A DNA stretch of 63,693 nt, the filler included, from Octopus bimaculoides (Eukaryota), in NCBI RefSeq assembly GCF_001194135.2. It is 5 parts of 5 records of this genome, joined end to end, with 100 filler letters (N's around TTAATTAATTAA, not from the genome) between each part and the next. Parts side by side here need not be neighbours in the genome. Positions count along the whole stretch, not along the records: positions 1 to 26,556 come from NC_068982.1; 4 more parts are not named here. One strand, given 5' to 3'. The position numbers and the translations under genes are program-made. Under the pieces are notes generated by a model that did no database searches, was not told the DNA's origin, and saw only the letters and a list, made by a program, of their open reading frames with translations. Positions 1 to 63,693 of the stretch are shown here, one piece after another (position 1 is the first letter of the stretch; each line of letters starts with the position of its first letter).

Positions 1-1389
1 TATATATATATATAATGTGTGTGTGTGTGTGTGTATGTGTGCATGCATGCACACATCAGAATATAGACAATATATCTGTATGGCTATAGAAAAAGTAAAA
101 GTATATCAACATATTGTATTCTGTTAGCTTCAACATAACATTTGGAATGCATGCACATATATATGCACACATCACACTCACATTGTCTATACACTTTACA
201 GCTGATGTATATGTCTCCACTGCAGTTTTTCTCTACTTACACTCATATACATAACCCTACTCACACTCACAAATATGTAATAGATTTTTATTATTATTAC
301 TAAAGCTGTCCTCTTCAAAACCCTAGCTTGTATAATAGTTGGATTGCAAATACTATTTCCCTATGATATGGTAGCTTCATTCTATTTCTATTTATGAAAT
401 TTATGTAAATTTCCATTTTAATCAACAAATTATTTTTGTATTTTTGTGTTGATAATATCAACAGAGATATTTAAGTATTGCTTTTAGGTGAACTCTTGAT
501 ATTGTATTTTATTTCAATAAGTTTATTTTTAATTTTAAAATCTACTTATTAAAGAAAATATAAGTAGATATCATTAGGTATGGTTGGGGAAAGTACCACA
601 AATAGACATTGAAGGTGGATAAGGGTCTAAGATAAAAAATATATTACAATGTACATTGTTGTTTGATACTCAATTTCTTTTTATGACAAGTGTTAGATTT
701 TGTTGTATCTGTTTTAAAATATTTCCTGGGTTAACTTTAAATCTTTTGGTTCAATCTTTGTATATCTATATTATAGTTTTCAATATTTCAAGCAGATTGA
801 TATAATTCTCATTTCAAAATATTTCCGAAGTCCACACTTAAAATTTCAAGATCATATATATTTTAATATTCTATGAATATCTATTTTATTGTTTGCCTGA
901 CATTTGCTGATGTATGTCTAAATTGTTTGTTTCTCTTTTGGGCAAAGCTATTCTTCTTTCATATGTGTCATACATTATTTAATTTCTCCTCATGAATTCT
1001 TTTTATACTGTCAGGCCAACTGTTAGATTGTTTGAACTCTACCTTTTAGACACACTGCATCCAACTCATAATATTTCTCACTTTTTCAAAGTTTATTCTT
1101 ATTTATTTGTTTCTGATTGCTGCTATATATAACTGCCATTTTACACAGTCAAACTTATTTGTTTCTTGCAAGAGCAGCAGATGTTCTGAAATTTATAAAT
1201 GTTACAGAGGGAACTCTTCGGAGCAACATACTTGGAGCTAACAATTTGAAAACCTAAATCAATTGTTCCATAAAAAATTTAATAATAAAGATTTTGAACT
1301 CTAAACTACTCAGCTCACATTCAGTTGAGTATTCTAATATGCCAATACAGTTTATTGAAAAATTTGATATGGTTGAAAATATGGTAGTT

Positions 1390-1446
<57 letters not shown>
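1390..1446. repeat. (TAC)n microsatellite
   Basis: Directly visible. It produces the poly-Tyr ORF at 1294..1479. Confidence 0.95.
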
Positions 1447-1447
<1 letters not shown>

Positions 1448-2044
1448 GTAAAACTGAGCTAGTACAAAAAAAACCGTGACTGGTTAATGACAAAAACCAA
1501 TGTGAGTAGTTTTACATTAACATTTATTTAATATCTGAAATTTGACACTTTTTACTACTTTGATTCATGTAAACAGAGATGTACACCTTAATCTCACATA
1601 TGTAGAGCTAAGTGTTGGGTTGATGGCTAATGTTTTCTAGTTTCTAAGTTCTCTTAATGTAGCTTAGAAGAATTTAATATTTTTATTTATTAATATTGCT
1701 CGAGTTTAAATCTCAACCTGTCATACTCCACCCATTCTTTAATTACTGAGTAAACACTTTCTAATCTACCTTAATACCAAACAAAAGTGAATAAAATATT
1801 AGTATATTACAGAAGTAAAAAAAACTGAAAAAAACTGAAATTATAAAAGAACATGCAGTCTTAACTGTAAGTCCAAGTGGGGTGACATCAATGAACCATA
1901 CTTAAGGAGTGCATATATTCCCACCCAGCACACTATAAAGTGGCTGACAAATGAACAAAGACAAAATTGGGTAGGAAGGGCTCTGTAGTCTTTCCAGGGA
2001 CAAGATAACTTCTCTAGTGCTAGTGCCATGATAAAATGCTCCCA

Positions 2045-2232
2045 CTCTACTCTGTAAAGTGGTGGGTATTAGGAAGGACATTTAGCTATAGGCACCATAT
2101 CAAAATGGAATGTGGACATTGTCCCTGACCTATCTATGAAGGTAGTAACTTCCAATAAGAACTGACTTGGATCATCATGGTCCATTGAACCCATGCTAAC
2201 ATGGAAAGAGGACATAAAATGATGTTGATGAT
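2045..2232 (+). mobile_element. Decayed RTE-type LINE 3' UTR fragment
   Basis: Degenerate match (attaggaagg...cccatgctaacatggaaa...aaatgatgttgatgat) to the reverse complement of the tail at 9791-10014. Confidence 0.55.
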
Positions 2233-2624
2233 ATTGCTTACACTCACACACTTCCCCCTCTCTCTTTCTCTCCATCTCAGCAATATTAATAGACATTTGT
2301 TATTGGCAGATATTTGAGACTTTTAGAAATACATAGTGAACATCACAAAACATTCAAAACCTACCCTTGAGAAAAACAAACATAAACAAAAAAAATGCTA
2401 TTAATAACTATTACTTTTTAAAAAGTAATGATAATAAATTGAATAAATAAAAAAAATAGTACAAATAGAGAAAGGAAAAAACAAAGAAAACTTGAATCTG
2501 AAAGTGACAAAAGACCAAGAAATCCAAAGTTCAAAAAGTAACACAATAGTAGGCCTACAGGTCTAAAATTCAACAACAAATATTTTAATATTTCCCTTAG
2601 GTATAAGCAAAATATTGGTTTCAA

Positions 2625-2830
2625 ATCTTGGCTCGAGGCCAACAATTGTAGGAGAGGGTTAAGTCAATTACAATGACCCCAGTGTTCAACTGGTATTTAT
2701 CTTGTTGACCCTAGAAGGATGACAAGCAAAATCAACCTTGGCAAGATTTGAACTCAGCCCATAAAAATGGATGAAATGCTGTTAAACATTTTGCCTAGCA
2801 TGCTCACAGGTTGACCAACTTGCCACCTTA
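2625..2830 (-). mobile_element. Old CpG-depleted SINE of the 'aaggatgaaaggcaaagtcgacc' family
   Basis: Homologous to copies at 15985, 22525, 22773, 23590 and 30320. Confidence 0.75.
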
Positions 2831-3266
2831 AAGCAAAATGTTAAAACACAAAAACTCCCATCTAGAAGGGTTCAACAATAAATATATAATAGATTTACTC
2901 ACACTCACTAACCATAAAATAAAATAGTTTATGTATTAAACTGACATGCTTAAAGTTGAATGTAACTAAGAAACAAAATAAATAAAAGATGAAAAAACAA
3001 ATGTAGAGGAAAAGAAAAGAAATGCACCTCATCTCACTTTCTCTGCTCAGCTTAAAGGTTTATGACTGATTTACATTAGATGAAGTGAAAGTGCATCAGT
3101 GACCAAGTTGCAGAAGTGAAATTTTTGATGCTTCATGATAGAAATAAATGAAAACTGAACCTAATAGTTTTTGGGTGTTAAATGGCTCAGGACTTTTTTT
3201 TTACAATGTAGCTCTTTCAATTTCAATGCACTCATAATTCAACCAAGTCACTTGTAAAACAAGTTG

Positions 3267-5335
3267 TGTTATGGGGTAAAAAGCATAATTCACCTACCTT
3301 GCGGGTCCTCTCATATATCCAACCAGGATATATCCATAGGAGCCCTACCCACCTCAATCTCCAGCCAGTAAATCACCTCAATTCATGTGATCACTGTATC
3401 CATCTCAAGCAGCAGCCTCCAAAGCCTAAGAGGCTCACACAAGTCATCCTTCTGCTCATAAGGCCTTCCACACTCCTCTCCTTCCAGCAAAGCCCCTTGG
3501 TCATTCACATGATGTCACTGACCTTATGCTTCTAACTCACCTCAGCCCTACATGCCCTCCTGATCTCAAAACTCCCCACATCACTTCACTCCATATCAAA
3601 ATCTGCCATCCACCTGGGTGGACATCTCACCCGCTGTTGACCTCTGCAGAGATGTAGTGCTGCACACATCTTCTCTTCTTCCTCCTCCTTCATCACCTGA
3701 TGAATCAACAGTTCTGCAAACATCCAAGACATGATGCAGCATTCCATTCACAGGCATGTTATTTGAAGAATTAATTGCAGTTACTATTCCTTTTCCCCAT
3801 TGCATACAAATGTATAGCATACATTTGGGGGCTTGACCCAGACTTTATCCCCTACCTCTACTGAGGCAGGCTCTCTGTCTTTCACAGATCGCTGTGATAC
3901 CATACATGGATATTGCCATTCATATCTGAATACCACTCTGTGTGGCACTGACTAGGGTAACATATCAAACCAGAATACTGCCTCTATTGCTGAGATATGT
4001 CCCCCTCTCCACCATGACCTTGATTGTGCAGTAGTGTCTCTCCACAATCCCATTTCCACACAGCCTATATGCCACTCTAAAGAAGCAGTTCATGTTCTAT
4101 TTCTTAAGCATTTCTATCAGCTCTTCCAAGCAAAATGCTGTGCTGTTGTCCATCAGCAACTTGTCTACAGGTCTCTGTGAATGGAATGCTGCATCATGTC
4201 TTGGATGTTTGCAGAACTGTTGATTCATCAGGTGATGAAGGAGGAGGAAGAAGAGAAGATGTGTGCAGCACTACATCTCTGCAGAGGTCAACAGCGGGTG
4301 AGATGTCCACCCAGGTGGATGGCAGATTTTGATATGGAGTGAAGTGATGTGGGGAGTTTTGAGATCAGGAGGGCATGTAGGGCTGAGGTGAGTTAGAAGC
4401 ATAAGGTCAGTGACATCATGTGAATGACCAAGGGGCTTTGCTGGAAGGAGAGGAGTGTGGAAGGCCTTATGAGCAGAAGGATGACTTGTGTGAGCCTCTT
4501 AGGCTTTGGAGGCTGCTGCTTGAGATGGATACAGTGATCTCATTCACAATTCAAGAAACTTCATCTGCAATACTTGTCTTGATTTCCTTCTCTATTGCCA
4601 CCACCCCAGTCTGCAGTTGACCATCAAGAGACATGTCCCCTACCAGTAGTGAGTTACATCTACTGCCAGTCATTTCCAGTTGTATTCCGCTGAGATGTTT
4701 CCCACCTAGTGCAGCAGAGGTCAATGGATTGACACCTGTCATAACTTCAGACCGTATTCTAAATGCTGTGTGTCTTGTTCTCTCCCATATGTTATATGGT
4801 ATGCAGTCTTCTTAGCTGACATACTGCAGCTATCTCCAGCTCCGAATCCTCTGGCACTGCCAACCAGGCTTTCTTCATCCTAGTTAGGATGTCCACCTTA
4901 TTCCTTTACAAGGGCACAAAGACTGTGTTCAATTTTAGATTGAATGTGGCAGCTAGCTCTCCCAGAATCCCTAGATGGTACTTTATTAACATCTTTGCTG
5001 CCTCTTTCGTTTGTACCCTCCTCTCATCAGTGATCACTGATCCCACCCATCCAAGCACAATGGCTGACTCAGTTTGCATCTTGATTGTACGCAGCCCCAA
5101 TCTCTGGACCAGATTCACTCCCTTCAACAGTGTGTCCAATTCAACCACATTGATGTGATTGCAATCATCCATTTGCTTGAACCAGGCTGTATCCCACACC
5201 TCAATTCCCCCTATTTCCAGAACAACTTTTGTTGCTATGCTGCTACCATCACACCATCTGGTCTCATTCTCCAATTTGGGTGCATACTAGCTTCCTCTTA
5301 CTAGGTCTTCCACTCTTACAATCTCAAGGTTTGAG
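3267..5335 (-). mobile_element. Decayed Ty3/Gypsy-type LTR retrotransposon: RNase H, integrase, PPT and candidate 3' LTR (3267-3552)
   Basis: Minus strand encodes WCDGSSIATKVVLEIGG...HINVVELDTLLKGVNL (RNase H), NWK*LAVDVTHY, PVDKLLMDNSTAF and AYRLCGNGIVERH (integrase core), and QWGKGIVTAINSSNNMPVNGMLHHVLDV (C-terminus). A purine tract then precedes a 286-nt TGT...ACA segment. Many stops and frameshifts. Confidence 0.85.
3389..4539. repeat. Perfect inverted repeat: 365-nt arms (3389-3753 and 4175-4539) with a 421-nt spacer
   Basis: Compared block by block: no mismatch over 365 nt. ORFs 3596..3820(-) and 4135..4332(+) share an identical peptide. Confidence 0.97.
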
Positions 5336-6364
5336 CTAAGAAAATCACTGGTGACACAGATTTCTAATTTTAATACTTACTTTACTTTTAGAGCTTAATA
5401 TTTTTCAAGATATGCACTAATTAATGATGCAAAAAAATAATCTGCTCACATCTTCCAATTTATATAACTCTTCAATATACCCGATCCATGTTTTCAGAGA
5501 CAAGGAATCCACTCATAATTATTTTAATGACTGGAAAGAAGTAATTTCGAAACTTATTTTGAACTTTAGAAATATATCTGTTGTGAAGAGTGAGAAACAC
5601 TGTCATTGTAAACATCCTATTCAATGCCAAATTTTTGTTGACTCTAACATTAAACATATACCAATGGAACATGCCATATGTCATGGACGAAAATCAGCCA
5701 GTTTAAATGAAAACTTTGCACACGTGGTACCCAAGAATAATGCAAAGTTAATAATTTCAGTAGCATCAAGCTGCACAAAAAGTTGACATTACAAAGTTAG
5801 AGGCTAATGCAATTGCTTTGTAGCAGCTGCACCACAATGCTTTTCAAAATGACAGATGGTTAGCCCAGATACTAATGTTTAGTTTTGGATGTTGCACTAT
5901 GACAAGCTCTGAAAACACACTGTGATATATACATTGGTTATTTTGAAGATTGTGTAAGTTTGGGGTGCATTGAAACCAAACAAAGCAGATGTGTTAACAA
6001 TATTCCATGCATCAACTAGAGAAGACAGTACTGGAAGATTCTATGAACTTGGCAAAATCTATGTAGTTTCAATAGTTAACAGGGCATCTCAGAATTTATG
6101 TAACTGGCTCAAGAAGGTGACCAAACAGAGAAGATGAAAGATGCATTTGCCATCTTTGTATATTTAATGTACTACACAAAAGCTGTCTGTGTATCACATT
6201 TTCTAGATCTAAGGTGGCATCTGTTCTACAAGAATCTGGCAGAATGTAGTAAGTTGCCTTCTACAGCTCATTGAAAATGCATGTGTACAGAGTAGGGTTT
6301 AGTGTCGAGCCACTGCCATATGGCAACTTCTGTTTGACTCAGTAAAACTGGCACTCTATCAGTT

Positions 6365-6530
6365 ACAACAGTGAGGGCTCCAGTTGATCTAATCAATGGA
6401 ACAACCTGCTTAAGAAATTAATGTGCAAGTGGCACAGCACTCCACAAATATGTATACCCTTAACACAGTTCCCAGCCTTGACACAGAATTACAAGGCTGA
6501 TCCTTTGAACTACAAGTACTACTCATTTTT
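6365..6530 (-). mobile_element. Degenerate 3' fragment of the tRNA-derived SINE found at 12763 and 32644
   Basis: gagggctccagttgatc...gtgcaagtggcacagcactccac aligns to 12795-12900. Confidence 0.65.
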
Positions 6531-7491
6531 GTCACTAAGTCATACCTGTTATTAGAATGACCATGGTGAGATATTATGTCCCACTATGAAGGTTCCACCT
6601 GCTCCACAAAGCATGTAGAGTTGGTTATATGTGAAATCAAATCCCATACACAACTTGGAGATGTCCATGCAGAAGGCAAATTTGGCTTACACACTTCATG
6701 TGGAAGTGACTGTAAAAATGGCATAGACTGTGTCAAAAATGATAGGACAGTAGAGATCTGTAAAAGTATATTCTTAAACAATATAAACTTAATAAACTAT
6801 TGTAGAATTTAAAACTAACAAGGCTGCTTTCTTACATTATAGACCCATAATTTATAACTTCACAAGACTTGCTATGTCTATTATGTAATACAGTTATTAC
6901 AGAAATATAAAGACAATAGCTTTCAATTACCTGTGTTTGTTGCTTTTTCTATAATCCTGATCCTATTTTGAGGCCTTTATTGGATTCTATGATCCAGAAA
7001 GCCTGGGTTAAGCATGCTTACATTTCTAGATTAACTAGAAGCTGACTTAGCTCAAAAAATTTATTACATAATGGCAATATTGAAAGCCCCAAATGGCAGA
7101 TGTCTGTGCATTCATTTTTAGATTCTTTATTCTAAAAATGTACAGATTTGTAAATCACCAAGAAATTTTAGCAAAATTATGACAACATCTAACTATCTAG
7201 CTATTTCTCATTTTATGATAATTTTTCCTAATTTCAACCTCAAATTTCCAACTACAGCCATTTTTCCATCAATGGAAGCATTGTTTTCCTGAAAAGCTTG
7301 ACATAGTTATGCAAAACCTGTTCCCCCACATTGACTTCCATGTTATGGAACTTGAAAGTCAGTGTGGAAATAGGTTTTGCATAACTATGTCAAGCTTTTC
7401 AGGAACACAACACTTCCATAATGCAAGGGGTACCTATATATTTATGAAATTTATAAAGCTATTTTTAATCACTTATTTGTTTTCTTTTCAG

Positions 7492-7584
7492 GCTGATCGT
7501 CCAGTTGTTAATGATCTGTTCAAAGATTTATCTGATGGATGCAATCTACTTTCACTGTTGGAAGTTTTAAGTGGTGAAACCCTA
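7492..7584 (+). CDS. DMD: Dystrophin exon, CH1 (human exon 3 equivalent): ADRPVVNDLFKDLSDGCNLLSLLEVLSGETL
   Basis: tttcttttcAG acceptor and GTAAGT donor. 93 nt, phase 0/0, same length as human DMD exon 3. The DLF.DL.DG..LL.LLE.L.G motif is the CH1 signature. Confidence 0.93.
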
Positions 7585-9743
7585 GTAAGTATATATGTGT
7601 GTGTATTCTTGAATTGTTATTCTAAGTTTCATGTTAACTAATTATTCAAACAAATCATTTCAATAATCTGTAATGTGAAACCCATAGTAATGATCCAAGA
7701 AGCTTCAGCTTCTTAAAAGAATTATTATATTTATAATATAGGTGTATGTGTGTGTATATATAATATATATATATAGTAAATGATTAAGAAGTTTGTTTTG
7801 CAGTCATGATTTTGTGTCTTTTTTCTTAGTATGCTTTTCACCATGGCTTGACATTAATCTAAGGTTTATTAGTGAAATTGTGGAGCTGGAAATCGAAATC
7901 CCAGCAGATGGATTGTACATGTAATTCAAAAAGCCATCAGCCTTTCCAGTTAGTTTGTCAAACTGATTTTTGTCCAAATATTATGTGAAAAGTACAAGCA
8001 TCTATGGAATACTCAGCCACTTGTACTCAATGGAATAAATCATCCAGTTGATAAAGCAACTGGAATAATTTTTGTCAAAACTAGTAGAGAATTCAGTTAC
8101 TTCAGGAGAGTGAAATGTTAAACTCTCCTTTATTTCTCTTCAGAGATGACACTTTGAAATAAATGAATGAAAGAAGTTTTCTCTCACGATAAGTGTCCTA
8201 GCATTTTTCACAATTAGTCTTCTCAAAGTACCATATATCTAACTGTTGCAGTTTGTTGAGATAATTTCAAAGTAGAACTGTTGAAATTAAAACATAGAAC
8301 ATATGAATACTTTTTCTGTTATTCAATTTTTATTTTTAATTTCCAGTTAAAGCTAGAACTAGACCTTAAATTTCCAGTTGAAAAAAAAAAAAAAAAAAAA
8401 ATTGTTATCTACCTTTGTAGATAACAATGCAAGGGGGATAATTATTTTTAAAAAATGCTCAATTATTCTCCCTTATTAGATAGCTGTCGGCTTTTTATAA
8501 AAAGAAAAAAAAGAAAAAGAAACAACTCTACTAATTGCTCAAGAAAAAACTGAAGTTAAATATTTTACTGAAAAGCAAATTTTAATATTTTTCTTAAAAA
8601 CATAGATTTAAACCAATGAAAAGATACTTCCTAATAGCATTCTTTTGATAATACTGGTGAAATACCATTTACATGACTATGTGATAACTCTTGCATACTG
8701 TAAACTAGATAAAAATGAATATGCCCATTCTCAAAATAAACCGTCAGTGTGGAATTTTGTTTTATAACTAAGATATATATCTAGAATATTAGATGTATTA
8801 AACTAGTTAGCTTAGTTAACTCCAATGAAGTTTGATAGAACTGTTTATACTTTTTAACTCAACTGGATTTTTTTTTTTTCATATAGTATTTTCTGCTTAT
8901 AATGGATTATAATGTAAACTTATGTTGTATATTTGTGTATTTTTCTCTCACTTCACAATATATTCCTTTTTTTTTATTGCCATTCAATGGTTATCATAAT
9001 TTCATGGGGCTGGTGGTTAATATGCAGAAGCTGTTTTATTCTGATTGAACACAACTGTTTGCTGATGGTTGGTGCTGGGTTGAGATGTTTTGTTTCTATT
9101 TTTGATGAAGTGTTTACTCTGGTGGATCTTTTTAAAGTTTTAGCTGGCGCAATGAATAGTCCACCACTTGAGATTAATGTATGGAATCATTTCCATAAGT
9201 CAGCAATATTTGTAGCTTATGGGTTAACTGTTATAGCTAACTTCAAGCTTAACTCTTCTTAACTGTTTCTCTTTCAGCCCAATGATCACTCTCTTTCTAC
9301 TCTATTCCCTTCCCATATCTTCATTACCTTCTTCCGTTTCCTTTCTTTCTTCTCCCTCCTTTCCTTTCTTTCTTCTCCCTCCTTTCCTTCTTTCTTTCTT
9401 TCACTTCTCTTCCCTTTCTTTCTGTCTCCTTTCTTTCACACCCCATATCTCACCACTATTCCTCTTTCATTTTTCATTCATTAAATCTATCCTGCTAAAT
9501 GTTTCCCACTGTCTTATCTATTTTTTTCTCTTCTAATCTCTTCTTTTATTCCTGCTCTCTCTCTCTTCTTCCAGCCTACCATTCTCTCTTTCCCATTACT
9601 TCTTACTCTTTTCTGTCCCTCCCTTTACCCCATTCTTCTCTTTCCCATTTCACCCCTCTCCATCAGCTTTCTTCTCTACTCCTGAATGAAGCAGCTTCTG
9701 TGTGATCATTTAACCTGCTAGAAATACCAGTGAAACCTCTTTC

Positions 9744-9778
<35 letters not shown>

Positions 9779-9790
9779 CATACATATATA

Positions 9791-10976
9791 TCATCATCAT
9801 CATCATCGTTTAACGTCCGCTTTCCATGCTACCATGGGTTGGACGATTTGACTGAGGACTGGTGAGCCAGGTGGCTACACCAGGCTCCAATCTGATTTGA
9901 CAGAGTTTCTACAGCTGGATGCCCTTCCTAACGCCAACCACTTGGAGAGTGTAGTGGGTGCTTTTATGTGCCACCGGCACAAGGGCCAGTCAGGCGGGTA
10001 CTAGCAACGGCCACNNNNNNNNNNNNNNNNNNNNNNNNNNNNNNNNNNNNNNNNNNNNNNNNNNNNNNNNNNNNNNNNNNNNNNNNNNNNNNNNNNNNNN
10101 NNNNNNNNNNNNNNNNNNNNNNNNNNNNNNNNNNNNNNNNNNNNNNNNNNNNNNNNNNNNNNNNNNNNNNNNNNNNNNNNNNNNNNNNNNNNNNNNNNNN
10201 NNNNNNNNNNNNNNNNNNNNNNNNNNNNNNNNNNNNNNNNNNNNNNNNNNNNNNNNNNNNNNNNNNNNNNNNNNNNNNNNNNNNNNNNNNNNNNNNNNNN
10301 NNNNNNNNNNNNNNNNNNNNNNNNNNNNNNNNNNNNNNNNNNNNNNNNNNNNNNNNNNNNNNNNNNNNNNNNNNNNNNNNNNNNNNNNNNNNNNNNNNNN
10401 NNNNNNNNNNNNNNNNNNNNNNNNNNNNNNNNNNNNNNNNNNNNNNATGTAGGAAGGTATGCATCCTGGCAGAGGCTTTGGATTTAGGTCTCACTTGGCT
10501 TGCCGGGTCTTCTCACGCACAGCATATTTCCAAAGGTCTTGGTCAGAAGTCATTGCCTCGGTGAGGCCCAATGTTCGAAGGTTGTGCCTCACCACCTCAT
10601 CCCAGGTCTTCCTGGGCCTACCTCTTCCACAGGTTCCCTCAACTGCTAGGGTGTGGCACTTTTTCACACAGCTATCCTCATCCATTCTCGCCACATGGCC
10701 ATACCAGCGCAATCGTCACTCTTGCACACCACAGCTGATGCTTCTTAGGTTCAACTTTTCTCTCAAGGTACTTACACTCTGTCTAGTATGCACACTGACA
10801 TTACACATCCATCGAAGCATACTGGCTTCATTCCTTGTGAGCCTACGCATGTCCTCAGTAGTTACAGCCCATGTTTCACTGCCATGAAGCATGGCTGTTC
10901 GTACACATGCGTCATACAGTCTGCCTTTTACTCTGAGTTAGAGGCCCCTTGTCACCAACAGAGGTAAAAGCTCTCT
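9791..10976 (-). mobile_element. 5'-truncated RTE-clade LINE (ORF C-terminus, 3' UTR and (ATG)n tail), spanning a gap
   Basis: RELLPLLVTRGL*LRVKGRLYDACVRTAMLHGSETWA...RWYGHVARMDEDSCVKKC...GRGRPRKTWDEVV. Ends in a (CAT)n run on the + strand. Confidence 0.9.
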
Positions 10977-11159
10977 GTATATATATACGTATGAGTATAT
11001 ATATATGTATGTGTGTATATACATATATATATATGTATGTATATATGTATACATATATGTATATATAACCTGTCATGAAAAATTGTGGGTGGGGTTTATG
11101 TGATTTTTTAATGCACCGCAAAGCTGTCAGTGGATATACTCTCTTTTGAAGCAGTTGGC

Positions 11160-11870
11160 ACTGCATCTAACACGACCCATCATCTGAAATTTTGACACCT
11201 CCTTCAGGTTTGTTTTCCTACATAACTCATAAAGTAAATTTGGAGGGACTGTGGCTGTTCATTTGTGGGTAACAGGGAACCAATGAGGTGATAGACTTGC
11301 CTTTGAACTTTGATGTCGGCATAAATTCATGTTTAACCATCTTCATAGATGCAGTAAACGATGTCATTTGAAATGCAGAGTTGTATTGTTCAGGAAATCC
11401 TTTGACTGGATGGAACTGCCTTCTAGAAGATCCATAAGAGGTTGAGAAGGAGCTGGTCGTGCTGGCAATGTTACCTGACCACCTGAGCAGCACATACCAT
11501 TTGTTTCATTTGAAAATTTGAAACCTCTGCAGAAACAAATCATTTTTATAAGAATGGGATGGAACATATCTGAAAACAGCTTCAGGAGTTGTGAAGAACG
11601 AATTTGTACATAATCTGTTTCTGAGAGCTATTCTATTGGACCTCTGTCTAATCATTAAAACATTAATTTAATGATCCAGCATTAAGTACTGCAGCATACC
11701 TTTGCTGATCTTGGGAAAGTCTCCTCTTCCTTCTCTCTTGAAACTCTGTCTGACATGCTGCAGCATGTCTTTGCTGATCTTGAGAAAATCTCATCTTGCT
11801 TCTCTCTTCATACTCTGACACACACTGACGCACCATTCTGCTGTGGTGGCCATAAAGATGGAAAGTTGCT
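11160..11870 (-). mobile_element. Helitron Rep/Hel N-terminal remnant
   Basis: ETNGMCCSGGQVTLP, YNSAFQMTSF, FMPT.K.QGQVYHLIGSL and LQIYF motifs, preceded by ~69-nt tandem units encoding ERRKRRLSQDQQRYAA-type repeats. Confidence 0.85.
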
Positions 11871-12355
11871 GATGCATAATGTTGTTCACATTAGGGTGTA
11901 AATTATTCATTTATTTCAAATATAATAGAAATTAGACGATCTTAATGCTATCACATTAGAATTAAAAGTGAAAGAATGAAAGTGAAACAATATTATAGCC
12001 TTATCACATTATAGATGATAAGCAGCTTTCTTTATTATAGTACAGATGTGACTAATTTGGCAAAACATTACTTTCATTATTGAAACATCGTCACTCTCGT
12101 AATGCAACACTTTGTAATTTTGATTGAGATTGAAATTATGAAACTATTTTCACTTTCTAATGAAACCTGGTCGTTGTAGAGCAGTGTCTTTCAAATAGAC
12201 TATAGCTGGTTGTTGAGATAACATAGAATATGTGTAAATGAAAATATAGTTTATTTGGTAGCCCAAAAATTACTGAATATTTTGATACCCCACATGTCAA
12301 AATGGGCAACCTAATTTTGGAATGCATAAGGAACAAACACGCATACGCACACATA

Positions 12356-12397
<42 letters not shown>

Positions 12398-12762
12398 ATA
12401 AAGTATGAAACTTCAGAGTTTCTCTGTCATCCGCTATCTTTGTCTTTCATCTTCTATAGAAACTTGTTTTCTGTCTCTGTTTCTTTCTCTTGTCTCTGTC
12501 TTTTTCTTATTTTGTGTTTCTCCCGCTCATTCTGTAAAAACTCATTTGAAGAGAGCAGGAATTGAAAGAAGAGAAAGCGAAAAGGACAGAGATAAAGAAA
12601 GTGGAAGATGTATGGACGTGTGTGTGCATGCGTGCACGTGTGTGAGAGATTGAGTGAGTGAAAGTGTGTGTTGTGATGATTGATGTCTTTTAAGGTACAC
12701 ATATAGAACAAGTGACGTCATCATATAAAATGTTAATGAAACATATGTATGATGGTGTAAGT

Positions 12763-13152
12763 TGTTGTTGTTGTTGGCACTCCGCCGCTTACAACGTCGA
12801 GGGTTCCTGTTGATCCGATCAACGAAACAGCCTGCTCATGAAATTAACGTGCAAGTGGCTGAGCACTCCACAGACACGTGTACCCTTAAAGTAGTTCTCA
12901 GGGATATTCAGCATGACACAGTGTGACAAGGCTGACCCATTAAATTACAGGCACAACAGAAACAGGAAGTAAGAGTGAGAGAAAATTGTGGTGAAAGAGT
13001 ACAGCAGGGTTCGCCACCATCCCCTGCCAGAGCCTCGTGGAGCTTTTAGGTGTTTTCACTCAATAAACACTCACAACGCCTGGTCTGGGAATCGAAACCT
13101 CGCTCCTATGACCTCGAGTCCGCTGCCCTAACCACTGGGCCATTGCGCCTCC
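12763..13152 (-). mobile_element. Full-length tRNA-derived SINE with 14-nt TSD
   Basis: Head with A/B-box-like motifs, (AAC)n tail, and TSD ATGATGGTGTAAGT at 12749-12762 and 13153-13166. Near-identical to 32644 and 54751. Confidence 0.92.
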
Positions 13153-14094
13153 ATGATGGTGTAAGTAAATATCTTATAAACAACAATTTGTCATGTTTTG
13201 TTTTATTTTCTGTGTGTGTGTTACTAATTTTCTGTGAACTATATTATGGGTGAATGGATTGGGTAGGCTCTGTTGGTTAAGTTTGATTATGTGTATGTAC
13301 CGGCCTGGACAAGGTTTTTCATGAAAGACTGGCAGTTGGCTATGTGTGCAAGTCTCCTACGTGTTACCAGCACTGTCCAAAAGAAAAGGCTGCTGCTTTA
13401 GAGCTGATACAGCTTGGCATCAGTCATTTCAAGTATTGCTCTCAGAACACAAGGGCCCAGAGAGATACGACAAAGTATTATGTCTGATTTGTAACAGTCC
13501 TACCAATCGACAGTTTGCAAGTGCAATTTTTTTGTTAACTTGAATGAATGAATAAAAGTTAACTTCACCTCAGCAGGATTTGAACACAGGCCACAATGAT
13601 TTGGAATAGAATGCCACTAGGCATTCTATTCAATGCCAGTTTTAATGTATCCTGAAATTATCTTTGATAAGTAAACGTTTAATTTTACAGAATAACATCA
13701 ATTTGTGAAATTTTATATAAAGCGTCTTTCATAAATAAATTTAGCTAAATTATTTTAATTATAATTTCATCACTTTTTAAAAGTATCTTCTTGAAAATAT
13801 GAAGGACCTGAAACTAAATTAGAATTTCTAAGTTAATATTGCAAAACTTCTCTCTTAAATCCCATTTTTCTATTAAATTGCTTTAACCCAATTTAGTTAC
13901 TTATTCTTGCCTTTCTTTGAGAACGTAGCACTCCTACACAAAACTGACTTTTACTGGCTCAAGGTTGTTCTTAAATCCCACCAGGATTGTTTTCACTTGA
14001 AACATTTTTTTTTATTAAGCAAATAAAATAAATTAAAATGTGCCCTTTTTTCTTTAGAAAGGTAACATGAATGATTTTTTTTTTTTTTTAACAG

Positions 14095-14175
14095 AAAAGA
14101 GAAAGAGGCTGTTTGCGGGTTCATCACATCAATAATGTTAATCGTGCCTTATATATTCTTGAAAAAAATTATAAT
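14095..14175 (+). CDS. DMD: Dystrophin exon, CH1 (exon 4 equivalent): KRERGCLRVHHINNVNRALYILEKNYN
   Basis: poly-T...acAG acceptor and GTAAGT donor. 81 nt, phase 0/0. Matches human PKEKGSTRVHALNNVNKALRVLQNNN (78 nt). Too short for the ORF track. Confidence 0.93.
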
Positions 14176-15383
14176 GTAAGTAATTATATTTAGCTATGCA
14201 TTTTCCAGATGTTGACATAATTAAATATTTCTAACAACTTTAATTCTCCAATTTTACATTATTTCTCTTCTTTAATGTGTGAATTTCCATTTTTTATGAT
14301 CTTACAATGAAAGCCTATTGTTTTATAACTTGTATTGCTAGCATTTAGACATTGTTAATTGATATTAATATGGAACATACACATAGACACATAATCTTGA
14401 TTATATTCATCCTCGACTGTGTTCACATTATCCATCTCTGGCTAGTTGCCTATATGCAGCATATACTGGGATGGAATGGAATGGAATGGAATGGAATGGA
14501 TACTGATACATTTATTTTGGAAAATTGTACCATTCTTTTCTACAATCTAAACTTAAGATAGTTCAGTTGTAATTTTAAGTAAAATGATCTTCCTGCTATT
14601 TGCTATTCTAATGCATTTAGAATCTTGATGTACTGACATTCAACTGTTATTAAGTTTAAAACTATGGGCTGCTCACATGGGGTGTTAATAAATTCTGCCA
14701 GTTTGGTGAGGGACTTTATGAAAGTCAAGTGGGTAAAATGTGAATGGCAAAAAAGTTCTGATAACTGCTATCTCTCTTAAGTAAGGGCTTTCAAAATCAC
14801 TAAGCCATCTGATGAAATAATTGTGTTGCCACATCTTCAATATGCTTTGGACAGCTTAGAATAAGAGGCATATTTAAGTCCACAAGTTTAAAAAATGTGC
14901 TCAAATATTACATAGCAGTGACATGAATGCTTATTTGACCAATTGACTAACTGGACATTTCATGAAAGCCTATGTAGAGTATTTAACCTATATGTTCTTA
15001 AAAGTTCGATCAGCTATATATGTAGCATATGGCTGTTCAAATGCAATAAGAAATTGTTTCTATGTATATGAAAAGCAAGTTATATGAAACATGGCTATAA
15101 GTGAGAACGATTGATTTGGGTTCAAATTTTACCATCTATTGGGTATGTAATAATAATTTATTGAGTGCATATTGAGAAAATAACCTGACATGTATTGGAA
15201 ATGCTAGGAGAAAAATGCTGTGATGGAATCTATGTGTGGTCAAAATTGCCCATGGAATATGAGATTGCTTAGAATTAATATGTATGGAGACATATTTTCA
15301 TTTCCCTTTTACTACTGATATGTGTCTAATATATTCATAACAGTAAGCCATAACTTTGTTTTGTTTTATTTTATTATTTCCAG

Positions 15384-15476
15384 ATAAAACTTGTAAATAT
15401 TAGTAGTAATGATATTGTGGATGGCAACTGTAAATTGATTCTGGGTTTGGTATGGAGCATTATTGTTCATTGGCAG
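15384..15476 (+). CDS. DMD: Dystrophin exon, CH1 end (exon 5 equivalent): [31 protein letters not shown]
   Basis: ttcCAG acceptor and GTAACT donor. 93 nt like human exon 5. LVNI.S.DIVDGN.KL.LGL.W.II.HWQ motif. Confidence 0.95.
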
Positions 15477-15984
15477 GTAACTACTTCTCTACTAATTCTT
15501 AGATGTTTTCTTGAGTTGTAATTGCTTTAGTATCTTTATTTTCTTGCAAAAGAATTTTTTTTAAATTTTAATTTCCTCTCTTAAAGTTTATTTATGTCAG
15601 AAGCTATATATCATTTTAGGTCTGTAAGTTTAAAATTGTATCTAGAGTTGTTTTTATTAGATGTGTTTTATGTTTATGATCATATTTCTTTTTGCAATAA
15701 TTAACTTGTAACATTTTAAATGGTCTGTATTCATTATACAATATTTGTCATTTCTTTCTATTGCTTTACATTTTACATGCAAGTTTATAATTTTTATTCA
15801 GTTAATTACAGATTAAGTAGTTTGTAACTATTACTCATTTTTAAAATTTAATGAAAACAGAATGGCTCCTACAATAGATGAGTTAAATGGATGTTTGAAG
15901 CTTGAGACTACTGACATAAGTTCAAACTAAAATCAATGAAATACCTAAAGGTTAAATATACAGGATCAAATATAACATTGGTTT

Positions 15985-16195
15985 CAAATTTTGGCACAAG
16001 GCCAGCAATTTTGGAGGTTGGGGTAAGTCAATTACATCAACCCAAGTGCTCAATTGGTTCTTATTTTATTGACCTGAAAGGATCAAAGGCAAAGTGGATC
16101 TTGGTGGAATTTGAACTCGGAGCATAAAGATTGACAAAATGTCTTTAAGCATTTTGCCTGGTGTGCTAATGATTCTGCTAGTTCAACACCTTAGA
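15985..16195 (-). mobile_element. Old SINE of the 'ggatgaaaggcaaag' family
   Basis: Same core as 2625, 22525 and 30320, with CpG decayed to TpG/CpA. Confidence 0.75.
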
Positions 16196-17939
16196 ATCAG
16201 ATGTAATATCCAAATGAAAAATTGTGTGACTAATATGTGTTTTATGCATAACTGAAAAATAAGACTTTATAGGGGTAATTAATAGGAAATTTGTGAAGCA
16301 ATGATTATAGTTAACTTACACAATTCTCATATAGTTTTCATTATTAAACATGTTGCTTCTGAAAGGCTGCAAAAGCTTGCAGTGTATTGTCTAAATCTAG
16401 TTATATCTGGATTAATTCTCTTTTTATGCATTATACCTAAATCTTAGTTCAGAGATTTTTCTGATTTTTTTAGACGTTATCTTCGTATATTGGTATTTCT
16501 CATTATAAATCAATTCATTTTTCTTCTCATCCATAACCATCTCTTTTCTCTCCCAGCATCTTTTTTAATTAGATACATTATGATACTGATGACCTGTTTA
16601 GCTCCTTATTATCCTCCTTCTTACAACTTTTATTTGAGTCTTGTTATGCATCATCTCATCTCTTTGTTGAGAAATGGCAGTCTAAACTCATTTAAAAGGA
16701 ATTACAGCAAAAACACAAGTGTTATTTTGAGGAGAGAGAACTTCGTCCTCTCTTCACTTTTGGCTCCCAATTTCAAGAAATTTCATTCTTTATATATGTT
16801 AGGATTTCTTATTTTCCTTGTTTATAAGGCATTCTTGTATTGCCTCACTGCATCAAAAGAGACTTGGTTTTCTATTAATTTATTAATCAAGCAAAATCCA
16901 AATATTTGTTCCCCAAAATGCATTAGTGCAAAACAAGAAAATAAAGTGTTAGGCAACTGTGTATTAATAAAGTGTGTAATTAAAAAATATAAGTTACATC
17001 TAGGTAGTGTCAAGTATGTAAATTTATCTAAAGGTGTGTCATTGAGGTTAACTTTAATAGCATTTTCAAGGTAAATTATTATGTTGGTAAATAGGAGAGA
17101 TGCTAATGAAATACAATAGCGATAATTCAGATATTTTTGGCTTTGGCTTAAAATATGTCAGTCAATTGAAAGTAGCAAAGCATAATTACATAAACTTGTT
17201 AGTACTATTAATTACCCAGTGTTTACCTATCACTAAATGAAGGATAGTTTGGCTAATTTTTGAATATATCTGCTATAATTGCAATAAAGTTAGAAAGATT
17301 TCTGCACCTAGATTTTCTTGATAGCTGTAACCAGAAAGGATTTAACTATCTTCATAAAGTGTATTTTTAGGTGCTTGTTGACATTTGAAACTCTACTTAA
17401 ATGATAATTAAAATACTGTCTTCAAAGTTATAACATTTTTCTTGTGAAAATTTATTTTAGAAATATAAAAGAAAATGAAAAGCAAATGCGCAGTATCTTT
17501 TGCACCTAAATTATTTTCCATTTCTAAATATAACCTCTCTCTTTGAAGAGAGAGAGAGAGAGAATATAAAACTTATTTAATAACTAAACAGGTTTTATTA
17601 GCCATCTTATGTGAAAATCATATTTAGCAATTTTGAAATTATGTAGAAGGGCCATATAATTAATTCTGCTACTCAACTGCTAATGTCTTAGTTATTCCTT
17701 ACATATGCATATTATTATAATTATTGGATTTCATTTTCTGTGTAAAATGATGATGTCCAGAATATGTTAAAGAAATGGATGGATTTGTAAAAATCTACTT
17801 TTAGTAAAGTTTTGTTTGCTAATATATGTGAAAATATGTTACAAAGAATACTGTTAAATGTAAGTGATAGTTTTAGTTGTAATACTATAGTGTACAGATG
17901 CTAAAATCATGTAATCACAAACTGTCTTTAAATTTATAG

Positions 17940-18031
17940 GTCAAAGATGTAATGAAAGATGCCATGGGAGAACTGCAACAATCAAACTTGGAACAAATGT
18001 TATTAGAATGGTGTAAAGAAATCACTAAAGA
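17940..18031 (+). CDS. DMD: Dystrophin exon, CH1-CH2 linker (5' part of human exon 6): VKDVMKDAMGELQQSNLEQMLLEWCKEITK(D)
   Basis: tttatAG acceptor and GTATGT donor. 92 nt ending in phase 2. Matches the dystrophin-type linker [25 protein letters not shown]. Confidence 0.93.
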
Positions 18032-20864
18032 GTATGTATTTGGCATGTGACCTTAATGTGTTAAAAATGACATAACCTGTCTGTATAGTCTTCATTTCTC
18101 TCTTTAAAGTAAAATAATATTTGGTAACTCTATCTAAAGACGTTATCTGTTGTAATATTTACATAATATTTGTGAATAGCTATGTGTCCGTTTCATTATA
18201 TGAAACATTACTTGTTGAAATTCAGAAAAATATTAAATCTTTTTATACTTCTTTCCTTAAAATTTTTATCATAAAGATTCATATATAAGTTTTGGTAATA
18301 TCAAGGGTAGCATAAAGAATTGATATTTTGTAGCAGAAGATTTTCATTAAGACTGAAAACATTTTATAATTGTTAGTTTCATTCACAAAAGTAAGTGATA
18401 TATATCCATTAAAGGGTGTGAAATAAAGCAGTTTTGGAGATGGATAATTGTACAAATTTAAACATTTACATAACATTATACCTTTTTTAAAGCTAATTAT
18501 TTAACTATACTATTTATCTATTTGGTTACAGTAGTTCTGATGGTTGTTTCGGGTAACTTCCAATTTGCTCTGCTTCTGCAGACCCATGGCACAGATTTTT
18601 TAATTAAAACATGGATTCACTCATCTCCATTCTGTCATTTGAGCTTGAAGCCACTTACTTTTAAAATACAAATATGTATCCTATGTTCACTTTTTAATTA
18701 ATATTATATAACTAATTTAATTGATGTAATTTGTAAATCATAAATGAAGCTACTAATTTGTTATTTAGATGGCATGTATAAATTAAGTGAATATCACTTC
18801 TTAGGCTTGAGGAACTGAAAAGCAAATCCACTTGAAACTTTGTGGTTAGTTAAAGTAAAGAAATATTTAGAGATCAATGATTACATAAACAGATGAATAA
18901 AATTTATTGCTGTTATAACAGCAATTAACATATTCCATGAAGTCCAGTCTTAGTAACAAATTACATCATAATAATAACTGTTAGAAAGAGAGACTTGTTT
19001 TTTAACTCCTCCACATTGAACATTCCTGTTTTACCAACTCTTATTTATTAATGAATAGGCTACTACCAGAGTGTCTTCCTTGTGGATATTAATTAACAAG
19101 AAAATATATATTCACCTGATCACACATCATTTTCACATATCCAAACCAACTTTTATTTTACAATGTTTGAGAGAACTATTCAGGGTAACACCATAGAAAA
19201 ATATTTTGCTTTTCTTTGAAATCATAAATTTATGTAATAAATTCTAAAATATTCAGCTTTTTATTATCCTTTCTTTTCTTATTTATATGCATGTTGAGTT
19301 GGCATCTCAACAAATTTTATATTAAGCTCCAAATTCTCTGTAAGCCTTTAAAAAATGAAAATTTAAAAATAAAAAAAAACGAAAACTTAAAATCTTAAAA
19401 ATCAAAAACTTGAAAAAAAAAGCAAAAGCTTAAAAAAAGAAGTCGGTGTTCCACGATTTTCTTTATAAGGTACAGTATTTTGCTATTGTTACATTATAGT
19501 TAAATTACTTGGCTATTACTCTGCTTTTCGAAGCTCTTTAAAACTACATGATTCTATACAATAGAAACTATTTTGTTCAGCCATTTAGTATATTTACTTA
19601 TTTTGTATTAATGTATATTCAACAAGTGATGGAGTTAATTAATGCATTCTTAATGATTAAATTATTAAGTATTACTGTTATGATATAGTTATTTTTTAAA
19701 TATGAATATTGTATGTGGAATTTATTCTAATAATACTTAGTGAAGCAAAATGGTTATGTTAAAGGTTGATGGTTCTTCACCTTTTGTAATTTAGTACCTT
19801 CTTTTGCAAGATAGCATCTTACAAATGACCTCTCAGCCTGTTTTTAAAAAAGAAAGAAAAATCAAACTGAAGCTAATTTTGTTGTAGTTTATTATGAATA
19901 TTTGCTTTCCTTATGCAGCATGTGCCTCTTTGTAGATATGTATGGATTAATGCCTCTCATGTTAATTTTTTTTTCAATCATGAAATTTATTAAATAAGGC
20001 AAGGATTTATGTAATGAAATTATATTGGACCTTGATGTATCTTCTATCAAGTTTCTGTTTACTGATGATATACTGTTCTATTAATATTTTAATCCAAACA
20101 GGTTTTTTTGAAAATTTGTTTAAAATATGAAAAATGTATTTACTTTAAATATCATGTTTCTTAGAAAACCCTTCTAAATATTTAGTACATGTCATAGCAC
20201 TCCCTTTGTAAGCTCACAACACCACTAAAGGAGTAAGGGTACATGCTACTGTTTAGGCTAAGAACCACTGCTCTAGACATTAGGTATACTATTTTTATTC
20301 TGAATCTTGGAGTAAACCTAGTATCAGTAATCAACAAAAACTTGTCTGTCCTACCAGTGTTAATGTTATTAAAGGTTACATGTTGAAATATAATCAACAT
20401 ATCAGTTTAAACTAATATCTTAAATCCATTTTAAATAACATTTTTGACTTCACAATGCCTAGAATGTGATTCTTTTAAGATTTCAGGTGATATTCAAAAA
20501 GTAAATAAAAGTATGCAGTGTATGTGTTGAAATAATTTTAAGATAGAATATTGTAAAGCTTTTAAATCACCAGAGTAGATTTTTTTCCTTGTTTACTTTC
20601 AAATTAGCCTCATGAGTGTTAAAATGTTATGAAAAAAAAAAAAAAAATTAAAAAAAAAATTAGATGTACAGTTTCTTTTCGCTTGGAATAACTAGTGTAT
20701 TGATTGGAGTTATTCTCTTGGACTATATGTCTTCAACAGCATCATTAGAGACATTTACAAATTACTATAAAATTGTCATTAAAATTTATTTGATTAATCA
20801 GCACAATTATGTTTGTTAACTATTTTGTTTCAATCTCAGCTAATGAAATAGAATATCAAGCATG

Positions 20865-21045
20865 ACTGTGTGGTTGAGAATTTCACTTCCTAACTTTGTG
20901 GTTGGTTTTGCATTCAGTTCCACAACACAGCACCCTTGGCAAGTGTCTTCTATTATAACCTTGGGCTGACCAAATCCTTGTGAGTGGATTTGGTTGATGG
21001 AAACTGAAAGAAGACTGTTGTATATAATATATATGTATGCATGTG
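20865..21045 (+). mobile_element. Decayed SINE head of the 'ctgtgtggt...caagtgtcttct...gtgagtggatttggtagacggaaac' family
   Basis: Aligns with 50263-50430 and, in reverse, with 54490-54630. Confidence 0.7.
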
Positions 21046-21522
21046 TCTGTATTTTTATTTACATATGCAATTGTTTGTATGAATGTGTGGTGATCAGGTT
21101 CTCCTGTCAATAAATCATCCAGGCACTTTGTTCCTCTTAAGCCATGTGAAATAAGTGACCCTTTACTTGGAATACAGGTAAGGATTAGCATCAAAGAGAC
21201 ATCTGGGTTGTAAAACAATGTGTCAAATAGCATATTCATCAAACACATGCAAGCATGGAAAAATGGATGCAAAATGAATGAACTGCATATAGTTTTATTC
21301 TTGAAAAATAAATGGTTATTAAAAGAAAAATACCCTTTGATTGAACACTCAATAATTACAGATTGATGTCAAAGAAACTAATTGAATATATGAATAGTGA
21401 AATAAATGCAATGTTTAATTGAAAGTGTGAGTAATAAGTGACGAGTAAATCAAGGATATTATTTTTTCAGGTGACATTAGTTGTTAACTAATAATCTAAT
21501 ATATATTAATTTTGTTTTTCAG

Positions 21523-21603
21523 CTATGATAAAGTTGAATTAAAAAACTTTACAACAAGCTGGAAGGATGGTTTAGCATTTAATGCATTAATACATAAACA
21601 CCG
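21523..21603 (+). CDS. DMD: Dystrophin exon, CH2 (3' part of human exon 6): (D)[26 protein letters not shown](R)
   Basis: tttgtttttcAG acceptor and GTAAGT donor. 81 nt, phase 2/2. NFTTSW.DGLA.NALIH motif. 92+81=173 nt, the length of human exon 6. Confidence 0.95.
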
Positions 21604-22524
21604 GTAAGTCAAACTTCTTTTAATTTAGTTAATGACTAAATGTTTGTTACAAGGTTCCACTCCAGCAATTATCTATAGCAATTAGAATAAAATCAATATT
21701 GATTAGGTTTCATATTTCTAGCTTTTTGTTTCAAATTGAAATGCAGACCAAAATGACTGAAATCATTTAAAGAAACACACACACACACACGCACGCGCAA
21801 TTTACAGTTATCTACATTATCTAACTTTCTTATTCCTCAAATTTTATTTTTATGTAAAATATACCATAGCAATAAATGACAGCAACCTGTTCAGGAAGTG
21901 AATCTTTGAGAACATTCAAAACTAGCTGACTGTTTAACCAACAAGAAAGAATGCATCAGTGGGATGAAACACAATATGAGATTGTGTTGAACTGTGGAAA
22001 ACCCAAGTGCAGATTTAATGGAAATATATTTATTTTAAAAATAGAGATTAGAGGTTTTCTGTTTTTCTCAGAAGTGTTCCTTTCAAGTGGTTAGTTGAGA
22101 GAATCTAAAATGGGCAGGATGCTTATTCTTTTGTATTTGTTCTGTTGTTTATTTCTCACCCCAGTGTGCAAATCTTGAGGCTCCTGCTCATTGCTTGGTT
22201 GCCTCTGTGAGCCTATAAGGAATGTGTATCTAGTTGCAAAGGTATGCTTAGTGTCAGGAGAGCTTTACAGTATGAACAAAGCCACCAGTGTGTGGTTGAG
22301 TTCATGAGGTGTAGGTATCAATGGATTAAAGAGATTTATTGGTTCTGTGAGTAGTCTAGTGTAGGTTGAGTATAACTAGGCTTAGTTCGTTTCTATTGAT
22401 GTCTGGGAGAAACAACATCCAGTTGTGTTGATGAGGTTTTAAGCTGAGTGAATCGCTTGCATGTTGCTTTCTAAAAAATAGAAAGAAAAAAAGCTTCTGA
22501 CTAATAATAATAATAATAATAATA

Positions 22525-22738
22525 ATCCTTTCTGCTGGAAGCACAAGGCCTGAAATTTTGCAGGAGAGGACTAGTCAATTACATTGACCTCAGCGTTTAA
22601 CAGGTATTTAATTTGTTGACTCTGAAAGGATGAAAGGCGAAGTTGATCTCAGCAGAATTTGAACTCAAAATGTAAAGACAGATGAAATGCTGCTAAGCAT
22701 TTTGCCTGGCATGTTAATGATTCTGCCAGCTCATCACT

Positions 22739-22774
<36 letters not shown>

Positions 22775-22952
22775 ATCCTTTCCACTATAGGCACAAGGCC
22801 TGAAATTTGGGTTGATGGGGCTAGTTGATTACATCAACCCCAAAAGGATGAAAGGCAAAGTTGAGCTCAGGGGAATTTGAACTTAGAACATAAAAACATG
22901 TAATGCCGCTAAATATTTTGTCCAGCATGCTAACAGTTCTACCAGCTCACTG
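22525..22952 (-). mobile_element. Two tandem old SINE copies separated by a (TAG)n run
   Basis: Two repeats of ...aggcctgaaatt...aaggatgaaaggc...gaatttgaact...gctaa...ctgccagctca. Confidence 0.8.
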
Positions 22953-23021
22953 CTTTACTACTACTGCTACTATACTACTTATATAATGATAATAATAATG
23001 ATAATGCTAAGAATAATAAAT

Positions 23022-23585
23022 TTCCTGATGCAGTACCAGACAGGGGCTCTCTTGGCTTCTGATCTTAACTGACTGGAAGTGTTATCATGTACATTGTTTT
23101 TTCTTGGTATAAAAGATGAGCTACAGCAAGTATTCTGCTCAAAACCACAGATTTGCTTGTCAATTGTTTGACCATAACCACTTGAGCATGTCCCTTAGTG
23201 GTTGATGATATGTGCATCTCTGATCATGAGCAGAAGTAGTAGGGGAGCATCATAGCCATGTGTTGAAAGGAATTCTTTGGAGTTTGAATAATTTACCTCT
23301 GGAAACATGGGTGTTTCATTCAGCATCCTTAAACAACCCTTATTGAGGGACCTTTTGAGTGGAATGGGCTACTCAACCTGAAGAAAATTCTAACTGAACC
23401 CCACCTGCAAGGTCATGTGCTGTTTATCTTGATATGAGATCACCTTGTTGCACACACATAGTTATGAAGCATGTGCCTGGTGTACCCTTATCAGACGGGC
23501 AGTCATGATGGGTATACTGGGCTTCATATATTTTATCCCAGTGTCATCACTTTGATGGCATGCACTGCTCTCTCACTCAATAATA
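23022..23585. repeat. ~560-nt interspersed repeat, copy 1
   Basis: Reverse-complement homologue at 30786-31332. Flanked by (AAT)n. Confidence 0.85.
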
Positions 23586-23589
23586 ATTA

Positions 23590-24025
23590 TTATTTCTACT
23601 CTAGTCAAAAGACCTTGAAAATTTTTAGAGAAGAGGGATAGTTGATTACATCAACCCCAGTGCAGAACTGGTACTTATTTCATCGACCCCCAAAAGGATG
23701 AAAGGCAAAGTCGACCTTCATGGAATTTGAAGTCAGGATGTAGCGGCAGATGAAATACCGCTAAGCATTTTGCCCAGTGTGCTAACAATTCTTATTTCTT
23801 TATTGCCAACAAGGGGCTAAACATAGAGGGGGCAAACAAGGACAGACAAAGGGATTAAGTCGATCACATCGACCCCAGTGCGTAACTGGTACTTAATTTA
23901 TCGACCCCAAAAGGATGAAAGGCAAAGTCGACCTCGGCGGAATTTGAACTCAGAACGTAGTGGCAGACGAAATACGGCTAAGCATTTCGCCCGGCGTGCT
24001 AACAATTCTGCCAGCTCGCTGCCTT
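23590..24025 (-). mobile_element. Dimeric SINE (older unit plus CpG-intact unit)
   Basis: Two tandem units sharing ...catcgacccc.aaaggatgaaaggcaaagtcgacct...gctaacaattct. Confidence 0.8.
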
Positions 24026-24049
24026 ACTCAATAATAATATTATTAGAAT

Positions 24050-24470
24050 GTCCTAACAAGTGATTCGACCACCAACCTTTGCCAATAGCAGAGAATGATC
24101 AGGTGAAACTCACATGGGATATGCTAATCAACAGAGATAAGAAGCTGCAACATAGCCAACTAGATATTACTCTCTCATGGAAGGAGTCCGAAAAGTAGAC
24201 ACTTGTTAAAGTAGCTATAGTTGCAGACCAGAATATTGTGAAGACAGAGAATGAGAAAGTCAAAAATTACCAAGATCTAGCATTGGAAGTGAAGCACATC
24301 CATAGAGCCTGAAAAGTGAGTGTGATACCTATCATGATTGGTGCACTTGGGACCATCTCAATGAAAGCAATATACTAGCATGAAAAGCTAAAAATACCAA
24401 GCTTCATAGGAAGTATACATTTGGCAGCAATACTCAGAACAGCGGATGTTGAGGAAAGTGTTGTGTCTCT
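24050..24470 (+). mobile_element. 3' end (RLE endonuclease) of a decayed R4/Dong-like non-LTR retrotransposon
   Basis: HQPLPIAENDQVKLTWD...ENEKVKNYQDLALEV...VIPIMIGALGTI...AAILRTA: characteristic C-terminus of restriction-like endonuclease elements. Confidence 0.75.
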
Positions 24471-25309
24471 GAGCTGAATAGTGACATAGATAATGCAAGA
24501 AAAGAAATAATGAAGATAATAATAATGTTAATCCAATCATACTGTTTGAAAATTAGTAAAGTTTCTTTTACAAAAATATTCGATATCCTCATCATTCATT
24601 TAATCCAAAGTTGTTTTATTCTCCCTATTACTATTAACTGAACTACTACATTGTCCACTCACCCTTATATGAGAATATTTAGTCAGAATCAACTCCAAAT
24701 TTCAACATTTATTTAAAGGTAAATTTATCTTTTTATGTTTCAACATTATCAGTTGGCCATAAATTCTTCCAAGGGTTAACCCTTTTTATACAATATTTCT
24801 GTTGAAATACACTATTGTTCATTGTCACTGTTGTCCTCTTCCTCTTTGTTTGCCATACGTTTTCCTTGCTGGCATAAGCTGGTGTTTGGAACATAAAATA
24901 ACATGAAATTCTGATGGAAGATTTTAATTAAAATCACTTTAAAACAGGGAGTTAGTATTGTAGAACCAGGGGCTGTCTTGTTCATTTTGGTATCAAAAAG
25001 ATTAATTATCTCAAATTATTTCAGTCCTTTCTATCTTTCTCTTTTGACATCTTCCTTTCTCAGTCTGTCAGTCATCTCAATCAAGTAGTATAGAGACAGG
25101 CTGTTGAGTTAGTAATATTTGATGGTGTATGGTTGGTTGTTAGACATGTCTTGTAAAACATAGAACTGAAAATATATTACATATTCACTATGTAATGAAT
25201 GTAACTCTCTCTTTTTCTTTTGTTGAAATTGATAAAATAAAGATAAATTAAATTGTAAATATGTATTATAACAGCATTGTATGTTTATATTTTAAATCTA
25301 TATTCTTAG

Positions 25310-25425
25310 ATCTGAGTTATTTTCATATGATGATCTTTTGGATAAAGACAATTACTATAATCTGTCACATGCTTTCAATGTTGCACACCAACATTTGAAT
25401 ATTGATCCATTATTGGATCCTGAAG
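25310..25425 (+). CDS. DMD: Dystrophin exon, CH2 (exon 7 equivalent): (R)SELFSYDDLLDKDNYYNLSHAFNVAHQHLNIDPLLDPE(D)
   Basis: ttcttAG acceptor and GTTGGT donor. 116 nt (human 119), phase 2/1. L.HAF..A...L.I..LLDPED motif. Confidence 0.94.
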
Positions 25426-26095
25426 GTTGGTGAATTTATTTAATTTTAAAAAAAATATTTTAAATTGATAATTATTCATAATAATTATTATGTTTTGGTA
25501 TTTTTAAAAGCAGAAAGTAATAGAAATTAAAAATAATTGTTATTTCTATTTGAAATGGAAAACTTTATTTTGCATATATATTTATATATTTCTTTCTCAT
25601 GTTAGTCTGAATTGAGGAATTTTAAAGTAGGTTACTTAACATTCAGATAGCTACTAGTGTCCCCCACCTCCTAGTTTGCTTTAATCTACATTCATGTTCA
25701 AGGTTGTCAGTTGTCCTTGAAACAAAATTAGGAAATTGATTCCTTTATATTTAGAACCTGTCATAGGGTTCTAATTTTGTTTTACTTTACAGTTGTAATT
25801 ATTCCTCAAATTAATTAAATCTGTCATTCACACTGATTCTGACCTGATTCAATACGTCTTATGTTTTGAAATGAGAATTATTGAAAAAAATCTTATATTT
25901 CCATTATTAATTAATGAGTATACATTATTTTCCTATGCTAAAAGAGATTAGTTAAGTTAGATTACTGTTGCCCCACTATATTGGTAATTTCTTCTGCAAA
26001 AGTTAACAACTTAAATGTTTCGGTTTACCTTCTCCATAGAAGCTAAATATGTGATGTGTGATTATTGTGTTAATATTACTATATTTTCATTACAG

Positions 26096-26415
26096 ATGTT
26101 AATGTAGACAATCCTGACAAGAAATGCATTATAATGTATATAATGTGTTTATTTCAAGTCCTGCAAAATTCAAGCAATAATTCATCAAATGAAACAAATA
26201 CAAAATTAGATTCAGTTAAAAACTTACAAGCTGAAACAACTTTAATATCATCTTCTCCAAAGAGTATTGATGAGCACAGTGTACCTACACAACCTGCAGC
26301 AACTGTTACTACTGAATCCAGTTCTTCACTTACTGTTGAAGATGATATGAATAAAATAAGTGCAAAGTGTATGGACAAGACTAACTATGAAGCTTTGAAT
26401 CCTGCTGCTGCTGAG
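26096..26415 (+). CDS. DMD: Dystrophin exon, CH2 end plus hinge 1 (exon 8 equivalent): (D)VNVDNPDKKCIIMYIMCLFQVLQNSSNNSS...NPAAAE
   Basis: ttacAG acceptor. PDKK.I.MY...LFQVL motif. Frame stays open to a GAG|GTAGGA donor in phase 0, as in human exon 8. The 3' boundary is less certain than the 5'. Confidence 0.85.
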
Positions 26416-26556
26416 GTAGGAAAAAAAAAAACATTTTGCTTAGTTTTTAGTTCAAGTCTGAATAAGCACCTTTGTAGTCAAATCAGTCATCTGCTCACCT
26501 CTTTTCTCTCTCTCTCCTCTCTCTCTCCTCTCTCTCTCTCCTCTCTCTCTCTCACT

Positions 26557-26656
26557 NNNNNNNNNNNNNNNNNNNNNNNNNNNNNNNNNNNNNNNNNNNN
26601 TTAATTAATTAANNNNNNNNNNNNNNNNNNNNNNNNNNNNNNNNNNNNNNNNNNNN
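26557..26656. other. Artificial scaffold-join spacer 44N-TTAATTAATTAA-44N
   Basis: Exactly 100 nt. The 12-mer is palindromic and has TAA in all six frames. Confidence 0.95.
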
Positions 26657-26697
26657 TTTACATATTATACATACTTACGTATTATACATATATATAT

Positions 26698-26753
<56 letters not shown>

Positions 26754-27929
26754 ATATACATACATGCCAACATACATGCATACATACATGCATACATGCA
26801 TACATGCATACATACATATATATGTGTAAGAGAGATCGTTGTGTATGTGTGTATATTTATATATGTGTACGCATATAAGTGTGTATGTGTATGTATGTAA
26901 GTATGTATGTATGTATGTATGTATGTATGTATGTATGTATGTATGTATGTATATGTGTGCGTATGTTCATGTGTATATATGGGTTTGTATGTATGTACGT
27001 ATATGCCTTAGTAGATATGTGATTGCGCGTGTACACATGTTCATGTCTCTCTGTAATTATATGCACGCGTGTGTGTGGTCATATTTGATCCGCTTCTGCG
27101 TACGTCAGCATGTGTGTGCACGTGTGCGTGCGAGCACCGCTGTATACGTATATGTCCGCATGTGTTTGTATATGTATGTTTCCGAGCGCCTCTATCTAAT
27201 ACATTTGTGTGTGTGTGTGTATTTGTACACGTCTATATACGTCTGTATCTGTACTGAATAACAGTTTACATGTTGCTCCAAACCTAATTCTCCCAACAGA
27301 TGGCAGAATATACAGTGAAGCTAATTTTATTAATTTGTATGTATGTTAGTTTATTTAATGGTCTTCTTAGTGATGTGGTTCACTCGAGTTATAGTAACAG
27401 TCGTTCTTTCTATCTAACACATACACGCCCTCTCCCACTTTGTCCTTTCCTCTCTCTCTCCCTATATCACTCTCCTTCTCTTTTAAAACAGGCCCCCAGA
27501 TGTCGGCCTACATAGGGGCCGTTCTCACCCTCCGAAGGGCTGCACCATTGTTTTATTTATTTGTTTATTTATTTAATTATATTGCTTTCTTTATTCCGCC
27601 ACACAGGGTTTTCGGTCACTAAAAGGCCCTTCTTTGCAATCAAGAGCTGTGAAACATCCCTTGCCCCCTATTTACTAAACGCGCGCGCATACACACACGC
27701 ACACATAAACACCCACACACACACATACACACACAAACGTACATACACTCTCAAACATATATATATATATATATATATATATACACGCACGTATACGTAC
27801 ACCATAAATACATATATATTCACAAAAAACATGCATATATTTACACGCACATGTTCATTTTACCTCTTTTATACACACAGCCGGTTTCCTTTGCTCTCCG
27901 TCTCTCTAACTTCTCTCTCTCTCTCTTTT

Positions 27930-27977
<48 letters not shown>

Positions 27978-29009
27978 NNNNNNNNNNNNNNNNNNNNNNN
28001 NNNNNNNNNNNNNNNNNNNNNNNNNNNNNNNNNNNNNNNNNNNNNNNNNNNNNNNNNNNNNNNNNNNNNNNNNNNNNNNNNNNNNNNNNNNNNNNNNNNN
28101 NNNNNNNNNNNNNNNNNNNNNNNNNNNNNNNNNNNNNNNNNNNNNNNNNNNNNNNNNNNNNNNNNNNNNNNNNNNNNNNNNNNNNNNNNNNNNNNNNNNN
28201 NNNNNNNNNNNNNNNNNNNNNNNNNNNNNNNNNNNNNNNNNNNNNNNNNNNNNNNNNNNNNNNNNNNNNNNNNNNNNNNNNNNNNNNNNNNNNNNNNNNN
28301 NNNNNNNNNNNNNNNNNNNNNNNNNNNNNNNNNNNNNNNNNNNNNNNNNNNNNNNNNNNNNNNNNNNNNNNNNNNNNNNNNNNNNNNNNNNNNNNNNNNN
28401 NNNNNNNNNNNNNNNNNNNNNNNNNNNNNNNNNNNNNNNNNNNTAACCATTTATGTATTGATGAAATGCAAAATTCATAGAGCACAACGCACAGCAAGAA
28501 TTATTTATTTATTTATTTATTCCATTACCTTCTTTCTTCCTGCCTTCTTTTCTTCCTGTATTCTTTGTTTTCTGCTTTTTCGTTGTATATTCTTTGTTTT
28601 ACTCCTGTGGTTTGGACTTTCCAATTTGTTGAGACCAAATTAAAACAAATGGTTACGAACTTTTGTACTATATGCTATGGTTGGCCGGCCATCAACATCA
28701 TTACTGTCGACTTCATAATTACCATTACTATCATCACTATCGCCAATATTATTCCCAATATCATCATCATACTATTACTACTCTCATCACTGTAATCATC
28801 ATCCTCATAATCTTCATCATCATCAGTATCCCCTTCATTATCATTATTTCATCCACACATAACAGATTAGACCGCTGGAAAAATTCCTGGCATCGGGCTA
28901 CAAGTAACCCTACATGCTGAGAACCCTCCTAAGTATCCTAGCTGTTCCTTATAATTCTGTTTTCTGGAGCTACACTAAACTAGGTTCTGTGCCTATTTCT
29001 TCTATCCAT

Positions 29010-29266
29010 TTCTTTACTCTTTACTCTTTACTCTTTTTACTCTTTTACTTATTTCAGTCATTTGACTGCGGTCATGCTGGAGCACCGCCTTTAGTCGAGC
29101 AAATCGACTCCAGGACTTATTCTTTGGAAGCCTAATACTTATTCTATCAATCTCTTTTGCCGAACCGCTAAGTTACGGGGACGTAAACACACCACGATCG
29201 GTTGTCAAGTGATGGTGGGGGGACAAACACAGACACACAAACATGCACACACACACACACATATAT
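29010..29266 (-). mobile_element. SINE 3' body of the 'tttcagtcatttgactgcggccatgctggagcacc' family
   Basis: Related copies at ~47450, ~49640, ~50140, ~56621 and ~62365. Confidence 0.75.
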
Positions 29267-30192
29267 NNNNNNNNNNNNNNNNNNNNNNNNNNNNNNNNNN
29301 NNNNNNNNNNNNNNNNNNNNNNNNNNNNNNNNNNNNNNNNNNNNNNNNNNNNNNNNNNNNNNNNNNNNNNNNNNNNNNNNNNNNNNNNNNNNNNNNNNNN
29401 NNNNNNNNNNNNNNNNNNNNNNNNNNNNNNNNNNNNNNNNNNNNNNNNNNNNNNNNNNNNNNNNNNNNNNNNNNNNNNNNNNNNNNNNNNNNNNNNNNNN
29501 NNNNNNNNNNNNNNNNNNNNNNNNNNNNNNNNNNNNNNNNNNNNNNNNNNNNNNNNNNNNNNNNNNNNNNNNNNNNNNNNNNNNNNNNNNNNNNNNNNNN
29601 NNNNNNNNNNNNNNNNNNNNNNNNNNNNNNNNNNNNNNNNNNNNNNNNNNNNNNNNNNNNNNNNNNNNNNNNNNNNNNNNNNNNNNNNNNNNNNNNNNNN
29701 NNNNNNNNNNNNNNNNNNNNNNNNNNNNNNNNNNNNNNNNNNNNNNNNNNNNNNNNNNNNNNNNNNNNNNNNNNNNNNNNNNNNNNNNNNNNNNNNNNNN
29801 NNNNNNNNNNNNNNNNNNNNNNNNNNNNNNNNNNNNNNNNNNNNNNNNNNNNNNNNNNNNNNNNNNNNNNNNNNNNNNNNNNNNNNNNNNNNNNNNNNNN
29901 NNNNNNNNNNNNNNNNNNNNNNNNNNNNNNNNNNNNNNNNNNNNNNNNNNNNNNNNNNNNNNNNNNNNNNNNNNNNNNNNNNNNNNNNNNNNNNNNNNNN
30001 NNNNNNNNNNNNNNNNNNNNNNNNNNNNNNNNNNNNNNNNNNNNNNNNNNNNNNNNNNNNNNNNNNNNNNNNNNNNNNNNNNNNNNNNNNNNNNNNNNNN
30101 NNNNNNNNNNNNNNNNNNNNNNNNNNNNNNNNNNNNNNNNNNNNNNNNNNNNNNNNNNNNNNNNNNNNNNNNNNNNNNNNNNNNNNNNNNNN

Positions 30193-30785
<593 letters not shown>

Positions 30786-30786
<1 letters not shown>

Positions 30787-31332
30787 TGAGTGAGAGAGCA
30801 GTGCATGCCGTCAAAGTCACACTGGGGTGAAAAATACGAAGCCCAGTATATCCGTCAGATAAGGGTACACCAGGCACATTCATAACAACCATATGTGCGT
30901 GACATAATGATCACATATCAAGATAAACAGCGCATGACCTTGCAGGTGGGGCCCAGTTAGAATTTTCTTCAGGCCGAGTAGCCCACTCCCCTCAAAAGGT
31001 CCCTGAATAAGGGTTGTTTAATGATGTTGAACAAAACATCCACGTTTCCAAAGGTGAATTATCCAAACCCCCCAAAGAATTCCTCTCAACACATGGCTAT
31101 GATGCTTCCCCCACTACTTCTGCTCATGAGCAGAGATGCACATAGTGTCTGACACTAAGGAACATGCTTACTGGTTACGGTCAAGCAACTGACAAGCAAA
31201 TCTGTGGTATTAAGCAGAATATTTGCTGTAGCCCATCTTTTATACCAAGACAAAACAGTGTACATGATAACACTTCCAATCAGTTAAGATGCGAAGCCAT
31301 GAGAGCCACTGCCTGGTACTGCATCAGGGCAT
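30786..31332. repeat. ~550-nt interspersed repeat, copy 2 (inverted relative to 23022-23585)
   Basis: Collinear reverse-complement match. Confidence 0.85.
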
Positions 31333-31352
31333 ATTATTATTATTATTATTAT

Positions 31353-31383
<31 letters not shown>

Positions 31384-32120
31384 TTAATGCTTTTAAAATT
31401 CTGTAATTAGATTAATTATTTTTAAATATATTTTTATCGTTATTTATCCTAATCAAATTTCACTATTTTAATTTTTAAATTCTTATTCCTTAAAGAAACT
31501 AATCTTTTTTNNNNNNNNNNNNNNNNNNNNNNNNNNNNNNNNNNNNNNNNNNNNNNNNNNNNNNNNNNNNNNNNNNNNNNNNNNNNNNNNNNNNNNNNNN
31601 NNNNNNNNNNNNNNNNNNNNNNNNNNNNNNNNNNNNNNNNNNNNNNNNNNNNNNNNNNNNNNNNNNNNNNNNNNNNNNNNNNNNNNNNNNNNNNNNNNNN
31701 NNNNNNNNNNNNNNNNNNNNNNNNNNNNNNNNNNNNNNNNNNNNNNNNNNNNNNNNNNNNNNNNNNNNNNNNNNNNNNNNNNNNNNNNNNNNNNNNNNNN
31801 NNNNNNNNNNNNNNNNNNNNNNNNNNNNNNNNNNNNNNNNNNNNNNNNNNNNNNNNNNNNNNNNNNNNNNNNNNNNNNNNNNNNNNNNNNNNNNNNNNNN
31901 NNNNNNNNNNNNNNNNNNNNNNNNNNNNNNNNNNNNNNNNNNNNNNNNNNNNNNNNNNNNNNNNNNNNNNNNNNNNNNNNNNNNNNNNNNNNNNNNNNNN
32001 NNNNNNNNNNNNNNNNNNNNNNNNNNNNNNNNNNNNNNNNNNNNNNNNNNNNNNNNNNNNNNNNNNNNNNNNNNNNNNNNNNNNNNNNNNNNNNNNNNNN
32101 ATATACACACACACACTGTA

Positions 32121-32163
<43 letters not shown>

Positions 32164-32169
32164 TACGCG

Positions 32170-32200
<31 letters not shown>

Positions 32201-32209
32201 ACACACACA

Positions 32210-33397
32210 CTGATCGATTATACCACGTGCAAAGAGAAGGGGATCATCAGAGTCAGCAGCGATAATACCAAACAGACTCGGGAAGCGGCAAAGACCACGA
32301 GGCAACAGAAAACAGCCAAAATGATGGCAGCTCGACTCTAGGATAACAGGGTCAGGAAATAAAAGAGAGAAGAGGAGAAGGAGAAATGCACGTCTCCAGG
32401 ATGTAAGGCAACGAACAAATAGCAGAAAATTAGATCCTGTCAGGCTTTGCAATGGAACACAGATAATCGTACAAGAAATGCACGAAAATCTAATCATTGC
32501 AAAGACCAATGTTGATGCATTCAAAAAGGACATTGTCAATGATACCTAGAATTAAGCTCAATACATCAGAAGGTGAAGATGTACCTGTTCAGCGGACCTA
32601 GTACCCGATACTACACTCGTGTTTTACAATGACTATACATAAACGTGGAGGCGCAATGGCCCAGTGGTTAGGGCAGCGGAATCGTGATCATAGGATCGCG
32701 GTTTCGATTCCCAGACCGGGCGTTGTGAGTGTTTATTGAGCGAAAACACTTAAAGCTCCACGAGGCTCCGGCAGGGGATGGTGGCGAACCCTGCTGTACT
32801 CTTTCACCACAACTTTCTCTCACTCTTACTTCCTGTTTCTATTGTACCTGTAATTCAAAGGGTCAGCCTTGTCACACTGTGTCACGCTGAATATCCCTGA
32901 GAACTACGTTAAGGGTACACGTGTCTGTGGAGTGCTCAGCCACTTGCACGTTAATTTCACGAGCAGGCTGTTCCGTTGATCGGATCAACTGGAACCCTCG
33001 ACGTCGTAAGCGACGGAGTGCCAACAACAATACATAAAGCAAAAGAATGGACCATGCAGAATGCCTTAATTTATCGTGAGAAGCTAGTATTCCAGCATGG
33101 CCAGTTGTATATAGCTTTAAGCCGAAGAATAAGGAATGAAAATTAAAGAAATTTTGTCATAAAATTTATCCTCTTTTAAACAACCAAGAGGTACAGTCGT
33201 CTTTCTTTCTTTAATATGGAAAGAATTTCAGATAATGCATTTATATTCACAATTTTCTTCATGCATTTAACAGAATACTATTATTTGGATAGTTTCATTT
33301 AAATTAAATATATGTATGTGTAACATGATTCCGATTCAACAAACTAACAAACAATCAGTGCATTTTTTACCGGGGCAACGCCGGGTAGAAAATCTAG
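32210..33397 (+). mobile_element. Internally deleted (non-autonomous) Helitron carrying a SINE insertion
   Basis: PRAKRR...RNARLQDVRQR N-terminus joined to PIF1 helicase motifs LDPVRLCNGT, MIPRIK, MTIHK and VFQHGQLYIALSR. 3' GC-rich hairpin ccggggcaacgccggg, then CTAG at 33394-33397. Confidence 0.82.
32644..33029 (+). mobile_element. Full-length tRNA-derived SINE with 9-nt TSD
   Basis: Head gtggaggcgcaatggcccagtggttagggc...ggtttcgattccc, (AAC)n tail, and TSD ATACATAAA at 32635-32643 and 33030-33038. Confidence 0.93.
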
Positions 33398-34761
33398 AAT
33401 ATATGTATCCACATATAAGTGTATGTGTATATGTGCGTGCATACATACATACATACAGACAGACAGACAGACAGACTCACAAACATACACATACTTAAAA
33501 AGCTGGTATACGCAATTAAGATAGTATTCAATTAAAATAATCAACTCTGTATCATACTTAATGTATACACACTACCGTAAACAATTTTTCGTAAATTTGT
33601 ATACACTCTTTGTCCTGAGATAACATCTCTTATGAAATATCTGAGACGAAAATTAGCCACAACAGCGACGAAAATTAGCCAGACGCGAACTTGCAGCGAG
33701 CCTTATTCTCGGACAAGAATTCGTCGCTCATGATATAGGGGGGGAAAATGAATAGAATATTCAGTGATTAAAAATCTGTTATACGCGACTGATACAGTTT
33801 TTAATTAAGATAGCCATCTATGTATCATACTTAAAGTATACACACTGTCGTAAGCAACTTTTCATAAGTTTGTGTTAACACACTGTGATATTTAGGTTTG
33901 TTTTCAAGTAACAATGTGCTAAGTGGATATATACTTATCTGATACTCGGTCTCCCATTCGTCATTAGATACAGGGCAAATTTTGCATTAGATGCAGGGCA
34001 GTTTTTTGATACATTTAAAATTTTGAAAAGCGTGGTCTTATACGCCAGTACATATATATTTATAAAACGATGAATACATACAAATTTATATGGATGCCTG
34101 CCTTTTTGTGTGCGCGTGTGTGTGTGTATAGTTATAAAAACTTAACAATTAGCGTAAATTTTGAACAGAAAGTCATTGGACATTTTTTCAACAAAAGACA
34201 TTGGACATTAATAGCACAATGTACACAAACATGACACTTAAAACTACACTGAATTCATGATTTCAATTGAACGTGTTTTTAGAGAAAAGATATTTATGCA
34301 AATATACACATACACACAAATATATGCGTGCGCACGCGTAAGCTCATTTAAACGAAACAAAAACAGACATTTATTCAATTCCAAGAACTCAAGAATACTG
34401 ACACATAAACGCTCACACGTCTGTAGATACATACATTCACGTGCACATACAAATATATACAGTTTATGCATGCGCGCGCGTGCATGTGTGTAAAAGGGAG
34501 ATGTGTACAGCAAAAAATGTTAGAGCCTGAAGAATACATTTTGACAGACAAGTGAAGCTCCAAACACACACACACACACACACACACATACACACACACA
34601 CATACACACACACATACACACACACACACACATACACACACACACATACACACACACATACACACACACACACATACACACACACACGTACATACACATA
34701 TTGCTTCGAATCTGTGTGAGTGTGTTTAGAATAATATATAAGTTTTTTTATTATGGTATTT

Positions 34762-35262
34762 TAACAAAATTAGCACTTTCATACATAATGTATCCATCAG
34801 ATTTCAAATGTGTTTAACTGACAGTTGAGTTCTTGACAACTTTAGTACCTCTTAGAACGCTCAAACCAGCTGAATTTTTAGAATACCTTTTTGATCAATC
34901 CACATGCTCTTAAACATCACAGTTTGCCAGGCGTACCGATATTCTGCAACTTGTTTATATTTATTAATATGCATCATTAACTGATTGTTATATTATTGTT
35001 GTTATTTCAATTCAGAACAGATTTGAACATTTTAATAAACCGTTTTTCTTTTATCTTTCTTCCAATCTCTCTTGTGTCATATATTTTGTGGAAAGGAAAA
35101 ATTAGAAACATTTTCTGACCATATATCTCTATATGTTTGCTCAATGGAATTTGGAGAACATTGGTTTTCTAAGAGGTACTAAAGTTGTCAAGAACTCAAC
35201 TGTCTGTTAAACACATTTGAAATCTGATAAGTACACTATGAATGAAAGCGCTAATTTTGTTA
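34762..35262. mobile_element. MITE/fold-back element with long TIRs (at least 96 nt: 34762-34857 and 35167-35262)
   Basis: Arms are ~93% reverse-complementary. The right arm runs into an N gap. Confidence 0.75.
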
Positions 35263-36597
35263 NNNNNNNNNNNNNNNNNNNNNNNNNNNNNNNNNNNNNN
35301 NNNNNNNNNNNNNNNNNNNNNNNNNNNNNNNNNNNNNNNNNNNNNNNNNNNNNNNNNNNNNNNNNNNNNNNNNNNNNNNNNNNNNNNNNNNNNNNNNNNN
35401 NNNNNNNNNNNNNNNNNNNNNNNNNNNNNNNNNNNNNNNNNNNNNNNNNNNNNNNNNNNNNNNNNNNNNNNNNNNNNNNNNNNNNNNNNNNNNNNNNNNN
35501 NNNNNNNNNNNNNNNNNNNNNNNNNNNNNNNNNNNNNNNNNNNNNNNNNNNNNNNNNNNNNNNNNNNNNNNNNNNNNNNNNNNNNNNNNNNNNNNNNNNN
35601 NNNNNNNNNNNNNNNNNNNNNNNNNNNNNNNNNNNNNNNNNNNNNNNNNNNNNNNNNNNNNNNNNNNNNNNNNNNNNNNNNNNNNNNNNNNNNNNNNNNN
35701 NNNNNNNNNNNNNNACTTTTGTTATTTACACCACCTGTCCTCGTCTGTTGTTGTTATTTGTATATTCTCCCACATAAGCACACGTATACAGGTACATATA
35801 CACACAAGCGAATGCGGAAGTCTCTACGTGGTTGCTTAGCTCGCTAAAATCGCAACGAATTCTGCCTAGTATCACCCCCACCCCACCCCCGCCCTCTTTA
35901 AAAAAGAACGAGACAAATTTGATAATATGGTAGTTTTTATATGTACTATTTGAAAAAGATAATCGAATGGTCATGGCTGAAATACTTTTGATTATAGTTC
36001 TACGCGATCGGTTTTATTTTAGGGACTAAACAACTGTTATTAAGAGCTATCGAGAGAATCTCTATGCTGTCGCTTGATCTGCTAGAAATAGCAACTAAAA
36101 CTCCACAAAAGGGGGTAAAAAACGAATGGCATACTGGACAATGTATTTCTAGATATACAAAGAGATTAACATTACTGCCTTGCCTTTGATCATAAGCGTG
36201 TTGTTAGGTGATTTGGAACGAAACAACACCATAAACATACGCACACACACGTACACACGCATGCACACACGCACGCACGCACGCACATACACACACAGTC
36301 ACTCACTCACTGCACCAGCCCTTTACAAGTCAGTGCATTTGCTTGAAACCATCAAGATATTTAAAACAGTTACACATCTTGGACACAGGCCACGTCGGTT
36401 TCACTATAAAGAACAATTATATTTTCACTCACTTTTCAACTTCTACATTATTTACGCTACACCAACCACCCTGCCTTCATCCCTCTCCATCATCACTTCA
36501 TCGGTTCACTGCTTTCCACCATGTCTTCCCTCCTCTCTCCCTCAGCTCTCTCTCATCTCTCTCATCTCTCTCATCTCTCTCATCTCTCTCATATCTC

Positions 36598-36666
<69 letters not shown>

Positions 36667-36953
36667 TCGTCCCATGATCATACTGCTAATACTTTTCTTG
36701 TTGCTGTTTCCTCAAAAGCCACACTTGATACAGTAAACCGATGATCAAAGGCATTTCAGCCGTGGCCACCTTGTAGGCCTACATTCTTCAATGTGTCCTT
36801 TTCTTATTTAAAACTGAAATAGGACAGAGTATGATAGGGGGTTGCTATTTCAAGCTGATGTCGCTATTGCTTCTGCAGCTGTTATTTAGAAACTGGTCAG
36901 TCCAAATTCTAATCACCCAACTCACATCTAGGATGTGAATTAGAATAGAAGTA

Positions 36954-37173
36954 CAGCAATCCCTCGACTATCGTGGGTGTTACGTTCCAAAACCGCCCGC
37001 GATATGTTGAAACCCGCGAAGTAGAAACAGTACTGTACTGTATTTTTTTTATAATTATTTTTATAATTTGTACATACTTATTTTATAATAAATGCAAAAC
37101 ACCACGGAGGAATCGACGTAAGCTTAAATAATAAACCGCGATAGGTGAACCGCGATATGACGAAGGACTACTG
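36954..37173. mobile_element. Tigger/pogo-like MITE
   Basis: TA TSDs. TIR cagcaatccctcgactatcgtgg versus reverse complement cagtagtccttcgtcatatcgcgg. Confidence 0.85.
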
Positions 37174-37619
37174 TATTATTAACCCTCGAAAGGATGAAAG
37201 TTGATCCTGACAGTTTTGATCGCAAATTGCCGTAACTAAGTATCACAAAACCGACACTATCAATTCTGACAATCCACTGCCTGATTTAACTCGTGGGCAA
37301 ACACTGTGACTATCTCATCATTTATTTAAATCTTTATTTTTTTTTTTTATTCATTCATTCATTCACTTATTGCAAACATTCTGTATCTAAGGTAGACTAT
37401 TTTTGTATGTTCTTCCTTCCTCAAGATGGAAGAGTTTGATTTGAAGTAGATCTGTTTGTTAATTGTAGCATGGCAAGCAACTATGCTGTATCCCTCTAGA
37501 TGAAGTACTGTTGCCGTTACTCCTGCTTCTCTTGTTATCATTATTGTAATAACAACAATTATTGATGCTATCTTTAATGTTGTTACTGTTGTTTCCCCAG
37601 CTTGCTGCAGCTCACACAA

Positions 37620-39880
37620 TTTGATAATATCTGGTTTCTTTGTAACTGGAACAGGGAAGAATCTTTGGTACTCTGGTAAATATGCAGCCACCTCCCAATA
37701 GCCGTTCCACTTTTCATCATTCACAGGAAGTTTCTTCTTCAAACGGATCGACTGTCCTGGACGTACGAAGGTAATGGACTCTCTGGTTTGTTTCTTCTGT
37801 GGTTTCTTGCCACTGTTCATTAGAGCAATTTGGTTTTTTGCAGTATTTAAGAGGATCTTAAGAACTAGCTTGTGTATCCATACATATCTATCCAACGCCA
37901 GTGAACAGCTGGAAAGTATGTTTCAGTGTTCCTACGTTCCCACATTTGCATTTATCACTCTTTGATACATTCCATCTCATCAGGTTTGTAGGCGACGCCA
38001 AGATATCGTAAGATGACCGAATTAAAAAAACGCGGTCGTGATGTACTCCACTTCCATATTTCATTCCAACTTAATTTTTGTTTTAATTGCGTGTTCCTCA
38101 TCTGTTCTTGTTGAGAGCATTGAATCACACGAAGCTCTCTTCTCTCTGTTTCCTTTGCCTGTTACTGACAACAAATCTGAATTTGCTTCTGCTTTTCACT
38201 ACCTGGTTGTTTTCGCATCTAGTAGATTACGCCTTATTTCCATATCTCTCGACTCATCTTTCAACACTTTTACCATCATCACAGTTCGTACCTTCTCTAC
38301 TTTATAAATTTATACGATTAACACCAATGGTAATTGCAGTGAGCCTCTTATACAATAAAGAGTTGAGCTGTTCAATATCTGAGGTAGACCTAACCATTTT
38401 CTAATGAATACATTGCGCTTTGCTCAATGATTTGAACCCATGACAGTGCCACCTTGTATATTAATTGTGGCCACAAAAGCGATAATATGCCAAACTGTAG
38501 ACACCATATTTTATACTTGCCTAGTAGCTTTTCTAACATCAATTGTTGTTGGTCCATCCTCAGCTTGTTTCATAATCTGTATCCCACGACTCCTATCTGA
38601 CAATATTCCAACGTATGTATGCCCCAGGCTCTTAACAAGTTTTTCCTTGACTGTTTGTATACCTTCTCCTATTTAAAATTTCTCTTCTTTCTGCACTCCC
38701 CTAACAAATGTCAGACTGCGCGACTTTTTTGCTCTGAACTGCATGCTTGACCACTTTATTAGCTTTTTTAGCCTTGAGAGGACATTCTGCATGATCCGAT
38801 TATCTACCGTTAGAAGTGTCAGGTCATTAATGAAGGCTTTTTTATGTGATTGTATATGGGTCATTTGTTCTGAAAATTTTGTTGCTTCCAAAATCATCTC
38901 CATGACTAGAATAAACTACGTGACAGATATTGTGCAACCTACAACAATGCCAGTCTCCAGGCGTTGCAGGTCTGTTGTGAAGTTGACAAATGTAAATCTC
39001 ATCTCGAGACTGTCGTGATATTTCCTCATTAATTTTGTTTCCTTCTTCGGTATGTGGAAGTGGTCTGTGACTTATCAACAATTCATGTGGCACTGAGCCA
39101 TATGCATTAGCTAGATTAAGCCATACCACGTTCAAATTTGTTTTATTCTGTTTGGCATCCTGGACCGCTTTTCATATTGAAATGGAATGCTCAACACTTT
39201 TGAACAGATTCATCCACAAATTCATTGCTATGAAAGTATTTCAGTGTTCGTTTTGCAATGATGCCGATATAAATTTAGCCATCCAATAAGGATATTGGTC
39301 AAAACTGCTTTATACTCTCTGCCCTGGCCTCTTTGGCAGGTGTACGCTTCTGCCTTACACCAATCCTCTACTAGAGTCTCTTTGCACCAAAGCTGCCGGA
39401 GCAGAGCAAAATACTTCTTTCGTTGACGATCGGAGTACTTATATACTTTATACGACACGCTATCATCTCCGGGAGCACTCTGGCTTTTCTTACGAATTCA
39501 TTCACCTCCTTTTCTCTGGTGTCTCCAATCTGAAATTTGATATCAAGTTCTAAAGAATACTTCAGTTCATTTATAGACTGCAGTGGCTGGTAATGATTTG
39601 GATCGTTGTAGATTTCTTTCATATGAGCATCCAGTACTTCTTTTGTGCATGATAGAGTACCACTGTTTAGTTCAGTGAACAGCTTCTTCGTAACCCCGTA
39701 CGGGTTTTTCAGAAATTGTTCACGAGTCCTTTTGCTTTCTTTTCTTCACTCATATCGGCGTATATTTCGTTGCACAAAATGACATTTTCTGTTCAACTCC
39801 TCGTACAGTACCGCAAATTTCCATTGCTTTCTTCAGCTGTTCTTTTCCATCCCCAATTGTTTCATTTTTCTAGCATATTC
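37620..39880 (-). mobile_element. Decayed HERO-like (R2-group, RLE) non-LTR retrotransposon, truncated at both ends
   Basis: RKQWKFA...FLKNPYGVTKKLF...; VVWLNLANAYGSVPHELL; KAFINDLTLL...WSSMQFRAKKSRSL (RT); DRYVWIHKLVL...TKKPDII (RLE). Many stops. Clade assignment is from motif recall only. Confidence 0.8.
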
Positions 39881-42029
39881 CACATTTTCCTTTTTGCTTT
39901 TTCTCTCTATATGCTAAATTTAAATTCTTTCTGGAGCAATTTTCTGTCATCCATGTAGAGTCAATAAATTAAGCTATCTCTCTTACAAATATATAACCAT
40001 TGTACCATTGAAAGAAATCAATACAAACGAGTGTCTTGTATTAACACAGAATCTGGAATTAATAACTGAGGTTGGATGTGAGTTTATTTAGCATTCATGC
40101 CTTTTTCGAGTGCAGTCACAACCAGAACGTAGTGTTTCTTCAAAGGAAGCTCCTATGTTCTACTGCATTGATTTAAGTACAAAGTACAATTTTGCTATCA
40201 TAAGATGAATTAAATAAGCAAATTATTGAGTTTTTCTCTTTTTTTTTTAAATCAAATCTTGAGTAATTACTCGTCACAATTCTATGTATATACATAATTT
40301 CTACTAAACAGAAGATGAAATATAGAATTTGAAGCCAATATCTTCTCAGAACTATAGAATATTGGTTTCTTATTCACAAAAGAGAAGACATTTCGGTGGA
40401 CGAGAATACGGCACTGGGTGATGTGAAATGGCTTCAATCGGTTTTCAAAGTACGTTGCAGGTGAGGCACTTAATTCGTCGCCCGGTTTAACAGTACTACC
40501 TGGCATTTGGGTCATTGCGTGTCTTTAACAGAGTCCACTTTGTTGAAGTATTTGGACTAAGTATGTGGTTCGAGGAAAACTCGATATCTTGATGCTCTGC
40601 TTCCTACAACTACAACCAGTCAGTGGCAAGTTCCCTCTCCCTGTCCTCACCAGTCTCGGAGATCACGGTTTCCTTTCCAACACCTCCGACGACTATAACA
40701 ACTCCACGCTCCACAGGATCCGGAGCAGAGAAACTACAAAGACGTACAACAACAACAAAAAAAAGACTAGTCAGTGAGAAAAAAAAAGCAACATACTTCG
40801 ACTTCCAAATGGACCCCATACAATATGCATGAATAAATACACTGTATTGTCGATAGCTATACGAAATTTGGTATGTCATCGGTATCTTCCATCGAGAATG
40901 ACCTGGACCTAAACAACAACGGCATTGAATATCGATAAAAAATCGAAAATTTAATTTACACTGTATTGTTTAGAGTAAACTAAGTGTTGTTAAGAGAGGC
41001 TACTAGATCTGTCCTTAACCAGCACACACACCATCTTCATCATTACCATCATTAAATCAGCATGAATAACGTCAAAGATTAAGCTACCAGTGGTCAGGTT
41101 ATGATTTTTCGAAGTCATAAGAAGTTACTTGTCTTCAGTTTTTGTAGCCTTTAGTGGAGCTGAAATATATCTTCATTTTGAAACGACATTGGTTTGTTGC
41201 ACTTAGATTTTCCCGCCGGAGAAACTGAATCAGAACCACAGGCCATAGAAAGACTTGCTAGTAGAATAGAAAAGCTTCCTTTGAAGAAACACACTGTTTT
41301 CATTGTGACTGCACTCGAGAAAAGCATGAATGCTAAATAAACTCACATCCAACTTCAATCATTAATAATTTCAGCTCCATTAAGGGCTACAAAAACTGAA
41401 GATAAGCAACTTCTTATAACTTCCAAAAATCATAACCTGACCAGGGGTAGCTTAATCTTTGACGTTATTCATGCTGATTTGATGAGTGTACTTATATAAG
41501 ACACTCATTTGTACTAATTTTTATTTCAATGGTATAAGGTTACATATTTGTAAGAGAGGGACATAGCTTATTTTATTGACTCTGCATGAATGACAGAAAA
41601 TTGCTCCAGAAAGAATTTAAATTTAGCATATAGAGAGAAAAGGCAAAATGAAAAAGTGGAATATGCTAGAAAAATTAAACAATTGGGGATGGAAAAGAAC
41701 ATCTGAAGAAAGCAATGGAAATTTGCGGAGGAAGACGAAAAATCAAGCCGCGCGGTACTGTACGAGGAGTTGAACAGAAAATGTCATTTTGTGCAACGAA
41801 ATATACGCCGATATGAGTGAAGAAAAGAAAGCAAAAGGACTCGTGAACAATTTCTGAAGAACTCGTACGGGGTTACGAAGAAGCTGTTCACTGAACTAAA
41901 CAGTGGTACTCTATCATGCACAAAAGAAGTACTGGATGCTCATATGAAAGAAATCTACAGCGATCCAAATCGTTACCAGCCACTGCAGTCTATAAATGAA
42001 CTGAAGTATTCTTTAGAACTTGATATCAA
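39537..42029. repeat. Large imperfect inverted repeat (arms 39537-~40160 and ~41260-42029)
   Basis: The right arm is the reverse complement of the HERO 5' segment plus flanking host DNA. Both arms end at the palindrome TTGATATCAA. Confidence 0.92.
41054..41480. repeat. 113-nt inverted repeat (41054-41166 and 41368-41480) with a 201-nt spacer
   Basis: 105/113 identity by hand alignment. Confidence 0.92.
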
Positions 42030-43589
42030 GGCGAACACAAAGGATATCGTGATATGAGATATACAAAAAGATAAGATGGTAAAATTGAAATGCCTTTAAT
42101 CATAGATCTACGTAATCAGATCTAACCTAAGGTTATATGAAAAACAAGTACGCAGAACTAACTCGGTTCAACGGTTGGGGGATAATTGCCGCTGCTATGA
42201 ATACAATGCAGTATCCTTGGCAGAGACAAGATCCGAACCATCGACCTGTTGACTGGCTGCTTGATACTTTATCCTTTCGACCACTATGTACTATGTTACA
42301 ACAATACTGACTGACAGATAAATAAATTAGTTTATAGTAGTGCCTAACAGTTTAAAACAAAAGAGAAAGTTTGACAATATGTTACCTACCATTAAACTCT
42401 TGCATGCTTTTTAGCGGAGTCTACCCTGTTGCAAGCTTTTGAGTTAGGTCTCAAGCCTGAGGATAACTTTCTCCCTTTCTCCTACAAATCTTTGGGACCA
42501 TGAGAAAGATTATGGACTCTGGTCTTCCACCACTGACTAAACAATTAAAAGAAAATGCAGACACAAAAGAGTGAATATGCACAATTAGAGAAAAGAACAG
42601 AAAAAAGGAAGGATGGGAGGAAGTGAATGAACAAAGAAAATACACAGAAAACATTTTGATTATCTACTTTATATTTAGCATCGTTTAAATGCGGTTGTCG
42701 ACATTGTTCGTGGCTGCTACTAGTTTATGACATGTTGTCATATTGATTGATTTAACCCAAGTGTCAATTGAAAGACACGTGTTCGACGATTGGTCATTGT
42801 TGAGGTTATGCCTGTTAAGCTAGTAGCAAAACATTCAACATTAATTAACCTAAAACGGCCATATAGAAAGGTGCATATGGTGTCTATATTTACGGTATAT
42901 TTATTTTACTGTCTTCCGTTTTTAAGATGTTAAGCATTTAAATATAGATTTCTCAAGTAATAGATAGATAGTTAGATAGATAGTGACAGACAGATTAACA
43001 AGCAGACAGACTCATAGACGGACTGACGTACGGACGGACGGATGGACAGTTCCAGTATGGTTACAGCCAGACACACACATACACATAGGATTGCGCTTCG
43101 TCATTGCGTTAATAGAGACAAGTTTTAAGAACTCAGTATACTTATATTTCATAGCAAGTCACCAGGTCAGTACACAACATAATAGCAATTAATAAGTTCG
43201 GATCTTTTCCTTTTGGCCGGCACATAGAAAAAATAATGTTTTGTAATTAAACACTTTCAAATTTCGTATACTGGTAGAATGTGCCATTAAAAACATCATT
43301 TACTCTTGGCGTGTTTAAGAAAATTCTTCATTTTCGAAGTTATTTCGTGTTAAAGTTGTCGCATTTCGGTAATTTCAACCAATCAATGACGTCTATTGAG
43401 GTGAAAACAATTACTGCTGTGGTTTGTCAACAAGACGTTCTGGCGGTGTAAATTTACTTTGTCACTGTTATTTCTGATATATTTACATTTGAGATACACG
43501 TGTATATAGTTTAATCAATTCGGTTATTAGTTATTTTTTTAAATTCCAGGTTTTGGTGAAATGTTTTTGAATAACATAGATAAATAAAG

Positions 43590-44452
43590 AAATGGAGTTA
43601 AACGCAGGTGTTATTCAAATCTTTTTACTTCCGACATATGTTTCGAAGAAAACATTGATATTATTCCAGAGGGAATAAAATGATGTAAAACAACGCAATC
43701 TTTTCATCGGGGAAAAAAAGAAAAACGAAACACATCAGTAAGACATTTTAACAGAATTTGATCTGCTTACCAGCCAAAAAGTTTTGCCAGGACATACCTT
43801 GGTATTTGGATAATTATCTTTAGAAGTCCTCGACGTACCTTTATAACGAAAAAGGTAGTCTTAAATAACGGTTATCTCCCTTTGGCTGCAGAATTACATT
43901 ACTCGATTTAGTATTCTTATTCGAACTAAAATTAATATTGTTAATATCGTTATGACTTGATTTCATTTCCTGATTAATAGAAGTAAAATTAATGTCAATA
44001 GGGTTAATATAAGTAATTTTTTCTTTATAGCCTGCTTTAAGTAAGGGAGAATTATAAAATTCAGCTTTATCGTTGAAGATGTCAACATTAGAAGATAGTC
44101 AAAAAATCTAAGTGAAATATTCCTAACTAAATTCTTTGTAATAGCCTTAGAGTGATTACTGAATGAGCTAATATATTTTTAATTAGTTGAGGGTTTATGG
44201 TATGGGAAATATGAACCATTATGTAAGTTAAGGATAATATCCAAACAGTTGGCTGTAGTCATATCATCGTCAAAAACAATGTTTAAGCCCATGTTTCGGA
44301 AAAATTTAAGCAAGCTATTCTTAACCCTTTGCAATTTTTGGTTAGAAGCATTTTGAAGGTAGAGTAGACAATCATCACGATATAGATCTCCATTGATGTT
44401 TAGGAATTGGTCAGCCATCTCATAAAGGATAACACCTGCGTTTAACTCCATT
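43590..44452 (-). mobile_element. Penelope-like element RT fragment with short inverted termini
   Basis: GDLYRDDCL...KFFRNMGLNI...NCLDIILNLHNGSYFPYHKP, then SSNVDIFNDKAEFYNSPLLKAGY. aaatggagttaaacgcaggtgttat occurs inverted at both ends. Confidence 0.75.
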
Positions 44453-44904
44453 TATCTATCTATCTATCTATCTATCTACCTCGTTTAGGCTTAGCAGCCT
44501 TTCCTGCTTGTTTTCACTGTCCTTTTTGTGTTACCTATTTTGACCCTCCGCAAAATCCCAAATTTTATTTAATTTGCTTTGCGGGAGCAACTGTTTTATC
44601 GGAAGCGTATATTGTTGTTAAATACTCGAAATACGAGACTAGAAAAACAGCCAACAACTGATGAAGGGTNNNNNNNNNNTTAAATACTCGAAATACGAGA
44701 CTAGAAAAACAGCCAACAACTGATGAAGGGTCGTTCTTTGTGTTGTTTGTTTTGTTTTACATTTGTGTGTTTCGTTGTTCGAAAGAATAGTTCATGTTCC
44801 ATGTACTCGTGCTTCGTATTTTTTTGTTGTACACATTTCATGACGTCCTATGCCCACATATGCTTATATATATACATATATACATGTATATATATATATT
44901 TATG

Positions 44905-44943
<39 letters not shown>

Positions 44944-44990
44944 TTTATATTATATATATACATATATACATGTATATATATATATTTATG

Positions 44991-45090
44991 NNNNNNNNNN
45001 NNNNNNNNNNNNNNNNNNNNNNNNNNNNNNNNNNTTAATTAATTAANNNNNNNNNNNNNNNNNNNNNNNNNNNNNNNNNNNNNNNNNNNN
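44991..45090. other. Artificial scaffold-join spacer 44N-TTAATTAATTAA-44N
   Basis: Same 100-nt layout. Confidence 0.95.
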
Positions 45091-45129
<39 letters not shown>

Positions 45130-45450
45130 CACATATATATATATGTATATGAATGTATGTATGTATATATATATTTATATGTATATATATATATGTGTGT
45201 GTGTATGCATATATATATACACACATATATATGTATGCATGTATGTGCGTATTATGTATTTATGTACACGTATGTGTGTGTTTGTGTTTGTCCCCGAAAA
45301 CCGATAGACAACCGGTGTTGGTTTCTTTACGTCGCCGTAGTTTAGCAGTTCAGCAAAAGACATCGACAGAGCAAATACCGATCTTAAAACATACAAACAA
45401 ATAAAAAAGCATTCGAGGTCTGTTCGACCGCGAAACCCTTCAGGGTAGTG

Positions 45451-45498
<48 letters not shown>

Positions 45499-46150
45499 CC
45501 TTCCAAGTACGGCTGACATCAAAGGGCGGAAACAAATGAAAGATATATATATTAAAAAAATGAATGAAAAAGCGATAAAAGATTATAATAGCAAATTAAA
45601 GAAAACAAAATTTTGCCAAGGAAAGGTGTTAACCGCCTCCATTAATTTACTCTAATTCTCTATATAGGTCATTTGATAATTAACACAATTAAAAGATACT
45701 AATGAATGAATCTTATTTTTTATGACTCATTTATTCATACAGTTTAGCAGTGAGCTATTTCACAATGTTCTATATACAAAAGTGTAGCAGTAATTCAGGT
45801 GTGAACACACAAAGTTATGGGATAGCGTATCTTTAATAAGTTGGTAACATTAATGACATCGAGAGTGTGGGCCAATTATTTGACTTTGCAGAGACATCAG
45901 TTACTAGATTTAATTAAGTAAAACAAGAAAAAAATTAATATATACATAATTAGAATATAAAATTACACTTTTATGTTCTACTCACACACCCACATATCTG
46001 TGTGCGTATGTATATATATATATGTGTGTTTGTGTGAGTGTGTGTGTGTGTGAGTGTGTGTGCGTGTACACACACGCACATGTACACGTACATACATATA
46101 CGTACAAATCTACATATGCCTCTATATAAATACTCACACACATATATATA

Positions 46151-46365
46151 CAGTGTGGCCCAAAAGTAGGTTTACAGTTATTCAAACTATCTCTTTCGCA
46201 TTCATATATTAACAGTTTAGATCTTAATTATAAAAAATATATGAAACCATTATTCTATGCTAATTCAGTTAATTGTCAACTAGAAATTTAAATGTAATAA
46301 AATGTTTTAAAAGAAATTTAAAGTGCTTACGTGATAACTGTTAAACCTACTTTTGGGCTACCCTG
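46151..46365. mobile_element. Tc1/mariner-type MITE
   Basis: TA TSDs and ~29-nt TIRs: cagtgtggcccaaaagtaggtttacagtt / aactgttaaacctacttttgggctaccctg. Confidence 0.88.
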
Positions 46366-46459
46366 TATATAAATAAATATAAATATTTATGAAAGACACA
46401 GAAGCCGACAGACAGAGCTAAATAGATAGACAGATAGAAAGAGGGAGAGAGAGAGAGAA

Positions 46460-46496
<37 letters not shown>

Positions 46497-47449
46497 TAAA
46501 TAGATAGATAGACAGACAGACAGAAAACAGACAGACTGATTGATTGATTGATTGATCGATTGACTGATGTCGTCCTCTGAAGTTGATAGAATATTCGTTG
46601 TTCTAAAAATGACGCGAAATATTGATAATCCAAGATTCCTGGTCTGAACTTGTGTCGACACAGATATTGTTGTATTTCGGGAGGGTCATTACGCCAATAA
46701 CAAGCACACGCGCTGGTTCTGTTTAACTTCTGTAATATTCGTTTATGGATGACTCAACCAATTGACAAGTCGATTATTTGATTAATTATTCGGTTAATAA
46801 ATCAATCGGTTATATTTTTTTCTTGGTTAGTATTTTTTAAAATCTCTGCGGCACATATGTGCACTCTCCTCCACGCACCAGTTCATCAGGCACCTTTATG
46901 GAAAGAATCAGGTGAAATTTATCACCCGAGAGTAAATACAATTCAACCAGCCAGACAGCTTCTACACATTTTTCGTCTTGTCCCACTACATTCACCAATC
47001 GTAGGTCGATTAGAGGCAATAGTAGAATGATAACACGTTTAGTTCCCGAGCGGACAGTTAGCACAAGGGAGATAATAATTTCTACATAATATTTGGCGGG
47101 ATTAGCAGTTTGAAGTTGAAATTCAGGAGATGCATAAAGAAAAGATATTAAATTATTTTTACACACAAATATTGAACCCGGAGTCATTTGATTTCAACGC
47201 TAACTTCTTAACCACATGACCATGCCTATACACGCTTTCTTTAGTTTTTTTTTTTTTTTTTTTTTTTGTCAGACTGTTTTACTGATTCTGGTATTAAGTG
47301 TGTAACTGAATACCATAAAACATGAAACAAAAGGAAACATCACGTGACAAGTTTTTGTTGTTTTTCGTAATGTAATATTATCAGCTGGTTGCTAAAAGTT
47401 ATTCGGAGAAGTGAGGGTAGGGTTTGAATCTTCTTCCATCTTTTACTTT

Positions 47450-47770
47450 GTTTCAGACATTCGACTGCGGCCATGCTGGAGCACCTCCTTGAAGGGATTT
47501 TAATCGAACAAATCAATCCCCCTACATTTTTAAATCAGATGTCTCTTTTATCGATCACTTTTGCTGAACCGCTTGTCAGGCGGTGAAACAAATATACATA
47601 CACGCACTCATATATTTAACGGGCTTCCATACAGTTTCCGTCTACCAAATTCACTCCTAAACTGCTGGTTGGTTCGAAGCTATAGTAGGTAACACTTGCC
47701 CGGGGTACCGCGCGATGGGACTGATCCTAAAACCACGCGGTCACAAAGTAAGCTTCTTAACCACAAACCC
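47450..47770 (-). mobile_element. SINE (gactgcggccatgctgg / ggtagacggaaactg family)
   Basis: Matches the 29010 and 54490 copies. Confidence 0.7.
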
Positions 47771-49011
47771 AGGTCTGTGCTTTCTTTTTCTTTTTCATTT
47801 TTTGTTTTTTTCTTTTTCTTTTTCTTCTTTTGTTTCGTAATGTAATATAATCAGTTGATCTGCTAGAAGGTATCTGGGCGGGTGGGGGTTCACAAGATAA
47901 TTAATAAAGATGGGAAAGGAGAAAGAGGAGGAGGATGACGACGACGACGAGGATGAAATGGGTAGACTGGGGAGAGGAGACAGACAAAAGATGGAAGGCG
48001 AAGAGGGTGAGCTTGGTGGACCACAAATTAAAGCCTCTACTCTTTGTCCTGTGAAGCTTGCGTGTATAGGTACGTGTGCACGCGTGAGCCACTGAGCGCG
48101 TGCGTGTACGTACGAGCGTGCGTACGAGCATGCGTGCGTGCGTGCGTGTGTGTGAAGGAGTAGAACACATGTTCCACATGGTAATGTAAGAAAGTTGTAA
48201 ACCTACTGCGATGATGATCAGAGAGATGCTTCAGATAAAACACTGTCAACTGATACACACGCACGCACACACACTCACATACACGCACTTACACACATCG
48301 CACTCACACACACGCACGCATATACCACACACCACACACACTGAAAGACATATATGTACGTATCTATATGTATGTATACATATATGTATTTATCTATAAA
48401 TATGTATATATATATATATATATATANNNNNNNNNNNNNNNNNNNNNNNNNNNNNNNNNNNNNNNNNNNNNNNNNNNNNNNNNNNNNNNNNNNNNNNNNN
48501 NNNNNNNNNNNNNNNNNNNNNNNNNNNNNNNNNNNNNNNNNNNNNNNNNNNNNNNNNNNNNNNNNNNNNNNNNNNNNNNNNNNNNNNNNNNNNNNNNNNN
48601 NNNNNNNNNNNNNNNNNNNNNNNNNNNNNNNNNNNNNNNNNNNNNNNNNNNNNNNNNNNNNNNNNNNNNNNNNNNNNNNNNNNNNNNNNNNNNNNNNNNN
48701 NNNNNNNNNNNNNNNNNNNNNNNNNNNNNNNNNNNNNNNNNNNNNNNNNNNNNNNNNNNNNNNNNNNNNNNNNNNNNNNNNNNNNNNNNNNNNNNNNNNN
48801 NNNNNNNNNNNNNNNNNNNNNNNNNNNNNNNNNNNNNNNNNNNNNNNNNNNNNNNNNNNNNNNNNNNNNNNNNNNNNNNNNNNNNNNNNNNNNNNNNNNN
48901 NNNNNNNNNNNNNNNNNNNNNNNNNNNNNNNNNNNNNNNNNNNNNNNNNNNNNNNNNNNNNNNNNNNNNNNNNNNNNNNNNNNNNNNNNNNNNNNNNNNN
49001 NNNNNNNNNNN

Positions 49012-49044
<33 letters not shown>

Positions 49045-49045
<1 letters not shown>

Positions 49046-49393
49046 CGGTAAATGGTAAAGTCCCCCTCCGGTCATGAATGATCATGGGATTGCACCTAGA
49101 AACTTCCTCTCCGAGGTACAAGTCTGGACAAGATTGTTTTATGGAAGACCAGTAGTTGCCCCTGCATACCAGCCTCCCCCCTCCACACCACCAATGTTAT
49201 CCAAAGAAACGGCAAAGGTCGATACAGCTTGACACCTGTGACATCGCAATTCAATTTCTACAGGTGAGTGAACTGGAGCAATGTAAAATAAAGTGTCTTG
49301 CTCAAGGACACAACACAGCCCAATCCGGTAATCGAACTCACTACCTCATGATTGTGAGCTTGACGCTCTAACCACTGAGCCATGCGCCTTCAC
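49045..49393 (-). mobile_element. tRNA-headed SINE with a central gtccttgagcaagacac domain
   Basis: The reverse complement begins gtgaaggcgcatggctcagtggttagagc...gagttcgattacc (A/B boxes). Confidence 0.75.
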
Positions 49394-49910
49394 TTTACAG
49401 ATGAGTGAACAGGAGCAACGCTTTTGCCAAAATTTGAAGCAAATTTTTTCGGTCGATCAATAAACTAAATACCAGTATTATACTAATAATAACTAAATAC
49501 CAGTATTATACTCGGGTCGATTTAATCGACAGAAGACCAAGATGTTTTAGTCTGGTTGCTATAATGAAAGAGGTTGTGTGTTGAACACTGAAAAACCTGA
49601 GGGCAGAAACTTTCCTCTGTGGTCACGTTATGTTTATTTTCATCTCTTACTTATTTTAGTCATTGCATTGTGGCCATGCTGGGGCACCGCCTCTATCTGA
49701 TTAGTCAAAACAAATCGACTCCAATACATAGGGATTTTTTTTTTTTTTTTACAGTCAAGCACTTATTCTATCAGTGTCTTTGGCGGAACTGTAAATTTAC
49801 AGGGACGAAAACAAACCAATACTGGTTGTCACGTAGTCATACATCCCAACGCTTCTAAACCAATCTGTGTTGACTTTCAACGGAAGTTGAATTTAACGTA
49901 CGATAGCATC

Positions 49911-49965
<55 letters not shown>

Positions 49966-50262
49966 CGTATGTGTTTGTGTGTGTATGTATATATGACGGG
50001 CTTCCATACGGGCTTGCGTAAGGTGTCGTGCACTGAAGCTGAACCCAGATTCGTGCGGTTGCAAAGCAAACTTACCTATACACCCACATACGGGGAGAAT
50101 CTTGAAGGCGCGTAGGGAGGGGCTGCCGACCAGAACATTTGTGAGTGAGAAATATGAATATGGTCTGAGTAGCCCGGGGAATTTACGGGGGTGTAAACAC
50201 ACCAACACTGGTTGTCAAGCAGTGGTAGGAGACAAAAACAGACGCAAAGGCGCACACACGCA

Positions 50263-50430
50263 TAGTTGTAGTGGCTGTGTGGTAACAAGCTTGCTTTCCA
50301 ACGACGGGGTACTGGCTTCAGTCTCACTACGTGGCACATTGGGCAGGTGTCTTCTACTGTAGCCTCGAGCCGACGAAAGCCTTGTGAGTGGATTTGGTAG
50401 ACGGAAACTAAAAGAAGCCCGTCGTATTTA
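50263..50430 (+). mobile_element. SINE head (gtggctgtgtggtaa...gtgagtggatttggtagacggaaact)
   Basis: Homologous to 20865, 51270 and 54490. Confidence 0.75.
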
Positions 50431-52003
50431 TATANNNNNNNNNNNNNNNNNNNNNNNNNNNNNNNNNNNNNNNNNNNNNNNNNNNNNNNNNNNNNNNNNN
50501 NNNNNNNNNNNNNNNNNNNNNNNNNNNNNNNNNNNNNNNNNNNNNNNNNNNNNNNNNNNNNNNNNNNNNNNNNNNNNNNNNNNNNNNNNNNNNNNNNNNN
50601 NNNNNNNNNNNNNNNNNNNNNNNNNNNNNNNNNNNNNNNNNNNNNNNNNNNNNNNNNNNNNNNNNNNNNNNNNNNNNNNNNNNNNNNNNNNNNNNNNNNN
50701 NNNNNNNNNNNNNNNNNNNNNNNNNNNNNNNNNNNNNNNNNNNNNNNNNNNNNNNNNNNNNNNNNNNNNNNNNNNNNNNNNNNNNNNNNNNNNNNNNNNN
50801 NNNNNNNNNNNNNNNNNNNNNNNNNNNNNNNNNNNNNNNNNNNNNNNNNNNNNNNNNNNNNNNNNNNNNNNNNNNNNNNNNNNNNNNNNNNNNNNNNNNN
50901 NNNNNNNNNNNNNNNNNNNNNNNNNNNNNNNNNNNNNNNNNNNNNNNNNNNNNNNNNNNNNNNNNNNNNNNNNNNNNNNNNNNNNNNNNNNNNNNNNNNN
51001 NNNNNNNNNNNNNNNNNNNNNNNNNNNNNNNNNNNNNNNNNNNNNNNNNNNNNNNNNNNNNNNNNNNNNNNNNNNNNNNNNNNNNNNNNNNNNNNNNNNN
51101 NNNNNNNNNNNNNNNNNNNNNNNNNNNNNNNNNNNNNNNNNNNNNNNNNNNNNNNNNNNNNNNNNNNNNNNNNNNNNNNNNNNNNNNNNNNNNNNNNNNN
51201 NNNNNNNNNNNNNNNNNNNNNNNNNNNNNNNNNNNNNNNNNNNNNNATATATATATATATATATATATAAACGACGTTCTTCTTTCAGTTTGCGTTTACC
51301 ATATCCACTCGCAAGGCTGCGGACGTCCCGTGGCTATAGGAGAAAACATTTGGCCGAAGTGCCACGTAATGGGATTGAACCCGGAACCATGTGGTCGGGA
51401 AGCAAGTTTATTACCACCCTGCTGCACTATATTTTTTGTATGGTATTGTTATTGTTGTAGTCTCTGTGTAGGTCGTATGCGACTGTTTGGGAAGAATGTA
51501 ACACGTGTGATATAAAAATTGAATAAAAAGAAAAAAGAAAAAGAATGGTCTAACAGTGGTTTTCTACTCTCGTGTGATTCTGTGTGGGTGGTGCGCTTTG
51601 TATAAGTGCGTGCGTGGGTATGTCTGTGCGTGTGTGTGTGTGTGTGAGAGTGAGGGGGTGACAGAGAGGGATGGAGGACGATTGAGAGGGTGGTAGAGGG
51701 GAGAGGAAGGTTGTAACAATCCACAGAACGTCAGCTGGATAATAACACTTGGTTTCACTGACTGGTGGCACAATCTGGTCAATACGTAAGCCTCGTTTCT
51801 GATAGTTAAGCATTACGTGCGCGCGCGCGCGTGTGTACATACACTCACACATGCACACGCGTACAAGTGTATATACATCCACATGAGTTTGATGTCTATG
51901 TATATATATAATATATATATATATGTATGTATGTATGTGTCTGTGTGTAATATGCGTATATATATACACATATAGATATATATATATGCATATATATATA
52001 TGC

Positions 52004-52040
<37 letters not shown>

Positions 52041-52252
52041 NNNNNNNNNNTACATATATATACATATATATATATATATATACATGCATACATATATACA
52101 TATATATATATATGTATAAATGTATACATATATACATATATATATATATGTATATATATATATACATGCATGCATGTATATTTATTTACACACACCCATA
52201 TATATGCATACATATGCATATATATTTATATACACACACACACACACACACG

Positions 52253-52303
<51 letters not shown>

Positions 52304-52328
52304 GCACATATACGTGCATACCTGTATG

Positions 52329-52366
<38 letters not shown>

Positions 52367-52411
52367 GTCATACAGGTATGCATGTATGTATGTGCGTGTG
52401 CATGTGTGTGG

Positions 52412-52474
<63 letters not shown>

Positions 52475-52639
52475 TGACTGCATGTCTTATGGCCAGTTGG
52501 GATAACTGACAGCTTTCACACTTCATATTCTGGAAATGTGTGAAACAAAAATGTCTCGTTTTTTTTCACGGCACAATCAATGTCTAACTATAGGAAATCA
52601 TTGACAACAAAGATGGACCCAAAGGCCCAGTCTTCAAAT

Positions 52640-52643
52640 ACAT

Positions 52644-52730
<87 letters not shown>

Positions 52731-53028
52731 CAATAATACAGATGATGATGATGATGATGAATGTGGTTGTGGTGGTGGTTGTGGTTGTGACGATGATGAT
52801 TATGTTCATTGTGATGGTGATGATGATGATGAGGATGATGACATCTGTGGTTGTGGGGTGGGTGGTTGTGATGTTAAGATGTTGATCAAGACAATGATCT
52901 TGTTGTTGTTGTTTGTAGTGGTGGTGGTGGTCGTCGTCGTGGTGGTAGTGGTCGTCTGCTACTGCTGAATGTGGTGATGATGATAATGATAATGATGTTG
53001 ATAGTGACGTTGATAACGAAGGTGGTGG

Positions 53029-53060
<32 letters not shown>
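52640..53060. repeat. Compound trinucleotide array (ACT)n/(GAT)n/(GTG)n
   Basis: Directly visible. It produces poly-L, -S, -M, -V and -H ORFs. Confidence 0.9.
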
Positions 53061-53062
<2 letters not shown>

Positions 53063-53659
53063 AGGGAGTGGAAGTAGGAGAGATGACAAAATATCTGATT
53101 ACACCAATGATCTTTGTTCTGATTCAGAAGGGCTACTGAAGGGCAATCAATGAACCCTACTTGCCCAGGATCATCTTGACCACCAAGGGGACGAGTCCTC
53201 GCCCGGCTGTTGTTCTTCAATCTATAGGCCCATGCTCAGAATAGCTTCAGGCATCCTAACCATTTTTACCAGCGGCATCCAACTTTTGGTTGAGAGACAG
53301 AGAAAGAGAGAGAAAGCGGGGAGGGACCACTTCTTACCCAGACCTCGAAGTAGACATTGAAAAAGTCCGTGAGGTACCTGTCTTCATTCTTTTCAGCTCC
53401 ATTCATTCACAATCTCTTTCGCCATAACTACCAGAGAAAGGAACAACGTTTGCACCGACTTGTTAAAGAATGGTTATGGTTCGATCCTCAGGTTAAACTG
53501 GGCCGCTTGCTGGGTTCGTTTTATATGCAAGAACAGCTACCAGTTGCAGTAAACTTTTGCCAAGAATTCAACAAACCCATCTGGCATATAAACCGTAAAT
53601 TCCATAGGGCTTACCATCCTAGCTGGCTGAACTATTCCTTACGCTACTACACACTACTT

Positions 53660-53960
53660 CCCGTATCTTTCCTAGTATATGAAGGTGTTTTGTGATTGAT
53701 GTGTGACTTGAAATTAACTGTTTTGCTTTGGATTTTCCTCAGCTGTGGTTTTCAGGAGCTCAATATTTACCGAACTTGGTTTTCCAGATTGAAAAGGGTC
53801 TGCGAGAGAAAAACTCCCCAAGCGTAGCTGAACAAACCAACGTTTGCATGTTCAGACACTTAAAACTTTGTTTCCATAAACAGAACAAATATTTCTTGAT
53901 GTTTTCATTGCTGAACAGCACTTTTTGAATTCATACAGCATGCAGTGTCTCTATGGGTCT
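53660..53960 (-). mobile_element. Mariner (Mos1/SETMAR-like) transposase N-terminal remnant
   Basis: HCMLYEFKK...RNICSVYG...TCKRWF...GSFSLAD...SGKP...EENPKQ matches the mariner HTH region. It may extend to ~53350. Confidence 0.75.
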
Positions 53961-54189
53961 CATCTTCACTCATTTTAAACTGATAAAATGGAAACAAATT
54001 TAACCAGTATGATATAACGGAATCTGCAAAGAGAGAGAAAAATTAGAATGCAAAAACCAATGTTTATTTTACTGCAAGAATTACAAATGTACTCTCAGAA
54101 AGTTCATGTCAAAAGTAGAATACGACTTTCCAAATTAATATACATATATACATGGTGGCCATCTACTGTTTATGCAGAGTTTGACCACC

Positions 54190-54400
54190 TCCTGTACCTA
54201 CTCCTTAGAACCATCATGGCAGCTGATGTGGCTTTTTAAACCAGACAATGTTTTGAAAAACACCCACATAGATTACATGTCTGATTTGGACCACCAAAAG
54301 CTGCAGATAAGTTCTGATCTTTGTGGATCTTAGAATGTCTTTTGAGGCCTCCGTTAGAATTGTAAACCTTCTGCCATACATTGCATTCAGAGGTGTGCAC
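54190..54400 (-). pseudogene. Decayed tandem C2H2-like zinc-finger fragment (probably a LINE C-terminus)
   Basis: ECNVWQKVYNSNGGLKRHSKIH...CNLCG..(frameshift)SGLKSHISCH. Confidence 0.5.
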
Positions 54401-54410
54401 AGACATATAG

Positions 54411-54450
<40 letters not shown>

Positions 54451-54489
54451 CCACACACACACACACACATACACACACACACACACATA

Positions 54490-54630
54490 CGACAGTCTTC
54501 TTTCGGTTTCTGTCTACCAAATCCACCCACAAGGCATTGGTCGGCCCGAGGCTATAGTAGAAGACACTTGCCCAAGGTGCCACGCAGTGGGACTGAACCC
54601 GGAACCAAGTGGTTGGTAAGCAAGCTACTT
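54490..54630 (-). mobile_element. Young SINE head copy
   Basis: ctaccaaatccac.cacaaggc.ttggtcggcccgaggctatagtagaagacacttgcccaaggtgccacgcagtgggactgaacccggaacc. Confidence 0.8.
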
Positions 54631-54750
54631 ACAGACCGATTGAGTTAACTTCTGAATAATGTACCTATAAATACTACTGGAAACATCTGTAAGCCATATT
54701 TACTCTAATAAAGGAAAAATAGGTAATGACCATTATCTATAACTTGTTAT

Positions 54751-55062
54751 GTGGAGGCGCAATGGCCCAGTCGTTAGGGCAGCGGACTCGCGGTCATAGG
54801 ATCGCGGTCTCGATTCTCAGACCGGGCGTTGTGAGTGTTTATTGAGCGAAAACACCTAAAACTCCACGAGGCTCCGGCAGGGGATGGTGGCGAACCCTGC
54901 TCTACTCTTTCACCACAACTTTCTCTCACTCTTACTTCCTGTTTCTGTTGTGCCTGTAATTCAAAGGGTCAGCCTTGTCACACTGTGTCACGCTGAATAT
55001 CCCCGAGAACTTCGTTAAGGGTACACGTGTCTGTGGAGTACTGAACCACTTGCACGTTAATT
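54751..55062 (+). mobile_element. tRNA-derived SINE truncated by a gap
   Basis: Near-identical to 32644-32960. Confidence 0.9.
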
Positions 55063-55529
55063 NNNNNNNNNNNNNNNNNNNNNNNNNNNNNNNNNNNNNN
55101 NNNNNNNNNNNNNNNNNNNNNNNNNNNNNNNNNNNNNNNNNNNNNNNNNNNNNNNNNNNNNNNNNNNNNNNNNNNNNNNNNNNNNNNNNNNNNNNNNNNN
55201 NNNNNNNNNNNNNNNNNNNNNNNNNNNNNNNNNNNNNNNNNNNNNNNNNNNNNNNNNNNNNNNNNNNNNNNNNNNNNNNNNNNNNNNNNNNNNNNNNNNN
55301 NNNNNNNNNNNNNNNNNNNNNNNNNNNNNNNNNNNNNNNNNNNNNNNNNNNNNNNNNNNNNNNNNNNNNNNNNNNNNNNNNNNNNNNNNNNNNNNNNNNN
55401 NNNNNNNNNNNNNNNNNNNNNNNNNNNNNNNNNNNNNNNNNNNNNNNNNNNNAGGCTCCACGCAGTCAGTCTGAACCCGGAACCATGTGGTTGAGAAGCA
55501 AGCGTCTTACCACATAACCATGTCTGCCA

Positions 55530-55567
<38 letters not shown>

Positions 55568-55800
55568 GTATTCACAGAGAGAAGAGAGAGAAAGAGAGAG
55601 AGGGAAACACAAAGAGAGTGAGAGAGAGAGACAGAAAGAGAAAGCAGAAACAGAGAGGGAAGGAGAAAATAAGAGAGATGAATGTATGTATGTATGTCAA
55701 CCCTCTCTCCCTCCTCACATACAGTTATAGATGTGGGGGTGCCTGAATATAGATTTAACAATATAAAAACTTGTATACAAATAAAACAAATACATACACA

Positions 55801-55845
<45 letters not shown>

Positions 55846-56125
55846 ACGCAAACAANNNNNNNNNNCACACACACACACACACACATACACACGCAAACAA
55901 ACATCCATATAAACACCAGGACTAAACTCTTGAGCCAATGAAATATATACACATATACAGGACTTCGGGCAAACACGCACACATATACGGTCGTATTACA
56001 CATATTCACACACAGGGACATATATAGACACGTGGTTCTCTACACCCACACACTACTATTGAAAAATAAAAAGCAGAATGACAGATATAGATCTATACAA
56101 ATGGCTAGATTATCTATAAATATAT

Positions 56126-56160
<35 letters not shown>

Positions 56161-56680
56161 TTGAAATAGTAGAGATGGCTATTTTGAGGATAATTTTAAT
56201 TTTAATAATAAGAATTAGCTCCCCGCCCCAAAAAGAAGCCACCTTTATTCATGTTTTAAAATATATAATACTGCATCAAGAAGGTTCTTTTATTATTCTA
56301 CTATATATNNNNNNNNNNNNNNNNNNNNNNNNNNNNNNNNNNNNNNNNNNNNNNNNNNNNNNNNNNNNNNNNNNNNNNNNNNNNNNNNNNNNNNNNNNNN
56401 NNNNNNNNNNNNNNNNNNNNNNNNNNNNNNNNNNNNNNNNNNNNNNNNNNNNNNNNNNNNNNNNNNNNNNNNNNNNNNNNNNNNNNNNNNNNNNNNNNNN
56501 NNNNNNNNNNNNNNNNNNNNNNNNNNNNNNNNNNNNNNNNNNNNNNNNNNNNNNNNNNNNNNNNNNNNNNNNNNNNNNNNNNNNNNNNNNNNNNNNNNNN
56601 NNNNNNNNNNNNNNNNNNNNTAAAGGCGGTACTCCATCATGGACGTAGTCCCAAATGACTGAAACAAGTAAAAAATTAAA

Positions 56681-56714
<34 letters not shown>

Positions 56715-57139
56715 TATTTTATTTAAAAGAGTTCCAACTCTGTTTTTTATGTTTTATTTATATTCTTGTAATATAAATAATATAGAATATGGAATATATA
56801 TATAATATAAAAATAAATGGTAAAATGAAATGAAGTATTGAATGCCTTATTGAATATATGAAATATTGAGTATTCAATATAGAAAATTAAATATATAAAG
56901 GCTAATACGTATTTTCACGCCTATTGGCATTCATCAAGGCCTCGTCTCACATTGAAATCAGTCAATGTTGATGCAATGTGAGGCCCTTGTATGACTTTTG
57001 AGCCCGGCGAATATTTTGCACATAACATTATATAATGCACAGTTGTGCTGGCTGGCAGAAGAAACAGGTGCCACAGTATGAACTCTTCTGACATTCCTTT
57101 TCTATCCTCCAGCTGAGAGGCACACCTTTCCACATGTTA

Positions 57140-58063
57140 TACATGATCTGTTGTGAACATTACCCATATCACAATTCACCATGGGCCGATTCCTATAAGT
57201 TCTCTGATGGCTGACCAAACCCGCACGACTCAAGCACCTCCTCCAACAAACCACACACTCCCTCATTTTCCACAGGTTCATTTATTTTTAAGCTTTCTTC
57301 TAATCTTCTCGTGCTTCATTCTCTCTCCCTCAGACCTCGAAAATCACTGTGCACTCTTTTCCTCCATCCATTTCGGTCTTGTGCATCCATCTCCCTATCA
57401 ACAACCGAAATTTCTGTCTATTTCAGAGCAATTCTGAGGCAGTCCTCGAACCACATTTTGAGTTTATGTGCTGGTCTCCTACTACCTTCCGGTTCACCAT
57501 ACAAAAGTTGTTTGAAAAGTCTTTCATCATCCATTCTTACCAGATGTCCACCCCACCTCAAACGACTTCGCAGAATCATTGATTCCGTGACAGAGCAATT
57601 CTGAGGCAGTCCTCGAACCACATTTTGAGTTTATGTGCTGGTCTCCTACCACCTTCCGGTTCACCATACAAAAGTTGTTTGAGAAGTCTTTCATCCTTCA
57701 TTCTTACCAGATGTCTACCCCACCTCAGACGACTTCACAGAATCATTCATTCCACACTCCTACTACCACTTCTCTCAAGTACTTCCACATCACTGATAGC
57801 CATTTTCCAAATTATCCCAAGAATTTTCCTAAGACAACATTGATGATATCGTTCCAAATGCCTTAAAAGCTTACGATAAAAAAACCCAGGTCTCACTTCC
57901 ACATAGCGAAGATGGCAGAACGCATGTTTTATAAACCCTAACTTTAATTTGGAAAGATAAACTATGGTGTGACCAGAGACGCCTGTCAAGCCTACCATAG
58001 ACACTACTAGCCTTGCTGATTCTATATGAAATTTCATCATCAAGACCAGCAGTACTCAAGGTA
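57140..58063 (-). mobile_element. 5'-truncated RTE-type LINE with an internal 167-nt tandem duplication
   Basis: LDDEISYRISKASSVYGRL...KVRVYKTCVLP...GSETW...CLRKILGI...RLRWGGHLVRMDDERL.KQLLYGE, and terminal CLSRAGLVSHQR finger. Confidence 0.88.
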
Positions 58064-58234
58064 CTTACTTCTTAAATAAATGAATTTAGTTACAACTTCC
58101 GGCCTTTGACCATTCGGTTATAGAAGGTTCCACATAAAGCTTAGAAGGGGCAGACTGGTACATTAGAACAGTTGTAACTTTTCAAGTCGATTGTACGGCC
58201 CAATGCTGTACATGCTGCAAAAATCGCATTCATC

Positions 58235-58267
<33 letters not shown>

Positions 58268-59153
58268 NNNNNNNNNNNNNNNNNNNNNNNNNNNNNNNNN
58301 NNNNNNNNNNNNNNNNNNNNNNNNNNNNNNNNNNNNNNNNNNNNNNNNNNNNNNNNNNNNNNNNNNNNNNNNNNNNNNNNNNNNNNNNNNNNNNNNNNNN
58401 NNNNNNNNNNNNNNNNNNNNNNNNNNNNNNNNNNNNNNNNNNNNNNNNNNNNNNNNNNNNNNNNNNNNNNNNNNNNNNNNNNNNNNNNNNNNNNNNNNNN
58501 NNNNNNNNNNNNNNNNNNNNNNNNNNNNNNNNNNNNNNNNNNNNNNNNNNNNNNNNNNNNNNNNNNNNNNNNNNNNNNNNNNNNNNNNNNNNNNNNNNNN
58601 NNNNNNNNNNNNNNNNNNNNNNNNNNNNNNNNNNNNNNNNNNNNNNNNNNNNNNNNNNNNNNNNNNNNNNNNNNNNNNNNNNNNNNNNNNNNNNNNNNNN
58701 NNNNNNNNNNNNNNNNNNNNNNNNNNNNNNNNNNNNNNNNNNNNNNNNNNNNNNNNNNNNNNNNNNNNNNNNNNNNNNNNNNNNNNNNNNNNNNNNNNNN
58801 NNNNNNNNNNNNNNNNNNNNNNNNNNNNNNNNNNNNNNNNNNNNNNNNNNNNNNNNNNNNNNNNNNNNNNNNNNNNNNNNNNNNNNNNNNNNNNNNNNNN
58901 NNNNNNNNNNNNNNNNNNNNNNNNNNNNNNNNNNNNNNNNNNNNNNNNNNNNNNNNNNNNNNNNNNNNNNNNNNNNNNNNNNNNNNNNNNNNNNNNNNNN
59001 NNNNNNNNNNNNNNNNNNNNNNNNNNNNNNNNNNNNNNNNNNNNNNNNNNNNNNNNNNNNNNNNNNNNNNNNNNNNNNNNNNNNNNNNNNNNNNNNNNNN
59101 NNNNNNNNNNNNNNNNNNNNNNNNNNNNNNNNNNNNNNNNNNNNNNNNNNNNN

Positions 59154-59197
<44 letters not shown>

Positions 59198-59616
59198 CGT
59201 GTGTTTCTGTATAAACAGATAAGGCTCACACAAATACGTACAATGTGTATGCGAGCGTGATGCTGTGTATGTGTGCTTTCGTTTTCTTCCAAGCACACTT
59301 ATGCCCGCACGCGTGAGTTTCATATTACTAATGCTACGACAAGATCATAGACAAAGTATTGAAATCTATACCAGACCATCAGAACATGAAAGTGCGTGTG
59401 TCCGAGAATTTGTGCGCGCTCGTGTGTGTGTTTGTGTGTGTGTGAGTTTGTGCGTGTGTGTACATAAATATCTGCGTTGGATATTATATGAAGACGTGTA
59501 TGTCTGCGTAGGATGTGTCTGTATTTCAAACAGAAACGTCAAACGTTGTGTAACGTAATATAAAATGTAATAACTGTACAGATAGCTAGCTAACATGTTG
59601 AATAACTAGCCTATTG

Positions 59617-59712
<96 letters not shown>
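59617..59712. repeat. (GATA)n microsatellite
   Basis: Directly visible. Confidence 0.95.
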
Positions 59713-59790
59713 TCTTTTTATTATAGCCACACAGGGCTAAATACAGAAAATGGACAAATTACAATGTAGAGCTTTTCTTTAAGGGGGAAA

Positions 59791-59890
59791 NNNNNNNNNN
59801 NNNNNNNNNNNNNNNNNNNNNNNNNNNNNNNNNNTTAATTAATTAANNNNNNNNNNNNNNNNNNNNNNNNNNNNNNNNNNNNNNNNNNNN
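59791..59890. other. Artificial scaffold-join spacer 44N-TTAATTAATTAA-44N
   Basis: Same 100-nt layout. Confidence 0.95.
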
Positions 59891-59925
<35 letters not shown>

Positions 59926-60054
59926 TTATACACGTATATATGTATGCATATGTATGTCTATATATATGTATGTACATATATATTTATATGTATGTATGTA
60001 TATATATGTATATATGTCTGTGTGTGTATGTATATATATATGTATACATAAATA

Positions 60055-60420
60055 TATCATCATCATCATTTAATGCCGTTTTCCATGCTGGCATGGGTTG
60101 GACAGCTTGACAGGAGCCGGCAAGCCAGAGAACTGCGCCAAGCTACACTATCTGTTTTGGTATGGTTATTAAAGCTGGATGCCCTTCCTAACATCCACTG
60201 TAGACTGGATGGTTTTCACATGGCACCAGAAATGGCAAGATCTGCTTTTGTGTGGTTTTTTTACTGCTGAATGCTCTTCCAAATACTAACCACTTTACAG
60301 TGTGAACTGGGTGCTTTTCATGTAATACCAGTACCTGTGAAGTCACCAAGTAACTTGCATGACAAAGATGCTTTGAGAGGGAGGAGTACCGGAGGAGGTG
60401 GCTTTGTGCCAAGTGATGAT
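60055..60420 (-). mobile_element. Decayed RTE 3' UTR/tail copy
   Basis: Homologous to 9791-10014, with more CpG decay. Confidence 0.7.
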
Positions 60421-60689
60421 AGATTAGAGTACTCCTCCCTCTCAAAGCATGAAGTCAAAATATTTTGACGTACTTTGTACATAAATTCTAAAATTCATTC
60501 AAAAGGGATCATAAACTATAAAGTAATATATAAATAATTAAAAATACAGAAAAATTGCATGTAATTACTCTTTATTCAATATATGAAGCAAAGTTATCAA
60601 TGAGAAACATGTGTTTGATGTTTTTTGGAAACGTTTTCAATATTGGGATGTATTTGAGAATGACAAACCCTCATTTCTTCTTCAATGCA

Positions 60690-61750
60690 ATGGAGCATGC
60701 AATTTCGTTTGTAATGCAATCATTTCGGCTATCTCAATAGACATGACTTGAGCCTTTTCAGAAGCATTCATCCATTTTACAAAATAGTTTCTTTGTTTAG
60801 ATTGCTGTTCTAGCAGTCTTTGGAAATAATTCTGACCTTTACATTGAAGATGTGAGTGTTTAGTTGTAAAATGTTTTTACAACTTGCTAGGCAACATGAC
60901 TTCATTAGACATCTTTTCACCACAAACAACACACAGTCCAATGAAACCCAAACTTTAAATCGCTATTTCAATATTTATGATTGGGTTGAGCTTTCACATT
61001 ATTATCACTACACTTAATTGCTTTTGACAAACATTCACTTTCAGATTCATAATCATCACAGTTATGTTTCCTCTTCATAAACTTTTCCATTTTATGGGTA
61101 ATTTAGTCTGTTAATATGAATTGTATCATACAAAGAGCACAGATTACTAACAGAGTCAAAATGAAACTGACACAAGTGACCAGTGAACTGTGAAAAGTTG
61201 CAACGTGTCACATAGATTCTTTTGAGAAGTCTTTCAAAATTAATTGAAAAGATGAAAATTCTCGCCACTATATGAATGCAAAAATTGAAATACAACTGCA
61301 ATATGTGAGGACGTATTGAAAGATTTAGTTTAACATCGTATATTTTAGTTCAATAGTTTATTTTTCACACTTATTGAAATGAAAACTGCAGAGGCTACAG
61401 CCGAAATAAATTGAAACATAGTTGTGAATATGTCCATAATACATCAATTTCGAGGATAGATTGATGCTAATTTAGTTCTTATCGTTATGAAATTTCAGGT
61501 TCAAAATTGAATAACATTGTCATACCATAATTAGCCTAAATGAATTGAATGCAACAACCACCTCTCATTCTTAGTTTAGAACTCAGTATTTAGTTTTTTG
61601 CCACTTAGACATTTGTATATGAACTTTCTAGTGAATTCCAGTTTGTATTTTTCATATTTCGAAATATAAGCTTACATCTTGTGGTGCACCAGTGCACCAT
61701 GATGCACAGTTTGGGAACCATGTGTAAAAAAAGTTTGAGAACCACTGGAT
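60690..61750 (-). mobile_element. hAT (Charlie/Buster-type) transposon 5' remnant
   Basis: ATG at 61090: MEKFMKRK...DLKFGF..CVVCGEKMSNEVMLPSKL*KHFTTKHSHL...YFQRLL. TIR-like cagtggttctcaaac at ~61749. Confidence 0.8.
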
Positions 61751-62567
61751 TAAAGTATGATAGAGGGACAAAAGAAGGTGTCTTGCTATAGAGGAGATAC
61801 ATGCTTACTAGTTGGAGGGAGAGAACAGCAAGTGAGTGAGAGAGAGAAAGAAGGAGAGAGATGATGGTGATGTGTTGGGGCATATTCTCAAGGTATGGGG
61901 ATGTGAATATAAATTGGATGGTAGAGTATTGCTAAGAGTGCATGAATAGAGAGTTCATGTGAATGCAAAGCCAGGGGAAGAAGGAGAATGCAGTGAATGG
62001 TGAAACCTGGGTATATTGAATGGGGTAACAATAGGATAGTAATGATACAGTGGGCAGGGCAGTGAGGACAGAATTGGGCTGCAGGAGTCAGGAGGGAGAG
62101 ATAAGCATAGTGCATGAAAAAAAGGAAATGTGAGGAAGAGGAGAAAGGGATGAGCAGTTTGGTTTAATGGGGTAGGGTGTGGGAAAATAATTTTACTTTA
62201 ATGTTACATGTGGGTAGAACACATGGCACTTCCAGAACTCACTTTCGCTGAGGTGGGTGGGTCTTCTCATATAGTGCTGACATAGTTGAGTGGTAAGAAG
62301 CTTTCTTCCCACATGATTCTGGGTTCAGATATATATATATATATATATCTATGTATGCATGTCTCTGTGTCTGTGTTTGCTTCCTACTATCACTTGACAA
62401 CTGGTGTTGGTGTTTTACCTCCCTGTAACTTAGTGGTTCAGCAAAAGAAAAAGAAAACGTTAGAATAAGTATTAGGCTTCAAAAAATAAGTCCAAAGGTC
62501 GATTTGTTTGACTAAAACCCTTCAAGGTACTGCTTCAGCATGGCCACAGTCGAATGACTGAAACAAG

Positions 62568-62667
62568 NNNNNNNNNNNNNNNNNNNNNNNNNNNNNNNNN
62601 NNNNNNNNNNNTTAATTAATTAANNNNNNNNNNNNNNNNNNNNNNNNNNNNNNNNNNNNNNNNNNNN
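62568..62667. other. Artificial scaffold-join spacer 44N-TTAATTAATTAA-44N
   Basis: Same 100-nt layout. Confidence 0.95.
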
Positions 62668-63693
62668 GTAACCCAGACACTGCAAAGACTAAGCAACTGG
62701 AAGGCACCTGGACATGAGAAGATCCCCAACTTCTGGTTAAAATACCTGATAGGAATGCACAAAAAGGTGGCTGAAAACTTTAACAACATACTAGCAGAGC
62801 CAGAAACAATGCCTGAATGGCTCACGAAAGGGAAAATCATGTTAATTCTCAAATCCACGGAAACGGAGAAACCACAAAACTACAGACATATAACCTGTCT
62901 CCCTACAATCTACGAAGCCTTTACTGCAATAATATCGCAGAAAGTGCGTGAGCACCTGGAAAATAACAACCTGTTTCCAGAAGAGCAGAAGTGATGCTGC
63001 AAGGGCTGATACGGCTGTAAAGATCAATTAATAATCAATAAAGCCATTACTGAAGACAGCCGCAGAGGGAAGAAAGGCCTCAGTATGGCCTGGATCAACT
63101 ACCGAAAGGCTTTCGACAGTGTTCCCCACACGTGGATTCTGGAAACACTAGCCATAAACAATGTGGCAGCAATTATTATAAAATACATAAGGCACTCTAT
63201 AAATAAATGGCAGAGAGTGCTACAGCTCCAAACAAAAGAGGGACTCGTGAAAACGAAACCCATCCCCTTTAGAAGAGGAATATTCGAGGGAGACACGCTC
63301 TCTCCACTCCTGTTCTGCCTGGCATTCACACCTTTAACTGAATTGCTAAATAGAACTGGATGCGGATACAAATGTTACGGCAAAACAGTCAGCCACCTTT
63401 TATATTTGGATGACCTAAAATTATACGCTAGAAATGATAAAGAGCTCGAAACACTACTTACACAGAGTACATGGATTTACCAAGGAAACAGATATAAAAT
63501 TCGGATTAGAAAAATGTGCCAAAGCAAGCCTGAAAAGAGGAAAATTAGTTAAGAGTAGCAGCATCATACTAGATAAAGCCAATGAAATAAGAGAATTACA
63601 CGAAATCCAGCCATACACATATTTAGGAATCAATGAACTAGACAGGATACAACACAAACAAATGAAAGAAAAAATAAAGAAAGAGTACTATAG
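62668..63693 (+). mobile_element. R4/Dong-like non-LTR retrotransposon RT region with stops, running off the window
   Basis: WKAPG...NYRHITCLPTIY...YGCKDQL...AWINYRKAFDSVPH...RGIFEGDTLSPLLF...SHLLYLDDLKLYA. Confidence 0.9.

What the first reader, a model, noticed from the sequence alone, without database searches (positions are those of the whole stretch)
3389..4539. Perfect 365-bp inverted duplication inside a dead Gypsy integrase in a dystrophin intron
Seen: the arms 3389-3753 and 4175-4539 are 365/365 identical, although the host element is full of stops and CpG-depleted, so the copy is far younger than the insertion. The right arm sits inside the integrase between ...IVNEI and (G)PVDKLLMDN, where a few codons (~FLER) are missing. 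It carries an inverted copy of the integrase tail, PPT and LTR start, which lie 421 nt away. The outer junction falls on a palindromic GATC shared by both readings. Inference: a short-range replication template switch. In the dystrophin pre-mRNA it would fold into a 365-bp perfect dsRNA stem. That is a strong ADAR or Dicer substrate in a lineage (coleoids, if the species inference holds) known for very extensive A-to-I editing, and could silence the parent TE family or affect splicing about 3 kb upstream of a CH1 exon.
Basis: partly seen in the sequence, partly recalled or inferred. Interest (0 to 1): 0.7.

Follow-up and report, generated by a model that had tools for sequence, protein, structure and literature searches.

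The report
Young inverted duplication in dead retroelement
A 365-base piece from the tail of a decayed retrovirus-like element, sitting in an intron of a dystrophin-type gene of a probable octopus, was copied backwards into the same element 421 bases away; this is a known kind of DNA copying error, it creates a long hairpin-forming repeat, and its effect on the gene is untested.

Summary
Positions 3389-3753 and 4175-4539 are a perfect 365-nt inverted repeat, or 368/369 over 3385-4543. It is the only long inverted repeat in the piece.

The left arm is native sequence of a minus-strand LTR retroelement remnant: the integrase C-terminus, the pol stop, a purine tract and the first 84 nt of a putative LTR. 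The right arm is a reverse-complement copy placed inside the integrase core. Twelve intact homologues show that exactly four residues (consensus FLER) are missing there.

The outer junction has 4 nt of microhomology (GATC; 7 of 8 if extended). The inner junction has none. The copy carries a frameshift and CpG-type substitutions of the source, so it was made from an already decayed template.

Best reading: one templated inverted insertion, either a replication template switch or fold-back repair of a break. It postdates most of the element's decay.

The gene call (dystrophin/utrophin-type CH exons on the plus strand) holds. The "Gypsy" label was not verified.

The RNA hairpin is predicted (-886 kcal/mol), but editing, small RNAs and splicing effects could not be tested. 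No independent reads were reachable, and a 432-N gap marks a draft scaffold, so an assembly artefact or arm collapse remains possible. This is a new example of a known kind; interest is modest.

The parts
3389..3753 (-). Left arm, the native source. On the minus strand it holds the last ~56 codons of integrase (from ...NG|MLHHVLDVCRT to RVRCPPRWMADFDME*), the pol stop, 113 nt of spacer with a purine tract, and the first 84 nt of the putative 3' LTR.
   Evidence: 365/365 reverse complement of 4175-4539. Its inner boundary is continuous with native integrase sequence as judged from 12 homologues. tblastn hits of homologues run through it.
3754..4174 (-). 421-nt spacer, which is the loop of the hairpin. 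It is the native C-terminal half of the integrase core plus the post-core region (RPVDKLLMDN...GNGIVER...EAVFWFDMLP...VGDKVWVKPP).
   Evidence: Translation and alignment. It contains stops at 4099-4097 and 3954-3952 and two frame changes.
4175..4539 (+). Right arm, the inverted copy of 3389-3753. It is inserted in the integrase core between codons ...IVNEI and RPVDK and replaces 12 nt (consensus FLER). 361 nt are unambiguously copied and 4 nt (GATC) are shared with the target.
   Evidence: Homologues hit this arm on the plus strand only through the copied tail (P0001 residues 677-700 and 726-745 at 4171-4336). After removing 361 nt the two integrase halves are in one frame.
3385..3392 (.). Outer-junction microhomology, source side: ATGTGATC.
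   Evidence: 7 of 8 identical to the target-side ATGAGATC, with the last 4 (GATC) perfect. The chance of 4 nt or more at a random junction is 1.6%.
4536..4543 (.). Outer-junction microhomology, target side. On the minus strand it reads ATGAGATC and belongs to the native integrase codons N-E-I.
3586..5352 (-). Pol remnant of an LTR retroelement: end of DUF7047, RNase H, integrase zinc finger, integrase core and C-terminal tail. It is 5'-truncated, with no RT, gag or 5' LTR detectable upstream of 5352. Premature stops are at 5289, 4908, 4794, 4761, 4749, 4672, ~4645, 4553, 4099 and 3954. Frame changes are near 4720, 4640, 4005, 3840 and 3700.
   Evidence: tblastn with 10 homologues. Homology search E = 2e-96 and downwards. 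Stop list, plus the stop in LAVDVTHYW* seen.
3473..3485 (-). Purine tract GGAAGGAGAGGAG, a putative polypurine tract. It is directly followed by TG (3472-3471), the putative first bases of the 3' LTR.
   Evidence: Read from the sequence. It lies 113 nt after the pol stop. In the intact relative L001 the LTR, defined by its two copies, starts TGTGTTG after a purine run, 115 nt after the pol stop. Inference only, because no second LTR is in the window.
7492..7584 (+). 93-nt exon encoding [31 protein letters not shown], part of calponin-homology domain 1 of a dystrophin/utrophin-type gene. It is the nearest exon, 2952 nt downstream of the right arm.
   Evidence: AG at 7490-7491 and GTAAGT at 7585-7590. 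tblastn. Best named hits are dystrophin/utrophin of molluscs.

Best explanation
The repeat is a single, evolutionarily recent, templated inverted insertion inside an old, dead, 5'-truncated LTR retroelement. The element lies antisense in an intron of a dystrophin-type gene.

A growing DNA 3' end left its template inside the integrase core. It copied 361-365 nt of nearby sequence (integrase tail to LTR start, 421 nt away) from the wrong strand, then rejoined the original path 12 nt from where it had left. One junction used the microhomology ATG(A/T)GATC. The other is blunt.

Two routes give this product and cannot be separated here. The first is a replication template switch (four-point model, FoSTeS/MMBIR type), for example a minus-strand nascent end annealing to the opposite strand at 3385-3392. 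The second is repair of a double-strand break, in which the 3' end at 4174 folds back, copies 3753 to 3389, and is then joined at GATC by microhomology-mediated end joining.

Shown: the geometry, the 4-residue loss, the microhomology, and that the copy was made from an already decayed source. Inferred: the enzymatic route, that the decay happened at this locus, and that the structure exists in the animal.

Consequence: any transcript through the intron can fold into a stem of about 365 bp with a 421-nt loop. That it is edited, diced or affects splicing is a prediction from general knowledge of long intronic inverted repeats. It is not a result of this work. The most likely status is a neutral or slightly deleterious young structural variant.
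For: - Perfect 365-nt arms and a 421-nt spacer; the only such repeat in the piece.
- The left arm is native: its inner boundary matches the homologue consensus. The right arm splits the integrase core, where 12 homologues have FLER and the window has a 4-residue gap.
- Homologues have no insertion at that site, so the repeat is not a family feature. The intact relative L001 has no inverted repeat.
- The two integrase halves are in one frame once the 361 nt are removed.
- Outer-junction microhomology is 4 nt perfect and 7 of 8 extended; the chance of 4 nt or more is 1.6%.
- There is no target-site duplication. There is a 12-nt loss instead, so this was not a transposition.
- The copy carries decay of the source. 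Inside the arm there is a frame change between HVLDVCRT (one frame) and RVRCPPRWMADFDME* (another), and R>H and R>C changes at conserved arginines.
- At least 10 premature stops in about 467 codons correspond to roughly 10-30% divergence from an intact ancestor in simulation. Zero differences in 365 bp bound the divergence since copying to under 0.41% per arm at 95%.
- CpG observed/expected is 0.06-0.09 in the element, the same as the surrounding intron, against 0.64 in an intact relative.
- Published descriptions of the mechanism: template switching creates perfect reverse-complement repeats in one event (PMC8794818, PMC10710096), and fold-back templated inverted insertions occur at breaks (PMC11724301).
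Against: - No read-level or independent evidence for the two novel junctions. Exact look-ups of 8 ORFs from the locus (two span the junctions) and a metagenome scan found nothing.
- The piece comes from a scaffolded draft with a sized 432-N gap. Perfect arm identity may therefore partly be a consensus effect, and the orientation of the spacer cannot be fixed by short reads.
- The inner junction has no microhomology, which is unusual for a primed switch. However, 56% of random junctions have none, and a later substitution at 4174 could hide 1 nt.
- 365 nt is far longer than typical short-range template-switch mutations; the largest pattern in PMC8794818 was 59 bp. It is also longer than fold-back insertions at yeast breaks, mostly 5-34 bp (PMC11724301).
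- The decay could have predated insertion if a dead copy was mobilised in trans.
Confidence: 0.7

Rival explanations
1. Assembly artefact or exaggeration. Either the inverted copy is not in the genome (a mis-filled gap or chimeric molecule), or the arms differ in the genome but were collapsed or polished to one consensus.
For: - A 432-N sized gap 5.5 kb away shows a scaffolded draft assembly.
- Perfect identity is what consensus building or polishing of a repeat produces.
- Nothing from this locus could be found in independent data.
Against: - The structure needs two novel junctions only 12 nt apart on the original sequence, with the path returning in frame to the integrase. Missed-adapter or fold-back long reads instead give spacer-less palindromes that do not return.
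- Ligation chimeras would need a restriction site at both ends, but only the outer junction is a GATC.
- In a k-mer graph assembly, junction k-mers must occur repeatedly in reads (inference; the assembler is unknown).
- No N run or other irregularity lies next to the arms.
- Collapse would change only the dating, not the existence of the repeat.
Confidence: 0.13
2. The inverted copy arose during reverse transcription, or was already in the source copy, and so is as old as the insertion. The arms are identical either because gene conversion between them keeps them so, or because the insertion itself is very young and the stops were inherited from a dead, trans-mobilised master.
For: - Reverse transcriptases switch templates often.
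- The source spans the pol end, purine tract and LTR start, where strand transfers occur.
- Decay shared by both arms says only that the template was already decayed, not where the decay occurred.
- Close inverted repeats can convert each other (general knowledge).
Against: - The element lacks RT, gag and the 5' LTR. An integrase-mediated insertion would have been full length, so a later loss is needed as well.
- CpG depletion in the element equals that of the host intron.
- Zero differences in 365 bp against an estimated 10-30% decay requires very efficient conversion of short arms.
- A master with at least 10 stops and about 5 frameshifts would need helpers.
Confidence: 0.1
3. The repeat is a selected functional hairpin-RNA locus, for example a source of small RNAs against the parent family or an ADAR-dependent regulator of dystrophin splicing, rather than a neutral accident.
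For: - Predicted stem of about 365 bp, minimum free energy -886 kcal/mol for 3350-4580.
- It lies inside a transcribed gene, 2952 nt from an exon.
- A-to-I editing in metazoans, with Octopus bimaculoides among the species studied, mainly targets dsRNA formed by young repeats and nearby inverted copies (PMC9989829).
- Template switching has generated miRNA hairpins (PMC10710096).
Against: - No expression, editing or small-RNA data could be examined.
- Perfect identity is explained by youth and needs no selection.
- The arms come from a heavily decayed copy, so small RNAs would match active relatives poorly. The closest known proteins are only 45-60% identical.
- No Rfam family matches.
- Being a substrate is not the same as having a function.
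Confidence: 0.05
4. A second copy of the same element family inserted in opposite orientation into the first (nested transposition).
For: Nested insertions of retroelements are common (general knowledge).
Against: - The inserted piece is only 365 nt, begins inside pol and ends 84 nt into the putative LTR, so it has no element ends.
- It is identical to the local decayed copy, including its frameshift.
- There is a 12-nt loss and no target-site duplication.
Confidence: 0.01

Closest known systems
Template-switch mutations, four-point model (Löytynoja and co-workers; PMC8794818, PMC10710096)
   Same: A reverse-complement copy of nearby sequence replaces a short stretch of the original. This creates a perfect hairpin-forming repeat in one event. 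Source and target are within about 1 kb, and the path returns to the original template.
   Different: The described events are tens of bases long: stems of 30-55 for the miRNA cases, and the largest pattern seen in rRNA was 59 bp. Here 361-365 nt were copied. The ancestral state here is inferred from protein homologues, not from an orthologous sequence.
FoSTeS/MMBIR-type inverted duplications and leading/lagging strand switching at forks (e.g. ODIRA, PMC10766183, PMC4689423)
   Same: A nascent strand switches to the opposite strand at a short inverted microhomology and produces an inverted duplicate.
   Different: Those events usually span kilobases to megabases and change gene copy number. 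ODIRA needs an origin between two pairs of short inverted repeats and gives triplications. Here there is one small insertion with a blunt second junction.
Fold-back (snap-back) templated inverted insertions at double-strand breaks (PMC11724301; Pol-theta-type end joining, general knowledge)
   Same: A resected 3' end folds back on its own strand, copies it, and is then joined through microhomology. The result is a small deletion plus an inverted templated insertion.
   Different: Reported insertions are mostly 5-34 bp and are primed at microhomology next to the break. Here the fold-back would span a 421-nt loop, copy 365 nt, and show no priming microhomology.
Intronic inverted repeat pairs as ADAR substrates, and hairpin-RNA loci that yield endogenous siRNAs
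   Same: Two nearby inverted copies of repeat-derived sequence in one transcript can form long dsRNA. Young, little-diverged pairs are the main editing targets across metazoans (PMC9989829).
   Different: Those pairs usually come from two independent insertions of a repeat family and are imperfect. Here one local copying event gave perfect arms. No editing or small-RNA evidence exists for this locus.

Membership tests
Template-switch mutation (four-point model) | The new segment is the exact reverse complement of a nearby source segment | tested here: met
   365/365; source 421 nt away
Template-switch mutation (four-point model) | The new segment replaces part of the ancestral sequence and the path returns to the original template | tested here: met
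   A 4-residue (FLER) gap relative to 12 homologues lies exactly at the insertion. The flanking integrase halves are in one frame after removal.
Template-switch mutation (four-point model) | Ancestral state without the copy is seen in an orthologous or parental sequence | not testable with these tools
   No eukaryotic genome or read collection is available. Look-ups were negative.
Template-switch mutation (four-point model) | Short range and short length (tens of bases) as in described cases | tested here: not met
   The range is short, but the length is 365 nt, against up to 59 bp in PMC8794818.
Microhomology-mediated replicative rearrangement (FoSTeS/MMBIR) | Microhomology at breakpoint junctions | tested here: inconclusive
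   Outer junction: 4 nt perfect, 7 of 8 extended, P = 0.016 by chance. Inner junction: 0 nt.
Microhomology-mediated replicative rearrangement (FoSTeS/MMBIR) | Arises during DNA replication or break-induced replication | not testable with these tools
   Sequence alone cannot separate it from fold-back break repair.
LTR retroelement, Ty3/Gypsy superfamily | pol order RT - RNase H - integrase with an rve core | tested here: met
   The window keeps RNase H and integrase in that order. Intact relatives show RVT_1, DUF7047, RVT_3/RNase_H, a zinc-binding domain and rve.
LTR retroelement, Ty3/Gypsy superfamily | Two long terminal repeats | tested here: inconclusive
   No direct repeat of the 3' end is in the window, and the element is 5'-truncated. 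The relative L001 has LTRs 4.17 kb apart.
LTR retroelement, Ty3/Gypsy superfamily | Sequence signatures specific to Gypsy rather than retroviruses or other LTR groups | tested here: inconclusive
   Integrase_H2C2 passes its cut-off in one relative only. No RT_RNaseH or Pao-type domains were hit. The best solved-structure matches are MMTV integrase and foamy/MLV RT, and Ty3 is not among the 60 matches shown. No repeat library was available.
Dystrophin/utrophin gene | Tandem calponin-homology domains with dystrophin-type sequence, encoded by several small exons | tested here: met
   Seven plus-strand exon matches in order. The segment [29 protein letters not shown] matches dystrophin, not spectrin or actinin. 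Best named hits are dystrophin/utrophin. No octopus orthologue was retrieved.
Hairpin-RNA / ADAR hyper-editing substrate | Long, nearly perfect intramolecular dsRNA | tested here: met
   Predicted uninterrupted stem, minimum free energy -886 kcal/mol.
Hairpin-RNA / ADAR hyper-editing substrate | Transcribed, and shows clustered A-to-G changes or arm-derived small RNAs | not testable with these tools
   No RNA data are available.

The most novel reading that the evidence does not exclude
A single template-switch event of more than 300 nt has created a long perfect hairpin-RNA unit inside the pre-mRNA of a dystrophin-type gene in a coleoid cephalopod. The hairpin is processed (hyper-edited or diced) with a measurable effect on dystrophin splicing or on relatives of the element. 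That would make it a snapshot of hairpin-RNA gene birth at a size class not yet documented for this mechanism.
Probability: 0.05. Interest if true: 0.55.

Novelty: new member of a known kind. Interest (0 to 1): 0.25.

Why it matters
If real, this is a clean natural example of a templated inverted insertion. Its size (365 nt) lies between the short template-switch mutations studied in primates and the large inverted duplications of clinical genetics. Source, target, 12-nt loss and junction microhomology are all readable because the target is a protein-coding remnant with many homologues. It also places a long perfect dsRNA-forming unit in an intron of a large gene in an animal group known for heavy RNA editing, so public RNA data could test whether such young hairpins are edited or diced. 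It does not reveal a new kind of system, and no function is shown.

Tried and rejected
- **Independent evidence for the junctions.** I made exact look-ups of eight ORFs of the locus, including the two that span 4174/4175 and 4539/4540. None is in the 15-billion-protein collection. The homology search with the pol remnant returned nothing above 60% identity, so no other assembly of this locus is indexed. A 30-mer next to the inner junction has no exact match in the metagenome contigs. The DNA collections on hand hold no animal genomes.
- **Species and orthologue through the gene.** The exon-derived query returned only short CH-domain proteins at 66% identity or less and no cephalopod dystrophin. 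An orthologous intron could not be fetched.
- **Pfam on the window's own translations.** This gave only a weak RVT_3 hit and nothing for the integrase. The family had to be shown through homologues.
- **Classifying the element.** The upstream ORFs of the intact relative L001 have no Pfam match. 'DUF7047' does not occur in the paper library.
- **Proximity-ligation or restriction-site artefact.** I considered this because the junction is a GATC. I rejected it because the inner end of the copy is not at a GATC and the copy runs through an internal GATC (3562 / 4363).
- **Merged haplotypes of a simple inversion.** Rejected, because that would not produce the spacer-to-inverted-arm junction.
- **Nested insertion of a second copy.** Rejected; see the rival explanations.
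- **Rfam.** No match in the window.
Full report
**1. The observation**

The repeat finder reports one long inverted repeat: arms 3385-3753 and 4175-4543, 369 nt, 421 nt apart. Direct comparison shows a single mismatch four bases from the outer end. In the whole 26.5-kb piece the next longest inverted repeat is 58 nt at 90%.

**2. What the arms are made of**

On the minus strand, 5352 down to 3586 is a decayed pol remnant of an LTR retroelement.
- A composite translation finds 82 homologues. The best E-value is 2e-96. The named hits with the highest identity are from Octopus sinensis, O. bimaculoides and Argonauta hians, at 45-60%.
- tblastn with ten of them places the end of DUF7047, RNase H and the integrase zinc finger at 5352-4720. 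The integrase core lies at 4720-4550 and 4186-3990, and the tail runs down to 3590.
- Nothing matches reverse transcriptase, gag or a 5' LTR upstream of 5352. The element is 5'-truncated.
- It has at least ten premature stops (5289, 4908, 4794, 4761, 4749, 4672, ~4645, 4553, 4099, 3954) and about five frame changes.
- The pol stop is at 3588-3586, after RVRCPPRWMADFDME, which matches the conserved C-terminal R-x-RRPP-x-W-x-x-DY motif of the homologues.

**3. Which arm is the original**

Across 3753/3754 the minus strand reads ...VTAINSSNNMPVNG|MLHHVLDVCRT. The homologue consensus is VTxxNSxNNVSVDGMPRHxLDVR, so the left arm is continuous with its native neighbour.

The right arm splits the integrase core. 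The window reads ...SIADEVS*IVNEI, then the arm, then RPVDKLLMDNSTAF.... All twelve aligned homologues read ...ILNEIFLERGPVDELLMDN... with no insertion. Exactly four residues (FLER) are missing, and the following glycine is an arginine.

Removing the 361 unambiguously copied bases puts both halves of the integrase in one frame.

**4. Content of the source**

The source holds about 168 nt of pol 3' end, the stop, 113 nt that end in the purine run GGAAGGAGAGGAG (3485-3473), and then TG... (3472 downwards).

No second LTR is in the window, so this cannot be proven. An intact relative on an ENA contig (L001) has two LTR copies 4.17 kb apart. They begin TGTGTTG directly after a purine run, 115 nt after its pol stop. 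That geometry matches closely.

**5. Junctions**

- Outer junction. The source reads ATGTGATC (3385-3392) and the native target reads ATGAGATC (minus strand of 4543-4536, codons N-E-I). That is 4 nt of perfect microhomology and 7 of 8 extended. The chance of 4 nt or more at a random junction is 1.6%.
- Inner junction (4174/4175). No microhomology.
- There is no target-site duplication. Instead 12 nt are lost.

**6. Age**

The copy was made from an already decayed source.
- Inside the arm, the frame of HVLDVCRT and the frame of RVRCPPRWMADFDME* differ.
- Conserved arginines read H or C, the typical CpG decay pattern.
- CpG observed/expected is 0.06-0.09 in the arms, spacer, rest of the element and flanking intron. 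It is 0.64 in the pol gene of the intact relative.

I mutated that intact relative in silico. Nine to ten in-frame stops in 467 codons correspond to roughly 20% divergence (range about 10-30%). Zero differences between 365-nt arms bound the divergence since copying to below 0.41% per arm at 95%. So the copy postdates most of the decay.

Two cautions apply. The decay could in principle have occurred in a master copy before insertion. The perfect identity could also be overstated by the assembly (section 8).

**7. Mechanism**

The product is what the four-point template-switch model describes. Replication leaves the template, copies a nearby stretch from the complementary or nascent strand, and returns, giving a perfect reverse-complement repeat in one step (PMC8794818; PMC10710096). 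Two routes fit.

(a) The minus-strand nascent end ...AATGAGATC-3' anneals at 3385-3392 on the opposite strand about 1.15 kb ahead. It copies up to 3753 and returns 12 nt beyond the point of departure. This is a leading-to-lagging template switch of the kind discussed for inverted copy-number variants (PMC10766183).

(b) After a break, the plus-strand 3' end at 4174 folds back and copies 3753 to 3389. It is then joined at GATC by microhomology-mediated end joining, like the fold-back inverted insertions at yeast breaks, which are however mostly 5-34 bp (PMC11724301).

Each route leaves one junction without microhomology. I cannot choose between them. The size, 365 nt, is unusual for both short-range classes and small for FoSTeS/MMBIR events.

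**8. Is it real?**

I could not reach reads or any other assembly.
- Eight exact ORF look-ups, two of them spanning the junctions, were negative.
- The pol search found no near-identical protein.
- A junction-flank 30-mer has no metagenome match.

The piece contains a sized gap of 432 N at 10015-10446, which marks a scaffolded draft. This cuts both ways.
- In such assemblies near-identical repeats can be collapsed, so the arms may not be strictly identical in the genome. The spacer orientation between perfect arms also cannot be fixed by short reads.
- Junction sequences in a k-mer graph assembly must come from repeated reads (inference; the assembler is unknown).

The structure also does not look like known artefacts.
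- It needs two junctions 12 nt apart on the original sequence and returns in frame.
- Fold-back long-read chimeras do not return.
- Ligation chimeras would have a restriction site at both ends, but only one end is a GATC.

I put about 0.13 on artefact or serious exaggeration.

**9. Gene context**

On the plus strand there are exon matches at 7492-7584, 14098-14169, 15381-15482, about 17940-18035, 21521-21604, 25308-25424 and 26095-26163. They cover both calponin-homology domains in order.

The segment IVHWQV / [23 protein letters not shown] and the end LFQVL match dystrophin and not spectrin, actinin or plakin. The best named database hits are dystrophin/utrophin of molluscs.

The exon at 7492-7584 has AG and GTAAGT borders and is 93 nt long. 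From my own knowledge, unchecked here, that is the length of human DMD exon 3. No exon lies between position 1 and 7491, so the repeat is intronic. It is 2952 nt upstream of that exon, and the element is antisense to the gene.

**10. Consequence**

Folded as RNA, 3350-4580 gives an uninterrupted stem of the full arms with a structured 421-nt loop, minimum free energy -886 kcal/mol. Across metazoans, including O. bimaculoides, A-to-I editing mainly targets dsRNA formed by young repeats and nearby inverted copies (PMC9989829). The prediction that this hairpin would be hyper-edited if transcribed is therefore reasonable.

It remains a prediction. No RNA data could be examined. Silencing of the parent family is doubtful because the arms derive from a copy far from any active relative. 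An effect on splicing is pure conjecture.

**11. The 'Gypsy' label**

- Intact relatives show RVT_1, DUF7047, RVT_3/RNase_H, a zinc-binding domain (Integrase_H2C2 above its cut-off in one relative) and rve.
- No Gypsy-type RT_RNaseH or Pao-type domains were hit.
- The closest solved structures are retroviral: MMTV integrase at E = 8e-9, and foamy and MLV RT at about 1e-5.
- The relative L001 is compact, 4.17 kb from LTR to LTR.

The element belongs to the Gypsy/retrovirus-like group with the RT-RNase H-integrase gene order, but I could not confirm the superfamily.

**12. Verdict**

The structural interpretation is supported: a local, recent, templated inverted insertion with a 12-nt loss and one microhomology junction. 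The functional interpretation is untested.

This is a new example of a known kind of mutation. It is tidy and unusually large for its class, and it lies in an interesting gene and lineage, but it shows no evidence of function and has no read-level confirmation. Interest 0.25.

Noticed in passing
window 10015-10446: A run of 432 N inside the piece. It is a sized gap, so the source is a scaffolded draft assembly. This bears on how far perfect repeat identity can be trusted.
   Followed up: partly
window 7272-7329 and 7362-7419: A 58-nt inverted repeat, 90% complementary with a 32-nt loop. It ends 71 nt upstream of the acceptor AG (7490-7491) of the 93-nt CH1 exon. It is much closer to the splice site than the 365-nt repeat and looks like a small foldback or MITE-like element.
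   Followed up: no
window 2645-2821, 15955-16184, 22502-22732, 22752-22892, 23623-23792, 23841-24017: Five to six diverged copies (65-88%) of a SINE-like repeat of about 160-230 nt. Several are preceded by trinucleotide runs (TAA, GTA). Two pairs sit head to tail at 22.5-24.0 kb.
   Followed up: no
window 11689-11824: Tandem duplication of a 69-nt unit, 1.9 copies at 86%, in a GC-richer stretch (11-14 kb) that may be another repeat-derived segment.
   Followed up: no
L001 487-830 and 4655-5000 (ENA ERZ25072293 contig): An intact relative of the element is compact, 4.17 kb from LTR to LTR, with LTRs of about 340 nt at 95% identity. Its pol carries DUF7047 between RT and RNase H. The family's nearest solved structures are retroviral, and the group seems poorly described: no paper in the library mentions DUF7047.
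   Followed up: partly
window 7492-7584: The CH1 exon is 93 nt. From my own knowledge, unchecked here, that is the length of human DMD exon 3, which encodes the same part of the domain. This would suggest a conserved exon structure between mollusc and vertebrate dystrophin.
   Followed up: no
window 4174: The first native base after the inverted copy makes the conserved glycine codon read AGA (Arg). If the copy had run one base further it would have given GGA (Gly). So either 1 nt of microhomology was later mutated, or the base was mis-incorporated at the switch.
   Followed up: no
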